DNA of 63,701 nucleotides, counting the filler, from Reticulomyxa filosa (taxonomy: Eukaryota; Protista; Foraminifera), in NCBI GenBank assembly GCA_000512085.1. It is 15 parts of 15 records of this genome, joined end to end, with 100 filler letters (N's around TTAATTAATTAA, not from the genome) between each part and the next. Parts side by side here need not be neighbours in the genome. Positions count along the whole stretch, not along the records: positions 29,683 to 39,789 come from ASPP01011146.1; 14 more parts are not named here. One strand, given 5' to 3'. Position 1 is the first letter of the stretch, and the number at the start of each line of letters is the position of its first letter. The notes below the pieces were generated by a model that saw nothing but the letters and a program-made list of their open reading frames with translations, was not told where the DNA came from and did no database searches. The position numbers and the translations under genes were made by a program. Below, one piece after another: positions 1-63,701 of this stretch.

Positions 1-35
<35 letters not shown>

Positions 36-900
36 GGCTATGTTTGTGCATCGAAAAAGCAAATAAACAAATATATAATATATATACATATATTATATAT
101 TTGTTTATTTGGCTTTTGTTTTGTTTCAATACCTTCATTAAAACAAACAAACAAAAGAACAAAACTGAGGCTCTTTCATCCCATAGGAAGCATTATCTCT
201 ATCCCTATCTCTATCTCTATCTCTGTCTCTGTCTCTACCTCTGTCTCCGACATTGGATGTGGACGACTGCATGCGCACTCGGTCGCTTTTTTTTTTATGG
301 GAAGACGAGCGAGAGCGTGATTTCTTCTTTTTTTTTTTGGCCTTGTTGTTGTGCTTCGAGGATTTCTTTTTCTTCTTTTTTTTCGCTTTACTGCTTTCTT
401 CCTCGCTGCTACTGCCACTGTGGTCCGAGCCCGAATCTTCCGATGATCTCGAGCTCGTTGAATCTTCATCTTCGTCTCTATTTTCATCTTCTTCATCTTC
501 CTCTTCGTCTTCTTCGTCGTCCTCGTCTTCGTCATCGTGGCGCTTTGACTTTTTTCGCCATTTCTCCTTCTTCTTCTCTTTCTCTTTCTCTTTCTCTCTC
601 TCTTTCTCTTTCTCGGTGCTTGGGTAGTCCCCCATTTTCTTCATGTCCTTCCAATTGCTTCGTCCTTGAGACGGCATCATCAGCATTGGTGGTGCAAATC
701 TTTGTGCAGGAAGTCTTGGCCTATACCCTCCTGGTATTGCTGGCCTCGGTTGTACTCCCTGCCATTTGTAAGAGTAAATTATTTCTTTTTTTTTTTGGGA
801 ACTTACAAGATCTTATACGGTTGAGGACTAGTCACACTCTTTTTTTTTTTGTAGCTATAAAAAATGATCTTACCGGGTGAAATGTATAATATGGATCCAT
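1..900 (-). CDS. Partial intron-containing hypothetical protein, low complexity (Lys/Glu/Ser-rich with an RD dipeptide repeat)
   Basis: ORF 138..686 (-) has EK, acidic, poly-K and (RD)n tracts. Upstream GTAAG donors lie near 873 and 806. No recognisable domain; boundaries approximate. Confidence 0.55.
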
Positions 901-1987
901 GTATATATAATACGTATGATTGCACCAACAAAAAATTTGACTTATGTCTCCCTCTTTTTTTTGTGCTTAACACACCTGAAATTTTTGCATTATATTGGTG
1001 CTTCTGTTTATAAGTAACTCTAATAATTACCTAACGTTGTTAAAATTAAAAGACCGAACTGTTTCGTAACAACATCATTTGTTTTGGGAAATTTCTATTT
1101 TCTATTCAATGATAAAATTCTTTTATTGTTCCGGAAATTACAAATTTTTTTATACATTTTTTTACAATGTAAAGATCAAGTGATTTGCAATTTGTTATAA
1201 AGGATGGCATGTTAATGTTTGAAAACAAAGACTTATCGTTCTTCCATATGGGGATTGTTCCTATTTCAGCTATGTGTAATATAAGAGCTCTCATTATTCC
1301 AAAGTGTTAATTTCTTCAACGTTTTTTTACCATTTCGACTGATATTTTATTTTTTCCAGCACGTGATTCTGAAATGTTGATGAAGGAATTACTCTCTATT
1401 TGAAAAAAAAAATAAAAATAAACTTGTTCCGGCCAGTGACAAAGAGAAAAAACGTTTTCATAAAAGAAAATGTTCGTTTAGTAAAAAAAACTTCAAAATT
1501 TCACTTATATCCACGAGAAGTTATTCTACATATTCATTAACAAGACCAAGCAGAGGCAATATTTTTGTTGTTTTTTGTTAACAGATAAACGCTACACATT
1601 CAAGAATAAAAAAAGGACTACTCTCCCCCTTGTAATTCACTGTTTTAATTAATTATTTTACCAATTTTTTGTTTAGTAAAATGGCACAATAAAATTTAAT
1701 ATCTCAAAATAGTCAAACATTATGCAATGCAATATTTGAAAGAGCTTAGTTTGTTTCGATTTCTTTCTTTGTTTTGAACAAAATATTTTATTTTATTTTT
1801 ACAGTATAAACAGACTAATGTTTAATTGATGTTATGAATATAAATATACATTTACGCATTATGATCGCTGAGACATATGATCGTATATGAGCGTAATAAT
1901 TGTGTTTTACTTATTTCAATTTATGACATTTTGTAAATATAATTCTGTTTAGAATGAATATCATATTTTTTAACAAGTTCAATTATA

Positions 1988-3622
1988 CAGTAGAATGCAA
2001 AGTAAATTTGACACTTAAAACGGCACTTTATAGGGATGATTGATTTTCTTCATGAAAAAACAACATTCAGACATCATTTTTAAAAATATCTACGAATTGT
2101 GTAGTTTTTAAATATAATTTTGAATTTAGTTTTTTATTAAATCTTTACTAATTGTTTAAAAAATTTGAATATTTTATTTATTTTTACATAATTTGATGCT
2201 ATTTTCAAAGTTTGTGCATTGTACAGGCATGATAGTTTTTGACTAATATTTACTTTGTATCCACTCGTCATTGATTTTTTTGCCTTTTTTTATACAATAT
2301 CAAACAAATCAAGTTAATTCAAAAACATTATAATTGATTTTTTTTTTTGCAAGATTTTTTTAGTGAAAATTACCATTTTGTTATATCACCTTTTGCCTTT
2401 TATACTGCTTGTATTTGCTCTGGCATTGATTTTATTAAGTTTGTGCATATTTCTTTGTCAATTTTTCAAATTCTAATTCAAACTGTTTCCAAAGTTCTTC
2501 TTTGACATAAATGGTCTATTTCTTAATATTTTTGTTTTTACTATCTATCAAAGATTTTCAATTATGTTCAGATATGGAGAATTTGGAGGTAAATCCAATA
2601 CGTTGATAGCATTTTGCTCAAACCATTTTTTTACTTTAATTGCTTTGTGACTAGTGACATTATCTTGATGAAATAGTCAATCTTCATTATATTCTAAACA
2701 TCAATCAATGCTTTTGAGCATTTCATCAACTAGAATTTCTTTGTATATATCTGCTTTGACACATCTATCAATTTTACATGTATAACCAGGTACTAACTCT
2801 CCAAAGCAAGACCACGTGATTATGCTTCCACCAACAAATTTTGATGTTTTTATAATTGCATTTTCGGTAAGTGGTGCTTATTATCTCTTACAATCATGAC
2901 GTCTTCAACTACTACATCTTAAATTAATTTTGCTTTCATTAGAAAAAAAGCAATTTTTTACAATCATATAATGTCCATTCTTTATACTTCTTTGCAAAAT
3001 CAAGTCTTGCTTTCTTTTTTTTTGTCAAAAAATGTTTTTTCTTCAAAGTAATAGCATTTAATCCATTCTTTTTAAGCATTCTGTTATTATTGCACATGAA
3101 ATTAAAGCAAAATCTTCTTTTTCCAGTCTTGTTTTTACATCTTCAGCCTTAACACATTTGCCAATAATCATCCACTGTACAATAAGACGCTGAATTCGTT
3201 CTGGTACTTTTAACGAACGTCCTTTTCTTGGTCTTCTTAATAATTTTCTAAGCTTTGAACGTAAGCTTCCATTTACGCACATATTCACGACTTACATGAA
3301 ACTTTCTTGCAACCTTGCGCAAACTCCAGCCTTGCCTCAACAGCTCAATCGCAAGTTATTTATTAAAATTATCAATTTCTTTCACCATTTTTAAAAAAAA
3401 TAAAAAAATCAAATTTTGAACTATACCAAGCTAAAAAAAAAGGACAAAACATTAAAATAATTATGAAAGATGTAATAAAAAACCAAATTATATTAAAAAG
3501 TACAGGATTTGTAGATATTTTTTTATAAAAAAATTAGGTCTGAATGTTGTTTTTTCATGAAGAAAATCAATTATCTATATAAGGTGCCGTTTTATGTGTC
3601 AACTTTACTTTGCATTATACTG
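1988..3622 (-). mobile_element. Tc1/mariner (DD34E) DNA transposon, full length but defective, about 145-bp imperfect TIRs and TA target duplication
   Basis: TA|CAGTAGAATGCAAAGTAAA at 1988 and the inverse ...TTTACTTTGCATTATACTG|TA ending at 3622. The TIR match extends about 145 bp. A decayed transposase lies inside. Confidence 0.93.
2370..3388 (-). pseudogene. Tc1-family transposase pseudogene
   Basis: Manual translation: N-terminal HTH (MVKEIDNFNK*LAIELLRQGWSLRKVARKF), FSNESK (first Asp changed to Asn), GGSIITWSCF, and QDN...PPNSPYLNIIEN with 34 residues between D and E. Several stops and frameshifts. Confidence 0.9.
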
Positions 3623-5734
3623 TATTTATAACTTATTTGTGTTTTATTGTATTCTAGTTTTAATCCAAAACACGTGAAGATGCTGTATTACTATTTTTTA
3701 TTTTGTTCGCATACTTTTAAAAAAATTAGTCAAATTTTTCACAGGACAAGTTTTTTTGCATTATCTCAATGTGATGAAATTCAATAATGACAGCAAAGAA
3801 TAGAAGATCGTTAAATGAACGATAATACAAAGTGTCTGCCAATCAATCAAAGTTTCGAAAAGAGACTTAAAGCATATCAACTAGTTGAATAATAAAATTC
3901 TCAGAAACCAAATGCTTCATTTTATTTGCGAGAAAAAAGAAGTGACAGCTCACACATATCAATTCTCTTTGTTTTCATTGCTAACATATGAATACAACTC
4001 TTCTGTTAGTTTGAAACCAGATTTTTTTCTAAAAAAAAAAATATTATAAAATATATTACATAACAGTTGATCAACCAAAAAGTTGAATACAATAATGTCA
4101 TAATCCAATCTTAAAGGACAATTCTTTACAAAACATAAACGGAAAAAAAGTTATTTTGTCTAGAAACACTTTTTTGTTGTTGATCATTTTCGTTTTATTG
4201 TGGCCATTTTTTGTTTTTTTTGAATCTGTTTTTGAAAATGATCCAGATTTTAGTAAATAAATAATGTAATGACGATTTTCGACATTGATGTATCTCCATT
4301 TGACAGCAGCGATATGCTGAACAAGAGATTACAACGACTCAAATTCCTTTTTTTTCGCTTTTGTTTCGTGAAAAAGATTTTATATAAATCAACGTATAAT
4401 TTTTAGAAAAAGGTTTTTTCCAAGCTGCGTCTTGCTCCAAGTTGTTTTCAAGGTTTATATAATATCTACAATCTTTGAGTATTCAGCTGTTGTTTATAGA
4501 TCAAGTGGAAGCAAGAAATCATTTCGATTGATATCTTTTTTGTTTCAAAAAAGCAACAAAAATTAAGTTTGAAAGCGACGATTATCGAATTGTTTAATCT
4601 CATCTTTGATACCAGCAGGACAAGTGATGTTGCCGTTTGTGCGTTTTTTTGAAAGTATTTCTATTTCAAAAAATTAACTCTGGAATCGTGCAAGCAAGAA
4701 CGAAAAAAAAAAAGAACTTTTCAAGAAACTGTAAAGACGCATTTGCAGTTGCTCACAAAGCTAAATATGATTTTATGCACAAAGGACTACAATGAATTCG
4801 CAGCAGTCCCTCCCTTCGAAAAACAAAAGCAAAAACCAAGTGTATAGCCGGATGAATACAGAAATGAAGAAAAAATCCGATTTTTTTCTCAAATGTGCTT
4901 TTACAAAAATTACAGACAATTTTATTAACTGTTTAATTTAGTTCGAAAATTGAACGTCAATTTATTATCGTTGGAAAAACTGTTTTATTTGATCAAAATA
5001 TTCTTTAAATGAACCAACTGCTTTAAAGTGGTATCGCTCAGTGTAATTTTCATTTGTTGTTCGTTTCAACAAATAAATTTATTTGATATTTAATTGAAAA
5101 AATTACTTTTAAAAAGTGTTATTCATGTGCTTTTTTCTGTGCCTAAGATATTTAAATTATAATACATATTAAAATTTAATTATGAAAATTCAATTAAATA
5201 TGCTTAACATTATTGTTTTTAATTAAAAATGAAAATTATATTTTGAATTGTACATTACATTTTAAAATATTTCAACAAATTTTTCATATATAAACAACAA
5301 TTACTAAACGACTCTGCTAGTTGAATCATATTTATATCATTAACTTATTTTTACAAATTCATAAACATATGTTCAGAAAAACGCACATGCATCACACTTT
5401 TTTTAATGATTGCATAAAAAAGTTCAAGTTGAAAAAACTAAATGAAGAACTCGACACGTACAGTACTATATCTTTACATTTGTTTACAATTTCAGTACTA
5501 ATAATTTAACAAAAATGAATAATAAAATATTTCTCAACGTTAGATATTGGAATAAAAAAGCACATTATTTAGAATTTCGCAATTGCAAAACCAAGAGATC
5601 AATTCTATAGTGGTTAATTCTTTTGGCAGATGTAATTGTCCAAGGAGAGTAGCTAAATACCTTAGAAAAACAAAAGGAGGGCGTCTTTCGCTCAAGCCAC
5701 GAAAAATTTTCTAAAAAAAAAGCACACGCAATAT

Positions 5735-8610
5735 ATGACCAGCACCGATAAAGTTTTGCTCCCAAAGCCACAGCAAGCGAATGAAGTTCAACCGTTATTG
5801 AAGAGGTAATGGTCAGCGTTGAATCCCATTAAAAAAAAAAAAATATACATGTGTTCGCAAAGTAAACAAGTGTTAGTTATGTAGCCTTGGCACAAATGGG
5901 TAATGGAAACAGTGAACAATAACAAAATGTTGTCAGAAAGGACGAGCCATCAGCAGTTGGTCCGTCGTATGACAGCACAAAAAACGTGTTGGACTGGACG
6001 ACAGTGGCCTACCCAAATACAGGTGAGCTCGTATTGAACAACGTGGTGACCGCATCTGCAACACAATCACTGCCGAGCACATCAATGATATCGACGAAGC
6101 CAAGAATGGAACAGCCTGAACAAAAGGATGGTAGAATGACCGGTACAAAGAAAGAAAACGGACTGGCGTTGCCAATGGCGTTGGCATCCACCACCTTGTT
6201 CGAAGAGACGAACAAGCAGCCCAATATATCAAAAAATGTTGTCCAACAAAGCAAAAGCGGAGCAACGGGGAACCACAAAAACGTCAATGCATACCATACC
6301 ACAACTCGCTTCAAGGCACACCGAAGACTTCCGAATTACCGAAGCAAGTCCATGGACAGGGTCGCCTTTGCCGACCACGAATACGAAATTTACCTCGAAG
6401 GAGACGACGCCGAGCCATCCAAGCCTAAGCAACTCTACGACAGCAACGACGACGATGAAGATGACGATGACGACGATAGTGATGACCCACAAATGCTTGC
6501 CATCGAACAAGGAAACCATTACCAAACTAAAAAAGAGAGTTTATCGTCAAGCGTTTATGACAACTTTGACAGTTTGTAAAATCTTTTTTTTTTTTTTTGT
6601 TCCCCCTTTTTTTTTTTTTGTTAGGTTAATTTTTTAAAAAAAAAAAAAACTGTCCATTTTTTTTAAAATATATAAAAAAAAAAAGATTTTACAAAGACCC
6701 CGGAATTTAAAAGTAAACCGGAAAACACGTCGATGATAAAAGAAGAGTTTGGCAGCTCGTTGTACGTTCGTCGCTACTTGAATTGGATGGATGACTACTT
6801 TTGCATATCGGCGCGCGGCTCCACGATAACGACAGAGATAAAGGCAGGCGTTGTGACGTTTTTGACGATGTCATACATAGTGTTGGTCAATCCGCGAGTG
6901 CTGCATGTCAGCGGCGTGCCTCTGCACTACGCCGCCAGCAGCACTTGCTTGTCGTCTTGCATCGCCACAATAATCGCGGGGCTGTTCAGCAACTTGCCGG
7001 TGGGTTGCGCCCCGGGCATTGGCTTATCTGTGTATTTCTCGTACGGGATGATGAGCTCACTGCAATCACACATGCCACACTCCACTACAGAACAGCGATA
7101 CTTGACCGGCTTGGCCATTGTTCTCATCTCTGGCATTATCGTTTTGTGCTTGACGTTGATCGGGCTCATTTCCTTTCTTTCTGCCCGCGTTCCAAGTCTG
7201 TAATTATTTATTTAACACACTCTTTTGTTTTGATCAAAATATATAATACATATATGTACATATATATATATATATATATATTATGTAATATATTATTATG
7301 TTGTGTGCATGTGACTTGAAAAGATTTTTTGAAGCTTTCGACAGTGGTAGGGATGGGCCTGTCGCTGACATTCGTTGGGCTAATGCGGGCAGGGATTGTG
7401 GTGACCGGAAGTGGTGACAACGTGCTGGAGCTAGGGTCCGTGGAAGAGTGGGAGGTTTGGTTGGCGATTTGCAGCATATTGCTGACGGGCGTGTTGGAGA
7501 TGCACAGGATTAATGCGGCGCTGTTGATCGGTATCGTGATGGTCACTGTGATATACTTTGGCCTAACTGGGCTATGGCCGTCCACCTTCATCGACACGCC
7601 TTCGTTTGGGAATCCATTGCGTATCTTAAATTTCCAAAACATACCATTGCGAGACCTGGCGACGGCCGGCATCTCTTTCGTGTTAATCTTGATATTAGAC
7701 GTCAGTGGCATTATCTTTGGTATCGGCAAAATGACCGGTCTCATCTCCAAAAGAAATAGTAAAACCGATGTGGAAGGAAGCAAAATGGTTTTAATTGCTG
7801 TTTCCATTGGCACTATTATTGCAGCATTTTCTGGTATTTGGTTGTTGCACACATATTATATATACATATATGTACACATATATGCATTATATATATATAT
7901 ATATATATTAATTTTTTTTTTTTTTTTTTTTGGAAAGGGGCTCACCAATAATCGTTCATGCAGAATCAGTGGCAGGAATTGCAGCAGGAGGACGCACGGG
8001 CTTGACCGCTTTGGTAGTTGCGTTTTTCTTTGGCATGGCAATATTTTTTGGGCCGATATTTGGATGTGTCCCCGACATTGCAACGGCGCCGTCGCTTGTT
8101 TTGGTGGGCATATTTATGATGAAGCAAGTACAGCAGATTAAGTGGACCGACGAAGATGGCCATATAATAATGGCTATAGCAATGCCGTCGTTTTTGACAA
8201 TAATAATGATGCCATTCACATTTTCAATCGCAAATGGCATTTTCTTTGGCATTGGTAGTTTTTTAGTGTTACATTTTTCAAGTGGCAAACACTGCAAAAA
8301 ATGGAATGCACTCCGTCGTTTGAAGAAAAAAAAAGAGTCCAAAAAAAGTTTGGGTGCTCACGTACATCAATCCATCAATAACGCTTCCACGTCTGCCCAG
8401 CATGGCAACCTTAGTCGTGGTCAGGGCGTTGCATCCAACACTCAAACGACGCAAATACAAGAAGAATTACAACTATTCACAGACTCCAAAGCGATGAGCA
8501 AAAGTAAACACTTGCAAAAAACAAACGTGGGACATACTGAAAAAGAAAGGCCTGCTGGTGGACATTTGTTGACAAGAGTCTCAAACTCAACTAACACACA
8601 AATTGTCTGA
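5735..8610 (+). CDS. AzgA-type purine permease (NCS2/xanthine-uracil permease superfamily) with a long N-terminal extension, about 5 exons
   Basis: Motifs EIKAGVVTFLTMSYIVLVNP, APGIGLSVYF, AESVAGIAAGGRTGLTA and PFTFSIANGIFFG. Exons 5735-5805 and 5937-6571 join in phase to 6686; later introns lie near 7200-7323 and 7833-7937. Confidence 0.9.
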
Positions 8611-9347
8611 TTTTTTTTATCCCTTTTTTTTTGACAACAAAATTTACAAACATCATTTCAAGGGCGCCTTCATTTTTAATCAACTTTTTTTTTGGTTTTG
8701 CCTGTTTATTCGCTATTTTTTAAACTTTTTTTTTTCCTCATGTTTTGCTCGCCTTGTGTGCTATCAAACACAGTCTCCTGCATTTATTACCTTCTTTTCA
8801 ACTTTGGTTGAAAATGAATTGGGTGTTGCCACTTGATGATATCTGCCTTGTGAACATTTACAAATAAATGCGAAGTTAGTTGTCGATTGTATTTCTTTCA
8901 AATTACATTTACTTAGCGACCCTCAACTTGAAGGGGAGGGAGAAAAAAATTGTCTAATTTCGAATATTGCACTACGCTGCATTTTCTTTGCTACTATTAA
9001 TTTAACATTGCTTCATTAAATTTTGGTTACTCCCCAAAATTGTCCACATTACTTGAAAAACAAGATATGAATCACTAACAAATAATTGTCTGTAAGTTAA
9101 TGATCGTCATAACTCAAAAAAAATGAGACGTGCATTTCAAAACAAGTCAAAAAACATTCTTTGGTGTGATTTTACTTGACAAATAAATATAGTGCAACTT
9201 TCAAAAAGGTTATCTGTACAGTTTTATTGACTTTGTACAAACTGATAAAGTTGGCCATAAATCAGTACATACCATTGTTATAGTAGTTTTGGGTCCGAAG
9301 TTCGGTCTTTTTTGAAAGCTCTTAAGCAAAATTATTATATTTGATGA

Positions 9348-11669
9348 ATGGAAACAGATCCAATCCACATGGAAGCAGAAAAAAGTGAAAGAGGAGATAA
9401 TATGGCGCCCTTTGAAACACTAGCTTCTCCACCTGTTCTGTTTACTGATCCACAGTACACAACCTACAACGCGAAATTTTGATTTGTGGAGGTTTTGAAC
9501 AGAACAACTGTTATTCCTGCCATACATTGAAAAATCAATACAAGTATATCTGTTCTTACCTAACAAACATGGTGGTAGGTGGGCACTGTGTGGTGAAGGT
9601 TGCAAATAATGACAAAGATGTGAATGGCATTACCTTGTTATCCTTTGGTGGATGTGCAAAAAGAAACAAGCATACATTGATGATGAAATATGTAAGTGTT
9701 TGGAATGAAGAAGAAAATGAAAAAAGGATGAAAAGTAAAAAAAGCAGTAATTTTAAATGGCTCCCCTTTACCGATAATAACAGCAATCCAATCCAAATTG
9801 GAAGCAATAAAAACAATGATGGAACAAGTGCAATAATTGGCGGTAGTGATAATCATTTGTTGTTTATCACTCAATTGGCCAAGTGAAATTAGTGTATTTA
9901 ACTTGAAGACATTTTGATATGTTAATGAGTCCATTTTGCCAATTAATTTTGATTGTCCATGGCTTTGTGGCTTCGTGTTAAGAGCAAACAGTGGATTAAC
10001 CGAAACGAAAAGTAGCGAAACGCAAAAAAAGATCAAAATACTGTTATTCCATGAAATGGGGGGGGGACTATCAATTGAATATGATGAAAACAATGACAAA
10101 TTTGAATTTCGAAATTTATGGATTTGCACATCAGTGAGACAGCTATCTCGATATGCGTGTTTGTGTATCAATGACAGTGTATTGTTTTTTGGTGGATTTG
10201 ACAATGATAATGATTCTATTGTGCATAAGTATTCTGTGATGGAAGACAAATGGATACAATTTGAACTCACTCTTCCTTGTCTATTCGGGAGCTGTAATGA
10301 ATATTAAATAATGATAACACCTCCATACATCTCTTTTGTGGAGACGTTGGCAATGAAAATACTTCAACGCACGTGAGAACCAATGTCCAGTCACGGACAA
10401 AGGAAGAAACAGAAAGAGAGAAACAATGGAGCAAAGAGGAGGAAGAGAAAAGACATATAGAAGAAATCAATATGGAACTCGAAGAGACGAAAGAAGATAT
10501 AAATATTAAAAAATTGAAAGTTAGATTTTTTTTTTTTTTTTTTTTGCAATAATATAAAAATATTGTCCATTTGTAATGATAATAATTTTTTTAAAAAATA
10601 ATAATGATAATGAAAATAACGAAAAAGAGACAAAAAGAGATTTCAATGGTTGTGCATTATTGGACTAGGACATTGTTGATCCATTTTGGATGGATTGATG
10701 ATTTTATTATTGTTATCGCTCGATATCTTTTGGTAATATTGATTTTATTTGCTTACATTTTTTTTTCCCTATAAAACACATTGTATTCGAAATCGAAAAT
10801 AGATGAAATATTTCAAGCTAGCTAAAGAATTTAATGTACATCCAAACATTATGAACGATATAAGACTTTCACCTAATGGTAATGAAGCTGTTGTATCTTT
10901 TGATGACGGGACAGTTCGAATATAGGATATTGGATTGGGAAAAGAGGTAAAAGTATTGAAAGGACATTCGCTCCGCATGAATACTGCACAATATTCACCA
11001 AGAGGTGCGATTATTGTATCTTGTTCAGAAGATAATACAATTCGATTATGGAATGCTACATCCGGTCAAAAAATACGGAAATTGAATGATGGCTTAGAAG
11101 GTTTGACATGTGCTAAATTTTCTCCTGATGGAAATAGCATTATATCATGCTCGATGGATAAAATTATGCTGTGGGATATTCATTCTGGAAAACACTACAC
11201 AAAATTGTTTGAAGATGTAAAGGATGAAAGAGAAGTACAGTTTTCATCAGATGGCAACAAAATTATATCATCGTGTGGCATTAATATTATTGTACGAGAT
11301 GTACTATCTGGTAGAATAATTAACATATTTAGTTATCCAGCTATGGTGACCAGAACACAATTTTCTCCTAATGACTTCTTTATTGTTTCTTGTGCAGAGA
11401 ATGCAATTCAAATATGGGATGGGAAATCCACAAACGCTTTGCAAGTAATGAATGGACACTTCAAGGAGATAGCGAATGCGATATTTTCGCCTGATGGACA
11501 AACTATTATATCCTGTTCCGATGATAAAACGATTCGATTATGGGATGTAAAATCAGAATTAGAGATACAAAAATTGAAAGGACATTCTGACAAAGTGCAA
11601 AGGATTGACATTTCATCAGATGGTTTGACAATTGTGTCCTGTTCTTTTGATCAAACGATTCGACTGTAA
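9348..11669 (+). pseudogene. Kelch-like beta-propeller + 'GWIDDF' helical linker + WD40 repeats; Kelch part disrupted
   Basis: ILICGG...CYSCH...GHCVV...LLSFGG Kelch-like motifs with frameshifts (about 9470, 9875, 10300) and an in-frame TGA near 9915. The WD40 ORF 10935..11669 is intact (GH...FSPDG...IVSCS.D.TIRLWD). Confidence 0.8.
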
Positions 11670-11843
11670 AAAAGATTATAAAACTTAAAAATTAAAACTA
11701 AAGAGTTGCTATTTCTTCCAAAAAAAATTGTCACGATGAGACGAAAAATTGTTTTTTATTTTCCTCAAAAAAGTATATTCAAAATACATTCACAAAACAA
11801 TTTGAAATAACACAGAGAAAAACAATAACCAAGAACATCTCTT

Positions 11844-11943
11844 NNNNNNNNNNNNNNNNNNNNNNNNNNNNNNNNNNNNNNNNNNNNTTAATTAATTAAN
11901 NNNNNNNNNNNNNNNNNNNNNNNNNNNNNNNNNNNNNNNNNNN
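11844..11943. other. Artificial contig spacer N44-TTAATTAATTAA-N44 (14 copies)
   Basis: Identical 100-bp spacers start at 11844, 16854, 18171, 19828, 29583, 39790, 41042, 42766, 46545, 50061, 51568, 53018, 57473 and 59208. The 12-mer gives stops in all six frames. Confidence 0.98.
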
Positions 11944-13943
11944 CTCAAGCAAACTTTTGAGAACGTAAAGTTGTTGTAATTTTCTCTTTAACGCACACTT
12001 ATGAAATGTTTGTTTTGGGTTCTATCAGTTTAATTTATAGAACTTGCAAAATATATTGCTACAATAGTTTCATAAATAAATGAATGTTCTAATTTGATGT
12101 CGAATAATTCGTATAAAGAATTAATTTGTTTTAAGATGAGACTTTCAAGGGGAAAATTTCTCAAAAGTACTTAGATTAAATGGTAAAGTGTATCTTTGCA
12201 ATATGGTGAACAAGCATATGCATATGATCGCAAAGAAATTGACAATATAAAATTTTTTAAAAGTGGACGTTAATGAAAGAATGAAAATGTATTGAAATAA
12301 ATAAAGTTTTGGTGAGTGGAAAAGTTTCTTAAAAGGGCCCAGTTCCAGATTTTTTTTTTGTTTGTCAGCAATTGCCTGATTTACTATTTTCCAAGATTAG
12401 CAAAGGAAGTTTTTCACTTCCAGATTGCTAAAGAAGTAGTCAGCTCCACAAAAGTGGTTGAAAATCTTGAGAAAAGATATCGTGTTTTCTGAAAAAGCCT
12501 AAAGTATATGTATATCACGCAATTGGAGTAAAATTGTTTAAAGACCACAACTTAGTTGTGCTTGGATGATAAACAACTTAAATACTAAGTGTAATACGAA
12601 AGGAACTTTGTTCCGAAAACAAAATTTCAGTAAAACGAAATGAATTAAATAAAGAAAATTCACAAAAGACAAAGAAAACAAACAGCAAAAACAAGAAAAT
12701 AAGTGTTGTTTGTAGACAAAGTTTAATATACTGGGATTCCTCAGCTCCTTTAGAATTTCTCGTCTATAGTATTGGCTTGACCTACATCACTTTAACTGCA
12801 TGCACATATGAAATTGCGTTTTTTATATTTACAGTTTTTATTACTTTTTTTTGCCTTAATGCTAACAAACAAAAAAAAAAGCAAAATTAAGTCAATATTT
12901 AAAAAGAAAATAAAATGTTAAATAATTAAATACAATACTTTAAAAAGAATAAATATGGCTAACAAAGATTGTATAAAAATCAAATGCGTTTTGAAACACT
13001 TGAAAATTTATACATATTTTTAAAAAATTTATTTTTGGAGTAGAAAATCGATACTTCTGAGGATCTATTTTCGTGTCATGACTTTTGTTACATATGTAGG
13101 TGAAGATCATAACGAATGTACGCTTTTCACTTATGGAAATACCATTGTGTACGCATTATTGAATATTATGGCTCAATTGTTGAATGTGCGAATATATGAT
13201 CTGTATAAGACACCAATGACGTTAAGTTCGTATCAAATAATTTCACTTATTTTACATTTCATATATCAATTGTCGTATTTACAATAATTTTGGAATCAGA
13301 TAGAGACTAAAGTTGTCAAATGGATATTCAATGAACAAATTATAATATTTCACTTGAGTTTATGTACCTATCTGAATAATATCGAGTTTTTTTTTGAGAC
13401 AGTAAATATCAAACAAAAAATTTTAATACCAAAATTGGACAACGATTTTTTAAAATGTTTTTTTGAAGGATCTTTCACACAAAGGAATTCTTGAAACTAG
13501 CTCGTGCTACCAAAGTATTTTAATAATCTTTGTGCAAATCCAGCCGTTTCATATTCAGATTATCAATAGTCAAAAATTTAACACGTAATGTAATAGATGT
13601 AATAATTATCGAAGATTAAGGTATTTGAGATATTGTTGGATTACGTTTTTACATTTTAAAATTTGAGAAATAAAAAAATAATACCCAATTATTTAAAGTA
13701 CAAAATTTCAAACAAATCAATAAGAGACCATAAATTTATTAATTAAACTGTTTTCTTCCGCTCAAGAATTTTACAAAATGTTTAAAATGAAACGTGTCCA
13801 ACAATTGATTTAAACATTGAAAGGGCTGAACGGTTTTTTAAAAAGCAAGAAGACAAAATTATGCTTGAACCTGGTTATTGAGTTTGGGAAAATTATCCAA
13901 AGAAGTGATTAAAAAAACACAAACGAAAAAAAGGGCCGAAGGT

Positions 13944-14833
13944 TCAGCAACAACTATTGACTTTTTTATCAGGCTGTTTTTTCTTCAAATCCAAAGCATC
14001 TTTGGGTACATAGGAAGGGGGTTGCGCAATTTCTCTTTTCAAAGCATTTCTTGCAATGGTCAAAAAGGCTTGTTCGACGTTAATGTTATCCTTGGCAGAA
14101 GTCTCAAAAAATGGAAGATCACTCTTGTTTTTGCACCATTGGCGAGCTTGAGCTTCAGCCACTTTTCTTTGAGCTTTGGCTAAATCTGCTTTGTTTCCCA
14201 AAATTGCAAATGGAAACTCTTTCGGATCTCTCGGTGCAGCTTGGTTCACAAATTCTTCCATCCAGAGTTCCAACGATTCAAATGACTTTTGATCGGTTAT
14301 GTCGTAGGCCAATATACAACAATCTATGTTTGTTTGTTTGTTTGTTTTTTTCTCCCAATGAATCAATCGTCAATTGAATAAAAAACTCTTTCTCTCATTC
14401 CGTTCACACACACACACCTGCCCCGCGGTAAAAAGCCATTCCCAGACTCTGAAATCTTTCTTGTCCTGCTGTATCCCATATCTGTAGTGTCACTAATTTG
14501 TCATCGATCACAATCTCTTTCGTCAAAAAGTCGGCTCCAATTGTGGCTTTGTAGGATTTCGAAAATTTGTTGTTCACGTATTGATTCATTAGTGACGTCT
14601 TTCCCACACTTATCCATATGAGACCGAGGACATGAAAGGAAATATTTGTCATGTGACAAAGTTTTTTTATACACTTATCAAGTTTTTGTTCTTAAAAAAA
14701 AAAAAAAACTTACTTACCCCGAGTCACCTAATATGATCACTTTCAACATCACTTTTTTCCTGTTTCATTTACCAACAACCCAAATTTTTGTCAAATATAG
14801 CTGTTTCCATTTTCAAAGATACCTGTGCGACAT
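13944..14833 (-). CDS. RAB7: Rab7 small GTPase, 4 exons
   Basis: Spliced [66 protein letters not shown], and a C-terminal CC prenylation site. Confidence 0.95.
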
Positions 14834-15404
14834 TCTGGATTTTCAATGCTACAAAATAAATGAATTAACAAAAATAAGCAAAAGGAATACCTCTCGACAC
14901 AAAAAAACTCAAATAGCCTCTCCCCTTGGCAGCACTGCAACCATTAGAGCAGCTTGTCAAAGTCGGGTACTCGTTGTCCTGATTCACAAGGTAGCAAAAA
15001 AAAGCATAAATCATCACGTTTTTTCATTTTCAAGACGGTCAAATGATAAGTATTTTGTACGCAAGCCTAAGAAACTGTGCAAACTCTACAGTGTATGGAT
15101 AATACTGAATTGCATAACTGTCGTTGGAATTTGTCCTAATTGCCAACAAGATTATCTCGTGAGCATAAAAAAATTTTTTGAAATAAAAAAGGAGCTGTTT
15201 AGGAAAAGTGTTGCGTGACATATTTCTTTTTTTTTCCTCACACAGGTATAACAAATTTGATCGATCCGCATATGATGGACACAATCTCAAGGAAAAAAAG
15301 ATCGTTTAAACCACAATCGTTTAGTTGTTTTTTTTTTTTTGTTGTTTCTCCCAATAAACACATTCAATGTTTTTTTTTTTTGGTTTGGATAAAAATTTTC
15401 AATC

Positions 15405-16760
15405 TCAATCCAATCTTGCCCCCTCATAAATTCTGCGCACGAAAACAGAGCTTGAAATATAGCCAATGGTTCCAGTGACGAAAAAGATGGCCAAAGAGAA
15501 TAAGAACATGTAACCAAAATAAAACGAGGTTTGGAAGAATCCATTCATTTGGGTTTTCGTGTAATAGTAAAACGTGGAATATAAAAAGACATAAAAAGCA
15601 GTCGATCCACCGGAAAACATCGAAATCCATTTCCATCTCCAATCTTCCCAATTAAGCAGCAGATAGGTGGACACAATCGCGCAGCAGGCAGTGACTAAGG
15701 TCACCAAGAGAAAGACAACTAACATGAATCCATACACGTAATAAAATTTGTAGTTCCAAAATGAGTTGAAGATATAATACATTTCGATGAACATTGATCC
15801 AAATGGCAGCACCCCAACTGTAAAACAAAAGACAATTGGCTGCATGTAAAACGGTCGATCATTTGGCAAAGGACGAACAAAGTTCGGATTCACCGCGCAA
15901 GGGAAATTCTGTCGTTTGTATGTTTGTCGACCAACCAATGTTCCGACAAACAGCAGCGCCATTGCCAACAGCCAAATGAATAACATTGCTGTTCATGTAT
16001 TTCCCCACATCACATTACGCTCTCAATGTACGTATTACAACTTCAAATCGATTTTCCGCATTCAATTATCATTTTTTTTTTTTTTTTTTAAGCAAAAACA
16101 GAAAATAAATAAATAAACTGAGGAAAGTGAGCAATGAAATAGCATTGGTTGCATTATAGACGACAGATAAAATGTTCAAGAAAAAGCACATTGCAAAGAC
16201 GACAATTGGGAATAATAAGCCAGTGAGGATCATTGTCAGTTTCCAACCGGTGTTTTCTTTGGTGCTATACTCCAAAAAAGTTTGGGCTGAGGTATAGCCT
16301 GCCACCAAGGACGTGACAGCATATGTCAGCACTGAAGCCGTTGCTATTGTGCCTCGAGTGTCATACAAACGTCCTGTGATCGCCAACAATATTACCAACA
16401 GACAACTCGTGTACAGTTGGTAGCCAGTTCCAATCAAAGCGGAAAACAGTGGCAAATGATCAGGTGCTCGAAAAACATCTCCATGCAACTTGAGTCATTT
16501 TTTTTTAATTATGTGGTGAAGGTAATAATAAATACATACATATTATTTACATATATATATATATATTATGTATGTATATATATGTATATATACAAAATAA
16601 ACAAAAGTATATTCAAAACTTTTTTCCATCCGGTTTCTTCCACAACTTTTTCGTACTCTTCATCTTGCAGAGCGATTTTCTCGTAATCTTTCTTCAGTGC
16701 TCTCAACAGCAGTAACGACACCATTCCGACAAGGAATATCACCAACATGAATGAATTTCC
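15405..16760 (-). CDS. Transmembrane 9 superfamily (EMP70/TM9SF3-like) protein, 5' partial
   Basis: EETGWK|(L)HGDVFRAP, GVLPFGSMFIEMYYIFNSFWNYKFYYVYGF, EDWRWKW, and the C-terminus FVRRIYEGARLD. Confidence 0.93.
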
Positions 16761-16953
16761 TAATGCAAACCTTTGTTGCCATTGTTTTATTTTAGTGTTT
16801 CACATTGTTCTGATCTTTATTTTGCTTTGAAATGACACATATGTGTGGAGTTGNNNNNNNNNNNNNNNNNNNNNNNNNNNNNNNNNNNNNNNNNNNNTTA
16901 ATTAATTAANNNNNNNNNNNNNNNNNNNNNNNNNNNNNNNNNNNNNNNNNNNN

Positions 16954-18050
16954 TTTTTGTTTTTATAAAACAACATACGAATGAGGCTTTTTGGAAGAGA
17001 TTGCAGTTGTTTGATTTTGATTTTGACTTTGACTTTGTGTGAGTCGAAAAGCAAACCAACGATACGTAGAGTCGGTGCTTTTGCTTTTTTTGTGCCCGTG
17101 ACTGGCAGGAGGTTGAGTGGACTGCTGCTGTGGATTGGTAGTGGTAGTGGTAGTGGTGGCGGTGGATGCTTGTTTGGAAAGCGAAGAGAGAGAAAAGGGT
17201 TGTTCACGAGGGGTCGATAATGTCACCGTGTGTCGATATTTGCGATGCTGTTGGTACAGTCCTGTGTTCATCGAGGCGGTCCCCATGCCGGTCAAATACT
17301 CACTCGGTTTTTTTTTGGACATTTGATTGTGGTTTTTTGTTTTCTTTATCGTCTCTATTTTTGTTGTCTCCTTCTCTTCTCTTTCTTTTTCTTTGTCGTG
17401 CTCATATTCTCGTTTGTGTTCACTGTCAACCTCCTCTGTCATCTTTTCACTTTCATTGGCATTGCGATTACGACCACTGTTATTATTATTGTTATTGTTA
17501 TTGTTATTGTTATTGTTATTGTTGTGTTTGCTTTGATTGTGAGGATGTTGGCGGTTGATAATGTGATTAGGCTTTTTCCTCTCGTGCCGACGATGTGGCG
17601 ATGACACAACGGGATTGTCCTTTTTATCCTTGCGACGTTCATCGAGCATGGACAGCGTCTGTTGATTGGTGGGCCTGTTGAACGCAAACAGAGAGTGATG
17701 TCTTTTCTTTTTATTCGCTTGGGACGCTTCCGTCGAGGGCGTTTCCTTTGTGGGTGTCGACGTCTCCTCATACGCCGAGGGATTCTTCTTCGGAGGGGAT
17801 TGCGACCGAAGCGGAGAACAAATCATCTTTGGCGATTGCGACCGTAACCGTGGCCGAGATCGAGATCGAGATCGAGACCAAGATCGTGATCGTGATCGTG
17901 ATCGCGATCGCGATGGAGGTGGAGAGCGTGACAGCGAATGCAGCGACATTGATGATGTCATATTTTTTCGAGCCAGCGGTGTCGATCTTTGTGGAGTTAG
18001 CATTATCTGATTGTCCACGGCATCCTCATTTTCCTTTTCATTTTCAGGAT
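16954..18050 (-). CDS. Internal exon of a low-complexity protein (RS dipeptide tract, poly-Asn, poly-Thr)
   Basis: The 351-aa ORF 16963..18018 is flanked by AT-rich intron-like sequence. No domain recognised. Confidence 0.6.
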
Positions 18051-18137
18051 TGGGAGAATTCTCTCTTGTCGATTGTTCTTGTATCGGAATGTATCCCTTT
18101 TATATATACATATATGTGTGTATATGTACACATATAT

Positions 18138-18168
<31 letters not shown>

Positions 18169-19927
18169 TANNNNNNNNNNNNNNNNNNNNNNNNNNNNNN
18201 NNNNNNNNNNNNNNTTAATTAATTAANNNNNNNNNNNNNNNNNNNNNNNNNNNNNNNNNNNNNNNNNNNNGATGATCGATCATATGTTATTCCTTGGATT
18301 GGATAATGGCATAAATACTCTTTTGAAAAACTTACTGTGGTGCAATATGGAGTCATTCCATTCATGCAAATCTTATTTATTTTGAAATCAAATATAAGTA
18401 CAAATGAAATATCAATAAAACATTTAAATTATTGTTTAAATATGAGCAATGAAAATTTCGAGATACAATGAACAAAATAAATGAGTTTTTGGAAGGATGT
18501 TGTTGCAATCATGATGTCAATTTCTTCGTGTTTGTTTATAAATTTAAAACAACAAAATTACTTTAAAATTTGTAAATATTAAAAAAACTATCCTTTTTAG
18601 TCATCTTTGTTTCTTTTGTTTTATTGTGATTGAAACAGTTTATAATAACTTTTTAACTTTTTAAGAAAAGTCCTTGAAGTACGCCGTTGCGAGTGCAAAA
18701 AAGTTTGGTCATTTGTTTGAAAAAATGGAAATCATGAAGAGAATGATTGGATGAAAACGAAAGCGAGATGTTAAATGAAAAACTCTCGCTAAAGACATCA
18801 TCCAAAAAAAAAAAGACTGTCTTAGAAGGAATATGTGATATTTGACCAATCTCTGTAATAGGATGCACTGTCCTTCACCGTCGGCCTAACACTTTTCTTT
18901 TTTATTTAAAATAAAAAAACAAAAAATGGTCGTAAATATATATTGTATTCCTTAATCAAAAGAAATTGCTGTTAATAACATTTTTTATTAATTTGGTTCG
19001 TTGTTTGTTAAAAATGTTCAACATTAGATAAACAAGTTTATCAAATTAATAGATATTTGTAATGTCAAATAAAACACTATTTAATTAAATATTCTTTGAA
19101 TAATAACAGATAAATTTGTTGCATTTTGAGTATATGGTACAAATAATATTCTCTTTGGTCATTACTTCCACAGATGATAATTTCGTGTTTATACACATTT
19201 AGCAAGTTGAGTGTCACTCTTATGCGCTACGAAAATTGCTGTCAATGATTAAAAAAAAGTGATATAATGCAAGACCAATGAATAGTTTCCATCCAAATCA
19301 AAATGCTTGACAAGAAAAATATTCAATATCAAACAGATTATTTTAAACATAAAATAGCATGAATTGAACAATTTCACTGCTATTTTTTGTTATCGTTTTC
19401 ATTATTCATTTGAAATCCAGTTTTTGTCCATATGTTCATAAGGCACTTATCAGACGTATAACAGATATCACAGCAAAGTTTCAGCACCTTTGTACTGGTT
19501 GTATTGATGATAAATCTTATAAAAAAAGATTCTAAACTTTGAGTCAAACGCAATAAACATTTTATTGTGAATTTAATAGATAATTTTCAAAGACACTGTG
19601 TTATGGCAATATACGCAAATAATTTTAAAAAATGTCATGCATGTGCTCATTTCTAATTACTCGCCATTATTTAAGTAAATTGTTATCAATAAAAGAAAGT
19701 TAATGAGGAATTATAGAACACATAAAACTATAAAATGTTCAATATATTAATTTTTTAAAATGACATATTTTCATTATTGGGTTTGACATTTTTTTTTTAA
19801 AAATTGATTTTATCAAAGAAATAGTATNNNNNNNNNNNNNNNNNNNNNNNNNNNNNNNNNNNNNNNNNNNNTTAATTAATTAANNNNNNNNNNNNNNNNN
19901 NNNNNNNNNNNNNNNNNNNNNNNNNNN

Positions 19928-19961
<34 letters not shown>

Positions 19962-19980
19962 TAACAACGATTATCTTGTA

Positions 19981-21635
19981 ATGTCAAACACAGATTCGAA
20001 TTCGAACGGTAATCCCCACGCAAGTGCGACCTTGCCGAACAATACGAATACAAGCACGAATACGCAACCGAACACAGATGCAACGAATACAAACGCAACA
20101 AACACAAAGCAAAACACCCCTCGGATAACGTTGGATAGCACGAAGATGGGACTGGAAATGGGAGGCGAACGCGAGTCCAAGCGAGCGAACGACAACCCAT
20201 CCGCAAGAGGAGGCGGCAATGGTACTGGCGTTAGTGCAGGCGTGGGTATAGGTGCGATAGGACAAGGAGGTAGAATAATGGGTGGGACGGAAACTCCATT
20301 GAGTCGAGTAGTAGAAGAAAGCTTGAGTGAGGAAAGACAAAGGAAAGAAGAGGATAAGCGCATATCAAGCGAGAACAACGTGGAGATGGCCAACTTGGAA
20401 GCTACCAAGTCACACTTTCCCATGGAAAGTAGCGAGTATTCGGCTAATGCGGATATCCTGTCTTCGTCGATTGATATCATCGATGAAGAAGACACGGCCA
20501 TTGCCAACGAAAAGAAGCTGCATGAGGAGTGGAAGCGAACCGAACACCTTCGTTTGGAAATGGAAGAGATGGAAAAAGAGCTGGTTCGATTACAAAAAGA
20601 AGAACGTGCGTATGGGTCCCAAGGCAAATTGATGACATGGTTCACTTGGATTAGTTTGTGTGTGTGTTGTTTATCTACTTCGGTCGTTTGTCTTTATAAT
20701 GCTATGAATTTAGTTATGCATGACCAATTCACTTCATCTTCTCCTTCTCCTTCTTCTTCTCCTTCTTCGTCTTCCTCCTCTTCGACAATGGAAACTTCCA
20801 TGAATCAAGCTGATACGTATCCCAGTTCATCCCACCAAAACCACGGCAAACAAGTGGATTGCTATATCTCCATTTTTGCAGTGTTCATTTGCTATGGCGT
20901 CGCTCAGTTATTGAAATGGCTCTACTTTATGCTTCGATTGTATTTGTCATTCAAAAACACTGCGTTTCGGTTGAATCGCTTGCAATTCCGAGCTTGCTGT
21001 ATGGCTATGTGCATCATTGCTGCGTTGTGGATCGCTAGTGCATTGTGGTGGCTGTGGCGCTGGTCCAATATACATGAGGAATGGTCTTTGTGCGATCATT
21101 TCCAATCCGTCGTGACCCCGTTCCTCATTGGGGTTTCTTTTGTCGTTGTCAATGCCATTTGCTGTGTCGGTCCTTTTGTTGCGTTTTATTTACATCTCAA
21201 ACCTATTTTAATACATGAAATCGCTTCCCTAAAAACTCAGGATTTGATGCGAGCTCAAGCCACTACTTTGTTGCGAGTGTTATCCAAATACCTTTTATTC
21301 CTCATTGTCTCGGTCACTTCCACCACCCTTGCTTTGGCGCTATTGTTCCCTTGGACAAGCTTTGCCTTAATCCTTGATGCCACTTTCAAGCCATTTGTAT
21401 ATTTTTTTATAATGCCTTCAATGAGTCAATGTTCAACCGGTGTTGTTTTCGATGCCATGTTGTCATTACTCACTGCGTATATTTCCGCTTTCAACACTCC
21501 TCCACTCCAACCGTCGTACTCACTCTCTCCCCTCCCGACACACATTGTGTCGTGCTTTCCGTTCCAAATTCCGAGGTTCAATCTCCAAAACCATATAATA
21601 ATCAAAAAACACTGCACTTTTTGACTGTGCCTTGA
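19981..21635 (+). CDS. Multi-pass (serpentine/7TM-like) membrane protein with a disordered N-terminus; probable 1-nt frameshift at about 21385
   Basis: At least 6 hydrophobic segments in ORF 19981..21624. Adding one T at TTT 21384-21386 gives a last helix and Cys-rich tail (ILDATFQAICIFFYNAFNESMFNRCCFRCH) in the frame of ORF 21429..21635. Confidence 0.65.
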
Positions 21636-22325
21636 GTTTTTTCTTCCTATGTCTCCAAAAAAAAACATCGATTAAAATATTATTTTCAAAAAAAAAATGT
21701 GTCGCATTTTGACTGTATATTTTTTTTTAAACTATTTGCCCTTATTTTGTGTATGTTTTTTGAGAAATATTTATTGTTTTTGTCGTAATTTTATTATTTT
21801 GATTGTTTTTTTCAAGTGTACAACGCTGTCTCAAAGCATTTTTTTCTCCTTTATTTTTCTTGATTTTTTTTTAACCTTTCGAGACTTGCGTTATCTGCAA
21901 TCGAAGTGATTCAAAAAGGATCATCAGCTTTACCAATTGGAAAAAATGTGCATATTTTATTGAAAGTAAAGAAGTCATAATTTGTATTAATTTTTTTGCG
22001 TTTTCTTCAAACAATGAAACCTACGAAAGAATGAAGGAAGAGAGCAACACACATGAACAACTTAAAACAGTGATGCATAAAGAGACTGTTTTTGATGTCA
22101 TATGCACGCCGTATTTTTTTTTTGTAAACAGAATAAAATACTCCTTCACTCACAAGAAAATGGAGAGGGAGGAATGAAAAAAAAACAAAACATTTTCTTT
22201 AAAATTCAACGACATCAAATTTGTCAATATCGTCTTCATTGTTAGCAGATTGTTTTTCAGCATATTCTTTACTTTTGCTATGTTCTCTGTTCGTATCAAC
22301 AGTGACAACATTAATGCCAACATCT

Positions 22326-23247
22326 TCATTGCTTTGGAGCAATTTTTTTCTTTTTTTTGGTACCAACGTTGAGTATTTGTACAGTGTTGCTATTGGTGTT
22401 GTTACTATTACTATTATTACTAGTATTAGTATTTGTATTGGAAGGATTGAAGGTCAAATCGGCACTATTCCCACGTATCCTTGCGTGTCGGTAGTTCAAA
22501 GCGGTATTGTCCATTTTGATGCTTTCATTACTATCTTGAATATTGTAATAAAAGGTATTGTTACTATTACCATTGCTGTTGTTGGAAGCAGAGGCGATGT
22601 TGGTTAATGAAAATGTGTGGTCTTGGAACAAGATAACAGTATTGATAAATTGATTTTGAACCATTTCAAACAAAATGCCAGGATAGGCATAGATTTTGAA
22701 ACTTTCTCCCATTTCTTTGTTATCTTTAATCGATTTCTTTCCGAGCTTGGTTTGTTGTGTATCACCGACGACATCATCTTCTTCAATGACATAGGATGAC
22801 TTAAGCATCAAGGGGTCGGATTTGGCCTCGCCTAAAATGGAAACAATGTCCGCTAAACTGCTACTGCTATGGATGCATAAGCGATCAATTTCCTGGCAAT
22901 ACACATTATTCTTCACGCCAGGCACGTAATTGTAAAATAGGTCACTCGCATATTTTTCATGTTCGATTTTGGAGGGTTGAATGAACAAGAAGTTGGACTT
23001 GCACCACTTATTAAAGTCTTTGGATAAAATACAATTATTATGCAATATAAATTTTTTCACAGTGTGTGAGTAGCCATCGAACAATATATCCATCCCCAAT
23101 TGGATGTAATTAAAAAAATAATCCCTTTTAAATGGGCTGTGATGATGGCGATAGTGATGATGAACATGATGATGATGATTGATACTTGTAGCTGTCGTTG
23201 AGTTATTATTATTACTGTTGTTATTAGTGTTCGCATTAATAATAGCA

Positions 23248-23309
<62 letters not shown>

Positions 23310-23988
23310 GGTATTGGTATTATTGTCAATTGAAAACGTTTTGGAAACTTTGGCTTCTTTCTCTTCAATCATCATTGATGGGCCGACCAAATCCATATCA
23401 GACATGATCACCTGTCCACTCCACAGAGACACTTCTGGAGCCAGTGCTCCACTCACAACGGGCGATAAATGAGGAGATATGGACAAATTGCCAAAGTTTT
23501 TATTTGAATAGTTGGTGCTATTGGACAAAGTATTTGCATTGACATTGGCGTTTGCATTTGTGTTCGCATTCATATTTGTAGTCGTATTAATATTTGCGTG
23601 GAAGCTGGAGGTCATGACTGGACTGACTCCAATGACATTAGCCGTGTTGTGGCTGTGTTGCTGAATACTCATGGCTTGCGATCGATGTGTGTAATACACT
23701 CTATCGGGGGGTCCCACATCCGTCAACACGTCTTGCACACTCGAGCCAAAGTAAATGCGTCTCTTGCGCCATCCAAGCATAATGCCTTCGTTCACATACA
23801 CCAATATCGGCTCAAAGTACTGCTTATCCACGCCATTGCCAAACGCATTGGTCATTTGTGATGAGTCCATATTCGAGCTACTCATCAGTAGTCCGCCATC
23901 TAAATTAAAGTTTGGATGAACGCCACCACCCATGCCTAGCATATCGTTACCAACGATACTGCTATTAATATTAATATTATTATTGTTG

Positions 23989-24026
<38 letters not shown>

Positions 24027-24078
24027 GTTATTATTATTATTATTGTTATTATTGTTATCTCCATTATCATTGCTATTA

Positions 24079-24122
<44 letters not shown>

Positions 24123-24939
24123 GATAGTAGTATTCTCACCACCATGATCTGTGGCCATGTGAAAAAAAGCCGAAGGATAAGGAACGACCATTTGATGCAC
24201 ACTTTCTCCAAAAAATACAATCATTCGTTGCAAATAAGGAGATGTGCCATCCTTCATTTCCACTGGCAACACTTTATTATTTTTCCACATTTCGTCACTC
24301 CTCTCGTCGTCTTTGTCCTCCTTTTCCAGTCCAAAGACCAAAAACAGTCCCGGATACTCCGTGTAATACAGCTGCTTCTCTTTGTCATATTTCCCCGGAT
24401 AGGGAACACCCAACGTGTTGTAAATACTCAAAAACGTATTACATTTCAATTTTTTCGCTGTTGCATATTATTCATATACATTACATATATTCATATACGC
24501 ATATATGCATATATGCATAGGCACATATTTTTGATAAATATGACATTGTGTTATATCTCTTTTGTTTTTACACTCCAAACTATAAATACTGCATGTTACC
24601 TCTTGAACCAGGCTCATTATTGTCTCTATCACATATCTCTGTCAATAGCTTGTTTTGATATTCAATCTCTATCTTATTCACTTCGTATATGTCGATACAC
24701 TTTAGTCGCTGCTGGTGACCGTCAAATTTCAACAGCAAACCGCATTCCGGCAGCTGAATTACTATGTCTGATGGCTCTCCTCTTTCTCGTTCTTTTTCTT
24801 TGTCTTTGCCTCGTCCCAACTCAAACAAGATTTTCACTTCTTTCAATGTCGGGGTAAACGTTTGCAACTGTGAAATACAGGTTTTTATATTTGTTCCCAA
24901 GACAAATGGTCCTAGAGAACGACCAGGAATCAAATGCAT
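22326..24939 (-). CDS. PHAF1/UPF0183 (C16orf70-like) protein with long poly-Asn insertions
   Basis: PGRSLGPFVLG, GLLLKFDGHQQRLKCIDIY, PYPGKYD...YPGL, IYFGSSVQDVLTDVGPPDRVYY, DYFFNYIQLGMDILFD...VKKFILHNN. Confidence 0.88.
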
Positions 24940-25246
24940 GAAAACTAATTTCTACGATTTTTTTTTCTTTAGTTCTTTTTTGTCGGTGCCTTTTTTTTGC
25001 TGAAAAAACAGTTTACACTAACTATCGAAAATTTACCCTTCTATTATTTTAGCATCTTTGCATTGAAAACAAAACATCTTGAAATATTCTGAACTTTTGG
25101 GTTTCTCTTATATGAGCTGATACTTTTCTTCTAAAATCAGAAAACGTACATATACCAAGAGTACAAGTAGAAATAAGTTACTGAAAAATATTAAGCAGAT
25201 TTTTAATTTACAAATAAAGAATAATTAGAGGAAAGGTTTCTATGTA

Positions 25247-27926
25247 ATGAAAAAAAATATGCAGTTAAACCGGCAAAAGAAAAGAACAAAAAAAAGGGGC
25301 AGGAGGCAAGAAGATTCAAAGGCTACAGTAGGGATGGGCTTAAAAATCAAAATATCTGAGGAAGTGTTGAATTTGTTCGTCCATCATTTTTCAGATGGAA
25401 CAATTGAGTATACAGACAAAAATGGGCAATTTTACCAGCCCGTCACGTCAGTTACAGGAACATTCCCTTCTTGGACAGCAGTCCTTTCAGAGGGAAGTGT
25501 AATCCGTCAAATATCATTGCAGCAATGTTTGATCTTGATCGCCATTTGTGCCGGTCTTGTAACTCTTGGCGGTGAGCACACACTTTTACTTTTGTACCGG
25601 TTATTCAAAAAAAAAAAAAAGCAAGTCATAATAATTACCTGTGTGTATGTGAGTGTCACTTCTTCAACACGGTTGCGTGTTCCATCACACATGTTACAAT
25701 TATAAACTCGTAACACAAAAAAAAGGTCTGACAAGTGGCCTTAATGTTTCATTAATGTCCATAAATCCGTTGAAAATAAAGCTGTTGGAAAGTTCGACGA
25801 ACGCATATGACAAACAACTTGTGGGACGATTGAAACCAATTCTAAAAAATCAACATTATCTATTGGTCACTTTATTAGTGGGAAATGCTGTTGGTTAAAA
25901 ATTGTTACAAACACAAATCTGACATATGTAACGTCTCAACGCAAAATCGCACAACATTGTCCCTACGTCTCCCTTCTTCAAATTTTTTTTTTTTTTATTA
26001 AACCTCCCCTCTTTGCTTTTTTTTCCCCTCCCCCCCTTTTCCTTCTTTACGTAAAAAAAAAAAAAAAATGATAATAATAATAAATAGCAATGGAAGCGTT
26101 GCCGATATTCTTGGACATGTTGGTCTCTTCGTGGTTGGCAGTAGTGATATCGGTGACTTTTGTGCTAGTGTTTGGCGAAATAGTGCCGCAAGCAATGTTC
26201 GCGAGTGATCCCTTGAAAGCGGGATACTACTTGTCGTGGTTTGTACGTCTGTTGCAAGTGGTATTGTTCCCCATTTGCTACCCCTTGTCCTGGCTTTTGG
26301 ATCGCATCTTTGCACATCAACACCAAGTTGCATTCACTCACAAAGAAATGCAAACTCTCTTTCAAGTCATCGCACATGACAAGGATTACGACGAAACCAA
26401 AAAAGAATTTGACAAGGATGAATTAATGTTTCTAAGTTTCTTTTTTATTTTATTTTATTTTTATTTTTTTTAAAAAAAAAAGAAATACTTTGGATTATTT
26501 CCCAACTTTTCAATCGTTAAAAAAAAACCATATTATACGTCAACATGCCACATATACAATGAAGAGGGCTCGTTACAATTGCGACATCAAAAAATAAAAG
26601 AAGAAATGGTGCCATGGAATAAGGTAAAGTCCCTCCCCTATGACTTAGTGTTAGATCTCAAAGGATTGAAAGAAGTTTACAAGTGTGGATTTTCCAGAGT
26701 TCCTGTTTATCGAAAGCATCCAAATGACGTTGTTGGCCTCTGTCTAACCAAAGTTTCTATTCCATTATATTAATCTATACATATTCATATATTTATAATA
26801 CTAACTTCGATACTCTATAATGCACAACTAATGATTTATATCGTTTTTCTATGTGTGGGAACGGGGTGCATGAGGACCTCAGGATTTGATTGCAGTTGCA
26901 CCAAGTACTACTACTATCCTCGGAGATTTCACAAGGCCTGGATTAGTCATTATGGCTCCCGACACAACCATGATCAAAGCCCTTAACATTTTTCAGGCTA
27001 AGAAAACACATTTTGCTCTGATTACAAGTTCTAGCTTTTTTTATTTTTTGCACTTCCCTCCCCCTTTTTTTTTTTTTTTTTTGGTATGCTCCTCTCTCTC
27101 GTTCTCGTAAACGACTGTTCCCACTTGTGTTGCTTCTACAGAGGACGTAGACACAGCGAAGAAGTATTTCCGCCAAGGAAAAACCATCCCAGAGACCTTC
27201 GAATGGTTGGGCGCCATTACTTTAGAAGTTTATTTCTTTTCCTTAGTCTTTGTCCTCTCTGGTTTTTTTTATTTCCTTCATTTTTCCAACTTTTTATTTT
27301 GAGATAATGTGCCTCCACTTCATTTGCAAAGGGGGGAGGGAGAGGTACAGAGAAATGCTATCTTAGAATATTTTTTTCTTGGGGTCGTGAAGTTCAATCA
27401 TTCATATGTTTATGTATTTATAACGTATATGTGCGCATAGGATATAATGGAAGAATTAATTCAAGAGGAGATCGAAGATGAATTTGATCGCGCAAGAAAC
27501 TGGGAAGAAAAGACCAAACAACTGCCATTGCAAAATCCCACAGATATCGAACGGAAGCTCAAGACAGTGTTTACAGAAGAGGCTTATTTATCTGCTTGGA
27601 TGTCACAGCTCCAAGCCAAAAATGATCGAAAAGCTCGAATGGAAGAAAACAAACGACAACGGAAAACACAATCTGCACTTGGAGTTGACAATCAATTCGC
27701 TGAGTTTGCTCCTAAAGTCCATCGAGAATCGATCAACTCGTACGGAACAGAACCCTTGTGGATGTTAAAAACTATTCCTGACGATACCATGTCTTCTTCG
27801 GTTATTGTCGGAGGCGCAGATTCAACTCTTGAAGGTTCCACAAGATATGGTTCCTTTGATTTGGAGCAGCCATTGGTTTCTTCTGGCAGTGACAGATATA
27901 CAATAACAAAAGTTAATTTGAAATAG
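25247..27926 (+). CDS. CNNM/DUF21 + CBS-pair metal (Mg2+) transporter-like protein, multi-exon; start uncertain
   Basis: SGLNVSLMS, HYLLVTLLVGN, MEALPIFLD, VLVFGEIVPQA, GFSRVPVY, GAITLE|DIMEELIQEEIEDEFD. Confidence 0.92.
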
Positions 27927-28479
27927 TCTTTCACGTTTCCGACAATCATAATACAAGCAATGGATAAATATTATAAGTATATTCTTTTGATTTGCGTTAT
28001 CTGTTTACCTGTAACGTTGTACTTGTTTTTCATGTGTTGTTTCACAAAATGAAATTGTATAATGTACATTTCGATAATCTCCTCATCCGCTTTCTTCAAC
28101 AGTTTTTTACGTCTCATCTGGACCAAATCAATTTTATAAAATTTGTAACAAATTTTAGTTTCAAATGAAAGGTGAATAATGTATTTTAAACTTGCGATAT
28201 GCTGTGAAAAATTATATTCCACAAAAAATACGTAACAACTTCGTATTTGGAATATTTACTTTATTTTATATAAGCAGTTCCACGCCCTTTTTTGTTTTTT
28301 TTTAGTTTTTGTACTAAAAAAAATATTAAATCATTCTCCAAAGAAAAAGAAATAAAACGGAAACATTATAATAAAATATTTGATTAACGATTTCATTACA
28401 CTATAACAAAAGTTTCGTTTCCAACACAAAGATATTATAAACACGACGACTTGAATTTATCATTTCCACAATGTAGTAT

Positions 28480-28930
28480 ATGATTGAATTGAATAATGTA
28501 TAACATATATTGAGAAGTAAGTGTGCTGTCTGACCGATACAAAGTATAATATAATGAATAATTTTTTACCTTTATAAACAAAAGATATTATTTACATTAA
28601 ATTAGATAGAGCTAATCTGACCGAATCGTATTGTATTGAAGCAAATCGAACTGAATTGGATAGACAAGCAGTGTTAAATTAAATATAAGTGTGATGATGT
28701 AAAATGAATTGAATTAAAGTGAAGTAAATTTAGGTGAACAGTATTAAATTATATTGAATAGTGTATGTGTGTATTAAATTATATTGAATAGTGTATGTGT
28801 GAATTGAATTGGATTGTATTGAGTTAGTATTCATTGAATGGAGCTAGATTAAATTAATTTGAAATAAATAAATTTAATTGAACTATGTTTGATTTAGCTA
28901 ATATGAATTAAATGGAGTTAGAAGAAGTCA
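28480..28930. repeat. Degenerate pentamer-periodic (GAATT/TATTG-like) tract containing a perfect 30-bp tandem duplication
   Basis: GTATTAAATTATATTGAATAGTGTATGTGT at 28741-28770 and 28771-28800, among many GAATT/GAATA units. Confidence 0.6.
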
Positions 28931-29432
28931 AATATTATTAATTCGATTGTATTTATTTAATATTTATTGATTTAATAGACTTACTCAGTATAATTAAAAT
29001 TAATTTACACATGGATTGATGATTTAGTAGACAATATTTCTTCAGATCATAGTTATTTATTTCTTTCTTATTTTGTGGATACATAAGAAGATTGTGTACA
29101 TAACATGATTACATTGCAAAACACACATATGTAGTACCAGTATATATTCAATAACATCATGACAAGCACACGGCAAAAAAATTATTTAGTCTTCTATTTT
29201 GGTATACATGTTCATATTGCTTCTTTTTTAGGTCCTTTTATCATTATAATACAACACATAATTGAGTACATATAACACAACAATCACAAACACGAAATGC
29301 ACAAAAATAAGTAAACACAACACACAAATTGCGTTTAATTGATATATGTCTTTGAAATAAAAAAAGAAAAATATATACTGTAGTATATGTGATCAAATGG
29401 TTCAATATGCTACGTATTGCTGCAGGGTACTA

Positions 29433-29582
29433 CAGTAGAATGCAAAGTAAAGTTGACACCTAAAATGGCACCTTATAGAGATGATTGATTTTCTACATTA
29501 AAAAACAACATTCATACATAATTTTTTTAAAAAAATATCTACAAATCGTGTAATTTTTAAATATCATTTTGGTTTTTTATTA
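29433..29582. mobile_element. Tc1 terminal inverted repeat (same family as 1988-3622), cut by the contig end
   Basis: TA|CAGTAGAATGCAAAGTAAAGTTGACACCTAAAATGGCACCTTATAG, collinear with the TIR for about 145 bp. Confidence 0.92.
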
Positions 29583-29707
29583 NNNNNNNNNNNNNNNNNN
29601 NNNNNNNNNNNNNNNNNNNNNNNNNNTTAATTAATTAANNNNNNNNNNNNNNNNNNNNNNNNNNNNNNNNNNNNNNNNNNNNAAAAAAAAAAAAAAAAAA
29701 AAAATTT

Positions 29708-30439
29708 TTTTTTTTTTTTTTTTTGGACCTGCAATAAATTGCCTGAAATACGTGCGCCCCACGACTGGTTCCAAAGCGGAGGTGTAGTACAGTATGTCAA
29801 ACAACTCTCCACCTGGCGCAAATTCGAGGACCAACAAAACGCAATCAAGTTTCTCGCTGTTTTTTGTTGGGTATTTTGCATTCAAGTTATAAGCATATAG
29901 TTTCATCACATTTTGATGGCGGATTTGTTTCAAAGAGTCAATTTCGGTTATTACTTGCTTCGACTATGCAGCATTTTTTTTGTAAATCAAGTTTGCAAGG
30001 TACGTAAAAAAAAAAAAAAAAAAGAAAATTCCTATTGTGTACGTCGCCCAATAACAGCATGATGAAACATTTACCTGTTCTTCAGCCCATGAATTGTCGG
30101 CTTTTGCCATAAATTTCAATGCCACACATTTTGAAGTTTTTTTGTCGTACCCTTTTTTTACCCTGGAATTTTATATGTATGTGCGTTTTTATTGGTTTAG
30201 TATTTTTTAAAAAATAAAAAAAGGAGTGAAAAATTCGATGTTTCTAGCACTCACCAAGAATAACCACCCTTTCCAAGGGTTTCGCCGATGTACCATCTGC
30301 CAATTGAACGATACTTTTTCTTGTATTCATCTTTTTTTTCAGACGATTCGGCTTCTTCATTTTCTGTGGCGGTAGAACCTCCTTGTTTTACGGAATGATC
30401 ACTTTCTTCTGATTTCAAGTCCAGTTCCGTGTCCTCCAT
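29708..30439 (-). CDS. Ser/Thr protein kinase (CAMK/AMPK-like), 3' partial
   Basis: IGETLGKGGYSW|VKKG, VALKFM, EIDSLKQIRHQNVMKL, LVLEFAPGGELFD. Confidence 0.9.
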
Positions 30440-30805
30440 TTCAGTAATGTCAAGAATTGAACAGTGATGAAGCTAAACGGGATATTTCAAAGCGCTAAAC
30501 TAAAGAAAAACTTTTTTTTTTGGCACTATATTTTTGTTATTTAAAAACCATTCTATAACCACAATTGCTTTAATGCAGACTATTTCAATTCCTAAAAAAA
30601 CCTGGTGTGATGGGAAAAAAATTCGTCTTATTCAAAAAACAACGGGAAGATTAAGTAAAAATCGAGAATTAATTTACGTTAAAAAAGTGATAATAGTGAA
30701 AGCCGTAGTGAAACGTCAGGGGGAAAAATTTCATTAAACGTAATCATTCATGTGCTAGTATCTGCGATTCGTGCAAACGTGTGAAAGCAACCACCAAAAC
30801 CAAGA

Positions 30806-32010
30806 ATGAGAGAAATAGTATCTATCCATGGTTACTTTGTACTTTTATGTTGTTTTTGTTCCCAGAACACCTAAAAAAAGAATATCTCCGCTCAAGCAAA
30901 TGTGCAAGGGGAGCCAAGATGTCCTGGAACAGTGGCTCTGTGAAAAATGATCAGACAAATGAATTGAGGATGCTTGATGATAATATGTATGCACATGGGG
31001 GGGGGGGAAAAAAATATCTGTAATAGTGGGCCAATGTGGCATTGGGATGGGCCATGAATTTTGGAAGCATTTGAACGAGGAAGCAATTCTGAACGTGTCG
31101 GGAGAGCCGGAAGAAAACCACCCATTCCATGAAACGCAGATCGACGAATTCCAAGAGAAGGACTTGAATCGCTATGACTACGAGTTGCAAATATTTACAA
31201 AGAGGCGAGTCGTCGAAAGAAGTTTGTGCCTCGATGCTTGTTCGTGGATTTGGAGGAGTCGTGTACAGACAAGGTATTGGCATCGGAGCACGGCAAGTTG
31301 TTTGACCCCGATTCGTTCATTACAAGTCGAGGTGGTACAGGAAGTTTGTTTGCAGTGGGACATTACACTGACGGTATATACATATACATATATACATAAT
31401 TTTTTTTTTTTTTTTTGAAACATATAAATTAAAATATTATTTATATGTTTAACAAAAAAAAAAAAAAAAGGGGCCTATCAAATTCGTTCGATTTTAGAAA
31501 TGTTACGAAAAGAACTGGAGGGATGCGATGCCCCACTTGCTTTTAGCCTTGGACACAGTCTGAGTGGAGGCACTGGGAGTGGCTTGGGCACGTTGATTTT
31601 GACACGTTTGGCCGACGAATTTACGGATGTATTACGGGTATCGCAGAGCGTGTTTCCTTCGCCGGGGATGGCGGGGGACCAAAACTTAGCGCCGTTCAAC
31701 AGCTTGTGCGCGTTCAACATGTTGGCGGAGTTTTGCGACCAGGTGTACTTGTTTGACAACTCGGCGCTGAACAACTGTCTGTCCACGTATCTGCGGTTGG
31801 AAAAGCCGGAATTGAAAGATCTCAATCGACTGTTGGCATACGTACAATGTCACGTCACTTCGCCCATGCGATATCCCGGGAAGCTGGCCAGTGACCTGCG
31901 CAAGATGGGCACCAATTTGATTCCTTTCCCACGCTTAAAATTCTTGGGGTTGTCGCAGTCTCCCATTTGTTTTGAGTTTGATTTGCGAAACGAAGTTATA
32001 ACATTCAAAC

Positions 32011-32046
<36 letters not shown>

Positions 32047-33859
32047 ATCAATTACGTACACAAAACAATTTATATACATTATGTAATTGATTCAAATTTT
32101 TTTTTTTTTTTTAGAAATTACCTTGGAATGTGTGACAGAGCTGGTCAATGGCTGGACCGAAACGACTTGGACAAAATGTGTTGCACCCGGACAATAGTTT
32201 GACTTCGATCGATGTCGAGTCGGGCAAGTTTTTAAGCTCGGCGATGATTTGGAGGGGAAACATGTTCACTGCCGAGTGGGAGACGTTGGGGCCAGAAATC
32301 CGCCAACGAATGAGCGAATTTTCCATTTCCTGGATCCCTTGTAACATACAAATGATCCATGCTCGAGGAGGGCCTATCGAGTCCAATCTTAGCTGCACCT
32401 TAGTTGGAAACCATACCGGCATTCGAAAAATCTTCCAGCAAAATATTCAAAATTTCAATAAATTTTTCAAGTTAAAAAAAAAAAAAAATCTTTTTTTTGC
32501 AATATACGTATTCCAAAAAAAAATTTTTTTTTTTTTTTTTTTTTTTTTGGAAATGTTGTGATCGCCAGCAAAGGTGCCTTTGTGCATCACTATACGAAAG
32601 AGGGCATGGAAAAAGAGTTTTTCGAAGAAGCTCGCGAAAACTTGAAAGACTTATGCTCGGAATACCAATCGAAAGAAGACATTGAGGTTCGGATGGAAGA
32701 GGTGGCGTTCGAACTCAGCGATCGCGTATATCACGATTATGTTGTCAGCAAAAACCGGAATCGCTCGTATGACTACAAATACCGCGCTTACTCCTTGGAC
32801 GAATCGGACGACGATGCCCCCTTCAACACATACTACGCAGACAAGCAAAAGGTTCACAAAAAAACTGTCACTGTCGCGCGCAATAACAAACAAATAAAAG
32901 CGCGCAATCATTATTACGACGAAAAAGACGAAGACGAAGATGAAGAAGAAAAGGAAGAAGAGGACCAGGGAAACGATGATAACGATGATAACGATGATGA
33001 CGATGAAGATGGGAATGAAAGAGAAAAAGCAAATGATACAGAAGAAACAGAAGAAACCGCAACAACAGAGGGGACACAAGACACTGAAGAGACTGAGGAG
33101 ACTGAAGAAGCGGAAGAAGAAGAAGAAGCAGAAGACGAAGAGGAAGAAGAAGCGGAGGAAATAGAGGAGGCTGAAGAAGCAGACGAAGAAGAAGATACAG
33201 AGACAAAGGAGAAAGAAGAAGATGATGACGATAATAAAAATGATGATGATGAAAATAATGATGGTGATAAGGAGGACGATGATACTGAAAAGCAAACGGA
33301 GGAAACAGAGAGCGGAAGTGAGGAAGAAAAGTATGAACAACCCAAAAAAGAGAGAAAAAAACCCCCGGAAAAAGTACGACCTCAAAATGTCATTGTGCAC
33401 AAAAGTGATGACGCAACGAAAAAAGAAACCCCCAGAAAAAATCAGATTCGGCATGTAAGGTTTGCGGATGATGCTGATCCCGACCAAACTGATAATGTAA
33501 AAGAAGACAAAGACAACGAAGACGAGGATGAAGTGCTCTTGGATACTTATTTTGACGATGAAGACGATAATAACCAAGAAGAGGAAAAGGAGGAGGAAGA
33601 CGGAGAAGACGAATTACAACTGGATGACGAGTCTCAACAAGAAGACGAAGACGAAGACGAAGATGAATTGGATGGTGATGATATTGAGGATGAAGTAGAA
33701 GAAGACGAAGAAGCAGAGGAAGAAGCAGAGGAAGAGGCTGGTGATGAAGAAGCCGATGAACCAGAAGAACAAGAGCAGGATAGTGAGAACGAAGATGAGG
33801 CAGAGGAGGAAGAAGAAAATTTGACAGACGAAGAAGCGGAGGAAGAATCTGAAGACTAA
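30806..33859 (+). CDS. Highly divergent beta-type tubulin with an acidic C-terminal extension of about 390 aa; join(30806-30830,31027-31373,31471-31994,32139-32470,32569-33859), 1-nt frameshift at about 31195
   Basis: MREIVSIH|VGQCG, FVPRCLFVDLE, GHYTD|GA, HSLSGGTGSG, FDNSAL, DLRKMGTNLIPFPRL, WIPCN, AFVHHYTKEGME, SEYQ. All four GT-AG introns are phase-compatible. Exons total 2519 nt; one extra nt gives 840 codons. Confidence 0.92.
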
Positions 33860-34452
33860 CTCAGATTTTGAACCACACAATCAAGAGTTTTGTGAAAAAA
33901 AAAATGAATATGTAAGTGAAAATGATTGCCGACGAGCAAATGTATAAGACGAAGAAGAACAATGAATACAACAATCATTGTATGATAAGATATCTTTTGT
34001 GATTTTGTGATGTTCGCTTTTTGTTTGTTTTGTCGCTTCAATGGATATGCACATTACCATTACTTTTAGCACTATTGTTGCACAAGGCAATGTGTAAACA
34101 TTATTTGCACTTTCTTGATTGCTCAAGAGATATTTTGTGAGTATCTTTTGTCACAATCCCAATATTACGAGCTAGTTGAGGAAACTTTTCATTTTATTTA
34201 AAAGTGTAGTACTTGTTGATCTTCAAATAACAGCAAAAAACTAACTTCTCCATAAAAGATGCCAATTGAATTTTGCTTCATTGAAAGATAGCTTATAAGC
34301 GAGGATTACAAAAGAAAAAAAAGAGATTTAAATTAAAAAAGTTGTTAAATTAGAAAAATCACGACACCTAAACATAACAATTTATCAACATTCATTGTAA
34401 GTTGAAAAGAATTCTTTTTTTCTCGTTGTGGGAAAGAAAAAACAAATAACAG

Positions 34453-36773
34453 CTACACAAAGCCCATGAGTTTATCAAAGGCTCTTTTTTCTTCCCTGCC
34501 TTGTGTCCTTTCCCTTTTGCCTACTTGTCTATTGATATATGGATTGGATTTGTGGTGTGTTTTATTGGAGCGAATAAAACTCGGCAAAATATTGTGCGTT
34601 GTGATCCGAGGAAGAATATCAGGAGAATCGGAAAAATTTGGCTTGATGTGATTGTCATCATCTCCACTATCATCACCATCAAATTGCTGATAACGGAAAG
34701 TATTGGAATGAAAGAGGTCCATCGAACGCATAGGATTATCACGAGCCGAGGATAGCGAGTGATGTGTCATTACTTGACAAGACTTATTTTGATCTTTGCA
34801 TTTGAAATCGGCTGGAATAGGATTTGGTTGAACGGGAAGGGTATTACTCTGATGCGTATCATCACCTTCAATATCGCTTTCACCAGCAACAGCGTAATAC
34901 CACCACAAGTGATTAAAAGGTTGTGTTTTATCCAAATGCAAATCCAAAGACAAATCTGGGAGGTTTCCATAATGCAGACAATCAGGCGACACATTTTCTT
35001 TTTCAACCATTTTTTCAGGTTTGGATACTTGACCACTTCCTTTTGGACGGCCACGTTTCCGTTTTGATGAGAAATCAGTGATTAGGTCTAGGCCTGGTTT
35101 TTGTTTCGTGTTTTTATTTTTGCTGCCCTTTGGTCGTCCCCGTTTTCGTTTTACTACTGCTTCACCTCCTTTCTCTTGTCCTAACATAGCATTCATATCC
35201 TTCTCTTTCAATGGCATTGGCATTGGCACTCCTCTGTCACGCAGCCTTGAATGAATTGATCTTTCTTCTGTCTGTTTCGCACCCGTTTTCATATGCTTGC
35301 TTGTTGTTGTCATCATTGACACAGTGGGTGTTGCCTTTACCGGCGTACAAACATCTGAACCGTGCCAGCGTTTTTTGTTGGCCTTGTTCTCGCCAAGTTT
35401 TGTCATTGCCAAAGGTGCAGCGGTAGGGGGCACAGCAAATCCAACTTCTGCGCTCCACATGTTATTGCCTGACAACGATGACGATGACGATGACACCGAC
35501 GTAGACGCCATGCCGTTGATATCCATTGTTGCTTTGTTCATTCTCAAGCTTGAAATGTAATCCAATGAGTTTTCTCTACGCTCTCGCGGACGTCGTGAAT
35601 GCTTATGGGAACCATGGCCATGTCGTGTTTGGAAAACGCTTCTTTTGGTGGAATAGTTCATCAGCTCACTTGAATGCCTTTTTTCCATGTGGTCCAACAT
35701 CATTGACATCGATGCCGTCGCCAACGACGATGACGACAGCGGTTGGGGAAAAGAAGAGGAAGAGGAAGCAAGAGGAGGAAGAAGGGGAGAGGGAGGAGAA
35801 GGAGGAGACAAGGACAAGTTCGGATTTGCCAAAGACGGCAACAACGAGGTACCATTATTCATCCCAAAGATATCCACTTTCATTTGCGTTACCAATGGCG
35901 GCACCGCACTATCCGACGAACTGAGATTGCATTCTGATTGTTCTTCTTTCTCACCGTTCAATACTTCATTCAAATTACCAAACTCCCCTTCATCGCTACA
36001 ATTGCTATCGTCACGACGCAGACCTTTATTCAAAAAAAAAAAAAAAAAATGATCACAGAATTTACTATTGTTTGGAATAATGTTCTTTTTTTGTTTTTAT
36101 TTATTTGTTTTTTTTGATACAAGATATGTATGCGTATGCTTTTATATGCAAAATACAAGCTACGTATACAAATTTTTTTTTCACAAAGGAGGAAAAAAAA
36201 AAAAGGGAGGACCCAACAAAAATAAGGCTGTGTGTTTGTTAACACACCGTTAAGGAAAGGCAGATTGGTATTCATATTCATTGCTACGGGCATCCCAAAT
36301 TCCAGGTCCAAGCCTTCCATCGACAACATCTGTGTGACACTTGCTGAGTCGAGATGGTTGGCTGCGCTTTGGAAAAACAGCCCCGAATTGTTGCCATCAC
36401 TACTGTCCGTGTTTTGATACTGCGGCGTCATTACATCATTTGGATAATCACCTGTGGGCAAAAAAGATACTATTGGATAGTCTATTGTGTTATTACTGGA
36501 ATCTGAATTTGGACTTGATGTTGCTGAATCGTGCGCAATCTTTCGCCTTTTGGGAAGGGGCTCTAGTGATCCTGAGGAACAAAAGGTCTGTGAGGATTTA
36601 ACAAGTATTTATTCCATAACAACAAACGTCGAGCTGCCTTGTGAAAAAGTGAAAAAGTAAAAATATAAACTTAGTCTTACATCAAAGGCGTCATCTTGTA
36701 ACGTAGAAATAACTCCATCAGACATAACATTTCCGTTCATCAAATCTGGATAGTCCCAATTCATAATGTTCAT
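34453..36773 (-). CDS. AT-hook-containing disordered nuclear protein, about 3 exons
   Basis: Two KRKRGRPKGS AT-hooks in the 526-aa ORF. Upstream exons run from ATG 36773 with a GTAAG donor near 36680. Confidence 0.75.
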
Positions 36774-37960
36774 TGTTTAAGCACACTTTTTTTTTACTAC
36801 AAAAAAACGTCAGAAAATCTACCCTTAGAAATAATTGAGATTTTTACATGCAAAATTAACATTTTCTTTAAAATCTCTTTTTCATATATATCTACAAGTT
36901 ATGCAAAAACCAAAAACGTATTTGATTTTTAATAAAAATTTCTCAAAATTTAAAAATAATAATTTTTGTTGTGGTATTTTGAGAAATTTTAAACAAATGA
37001 ATATTGTTTCACACTTTTATCTATTGGCTAAATCTTTTCTTTGCTTTTTACTGAAACTTGTGTTCTGAACTAAGTTTGTTTCGTCTTACACTTTGTCTAA
37101 CTGTCACCACAGGTAGATTTTAATGTTTTTTATGCAGTAAATTATACGTATTCTTCATTTAATACATAACTTCGCATGCAGCTATAATTTTTGTATTCCA
37201 TTTATTTAAATTGAATAACTACAAAAATGCATTTCATTATTATCATATTGTCATTTTTATAATATTTATCAAACATTTCATCAAACAAATCTAAAATAAA
37301 CAAATAACATATTTTCACGAATACTATAGGTCATTCCTTTATTGTGTTGTTTTATTCATAAATTTTTGGAAATAGTCAACTATTATAACATTTTTGATGA
37401 ATATAAATAAAAATTAATATTCCAACAAAATTCATATCTCATTTCTATTGGATTGAATTACAAAGCTGATCATAGCAAATTTAGCAAATTTTAACTAATA
37501 ATTTTTGTCCTTGATTTCTTTATTTATTCCTTTTAATTGTAATGGTTTTAAGTTCAAGTTCCCGAATGCAGCTTGGAACAATTTGCAATTTTCAATTTAC
37601 CTGATCAATTTACATTATGTCATTAATTTTAGAATGTTTCACTTTCTTGTTTAATGTGATAGTTACTCCTTATTTTTCAAAGTTAAGCACAACTTATGTA
37701 ACGTAGTAAGTGAAATTTTATATTGATATATCAGCTACTGTACCTATTTATCTTACGACTTTTAAAGTTATTGAACTTAGTATATTATTAATTTTTTTCT
37801 TTTAAATCTTAATATCCATTATATTTTATGTCATTTTCAATTTATTTATTACTTTTTTCAAAATTTATCATTTTATTGTGCTTCACAATACTTATTCAAT
37901 TTGAGAGTAAGTCTTAGTAACACTTATTGTACTTGACGTATAGTCTCTCCAACATAAATA

Positions 37961-38327
37961 CAGTATAATGCAAAGTAAAGTTGACACCTAAAACAGCACC
38001 TTATAGAAATGATTGATTTTCTACATGAAAAAACAACATCCAGACTTAATTTTTTAAAAAATATCTACAAATCGTGTACTTTTTAAATATCATTTTGGTT
38101 TTTCCTTTTTTTTTTGTAGTAAGATTGTTTTTAATGAAAATTACAATATGGTTAAATCACTTTTTGCATTGTATACTGCTGTATTTTCTCTGGAATTGAT
38201 TTTGTTAAATTTGTGCATGTTCCTTTGTCATTTTTTTAACATTCTAATTCAAATTGTTTCCGGGATTCTTCTTTCGATCGGAATGGTCAATTTTTGAATA
38301 TTTTCGTTTTCAATATCCACCACAAAG
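37961..38327 (-). mobile_element. Truncated Tc1 copy: TIR plus 3' end of the transposase
   Basis: TA|CAGTATAATGCAAAGTAAAGTTGACACC TIR. Segment about 38150-38327 is collinear with about 2378-2555 (LWWILKTKIFKN). Confidence 0.88.
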
Positions 38328-39752
38328 TAGCGAAAGCGGACCTGGAAGCAGCATTGAAAGGCAATGCCGAAATATCGGCTTTTTGGGATAGCAGCGAGCA
38401 AACAGTATGTGTTTTTGGAAGCCATGAAGAGTGATCATCCAACAAGTCATTTTTTAGAACTCCTCGTTTCCATAGGACTGATAATGTGTGCATAAAGTCA
38501 CACAAAAAAAGCAGAAAGATTGCAAATGTGTGAAATTGTATTTGAGATGCAGATACAGTGGACGCAATGACTGGTCTGTATCATGAGTTGAAAGCGCACA
38601 AAGTGATAGTTATTGAATTGACTATCGATCTAATTATTGTTGCGAGAAAGACATTATATCGAAAGTGACAGATTTTCTACTGTGAATAGAAGTACTTGTG
38701 AAGTTTTGAAATAATTTAAGATTGTATGTAGTAGATATTACGAACTAGTATTTGCACCATTTACAATATTGAGAGGAAATTTGCAAGACTAAGTCGTTGT
38801 TCAGCATACACTGACTATTTAATAATATTTAAAAGCTATTTGACGTTAGTACATTCTTAGTGATTTGCTAAAATTTGTTGGTTCGATATGCAAACTTTAA
38901 ACATAATATGTATGACTAGCTAGCACAAATCGATTTGAGTAAGTTGAAGCATTCACTTAATTGTCATTTACTATGATATTTTCAATTAGTGTGACTATTA
39001 CATAAAAGCAGCTTTACGAATAATATAATGTTTTATGTGTTGTTGATTGAAAGCACAACAGTAGCTACGATTATCTAAGTTATGTAGTTCTGTCCGAACA
39101 TTATTGATATATCGAACGAAATTATATTAAACATACTTTGCAGTCTTGCAGCAAAATGATTGAATCATTTACATTGATAGTGTAAACGAACTGATTTTTA
39201 TACTGTATAGCAAATCAATATTGTCACTTCATTTAAGTGCAACTTTAGTAAATGCTAATTGAAACAACAATACTAATATATTTATCACTTTTCACGAACT
39301 AACTAGTAATTATATTTTCTGTAAATTTGGCATTTGATCAACATGACGACAGCATTTACACTAACAAAGGAAACTTCAAGTTCCGACATCATTAAGGTGA
39401 TTTCTTGAATAGCAAGTATTTGATTTGGCAAATACTTTATAAATCGTGCCAGAAATGTATTGTATGTCGATATGAATATTGACGTAAAGAGCAATCGCTT
39501 ACAAAAACTCGAACAATTCAAGCAATTGAAAAGCAAAACATTGAAAACTATATATTGCTAATCAGGTTTGTCAAAACAACGACTGACAATATTTCGATTG
39601 ACAGTAGCCGAAATATCGTAGTCACTTGGAAAACATTTCCAATAACTGTTTGACTTGTATAACTAACTGCAGGAATTGCAAATAGAATTTAGTTTCGAAC
39701 TTGTTGACTAATAAATAATGATCAGTCATTGTAATGATCTACAATCATAATA

Positions 39753-39789
39753 CAGTAGATTGCAAAAAAAACCGCCATACCTAAATGGC
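39753..39789. mobile_element. Probable TIR start of a related Tc1-like subfamily, cut by the contig end
   Basis: TA|CAGTAGATTGCAAAAAAAACCGCCATACCTAAATGGC resembles CAGTAGAATGCAAAGTAAAGTTGACACCTAAAATGGC. Confidence 0.55.
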
Positions 39790-41141
39790 NNNNNNNNNNN
39801 NNNNNNNNNNNNNNNNNNNNNNNNNNNNNNNNNTTAATTAATTAANNNNNNNNNNNNNNNNNNNNNNNNNNNNNNNNNNNNNNNNNNNNTTAAAGAAGCT
39901 GATATTAGTACAATTCACTGACGTTTTACTCACCTGCATGCTTACCCTGCTGTTTATACTGCTGACGTGACCTGATAGCCTGTCAGCGTCAGTGCCCAGT
40001 CTCTAGTATGATACGCTCTTGGTGCAAGGGTATCAAATTTTCAAACATGAGGGGTTTATAGGAACACTCATCCCGACAATATCTTGATCATGCCCGATGG
40101 ACGTGACCAACTCAAATACTTTTCCAAGGAGGAATTCATCATTGCAATGGTCGATCCCAACTTGGAATGTATTGTTAAAAAGGTCAATGAGAAATGGGAT
40201 TTCGATCCCAAATGATGGACCATCATTTTATCGAAGTCATGACCACTATTTAATTTGGTCGCTTAAATAATAATAACATTCGAAAGGCATGCCGAGTTTT
40301 TCACTTTTTTTTGAAACTTTGATGAGCATGTTAAAGTTCCGGGCAATTATCATTAGTTGAAAGAACATTCTTTCTCTTTGCGAGGCTTGCCTCAAACCGA
40401 TTAGATTTATGAAAGAACAGTAAATGACAATTTGCTAGAATGCGTGAAACGACGACAAGTGCAAAGGTATCTTTTTTTGGAGAGGTTCATCATCTTGTTT
40501 AATTCTCTACAAATCAAAAGCATCCAATTTTTTTTTTCAGATAATCTTTTCTCACCCAATCAAAAAATAAATAAATAAATGTAAAACGATTGAGATATAT
40601 ACATACACAGATAAATTTGATGAGATGAAAGATGATGGAATGGTGAGTAAGCATTTTTGCACGCATGAGGCTCCGAATATTTTGTTCTTGTTTTTTTTTG
40701 GAAATCATTAAAATACTTAGCACGGCAGCCTTTTTCATTTTTTTTGGAGATTGTGCCTTTTTTTTTGGTGTACGTGCATTTGTCTGTTTAAGTGAAAAGA
40801 ATTTTTAGATAAAAAAAGACAAATTTTTTTGCATTAAACTAATGATGAATACACAAAACAAACTCCAACAAATTGCATTTTCCAATTAATTCGGCATTTC
40901 TATAAATCGTTTGACACCAATTTAAAATTTTACAAATACATTCATTTGCCACAAACTTTTTGTGTTCTTATCTTAAAGTGGCTTTGTTGCTCATTTAGTG
41001 TCCAGTAGAAGTGGAGGGGGAAAAACTAGGAGAAAATATTGNNNNNNNNNNNNNNNNNNNNNNNNNNNNNNNNNNNNNNNNNNNNTTAATTAATTAANNN
41101 NNNNNNNNNNNNNNNNNNNNNNNNNNNNNNNNNNNNNNNNN

Positions 41142-42765
41142 TTTATGCAATTGTGAAATGTATTGCACGTCCATATCTTTTGTTGTTTCATCAATGCCAC
41201 ATAATATTTCTTCAGCAAGGATTGAAGCTCCATTTCTATTTTGATCTTTGCAGAAGCTTCAATGTTTGAGCCAATAAGTTGTTTCGATTCGACCCAATAG
41301 ATGGACTCTTCCCATTTGAGTGACTACAAATGCAGGGACGTCACTGGAAAAGGCGTGGTTTGACAACGAAGAAACAAAAGTAGAGATATCCAAGGCTTGA
41401 TCAGAAGAAGTGAGGATTTGTATTAGCAGATGATTGTGGCTTCAAGGCAATTATTAATAGTTGATGAATAATGGATTCATTGTTTGCAATGTTATTGGAA
41501 AAGAATGGAGGATAGTCATGTAAAAAGTGATCAGTCTGTGATATGCTAGCAGACACATCATTGGGGTCATCAGTAGGTCAATACACATAACTCACGTCAT
41601 TGATACCATTTTTTCCAACGATCGGCAATTTATAAGTATGTTTGGTCGTTGTTTTTTTTTGGACCTTGCGGGATTTACTTCTGTTTCTTCCAAGACAATA
41701 TAACGACAGTCCAAACTCAAGCACATGCGCTTTATCTGCTTGTTCAATTCAATAATATCAGGTCTCGACAACGCATTTTTTGTTTTTTTTTGAAACGAGA
41801 ATACGAGATCCATACAAGGTGATAAAGGCACCGTTGACCAGTACCGCAATTCTTTCGTAATCTGTCATTTTGTATTTGACAGCAAGTTCCATACAATTGT
41901 TGGCAATGTATCCTTGTAATTGATTCCATTCTTGGACAAGCTTGTTATTATTCGATCTTTGTCTTTGCTTGTTTGTTATCAATATCTGCATGTGTTCATA
42001 TTCACTGGATAAATGTCCATATCTTCAAATCAATACCACAAATTCTGAAGCCAAGCATTTGCCAAAAAAGCGCAAAATCCACACAACATGGGCTGTCCGA
42101 TTGCAAGTCCAACATTTATATTTGGCCAATATATGCCAATAGTACTCCAATTAATCCAAATTCAAGCAAAAAAATACAGAACTGACTATAGACGGTCATT
42201 TGATACAATAGAGTGAGTACCTTACTAATTTCGTTTGATTCGTGTTTCAGAAGAACACACAGTAGTTCTTTTCCTTTTGGTCGATCCAATTGAAAAGCAT
42301 AATATTCCCCCCACCATGGTTGGATCGATCATGAAACATCTGCTGTTCGAAATACTCGTCAATACTAATCTTGGTCCAAACTTCGTTCGCTCTGCTAATC
42401 ATCGCGTTGACCACTCCGTCTTCGGACTTGGATTCCATTTCACATTTGACTCATACTCGGATCAAATATCCAAAGACTCTTTTTTTTGGGATGGCTTGTT
42501 TGTATTGGCGTTCACTTTGTCCTTTTGGCAAAGTAGCGGATAGCATGATCGAACGCGATCCAACGCTGCTTTGTCTATGTTCATATCCTATGTTGATTAA
42601 TGTTAAGTCTTTGATTAATCTTCAACACGCACCACACTCCATTATTTGACCATATCTGCATACCAGATCATAACCCTTTAACAGCGCATACATATTGTCA
42701 TTGTCCATGTGTGAAAATAAGTCATTTAACAAGTACCAAATTTCGTCCAACAGCATTTGCACTTC
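41142..42765 (-). pseudogene. Decayed intronless coding sequence of an unidentified large protein
   Basis: Coding-like composition across the whole contig, with short staggered minus-strand ORFs (42247-42438, 41758-41991, 41592-41849) broken by stops and frameshifts. Confidence 0.45.
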
Positions 42766-42865
42766 NNNNNNNNNNNNNNNNNNNNNNNNNNNNNNNNNNN
42801 NNNNNNNNNTTAATTAATTAANNNNNNNNNNNNNNNNNNNNNNNNNNNNNNNNNNNNNNNNNNNN

Positions 42866-45274
42866 TTTTGAATATTTAATAGGCAGGTTAAAAAGTAAAA
42901 GTGTGAATCTTTGATTGTCATGTGTAAGAGCACTTGGAATACTTTCAGAAAAATGGAACACAAAACAATTGGATTTTATTTTTCAATGTCTGATCAACGG
43001 ATTTCAAAATAAAAATGGATATGATTACTTTACCTCGATATATTTACTTGAAGAAACTGCAATGAAATTAAATGGAGTACAAGTTAATGTTCTCTTCTCA
43101 TGTCTGACGGACAGAGCCAAAGATAACAATAAAGATATTCGTCAATCATGTGCAAAAGCCATTGGATATCTCTCAAGAAAATTAAACGAGAAACAAATTG
43201 ATTATGCTTTCCAATATTTGGTGAATGGATTAAAAGACGAGGACAAATATGTATGTAAATCATGTATAGAATCACTTGAAGTACTTTCGGCAATATTGAA
43301 TCCGATACAATTGGAAGAAGTGTTTAAAGTTCTATTGAATGTCTCTAAAAACTTGATGAAATCTTACAACAGCCAACAGAAAGATAGCGAATGTATTAAA
43401 GCACTTCAGGCAATATCTGTGAAATTAAACGATCATCAATTGTATTTGTTAGTGGAACATCTGTTGGAAAAAGCAAAACATAGACCAACAGTGTATACGT
43501 ACAATGCATTATCAGAAATGTCCAAAGATATGTGGAAACGTGTGATAATTACTGTGTTAAAAAAGGAGGAAAATCAGAATAAACTGATGAATAAAGACTC
43601 TCAAAGTAATTTTTGGAAATTGTTTTCCAACAATGCAAATGTGAATGAGCAAAAACAAAAAAACAGCAAAGAAATGGAATTATTGGCATTTGGTTTATTT
43701 CTGGTTAATCCTCGTATTCAATTGAATTGTAATGATGATAATATCACTTTGGATCCCCTACATGAACTAATACTATATTACTATAAGCAAGCTACTGAAT
43801 GGGGTTTTCCAAACCTCCAATCAAAATGGGATCATACAATGATAATAATATTCCATATCCACAACATGCTAATGATAATAATATTCCATGTCCACAACGT
43901 GCTAATGATAAGACATACCAAAGACATTACACTGTTGTTCATGCAGCAGCACAACTAGGAAACTTGTCACAATTCAAGCTGGTATTGCAGAACAATCCTC
44001 ACATTGATATAAATGATTCATATAATGAACATCGACAAACTCCATTGCGTTTAGCAGTCGATAATCAACATTGGGATATTGCTCGCTATTGCATTGAAAA
44101 AGGGGCATACATTGATATCAGAGAGGGTGTTGTCAATTCTCTTATTCTAAGTACTCCTTTTGAAAATATCATGAAATTCATTATGAAACACAAAAAGAAT
44201 AAGAATAGCAAAGAGTTCTTAGATGCAACGGAAATGGGTAAATGGATATTAAGACAACGAATTATGTATCCAATAAAGCGAATTGAATATGCAATTGATT
44301 ATGGAAAAAACAATGAAAATGATATAACACAAATCATCGATGAAGAAGGTTATGAAACATTGCTGGAAGAAAGTGCAGCATTCTTGTTGGGAGTAAATCA
44401 AACAGAATTAAAAGAAATATTAATCAAAAATAATTTATTGTATTGGGCTGCTAGTCGAAATATAATACGCATTAAAGATGAAGGATGGTACTCAATGACA
44501 TTTTTAATATTTCGAATATTTCTGTTATTCGAAATATGTGTCAACTTGAGAAAAGAAGAAAGACATTTTATTGGATTACCAAAGGGTACAACATTTGAAC
44601 AAGTATATGAAAAATTGGTAAGAGAATTGCAAGTGCAATTGACAACTTATTGGGATTACGTTACCACCGAAGAATTCAAACACAAATGTCCAGATTTGTT
44701 TGAAGATTGGAGTTGCAATGTGGTGGATCGTTTGATGAATTTAAAACCATGGTGTGAAGTGACTTTAGTGGTTGGTCATGACGGCCATTGTATTTATTTA
44801 AGTTTGTGTAAGACATTAGATTCCATTTTGGTGCGGGTAGACAATCGATGGATGAAAACAGTTCCAGCAAATACACCCCATCCAAAAAATGAGCTTGGAT
44901 TGATACAACCCTATTTAGTTGCTTATTTCAATGTAAATAGTTCAAACATTGATAAAAACAAAAAGTGGTTGAAAGAGTATATTAAAAATGCAACTAAATT
45001 GAGAGAAAGTGATAGCGAAGAGAGTATGAGACATTTGTATTGTAGTGATAATAATAAATCATCTTTTCCTTGTGAGGGGAATGTGTTATCAATTGTGAAA
45101 CATTGGCCATATCGTCCAATTGAAACAGGTTCATTTTGTTATTTGCGGAGTAATAATGTTGGGTATCGGATTCGTTTGGGCGATGTTATCTATACATGGG
45201 TTAAAAATCAAGAATACAAAAGTTTTGTATTTAACACAACCAATTACAACACAGTTATTAATGAAACAAATTAG
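42866..45274 (+). CDS. HEAT-repeat + ankyrin-repeat protein with an uncharacterised C-terminal domain; 5' partial, 1-nt frameshift at about 43830
   Basis: HEAT units (KDNNKDIRQSCAKAIG; LKDEDKYVCKSCIESL) in ORF 42915..43958. Ankyrin units (VHAAAQLGN; QTPLRLAVDNQHWDIARYCIEKGA) in the overlapping ORF 43799..45274. Confidence 0.8.
43838..43911 (+). repeat. 33-bp coding tandem repeat (NDNNIPYPQHA / NDNNIPCPQRA)
   Basis: AATGATAATAATATTCCAT(A/G)TCCACAAC(A/G)TGCT, about 2.2 copies. Confidence 0.85.
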
Positions 45275-45699
45275 TATGAATAAATCAATAATGAAAGTAT
45301 TTTCAAAGTCAGATAGTCATTTCGTAAAAGTGGAGATAACACATGTTGTAAAAACAGGTAGTTGTTTAAATATTTGTAATTTCATTTTACTCCGTTAAAT
45401 TCTTTCAAAGCAAAGGTGAAAAAAGGAAAAATTACAATGTATGATCGAGCTGTACACAAATAATTTCAATGTGTGTGTTCATGCAAAGTTTAAAATGCAA
45501 TTTTTGCTTTTTTTTCTCTTTAAAATGTTAAAAACAAAAAAACTAAAATCGGCCAGTTAAAGTTCCGTTAATAACCCGTACTCTTTTTTGGCGCTACTTT
45601 GCTTAAAAGAATGTTATTTGTCTTGGCCTTCCTCTGGTAGGTTTCCATTTTGGGGAAAAGCGCAGCACTATGTAATTATGCCTTTGTATTTGGGTAAGT

Positions 45700-46544
45700 G
45701 AAAGAATGTTCGAAACTTACAAACAAGCCAATATACCTTGTACTGTTGGATTAAGAGAGGATCATTAAAAAAAAAAAGGGAACCTATGGCCAATACTTCC
45801 GTCGGACTCAGGCATTTCCCAAACATCGTGGAAGATTTTTTGTTTACACGACGGAACGGCGGCACTTCAGTACTTTAACAATTGGAATTGCAATGGATCA
45901 TTAACGAGCTACACTCGGTTTGAAGCGTTATTTTTTACGTAGTACATGTACATATAAAAAAAAAGATTGGAAAATGCCCGTTGCAATGGAACAGAAGACT
46001 GCTATGTGTCAAGAACGAACTATTTGAGCGATTCGTATTTTACCAGTGTACCTTGTGGAACGGACAACCTGTACTATATGTATATGGTATTGTCCACTAC
46101 TGGCGAATGCCTTGACGTGGAGTTCATTTTTTTGTTCTTTCTTTTTTTTATACGTATGTATGAGTGTAACAAAAGCAGAACATTAATGTATGAAATTATG
46201 AATCAGGAATAACCAAACTGAGAAGTGGGCTTGCAACAACTATCGGCTGACAGCTGCAAAGTTACGTATAATATAGTATTGTGAAAGACTTGCGTTTCTC
46301 TCCCCCCCCTTTGTAACGAATAAAATGATAAAAATCAATGTTTGTGTGAATGACAGCTTTAAAGACAAAAGCTGCAAAAAAGCAAATCAATTTGGAAAAA
46401 CTTATGAGGACTCGTGCAAGTAAGGAGCAACTAAGACGATGTGCAAAATCAACTGCAGTGCAACAGACGAACCATTGCCACCATACTATCATCAGAACAA
46501 TGCTTATGCTTTATGGTTTGTTCCTCTTTTTGTTTGTTTCAGTT
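45700..46544 (+). CDS. Cys-rich, probably extracellular, multi-exon protein fragment (possibly a pseudogene)
   Basis: Segments SWKIFCLHDGTAALQYFNNWNCNGS, ARCNGTEDCYV...VPCG...TGECLD, EKWACNN and FKDKSCKK, separated by GT-AG introns. An in-frame TAA near 46421. Confidence 0.4.
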
Positions 46545-46697
46545 NNNNNNNNNNNNNNNNNNNNNNNNNNNNNNNNNNNNNNNNNNNNTTAATTAATTAA
46601 NNNNNNNNNNNNNNNNNNNNNNNNNNNNNNNNNNNNNNNNNNNNGCTCATATTTGTATGCGTTCAGACCAAATAAAAACCCAACAAAAAAAAGGTAA

Positions 46698-47196
46698 CTT
46701 GTAAAGACTCATATTTTCCTAAATAAATGAGCCTTGTCGACGTCGCAATGTGCAATTTGCGGACCTCGTCGACAAATACTTGACATTCGGCAGTTTCTCT
46801 GGTAATGGGATCTTCGGCATAAATCATGGAAGTCATGCGGCCGTCATTGGGCGAGGATATGGCACTTACGACGACCTCACGTGAGGTATGTTCTGGACAT
46901 TGGTCCGCTGGCTTCTTTTGTTGAACTGGTCGGAGGTGGACCACTGCTGTGTTTTCTGCTTGCCACTTCACACATCCTTTCGATTTTCCTCCATTTGCGG
47001 ATATCTTAAATCGCACCGGATTGCTTACATCACTTGAAAACGGAAATAACAGCGTCACATGACTCAGTGCCAAGCCAAGGTTTGAACCCGCATTGGCAGT
47101 GTAGGGCTCACTCAGACCATAGAATATACTGAGAAAGATAATAATCAAAGAGAGAGAATGCCTTATAATGAAATGCGGAAATAATTCATACACCAT
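46698..47196 (-). CDS. NUP210: Nuclear pore membrane glycoprotein gp210 (Nup210), first exon, 3' partial
   Basis: Signal peptide, then LLFPFS...GCVKW...TSMIYAEDPIT...CQVFVDEVRKLHIATSTRLIYL, matching the gp210 N-terminal Ig-like pattern. Confidence 0.82.
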
Positions 47197-47644
47197 TGTT
47201 CACTACCTAAAACCCAACTCTTTTCCCATTCACACCACTCCCTTTTGTCCTTTTTATTTTGTGTGGCTTGCAAAAGTCGAGACGTCGATTTAAATGAATG
47301 AGCTTCACAAATGTTTTGGCTTCTCCAAGAAAAGACTTATTAAACTTATGCGATCCATTTACGAAATATACATAACACAAAAAATTAAATGTAAGGATTA
47401 AAAGTTATTGAATAAACTAATTTTAAATAAAAAAACAATTGAAATTTTTTAAAATTGAGTTACAAAATTGTTGCTGTGAAGGAGATCAGAGTTGTCTGAC
47501 CAGATAACAAAATTGCAAGAAAAAACATAGATAAAAGAAAATTTATGGGTTGTTACTTATTACTTTGAAAATGATTTTCAATTAAGAAATACAAAGCAGT
47601 TCAACTACGACTGTTTTTCAAATGTTTCCAAAAAAAAAATAAAA

Positions 47645-48573
47645 TTAATGATCGCTTTGTGTTGGCTTCTCTTCTGATTGTTTGTCATTTGGATCGTCAA
47701 TATCCATATGTTGCATATACGACACGTATCCATTCCAACCCAAGGCCACACTAAACAATAGTTAATTCGAAAATCCAAGTCAATCCACAAACAAGCCATG
47801 ACACAATCCGAAGCAACACAACCATGCAAAAAAAAAAAACAAAAAAACTTACAAGTTGACAACCAACACGCGGTAATGCAACGGCACGAAAAAGAAATTG
47901 AACATTTGTGTGAAAGGCCAAATGGATAAGTTCATTTTATAGGTCGGCCATAACTGCGTCTTCACTCGGTTTATCACTTGCTCTTTTGAACCACCATCCT
48001 ATCCACCATAACCCAATACCCCTTTTTTTTTTTCCCTCTCCCCATGTCCAAAAAAACAACCAAAAAAAAAAATTCGAACCAGAATCGTATTGAACGTGAA
48101 CACGAAGGCGATGCAATAGGGGGAAAAAAAAGCTTGGTCAAAAAACATTTGGCGAAATGCCGCAAGCAATGTTTCACCTCCTAAATATCTGTTGAGAAAA
48201 CCATACCACAATGCCAATTGTGCACCCAAGAAACATCCGACTAATGCAAATCTGAATGATCTGTGACGTTGCCACTTAAATGGTTTTGTGTGTTCCTCAT
48301 TATATAAGCGATAGTGATGTTCAATCTTTTGAGACATTATATCTCCAAGGAATCCTATTATCGATGTTGAACATATTCCTGTTCGGACGGGATATTTCAT
48401 CGACTACACTTTTTTTTTTTTTGGAGAGTAAGTTCGTTATGGGTTGGCGTTCTTGTTTGTTGTATTGTTTGTATTCCTCTTTTGTTGGTTGTTTTAGGCC
48501 TCCTCAAACAAACGGTTTATTTCCAAACCAATGTGGAATATGTATTGATAAATGAGGTCAGAACGCGTGCCAT
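47645..48573 (-). CDS. Mpv17/PMP22 family membrane protein, about 4 exons
   Basis: YPVRT...GDIMSQ, RSFRFALVG, WYGFL, FDQAFFSP, PTYKMNLSIWPFTQMFNFFFVPLHYRVLVVN, GWNGYVSY. Confidence 0.92.
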
Positions 48574-48874
48574 TTCCACAGTCAATGTTCCACAGTGAAA
48601 AGATTTGATTGATTAATAAATATATTTATGCTGGGTTCCTTTCCTTGACACATTTCTGTTTTTTTTGAACAGTTCACAGCAAATACACCTCTGAAGTCTT
48701 GTTCTGTATTTAATACAAAGGATTTTGTTTTGTGTTTAAACACTTGATCAACAACACCAGATTTTAGAGCAATAGCAAAGACTAAGTTTTGAAGAAATAC
48801 GTAAGATCAAACGACAGCCTCTTTTGCATAATATGGCTTTTATCCATAATCATTACACATGATAAACTGCGGAG

Positions 48875-49363
48875 TATAGGGCAAGCCTCCACTTGTAAGG
48901 CAGAGTTCCAAGGAAACTGTGGAGCCCGATTGAGGTAGAACTTTCTTCATAAGATCATGCGTTACTTTTCTTATTGCACTGTTTCTTTTATCGTTTTTTT
49001 TCCTTAATTCAACTTTTTGCTCTGATTTGAAATTTGCTTGAAGAGGCTACATTTTTGTATTACACTAACTTTTCTAGTAACTGACCTCACTACTCCACAG
49101 AAGAAGGGAATATTGGCCAAAATGTGGTAATGGAAACTGTGGGGTGTCTACTGTAGAGAGCTACACTAAATGTAATACAAAAAGTTTTACTCGAATTGAG
49201 AGTGGCTTTCAGTAAAACAAAGTAAATTAAATAGCCAAAATGAATAACTCAATAAGTAAGAAAACAAACAAGAAGTGAAGAAAAGTTGGTGGAGAAGTTT
49301 AACCCAATGGGAGTTCATCAGTTCCATAAGGGTTCAGCCATGTGTAATAGGGCTTGCCCTACA
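48875..49363. mobile_element. Foldback/MITE-like element (or solo LTR) of about 490 bp with nested inverted repeats
   Basis: Terminal IR TATAGGGCAAGCC / GGCTTGCCCTACA (12/13). Inner perfect IR TTTTTGTATTACA (49052-64) / TGTAATACAAAAA (49171-83). Both centre on the TTGGCCAA palindrome near 49116. Confidence 0.6.
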
Positions 49364-50160
49364 AAAGGAACGAGGTTATGAACTAGATTATTGGGATTAT
49401 TAAGTTGAGAAAGATACCTCAATGACTATGGAAAAAGACATTACTCTGAAAAATACAGATGCGTGTATTTATTTACTCTTTGTGATTGATAAACGACAAA
49501 CTCTCAAAGAAACGTATTGTAGCTTGTCTAGACTGAAATGTTAAGCGTAATACGAATAGTTGCTCTTTAAAAAATCTTTCAAAAACAAATTAGTTTAAAT
49601 AAAAGAAGAATATAAACAACAACGACAATAACAACAACAAGAGAATAAGAGATGTTGGCAGAAAAGGTAAGTAAGTTGCTGTAAAAAAGGGGTTTCCTGA
49701 GTTACGCAGGAACTTCCCTTTATACTGTTAGGGCCTTGCCCTACAGTATTGTGGAAGGACAAATTTGTTTTATTGTTGAAAATGGATAATTTTTTTCTTG
49801 AAATTCTACTTTTGTTGTGTGCGGCGATTCCTTTTATTCATATTAAACCCTTTTAATATAAAAAAACTGATATTTCATAAAATTAATTTCAATTGAACAA
49901 GATGATTCATTGAATAGCAAATTAAATAATTGCAAAATATGAATAAAGAGTTGCAATTACAGTTGAAAAATGAAAAATTACATGATGGAAAGAAAAAAGG
50001 AGATTTGTTGAATCGGAGTAACTCCAGCTTCTTTTTGTCAGTTCTTCTTTTTAGCTCTGTNNNNNNNNNNNNNNNNNNNNNNNNNNNNNNNNNNNNNNNN
50101 NNNNTTAATTAATTAANNNNNNNNNNNNNNNNNNNNNNNNNNNNNNNNNNNNNNNNNNNN

Positions 50161-50519
50161 AAAAAAAAGTGCAATGAAAGTACACGTAACCCAAATTTGT
50201 AAATTTTACCAAGATCGTTTTCGGTGAGCTTTACCTCCTCTGCTCCTACCAGCTCTATCATCCCTTTCAACTCTTTCTTTGTTTCGTCTTGAAAGTACTC
50301 CATCAGTCTTGTGTCGTACAATACTAACCATCTTTCATATTTCCCACCCCACCCAAAACAAATAAATACTCTGAAATCACCCTTGGCAACGAGGCCGTCA
50401 CTCTAACTTTAAGACATGGCAGGGATACACACAAATAGCCACAAACCAAACCTCCTATGCCAAGTGGGACTCCAGACTGGCCCACATTTTTCTATCCAAC
50501 CCTCTTTTACTACTGCCAT
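50161..50519 (-). CDS. PH-domain protein, N-terminal fragment
   Basis: MAVVKEGWIEKCGPVWSPTWHRR|WLVLYDTRLMEYFQDE...KGMIEL follows the PH beta1-beta4 pattern. Confidence 0.8.
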
Positions 50520-50874
50520 TATTGATGTTTTTATATTATAGTTTTTTTTTCTTCTAGTCCCTCTGAGTTAGAGTGTTTTTTTTTTGACATAAGCGCTTGT
50601 TGCTGCTATTGCATTAGACAACAAATTTAATCCATTTTTACAAGAATTATGCAAACTGAGGCATTTGTCCGTATAACTCAGACGAACAAAAGCAACGACT
50701 TGCCAATTCTTTTTCTTGAGGATTGTACACGCTTTTCTTTGTTAATTCACAGAAATAAATGACAGTAAGTTAGCAAAATCTCTTCTGACACAGCATTTAA
50801 AAAAAGTGAAAACTTTTATTAGCCCTTGCTGTGCTAAAATATCGAGCATAATCTCTCCAAAGAAAAAAAAATAA

Positions 50875-51510
50875 ATGGCAACCTGTAATGTGGCAAAATG
50901 TAATTGCAAAAAATTTGCCTCCTCTCATTCGGAGCCGACAAACTGTGAATGCGGACATGCAGAATCGCAGCACTCAGACTCGAAAACAGGTAATAATGGC
51001 AGCAAAGCAAGGGGCACAGGTCCGCGTCCATCGGCATCATACAACAAGCCATTGCCACCAAAAGACAAGCCACTGCCAAAGAGGGAAGACAACGAAAAGA
51101 GTAGCAAAGGACAACATGCCGGAGAGGTCTTGCTTCCAGTGGCGACCAGTATAACCATGCATCAAGACAATAACAATAGCAACAGCAATAACAATGACAA
51201 AATTGCAGCGAGCAAACGATTGTCCGTAGGGAATCGTCAGTCACGCCTTCCGTCGACGCATCAATATTCGCAGTCGGCGACATTGCCAGCGGCCAAAGCG
51301 AATGAAAAAAGCACAGGCCTGCAAACGTCCACGACGATAACCATCCAACCCAAGCCATCAACCACCACGATAGCAAACGTAGTCCCACCCACTGCTCACT
51401 CCAACGGCGGTAACATCACCAATGCCAATAATGCCATCAGCGAATTGAGAGATTATCTGGCGGAGTACAAGGAGGAGTCTACCCATTTGATGGACTTGAA
51501 AAATGGTTTT
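50875..51510 (+). CDS. Hypothetical protein, first exon, with an N-terminal Cys/His cluster and Pro-rich motifs; 3' partial
   Basis: MATCNVAKCNCKKF...CECGHAESQH, then KPLPPKDKPLP. Probable donor near 51507. Confidence 0.65.
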
Positions 51511-51667
51511 TAAATATATACACATATATGTATACCTCTTTTTCAGTATTAACTTGTACTTTTTTGGNNNNNNNNNNNNNNNNNNNNNNNNNNNNNNNNN
51601 NNNNNNNNNNNTTAATTAATTAANNNNNNNNNNNNNNNNNNNNNNNNNNNNNNNNNNNNNNNNNNNN

Positions 51668-51699
<32 letters not shown>

Positions 51700-51724
51700 G
51701 TACATAGATACATAAATAAATATA

Positions 51725-51882
51725 CCAGAATATATCGCAAAATGATCACATTAAAATCGTCAATCCATCCAGTTTTATTGATCAACAATGAATGCATCCA
51801 ATATTCAATGATTATTTCAATTTCTGTTTTTTTCTTTTGGATATCACACAGCTTTCTTTCTACTGACATATTTATTGTCATA

Positions 51883-51920
<38 letters not shown>

Positions 51921-53017
51921 GTTATAACTTTCAGCTTTTTGATATCCAATTCTTGCCTCATTTCTTCCAAATCAATATTGATATCTTCAATATCAACAAT
52001 GTGTTTGTCTTCGAATATCCATTGTTCTTCTCCTTTCACCACCCATTTCTTCACCTCCGTTTTCTTAAGTGTCGATACTCCATCATGATCAATAGGCATT
52101 CCAAGCATGTAGACAAATGATTTGTCTTCACTTAATAAAGCAATATAATTACCTCGTGATATAGACAAAGGTTGTTCATGTTTCATCCATTTATTTCTAA
52201 TTATCGAATATTTGTGCAACAATATGGAAGTGTCACCAGAACGATTTACACCACCGAAAAATAAAATAAAGTTATCAACGCAGACAAAAGGATATCGATA
52301 AAACGATCTAATGCTTGTGCAAACACGCACTTTATGAAATTGGAATGAGTTGTTGTCTTCATCATATTCAATTGACAATCCTGTCATGAAACAAAATAAT
52401 AACATTATATTATTTTTGTTCGCCTTGTTTGCATTTGCATTTTTTTTAGTTATTTCAAAATCATTTTCTGGTTTTAATATAAGACAATGAAAATGCACAT
52501 TATTATTAGTTGGGAAGGAATCACGTTTAATAAATTGAAATGTGATCAAATCAAACACATGAATATTGCTTGGATAGTAAGTGATAAATAACAAATGATT
52601 GTCTCTTCCACCAATCACTGCACGCATTCCATAATAATTATCTTCATCTCTTCCAATAGAAATCAAATTGTTGTCGCTGTCTGTCAATGGAAGCCAGCAA
52701 TTGCAATTCTTTGTTTTATTCATTCCATTGTTATTACCCCAAACACTTACATATCTCAACATCAATGTATGTTTATATAGTCCACCAAAAGACAACAAAA
52801 CGGTTTCATTGCTGTCTTTGCTTTCTACAAATTTCACCACGCAATGTCCGGTTAATTTAACTTCATTCGGATAAGAACAAATAAACTTGTATTCGTTTTT
52901 GAGGATATGATAAGAATAACAATCTCTTTCGTTTTTACCTCCACAAATAAGTATTTCGTCTTTGCACATTACACACTGGATATTTTCGAGTACGACCGGC
53001 AAAGACGACAAGTTTTC
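51725..53017 (-). CDS. Kelch-like repeat protein with a 'GWIDDF' motif exon (paralogue of 9348-11669), partial
   Basis: 377-aa ORF (EILICGG...CYSYH...GHCVV...LLSFGG...RAVIGG), followed after an intron by EIEIIIEYWMHSLLINKTGWIDDFNVIILRY. Confidence 0.85.
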
Positions 53018-54949
53018 NNNNNNNNNNNNNNNNNNNNNNNNNNNNNNNNNNNNNNNNNNNNTTAATTAATTAANNNNNNNNNNNNNNNNNNNNNNNNNNN
53101 NNNNNNNNNNNNNNNNNCAATTTGCAATGTTTATTTTTAAACAATTTATGAGCTTTCTTGTTATTTTTTATCATACATAACAGAAGAAATAGTTTGCAAA
53201 TGTTTAGAGTTACTCCAATTGATAAGTACATTGTTAGATGAATTTTCTTTGAACATAAGAAAGCAATAACTTTCATATCTAATCTTTTAAACATACATAT
53301 AATTTGTTTGTAATATTTAGTTTCTAAAATGCTATTTTTTCAGTTCATAGAATGATATTTTTCCATTTATGATTTTTATTCATACTTTGTCATATTCCAG
53401 TATACTTTTCTAGTATGTTATAATAAGAATAGATATATTTTAAAAATAGTTAGTTTATGAGTCAAAATTCCTTTTGTATTTTTGTGGCAGGCAGTTTTGT
53501 CAAAAGATATTGCCAGTTGATTTTTTAATGTTTTCAAAACAGCATCAAAAGCGAGTTTTCAAACAGAAACAATTGTTTGTTTTTTACAAAAGCCGCCAAG
53601 GTTCCAAATGAACACTGTGAACGTTTACAGTTTTACGGGTTATTTCGACAGTATTTGTTTGTCCTTGAAATACTTTAAGAGCATTTCTTTTCAAAATGCG
53701 ACTGGGATAAGAAATGTGGATATTTTTTGTTAGACTCATGTTAACATATGAGTTCCTAGTCAATTGTAATTGACAAATAAGCAGAAATGGCTGCAAAGGC
53801 CAAACAGCATTGTTTGGAGGCTACTTGTTGATACAAAAGTCAACAAAAAACACAAAAAAACTACAATTTTGACTGCCCCTTCCAGTCACCGACATAAAAC
53901 CACAACTCTTTTTATTTTTGTTTTGTTCCTTTTTCTGTTAAAAAAACAAAACAAAAACACATAACAAAAGAAACAAAGCAAAACAAAAAACACTAACTAA
54001 TCAACAAGAAAGTCACCCACACCGAAAATTCAAAACTTTCAGAAGGAGAAAAAAAAGGAAAAACAAAAACAGGAAAACAAAAAAAAAATAAAACAAAACA
54101 AATAAACAAAAGAAAAAAATTTGACTACATTGATAAAATGCACACATGGTCTTCAAAACCTTAACCGGTCCATACATTGCAAAGTGATGTCTGATTACAT
54201 ATTTTTTTTGTTTCCTCAATCTTCAGTAACAACAGCAATCAAATCACATTAAACAGCAAAAGTCACAAAAATAACGCAGTACAACATAAAAACACACACA
54301 AAGGAGAGAGATACGTTACAAGTCAATTTACACAAAACATGAAAAGGGAGAGATATAGATGATAGATAGAAAAGAGCCAACACAAAACAAACAAACAAAC
54401 AAACAAACAAAAAAGCAGAACCAAACAAACCTTAGAGTAAAAGGATATTCTTTGCTTGCATGGCACTTAAAACAGAACAACAGTTTTCCAATCAAATTGA
54501 TACAAACAACACCAGAAAAAAATGATCAACAAAAGAATCTTTTTTTTTTTTTCTTTCTCTCTTTCGTGTCTGACATAAAAAAGTCTTTTCCATCTGCCCC
54601 TTCCACTGCGATGAGGGGGGAGAGAAAGAGTGAAGAGAAGCGGAGGAGAAGCAAGGGAGAAGAAGAATAGGACAAAGTAGGATGAGTAAGAATAGTCTAT
54701 ATGATAAAATAGGAGGGGGGGGGAAAAAAATAAAAAGTAAAATATACAACAACAATGACAGCATTGAAACAATGTTAATGGTTTTGTTAATAAACATGGA
54801 CCAGTATTATAATATATATATATCGCTTTTTGATTATTATTATTATTATTATAATTTTTTTTTTTTTAACATATATATACATATATGTGTAAGGATATTA
54901 ATATCTACTTGTGACATGAATATTGGAGTGATCAAAGAAAGAAGTGGAT

Positions 54950-57445
54950 TCACTTGGACAAGGTAATAGCATCATCTTTTTCCACGAGGGCGGTTAGTCT
55001 TTCTTTGGAAGGTTCCAATCGTGGCGAGAACGAGACGGAAGCTTCATTGTTATCACTTCTCTGATTGGTATCGTGATGGACGTCATCTTCGACATCGGCA
55101 TCGACATCGGCGTCGGTATCGATTTCGACATCAGTGTTGACGTTATTGTCATCAGCGAACTGGGGATAGTAATGAGAAGGGAGTCCATGACTGCTACGTG
55201 TGTGAGTACGACTCTCTTCATTGCTCAAGCTCGCGTGACCTTCATCTCGTAATCGCGGCAGAGACGATTGGTTTTGCAAGGCGAGGATGGTGGCGCCCGT
55301 GTTTTTGACGCGTTTGATTGAAACGGAGGACTGTTGCATGCGAGGCAACTGCTGCAGTTTCTGTATAAACATTTGCGGCTCTTTGTTGTCCATGTCCGCA
55401 TTTGTTTGCGGAAGCGAAGTGTCCATTTCGTTACCGATCACGTCGGGGATATTCGACACGCCCCCGACATCGGGGTTTGAAGCAATTGTGCTAAGTATTA
55501 TCGATTCGCCACGGTCTATCTGTCCATTCATCACAACGAGGACATTGCTATTGTTATTGTTGTTATTGGTATTAGTAGTAATGGTGTTGCTGTCATTGTT
55601 GTTATTATTATCATTGTCATTAGTATCAATGTTGATAATAATATCCTTGTTATTGTTTTTTTTGTCATTGTTATTGCTATTGCTAGTTGTAGTAATAGTA
55701 GTAGTATTTATGTTATTATTGCTATTGTTATTGTTATTGTCATTACGTGCTCTGTTGTCATCATTGTTATTGTTATTGTTATTGTTATTGTTATTGTTAT
55801 TATCGTCATTGTTGTTATTGTCGCTACTTATTCCCGCGATGTTATAAGCGGCGTTAGTAGAGGTAATGATCGGAGAGGTATGCGGATTTTCGGTCGTTGT
55901 GATCATTCCTTGTCTGCGGTTCAATTCGCTCACCGATGAAATGGCAGTCATCTTTATGCTGCTGTCGTTCAAGTTGTGTTGGAATTCGCTGCTCGTGCCC
56001 GTTCGGTCGCGATTGTACTCTTCCAATACTACCATTCCATCATCTTCCGTTTCCATCGTTCTATGTTCGTGTTCACGTTCTTGTGTTGTCACCATTGGCT
56101 CTGGTGTCGTCTCTATGTGATTTTTTGGACATTCTCTTCCTTTCTCATCCCTCCTCCTCTTCGTTTTGTCAAATCAAAACATTTAGAAATAGCAATGTTT
56201 TTATACATTACATCAATGTACGTTACACGTTGTACACAAGTTATGTATGATCGTATACGCGTTTTTATGTTTGATTGTTCTTTTTTTTTTTTTTTCCCCC
56301 CCCTTTTTTTTTTGAAACTGAGTGAATTGCGCTGTTGCGAGTGATCCGAAAATTCTTTTGATTCGAGATCCTGTTTGATAAGAGGAGAGGACGATGGCAG
56401 CACATCGGTGACGCGAGGGACGAGACTGATGCGACTGGAATTGGGCGGAACGCTGTCCAGCAGGTCTTTGAGCGTGGTCATATCGGGATGGAACTTGCGC
56501 ACCAAGTCGGGCAACTCGACGAGCACACTATTGACAGGCGTGTGCAATTTGGTTGGCAGCTTGTAATTGGGTAGGCGTTTCATCTGCGAAATGTCGTACT
56601 GGATGTCGTTGTTGTCATTGCCATCGACGGTGGGGTCGGGACAATCGGGGGCGTTCAGTGCATTACTGCTGTCCATGATACCGCTCAAGTGGGACAATTC
56701 CGCCACGATTTCGCTGAAGGTGGGCCGATATTCCGGCTGGGTTTGCCAACATCGTTGGATCAGATATTGCAGAGGAGGAGGCCACGAGTTGGGTACATTG
56801 GGACGATAGTTCTTGTGTAGCACGTGATAGGCCACTGATATCTTGGGCAGATCAGGATACGGCTCCGATCCTGTAAACACTTCCCACATTAAAATACCAA
56901 AGCTATATGCATCGGTCTTCGTATTGTATAGATTCCCGCATATCGATTCCGGACTCATCCATTTTATCGGCCCGACTTTCGTCTCCGTGAAATTGCCGCG
57001 CTCCGCACCCCCTTCCGCTATGCGGCTCAGACCGAAGTCGCACACCACCGCCCGAACGCGAGACCCCTTTAGCTCTCTTACCGGAATAAAGTCCAGCAAT
57101 ATGTTGCGAGCAGCGATATCGCGATGCACAATCTTTGCCTCGTGCAAATGAAGTATCCCTTTGGCCTTTGTTTATGTACATATATATATAGATATGTATA
57201 TGCATATACATATCTAAATATATGTATATATTTAATATCTTGCAGGATAAAAACAAACAAATAACTGCTTGACACATCATTCCGATAACCTCTCGAAAGG
57301 TGAAGAAGCGTCTTGTGGACTCCTTGTGTGTCAATGAAAAAGCAACTTCCATCGAGCCCCCATTTAGAAATTCCGCGACAATCGAATACGGATGTTTCGT
57401 GTATCCATAGATTTGTAGCACGTTGTTATGTCCTGCCAACTTCGC
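54950..57445 (-). CDS. TKL/tyrosine-kinase-type protein kinase with a long Asn-rich tail, 5' partial
   Basis: HNNVLQIYG, IVHRDIAARNILL, DFGLSR, GPIKWMSPES, DAYSFGILMWE, CWQTQPEYRPTF. Tail in ORF 54950..56095. Confidence 0.9.
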
Positions 57446-58693
57446 CGCAATATCTTTTTTTTTTTTTTTTTTNNNNNNNNNNNNNNNNNNNNNNNNNNNN
57501 NNNNNNNNNNNNNNNNTTAATTAATTAANNNNNNNNNNNNNNNNNNNNNNNNNNNNNNNNNNNNNNNNNNNNTTACCTGAGATTTTTCATCTGTTTTCTT
57601 GTTTTCAGTATCAAATTTTTTTTCCACTTATGATAATTTCAAAAAATAAGGAACACCCAAATTGAATGATTGATAACTTTGTTATCCCTTGTTTTTTTTA
57701 TTTTGGATAGTCAAAGTATAGACTCGAAATATTTTGAAATGAGTCTTTAGCTTGTTTCTTTATTTGGTCATAATACAGCGACAAAAAAAACATAAAAACA
57801 TGATCTAATAAAAAAAGTTTTGGTAACAAATTAATTTGTACATAAACATTGAGAAACTTCGTATAACAATCGACCCTCACTGTTGTGAGGATTTTTTGTA
57901 ATTTCACATATTGGTTATTGTGAATCATCAATTTCAATCGATGAACAGAAGATAATATTGTGGAAGTGGTGTATAATCGAATATTTGATTTATTTATTTA
58001 TGATAATTTCATGTATTATTCACTTTCGAAACACAAAAAAAAATTAATATCCTCATTTTGATTGTGACGATAGATATACAATGTTAACCTGAATATTATC
58101 AATCAGGATAGACCACAATAGACAAACGTATTTGTTTAAGCTGCGATGACAGCATTTTATTTTTGAATGTTGGGTTTGCACTGACTCTATTCTTTCTTTT
58201 TCGGCAGCTGTTACATTTTTGTAGAGGACTACGTTGGCGAATGAACTCTCCATGTTGTATAGGTTGGCTTGTTAGGCTGTTTAAAGAAAGAAAAGCCAAA
58301 ACAATCTTTATAAGGTCAAAAAGAACTTTTTCTAAAAAGGGAAAACTTTTTCTCTTCTAGAGAAAAGAAAAAGTAATGATTCATTCCAAAAAAACAATTT
58401 TAATTTCAATTATCTGTAGTTAATCGTTTTTTAAAACCAAAAATGATATACTATACAAAGTTTTTGACAATTCTTTTTGTCAATTTGTTTTGTCAAAAAT
58501 GCCAAAATATTCTAAAAAATTGCAAATTTACATTTTTTTAATAGATATTTATGAATTGTGCATCTACATCTTATTCAAGAAAAAAGGTCTTTTTTTTTTC
58601 TTTGATTGTATCTCTCTCTCTTTAGTACCGGTTCATAATTAGGGCGTCAATCGTCTTCTTAGCAACACTGGTATGTCTTTTTTGTTTTTTAAG

Positions 58694-58990
58694 TTATTTT
58701 GCAACTTAAAAGTGTTTTTGTTTTGTTTTGTTTTGTTTAAACAGTTCGCAAACTCTAAAAAAAATAATACAAAATATGTCATTTTTGTTTGGATGCTTTG
58801 CATCCTTTATCAAGAGAAAAAAATAATTGATTATAGGTAAATCTTTTTCTATTTTTTTCAAATAATTTTGCAACTAAAAAAAAAATGGTTTTGTTTTTGT
58901 AACAGTTCTCAAACTTTGACAAAAAAAAAAAAGAATGGTCTTTTTGTTTGGATGTTGTGCATCCTTCAACAAAAGAAAAAAAAAATGAAT
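58694..58990. repeat. Diverged tandem duplication of about 170 bp
   Basis: TTTTGCAACT...AACAGTTC(G/T)CAAACT...TTTTTGTTTGGATG(CTT/TTG)TGCATCCTT occurs twice, starting near 58694 and 58863. Confidence 0.7.
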
Positions 58991-59307
58991 ACGGGCAAGG
59001 CCCCCCGTCTCCGCAAGGAGAACATAAGGTTTGTTGTCTGTTTTTTTTTTTTGTTTTGTTTTTTTGACATAATTAACTTTGTGTGATTTCAATAACAGCT
59101 GCAGCCCGTCCATCAAAAAAATAAAAATAAAAAAATTATACGTCCCACCCTCCAAAGAAAAATACAGGGGTTGAAGCTACCCCGCATTGAAAATAAAATA
59201 AAAAAGTNNNNNNNNNNNNNNNNNNNNNNNNNNNNNNNNNNNNNNNNNNNNTTAATTAATTAANNNNNNNNNNNNNNNNNNNNNNNNNNNNNNNNNNNNN
59301 NNNNNNN

Positions 59308-62300
59308 TGTCCAAGTACTCTTGCAAGTCTTCCTCCGCCTCAAAGCCACTTTCAGCTTGTTGAAGCTCTTTTATTTCCTGTTGTATTCTCTCTAACTCTA
59401 GTTCATCTTTAGTAATCTCATTCTTTTTCTCTTGCTCCCTGTCCAAGTACTCTTGCAAGTCTTCCTCCGCCTCAAAGCCACTTCCAGCTTGTTGAAGCTC
59501 TTTTATTTTTTGCCTCACCGTCTCTAGCTGCTGTTGCTCAACAGCAACAGCATTCTCTTGCCTCTGTAATCCAATCCAACTCGCCTTGTAAAAAGAGTTT
59601 TAATGTCTCATTCTCTTGCGTGTCTATAGATTTCTTAATCCTTGCCAGTTTTCGCTCTACTTTCCCTAGCTCCAGCTGTTTTTGAGCAATATCGCCCTTT
59701 ATCCGCATCTCCTCATTCAATTGGCCTTGCAAATCTTTTTCTGACTCATAGTCGCTTTTAGCCTGTTGAGTCTCTTTTTTTTCTTGGCGGCGGTTCTTTA
59801 ACTCCAATTCAGTTTGAGTAATATCATCCTTTATTCGCTGGATTTCCTTCAGTTTACTTTGCAAGTTTTCTTTTATTTCTTGCTGTTCTACATCCTGTTG
59901 ATTTATTTTTATTTCTTGCTCTAGTTTCCCTAGCTCCAGCTGTTTTTGAGCAATATCGCCCTTTATCCGCTTAATGGCCTTCGATTTATTATCAAATATT
60001 GTTTGAAGTTTGACTCTCAGTTGCATACTAGAGTTCCAAATTTCCTGTTTTTCATGCTCTAGTTTCTCCAGCTGTTTTTGAGCAATATCGACCTCTGCTT
60101 GCTCTATTTCCTTCAAATTATTTGGTAAATTTGTTTGTATATCTTCTTCCTGGTGTGGTGCAGAATCCTGGCTCTCTTTTACTCTTTCATCTGCTTCCTT
60201 TAGCTGCTGTTGATTTGCAATAATTTGTTTAATTTTTTTTGTAGCTTTTTTATATCTGCTTTTTTGTCGCAGAACCTTTGTTCTGCTTTCTTTCTCTGAG
60301 TTCTTTCAAACTCAACAAGATCTTTTTTTTCTTGCTCTAGTACCTCTAACTCCATCCGTTTTTGAGCAATATCGACCTCTATTTGCTCTACTTCCTTCAA
60401 TTTATTTTGTAAGTTTATTTTTGCTTGTTCATGGCATTTTACAACATATTGAATCTTTTCTACTTCTTGTTGTATTCCTTCTAGCTCTATTGTTTTTCGA
60501 GCATGCTCTTCCTCTAGATATCTTGCTTGATTCTCTTTATATTGTATCTCAATTCTTAGCTCTTCTATAAACTTCGTAGTCTTTTCTATTTTTTGTTGCA
60601 CTTCTTGTAGAGTTACTTCGCTTTGCACAATACTTTTCTCTAGCGTTTCTTTTTCCTCTAATTTTTTCTCAAATCTTTTTTCTTTTTATCATTATTTTTT
60701 ATATCTTTTTCCATCAAAAACTTAGCTTGCTTTTTGTGTGCGATCTCCTTTTGCTTTTGCTCAATACTTGCTTTTAGTATGGTTAACGCCTCCTTCATCT
60801 GCTTTATAGATTGCCTATTCTCCTCTGCTTCATCCTCTAACTGCTTTATAGATTGCCTATTCTCCTCTGCTTCATCCTCTAACTGCTTTATAGATTGCCT
60901 ATTCTCCTCTGCTTCATCCTCTAACTGCTTTATAGATTGCCTATTCTCTTCTAGCTGTTCGTATTTGATCTTGAATACCTCTTCCCCTTGAGCAATGTCG
61001 TTACTTAGAGATATAAATTCACTTTTATATCTTCGAAGCAAATTTGTAGTTTTACATACCTTATCTTTATTTATCTTTTCCAAAAAAGAGGCTAATAAAT
61101 CTTGATTTATATCAAGCTCAATATTAGTATTAGCAAAATTAAAATTATCCTCCACAAAGTTCGGCTTTATTATAGCTTGGTTACCTCCTTGAAACGGCGG
61201 CTCACTTGTTGAGCTTGTAACATCAGTGGAATCAAGAGTATTCCATTCTGTCTCAATATTAGCAAAATCTTCACTACTTGGGTCACTACTTTCTATCCCT
61301 AACTTTTTTATATCGTATAATAAATCATCGAATAGCTGAAGAATACTAATAAAAGTAGTGGCATCAATATCTTGTTGCTGTTTTGGTTGATCATTAATTG
61401 AAGATGTGCATCTGATATTTGGCTCCTGAGGATCTGAGCTCTTTATAAACTGAAAGTCTATTTTTCTCAGATCCTCATCTAATCTTTTTTGCCATGCCTC
61501 AGTATCAAAATCCTTTATATCTTGTACAAATCTTTCTACTGTTTCTAGCTTTGTCTTTAAGTCACATTGTTTTTGGAAAATGGATTTTTTAAGATCCATG
61601 ATCTCGTTGTTCAACTCGGACACATGTATTTCTAAATCGTATCCTTCACTTGGTTCTACTAAAAATGTCTTAAGAGTTAATAAATTTTGCTTTAGGATAT
61701 TTAACTCAATTGTTTTTTGAGAAATGCCCTCTTTTAAAAGCTCTATATCTGAGAAACTTAGTGCTTTTATATTATTTAAACTGTGTATTGGCTTTAGTTG
61801 ATCCTCTAGTATATTCGTTATTGGTAGGTCTTTAATAAGCCGTAGTGCAAATTGTATTGCAATCTCTTTGCCTTCTTGCAAGTCTTCTTTTAACTTGTCC
61901 TTTCTGCCTATAACATCCCTAATCTTGATCATCATTTGATTTTTTGATATTATATTATCTGTTTTATCCGCATCGCCATACCTCTTACGCAACTCGGCTT
62001 CTTTGTTTGTTTGTTCTTGTCTCTTTTCTTCCAATTCCAGTTGTTTTTGAGTCAAAAGTCTCTCTGCTTCTTTACGCTGCTCCTTCATCGAGGATATACG
62101 TGCTTTTCTCACTACAAGTTCTTTTTCACCACTTTCTAATTTTTTTTCTTGTCCCTCTAGTTTCTGGCGTACCATCTGCGTTATAGCATGCTCTTTTTCT
62201 ATATCTGCCTGGGTGTTTCCATTTGTTTCCAAGCCCTCTTCTCTCGCGCGTACTTGCGTCATATCACGCATCCATTGGTGTCTTTTTTCTTCCAGCTTGC

Positions 62301-63345
62301 TTGCTACTTCTTGATAAGACTGCTCAGCGAATTTTATCTTTATTGTGAGTCGATTTATAAAGTCTGGATATTCAAGAATCTCTCTCTCCAGCGTCTTTAT
62401 ATAAACTCTCTCATTTTGTGTGCTTTGCTCTATCTCCACCAGCTGGTGTGCATCTGATTCCAAAGCTTGTAAGGACACTTCTAACGTATCCCATTTATCT
62501 ACTATAAAGTAATTTGCCTTTTCTATGCTTGACAGCAGCTCTTGAACTTTTCTGAGCTCACGTTCGACATGATTAACGCCAAAATCTACTGTACATAACA
62601 CTGGGCTCTGGGTCAACTTCGTCTCTATTAATGAGATCGCCTCTTTTATTGTAACAATGGTATACTCTAGACCTTTTTGCTCTTCGCTTAGTGTTTTTTC
62701 TAGTTTTAATTTTTTCACCAAGTCTTCGTGTCCATCTGTTCCTTGTCGAACTGTATCCATCTCTTGTTGCAGGGTCTGAACTCCTTCTTCTTTGATAACT
62801 ATTTCTTTTTCTAGCTGCTCTGACTCTTTCTTCAAAGCTCGTAACTGATCTTTTTTTACTTCAAGGAGGGGACTTTCTTCTAAAATTTGTTTCAAATCTT
62901 TTAGCTTCTTGTTTGTTGCTACAAGGCGCTTTTGGACGTCATCCAAGTTTTCCCTTTCATCTATAGCATTGTTTAAAAGCTCTTTAAACTCTAAAATTTC
63001 TGCCTGCTTTTGCAATATACGTTCTATATAAAAGTAAGCTTTTTTACTCAGTGCTACAACTTGATTTATATTTTTTTCTTGATTCAATTTTGTATTGAGG
63101 CGCGATTGCTGCTGAAAGATCTCATTAGCGATAGATTGAGCTTCCAACACTGAAACTGCATATCGGTATCGGTCTATATTATCAATATGATAAAGATTTG
63201 AAGGAAGATCAGTACCCTTGAAAGGTTTCATCAATTGAGTAATAGATGGGGCACTTAAAATAGTTTGGTTCTTTTCTAACCTCTCCTTTATCAGTTGCCC
63301 ATTGCGTGTAGTATCCTTTTTCCTCATAACCTTGCCTCTTAACAT
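59308..63345 (-). CDS. Giant intronless coiled-coil protein (at least 1340 codons), bacterial-like; three frameshifts, 3' partial
   Basis: Four consecutive E/K/Q/L-rich ORFs join by single-base shifts (about 60680, 60235, 59570). No introns. AGGAG lies 10 nt before the ATG. A DIAQKQLE motif recurs. Confidence 0.75.
60799..60947 (-). repeat. 42-bp (14-aa, two-heptad) perfect coding tandem repeat, 3.5 copies (EENRQSIKQLEDEA)
   Basis: Units at 60799-60840, 60841-60882 and 60883-60924, plus a partial copy. Confidence 0.95.
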
Positions 63346-63355
63346 TCAGGCTCAA

Positions 63356-63480
63356 CTCCTACCGTAAAAAATAAAAAAAGTAGAGCATCACCAAAGTAGA
63401 GCATCACCATTCTTTTTATCCAAAAGAACCTTAAATGCCTCCTAAAACAATAAAATACAACATAAAACTCCATACTTCAA
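63356..63480 (-). promoter_or_regulatory. Putative sigma70 promoter (TTGAAG-N17-TATTTT) and Shine-Dalgarno site AGGAG
   Basis: -35 at 63475-63480, -10 at 63452-63457, SD at 63356-63360. Motif match only, in AT-rich DNA. Confidence 0.4.
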
Positions 63481-63489
63481 CGTATATTA

Positions 63490-63701
63490 CAGGGCGATCG
63501 GATGAATAAAAATTATAAACAAGTTAGGATTTGAGCCATATAAAGATCATTCCAACCAGCAGTAACCCGCTTAATAGCCAAGCTTTTCTTAGCTTGATCT
63601 TTCTTTAAAATATTTAAAGCTAATCGTCTGACAACAGCAAAATTTCAGCTCCATGATTTTTTCTTAATCTTGATTGATCCTCATTAAATATAACATCAAG
63701 A
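63490..63701 (-). mobile_element. Right end of an ISAs1-family insertion sequence (transposase C-terminus + terminal IR)
   Basis: Reverse translation LDVIFNEDQSRLRKNHGAE/FAVVRRLALNILKKDQAKKSLAIKRVTAGWNDLYMAQILTCL* (one frameshift; stop at 63513). The terminus CAGGGCGATCGGATG at 63490 is typical of ISAs1. Confidence 0.88.

Follow-up and report, generated by a model that had tools for sequence, protein, structure and literature searches.

Our analyses identify, in the foraminiferan Reticulomyxa filosa, a tubulin gene whose last exon runs without a break from the end of the tubulin fold into a giant acidic C-terminal tail, together with a second gene in which the same fold continues into a homologous tail start. 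These data are best explained by a Reticulomyxa family of at least two paralogues, in which very divergent, beta-derived tubulins carry a long polyanionic tail in the last exon. The long-tailed beta-tubulin is an already known kind of protein, and what appears distinctive of the R. filosa genes, judging from their sequences, is the extreme divergence of the body, the worn nucleotide face and the selection acting on the linker that joins fold and tail.

Background

The C-terminal tails of tubulins, normally a few dozen residues long, are the part through which the 'tubulin code' mainly operates. Foraminifera combine a very fast microtubule turnover with a helical-filament state of their tubulin, and belong to a lineage, the Retaria, whose beta2-tubulin was reportedly treated by Habura in 2005 and Hou in 2013. 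Expansions of alpha2- and beta2-tubulin in Retaria were reported by Krabberod et al. 2017 (PMC5455982), in which term searches found no mention of long tails. The main requirement of the helical filaments is the loss of the longitudinal contact between beta- and alpha-tubulin (PMC4990898).

Results and discussion

Locus and gene structure

The window, i.e. the whole stretch of 63,701 nucleotides (filler included) that was analysed, contains at positions 29683-39789 the R. filosa contig ASPP01011146 (10,107 bp). Manual reading of its sequence yielded a tubulin gene of five exons on the plus strand, coding for about 839 aa (Table 1), with a summed exon length of 2,519 bases, i.e. 839 codons plus the stop minus one base. 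All four introns are GT-AG, and introns 2-4, at 9-18% GC, contain A/T stretches of 17-25 bases. In the NCBI annotation the locus is divided between two genes, one for a partial beta-tubulin of 299 aa (ETO21975.1), the other a model of 526 aa that lacks a recorded Pfam match and has the same stop as the hand-read gene; because the gene is cut in two in this way, it is invisible in databases. Two splicing alternatives were rejected: a TTTTAG acceptor at 32114, which entails an in-frame stop and for which the paralogue backs 32139 instead, and the NCBI intron within exon 2, which would remove the conserved FVPR..VDLE strand. Searches were run per exon, the joined five-exon model entering no search, fold or tree, and in the trees the R. 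filosa pair was represented by the database proteins P0001 and P0002.

The two halves of exon 2, in different frames, match Pfam Tubulin at model positions 8-39 and 36-86. The residues added in its H1-S2 loop (window 31060-31190), which faces the microtubule lumen and the lateral contact, are mostly acidic. Both neighbours of the gene lie on the minus strand. A protein kinase gene fragment (29766-30439), cut by the contig edge, is divergently oriented to the tubulin gene, the two starts lying about 370 bp apart, and a 652-aa low-complexity gene model without any Pfam match (34453-36773) probably codes for a chromatin protein, since it contains two AT-hook-like RGRPKG motifs.

Table 1. Parts of the R. 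filosa tubulin gene (window positions) and foraminiferan transcripts coding for beta-tubulins with long tails.
Feature	Position	Strand	Description
Exon 1	30806-30830	+	encodes MREIVSIH, the usual tubulin N-terminus; in-frame join to GQCG; omitted by NCBI model
Intron 1	after exon 1	+	196 nt, GT-AG, 39% GC
Exon 2	31027-31373	+	GTPase domain T1-T3; ~16 extra residues in H1-S2 loop; contains frame break
Frame break	31190-31196	+	one base missing at short T run in exon 2
Exon 3	31471-31994	+	signature loop SGGTGSG, T5-T7, H8, K254; Pfam Tubulin 5.7e-19
Exon 4	32139-32470	+	intermediate domain to H11; Pfam Tubulin_C 1.6e-14; junctions also in paralogue
Exon 5	32569-33859	+	end of fold, then tail and stop codon
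Exon 5, first part	32569-32680	+	H11'-H12, end = SEYQSKED; E410, D417, E421 retained; 85% identity to paralogue
Linker	32681-32914	+	78 aa, Tyr-rich (9 Tyr), net +2; first 49 codons conserved in paralogue
First D/E block	32915-33334	+	140 aa, net -77; paralogue likewise acidic here to its contig end
Basic island	33335-33463	+	42 aa (to 33460), net +8; contains KKERKK
Second D/E block and stop	33461-33859	+	132 aa (to 33856), net -81
Elphidium margaritaceum P0076	L003 34-2151		transcript; tail 241 aa
P0180, second sample			MMETSP transcript; tail 271 aa
Nonionella stella P0069			transcript; tail 101 aa

Assignment to the beta type

Membership of the tubulin superfamily is indicated by Pfam Tubulin and Tubulin_C matches of the individual exons and by the SGGTGSG loop. 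Residue 254 is Lys in beta-, Glu in alpha- and Gly in gamma-tubulins, and in both R. filosa paralogues it is Lys (DLRK), which, together with best matches to beta, agrees with the foraminiferan beta-type tubulin proposed in the initial annotation. The best 60 PDB sequence matches of exon 3 are all beta. Beta references also give the highest scores for exons 2b-5, those of beta2 leading by a small margin in exons 2b, 3, 4 and 5; epsilon ranks last or close to last for exons 2b, 4 and 5 in a reference set comprising neither delta nor zeta. The pair is just ~35% identical to either beta1 or beta2, and the sites diagnostic of the two are split 12 beta1 : 13 beta2. In a structural model of the paralogue body (pLDDT 86) the top fold matches were PDB beta chains (TM 0.90-0.92), the model being built on a beta alignment and its fold match to beta therefore not independent.

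The trees left out most of the 300 fetched proteins, i.e. near-copies, fragments and tandem models, and the fetched set contained no delta- or zeta-tubulin. A 54-row tree nested the R. filosa pair within beta (99/93; stem, 1.5 changes per column) and outside the starred beta2 clade; a 28-row tree likewise nested it within beta (94/91) and did not resolve its placement relative to beta2. Over both trees, in which the rows of the pair are partial, the stem measured 1.5-2.3 changes per column. AU tests did not reject a placement next to gamma (p-AU 0.16) or alpha (p-AU 0.14). Given the low identity, the tree placements and these AU tests, the pair is classed from its sequence as a beta-type tubulin and filed as neither beta1 nor beta2. 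A weak tree neighbour of the pair, P0063, is likely to reflect long-branch attraction. A marine metagenome contig (L004 1004-4014) carries a tandem pair of divergent tubulin genes, both without introns, next to a reverse transcriptase.

A paralogue with a homologous tail start

A search with exon 3 among 1.84 billion representatives returned two close matches, the gene itself and ETO28571.1 (85%), followed by generic tubulins at <=48%. No close relative in another species was found among these representatives or in a metagenome scan, and the ESM Atlas gave no match at 0.9. ETO28571.1 is encoded on the R. filosa contig ASPP01006593 (1,495 bp), where the three exon junctions of the exon 3-5 region agree with those of the window gene. 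Its last exon, which starts at about 1174 and is absent from the NCBI model, passes from the fold to a homologous linker, shorter than that of the window gene, and then to acidic residues, remaining open for 74 codons up to the contig end.

Between the window gene and the paralogue, dN/dS is 0.076 in exon 3 and 0.046 in exon 4, and the first 49 codons of the linker, i.e. those covered by the dN/dS estimate among the 74 tail codons that the comparison reaches, show 55% identity with a dN/dS of 0.21 and a dS of about 1.7. Since dS between the paralogues is 1.2-1.7, with synonymous sites near saturation, and dN/dS is nevertheless low, selection has maintained the fold and the tail start at the protein level since the two genes duplicated long ago. 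The values of 0.05-0.08 for the core and 0.21 for the linker mean that real protein is encoded at least in the first part of the tail. The gene-encoded polyanionic tail originally proposed is thus under purifying selection at its start, and a chimeric join of fold and tail, named at that time as a result that would speak against it, is excluded because the paralogue continues into the homologous linker.

The frame break in exon 2

Exon 2 of the window gene carries a one-base frame break (Table 1) which, like the altered nucleotide site described below, was absent from the initial annotation. The GT-AG pairs that could bridge it are either all core-deleting, with an exon-like GC of 38-50%, or just 26 nt long, and one base restored in the T run gives a better match to other betas; the paralogue contig is without exon 2. 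The simplest reading would be that the fragmented draft assembly contains a homopolymer error at this site. Alternatively, the break may be genuine, the window gene being a recently inactivated duplicate of a functional paralogue and its tail the relic of a once-functional gene, in keeping with the result that no plausible intron removes the break. The window copy also has the longer end branch (0.13-0.16 vs 0.06-0.09), in a row that includes a mis-spliced NCBI stretch. We regard such an inactivation as unlikely, given that no stop or second break occurs over about 840 codons, that dN/dS stays at 0.05-0.08 across exons 3-5, and that the site of the break is a homopolymer run, of which this fragmented draft assembly has many.

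Structure and composition of the tail

The frame 32558-33859 is open over 433 codons, and the tail that follows SEYQSKED comprises 392 residues (32681-33856) uninterrupted by a stop, in line with the roughly 390 codons first noted. It is 48% D/E (190 acidic and 42 basic residues), with a net charge of -148 and a mass of about 46 kDa. Stops number 0 in the coding frame and 6 and 57 in the other two, while shuffled tails had a mean of ~23 and never 0 (20,000 mononucleotide and 5,000 Markov shuffles), so that the open frame lies far beyond chance of this kind. Codon periodicity is strong, with G making up 60% of first and A 70% of second positions, and the GC content of 43% compares with 9-18% in introns 2-4 and 29% downstream of the stop. 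This composition, and the lack of any long A/T run like those of introns 2-4, support a tail predicted to be uninterrupted by an intron; one fair donor-like GTAAGG occurs within it, at 33455. The order of linker, D/E block, basic island and second D/E block was found as initially described (Table 1). Single-sequence AlphaFold prediction of exon 5 gave a mean pLDDT of 44.5, a low confidence that is consistent with a disordered tail but uninformative.

The acidic blocks contain short tandem repeats of period 3-18 over much of their length, as would be expected if only the fold and a short linker were functional and the acidic length were mostly a near-neutral slippage expansion, of the sort found in other low-complexity proteins of the R. 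filosa genome, or partly spliced out. The neighbouring gene is also full of low-complexity runs, the linker of the paralogue is shorter, and chytrid tails are reported as not conserved across species (PMC4202323). Yet the repeats are degenerate (67-80% matches in long arrays) and their codons mixed, zero frame slips survive in 392 codons, and a comparable layout of four parts has been conserved between two foraminiferan transcriptomes; we therefore hold an essentially neutral origin of the acidic length to be very unlikely.

At the end of the basic island (window 33428-33463), a CDK-type TPRK (33428) adjoins an RVxF-type RHVRF (33449-33463), the RVxF consensus being taken from PMC4794898, with RVxF-like strings common by chance. 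The shuffle p of the motif is 0.008-0.017, uncorrected for the several motifs examined. RHVRF is a possible candidate for a PP1 docking site, and the RVxF string might form with the CDK-type site a putative phospho-switch. A homologue search with the linker gave no match, a blank that weighs little because the search missed even the annotated 526-aa model.

Wear of the nucleotide and plus-end faces

The surfaces were compared with residue lists based on tubulin structure. Identity to beta1, 38% overall, is 53% in T7-H8 and 54% in H12, but only 34% on the plus-end/nucleotide face, where beta2 keeps 75%. The changed nucleotide and plus-end residues are Q15G, P72E, G73S, N101S, N102L, E183A, Y224L and W407H; E183A and Y224L are common to both paralogues, while among 261 fetched K254 proteins E183 is present in 250 and Y/F224 in 239. 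With four of these changes (Q15G, N101S, E183A, Y224L) among its residues (Q15, N101, E183, N206, Y224, N228), the exchangeable GTP site appears not to be intact, although N206, N228, D69, E71 and the T4 loop are retained. The alpha-facing H10/S9 is worn (19% identical), so that heterodimer formation with alpha is not assured. Non-lattice tubulins act as capping, templating or scaffold-type proteins. The residues R262, E410, D417 and E421 (the last three in sequential beta numbering), which have a role in kinesin contact (PMC4735607), are all kept.

A real long-tailed protein could accordingly be placed off the lattice, as an end-cap, a template or a soluble scaffold, in which the degenerate plus-end face would stop elongation and the tail would serve as a docking platform through its PP1-type RVxF motif, its CDK site and its acidic, chaperone-like blocks. 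The eight substitutions, the wear of H10/S9, the placements next to gamma or alpha that were not rejected and the RHVRF motif (shuffle p about 0.01) all fit such a role, and very divergent Paramecium betas are probably structural blocks according to Findeisen et al. 2014 (PMC4202323). Nevertheless, K254, T7-H8 and the H12 kinesin contacts are kept, as they would be in a lattice subunit, RVxF-like strings are frequent by chance, and the paralogue contig ends before the island, which leaves a life off the lattice somewhat unlikely in our view.

Long-tailed tubulins in other organisms

Ordinary foraminiferan beta2 tails have a median of 36 aa and a maximum of 44 (n=73), which corrects the range of 15-25 aa initially taken as normal. 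Retarian beta2, from the same host lineage, has the KMGTNL and EYQxK patterns in common with the R. filosa pair, but keeps N101, E183 and Y224. Transcribed foraminiferan betas with charged tails of 101-271 aa (Table 1) form their own clade (100/99), and two of them, P0076 and P0180, have a conserved linker of ~110 aa followed by an acidic block, an island of poly-Lys and a final acidic stretch, i.e. the same order of linker, acid, basic and acid as in R. filosa. Unlike the R. filosa pair, these Elphidium and Nonionella betas have a net charge of only -33 to -51 and an intact nucleotide site. No significant alignment was found between their tails and the R. filosa linker or tail, and a grouping of the pair with their clade is absent from the best tree and not rejected by the AU test (p-AU 0.415). 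A metagenome scan for Elphidium-type tails returned generic betas only, and a literature search that included few subscription papers found no paper on long-tailed foraminiferan tubulins. Being expressed and apparently intact, the Elphidium and Nonionella proteins offer the easier way in. Two further Nonionella stella frames in EukProt, P0260 (kinesin, EF-hand and beta2-tubulin in 1,161 aa) and P0273 (beta-tubulin and NIF phosphatase in 924 aa), are probably chimeric transcripts.

Divergent beta-tubulin gene models with acidic tails were also found in Tritrichomonas musculus (P0304, 271 aa) and Anaeramoeba flamelloides (P0137/P0274, 84-92 aa). Long acidic tails of beta-tubulin, as predicted from sequence, recur in unrelated protists. 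Models that are long but look tandem or mis-predicted (P0005, P0019, P0056, P0067, P0118, P0156-P0209) were not counted.

For Chytridiomycota and Neocallimastigomycota, Findeisen et al. 2014 (PMC4202323) describe a beta-tubulin variant, known from gene structure, whose C-terminus is extended by up to 1,100 aa of low-complexity sequence; Reticulomyxa and Foraminifera are not mentioned in that paper. The R. filosa tail differs from the published description of the chytrid variant in being strongly acidic, on a body that matches beta at ~35% identity and has a worn nucleotide site, and the two extensions are probably independent since they occur in different supergroups. The undescribed class initially suggested may be compatible with the finding of no close relative in the other species searched, but is weakened by the long low-complexity beta tails already published for these fungi.

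A proposed role for the R. filosa proteins

The account that we tentatively favour is a long-tailed minor lattice subunit forming a charged spacer brush, with the frame break as an assembly error. The subunit would pair with alpha-tubulin through the retained T7-H8/K254 face and be incorporated in small proportion into microtubules or helical filaments; with H12 on the outer wall, linker and tail would then point outward as a charged brush, with an estimated contour length of about 140-150 nm, or roughly 10 nm as a coil. Such a brush might space neighbouring polymers and screen or attract basic motor and MAP domains, in resemblance to a projection domain without a separate MAP, while the worn nucleotide and plus-end face would loosen the longitudinal contact of beta with alpha and lead to pausing, breakage, capping or the helical-filament state. 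The roles first suggested for the tail, as spacer, projection domain or glutamylation mimic, are likewise hypothetical. On the other side, a tail of this charge should hinder assembly at high density, and the fact that an orthologue was not found in other species searched counts against the brush.

The projection domains of MAP2/tau, the tails of neurofilaments and polyglutamylation likewise provide polyanionic chains that project from a filament. Their likeness to the R. filosa tail, as long disordered polyanionic projections, serves as a working analogy without homology, and whereas these analogues depend on a binding protein or a reversible enzyme, the R. filosa chain is linear and gene-encoded; being part of the tubulin gene, its dose would therefore be set by the isotype ratio. 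A more far-reaching version, which we consider improbable, would see in the pair a distinct Reticulomyxa class beyond beta1 and beta2 that has lost normal GTP-dependent plus-end contacts, a lattice subunit triggering the switch from microtubule to helical filament and equipped with its own spacer and phosphatase dock, in a setting where long-tailed betas are recurrent in foraminiferan cytoskeletons.

Conclusions

A tubulin tail ten times longer than usual, with its high net negative charge, constitutes a natural test of the effects of length and charge on polymer spacing, motor access and stability. Furthermore, a beta-type subunit whose alpha-facing loop is intact and whose plus-end face is worn is a candidate for the basis of the helical filaments of Foraminifera.
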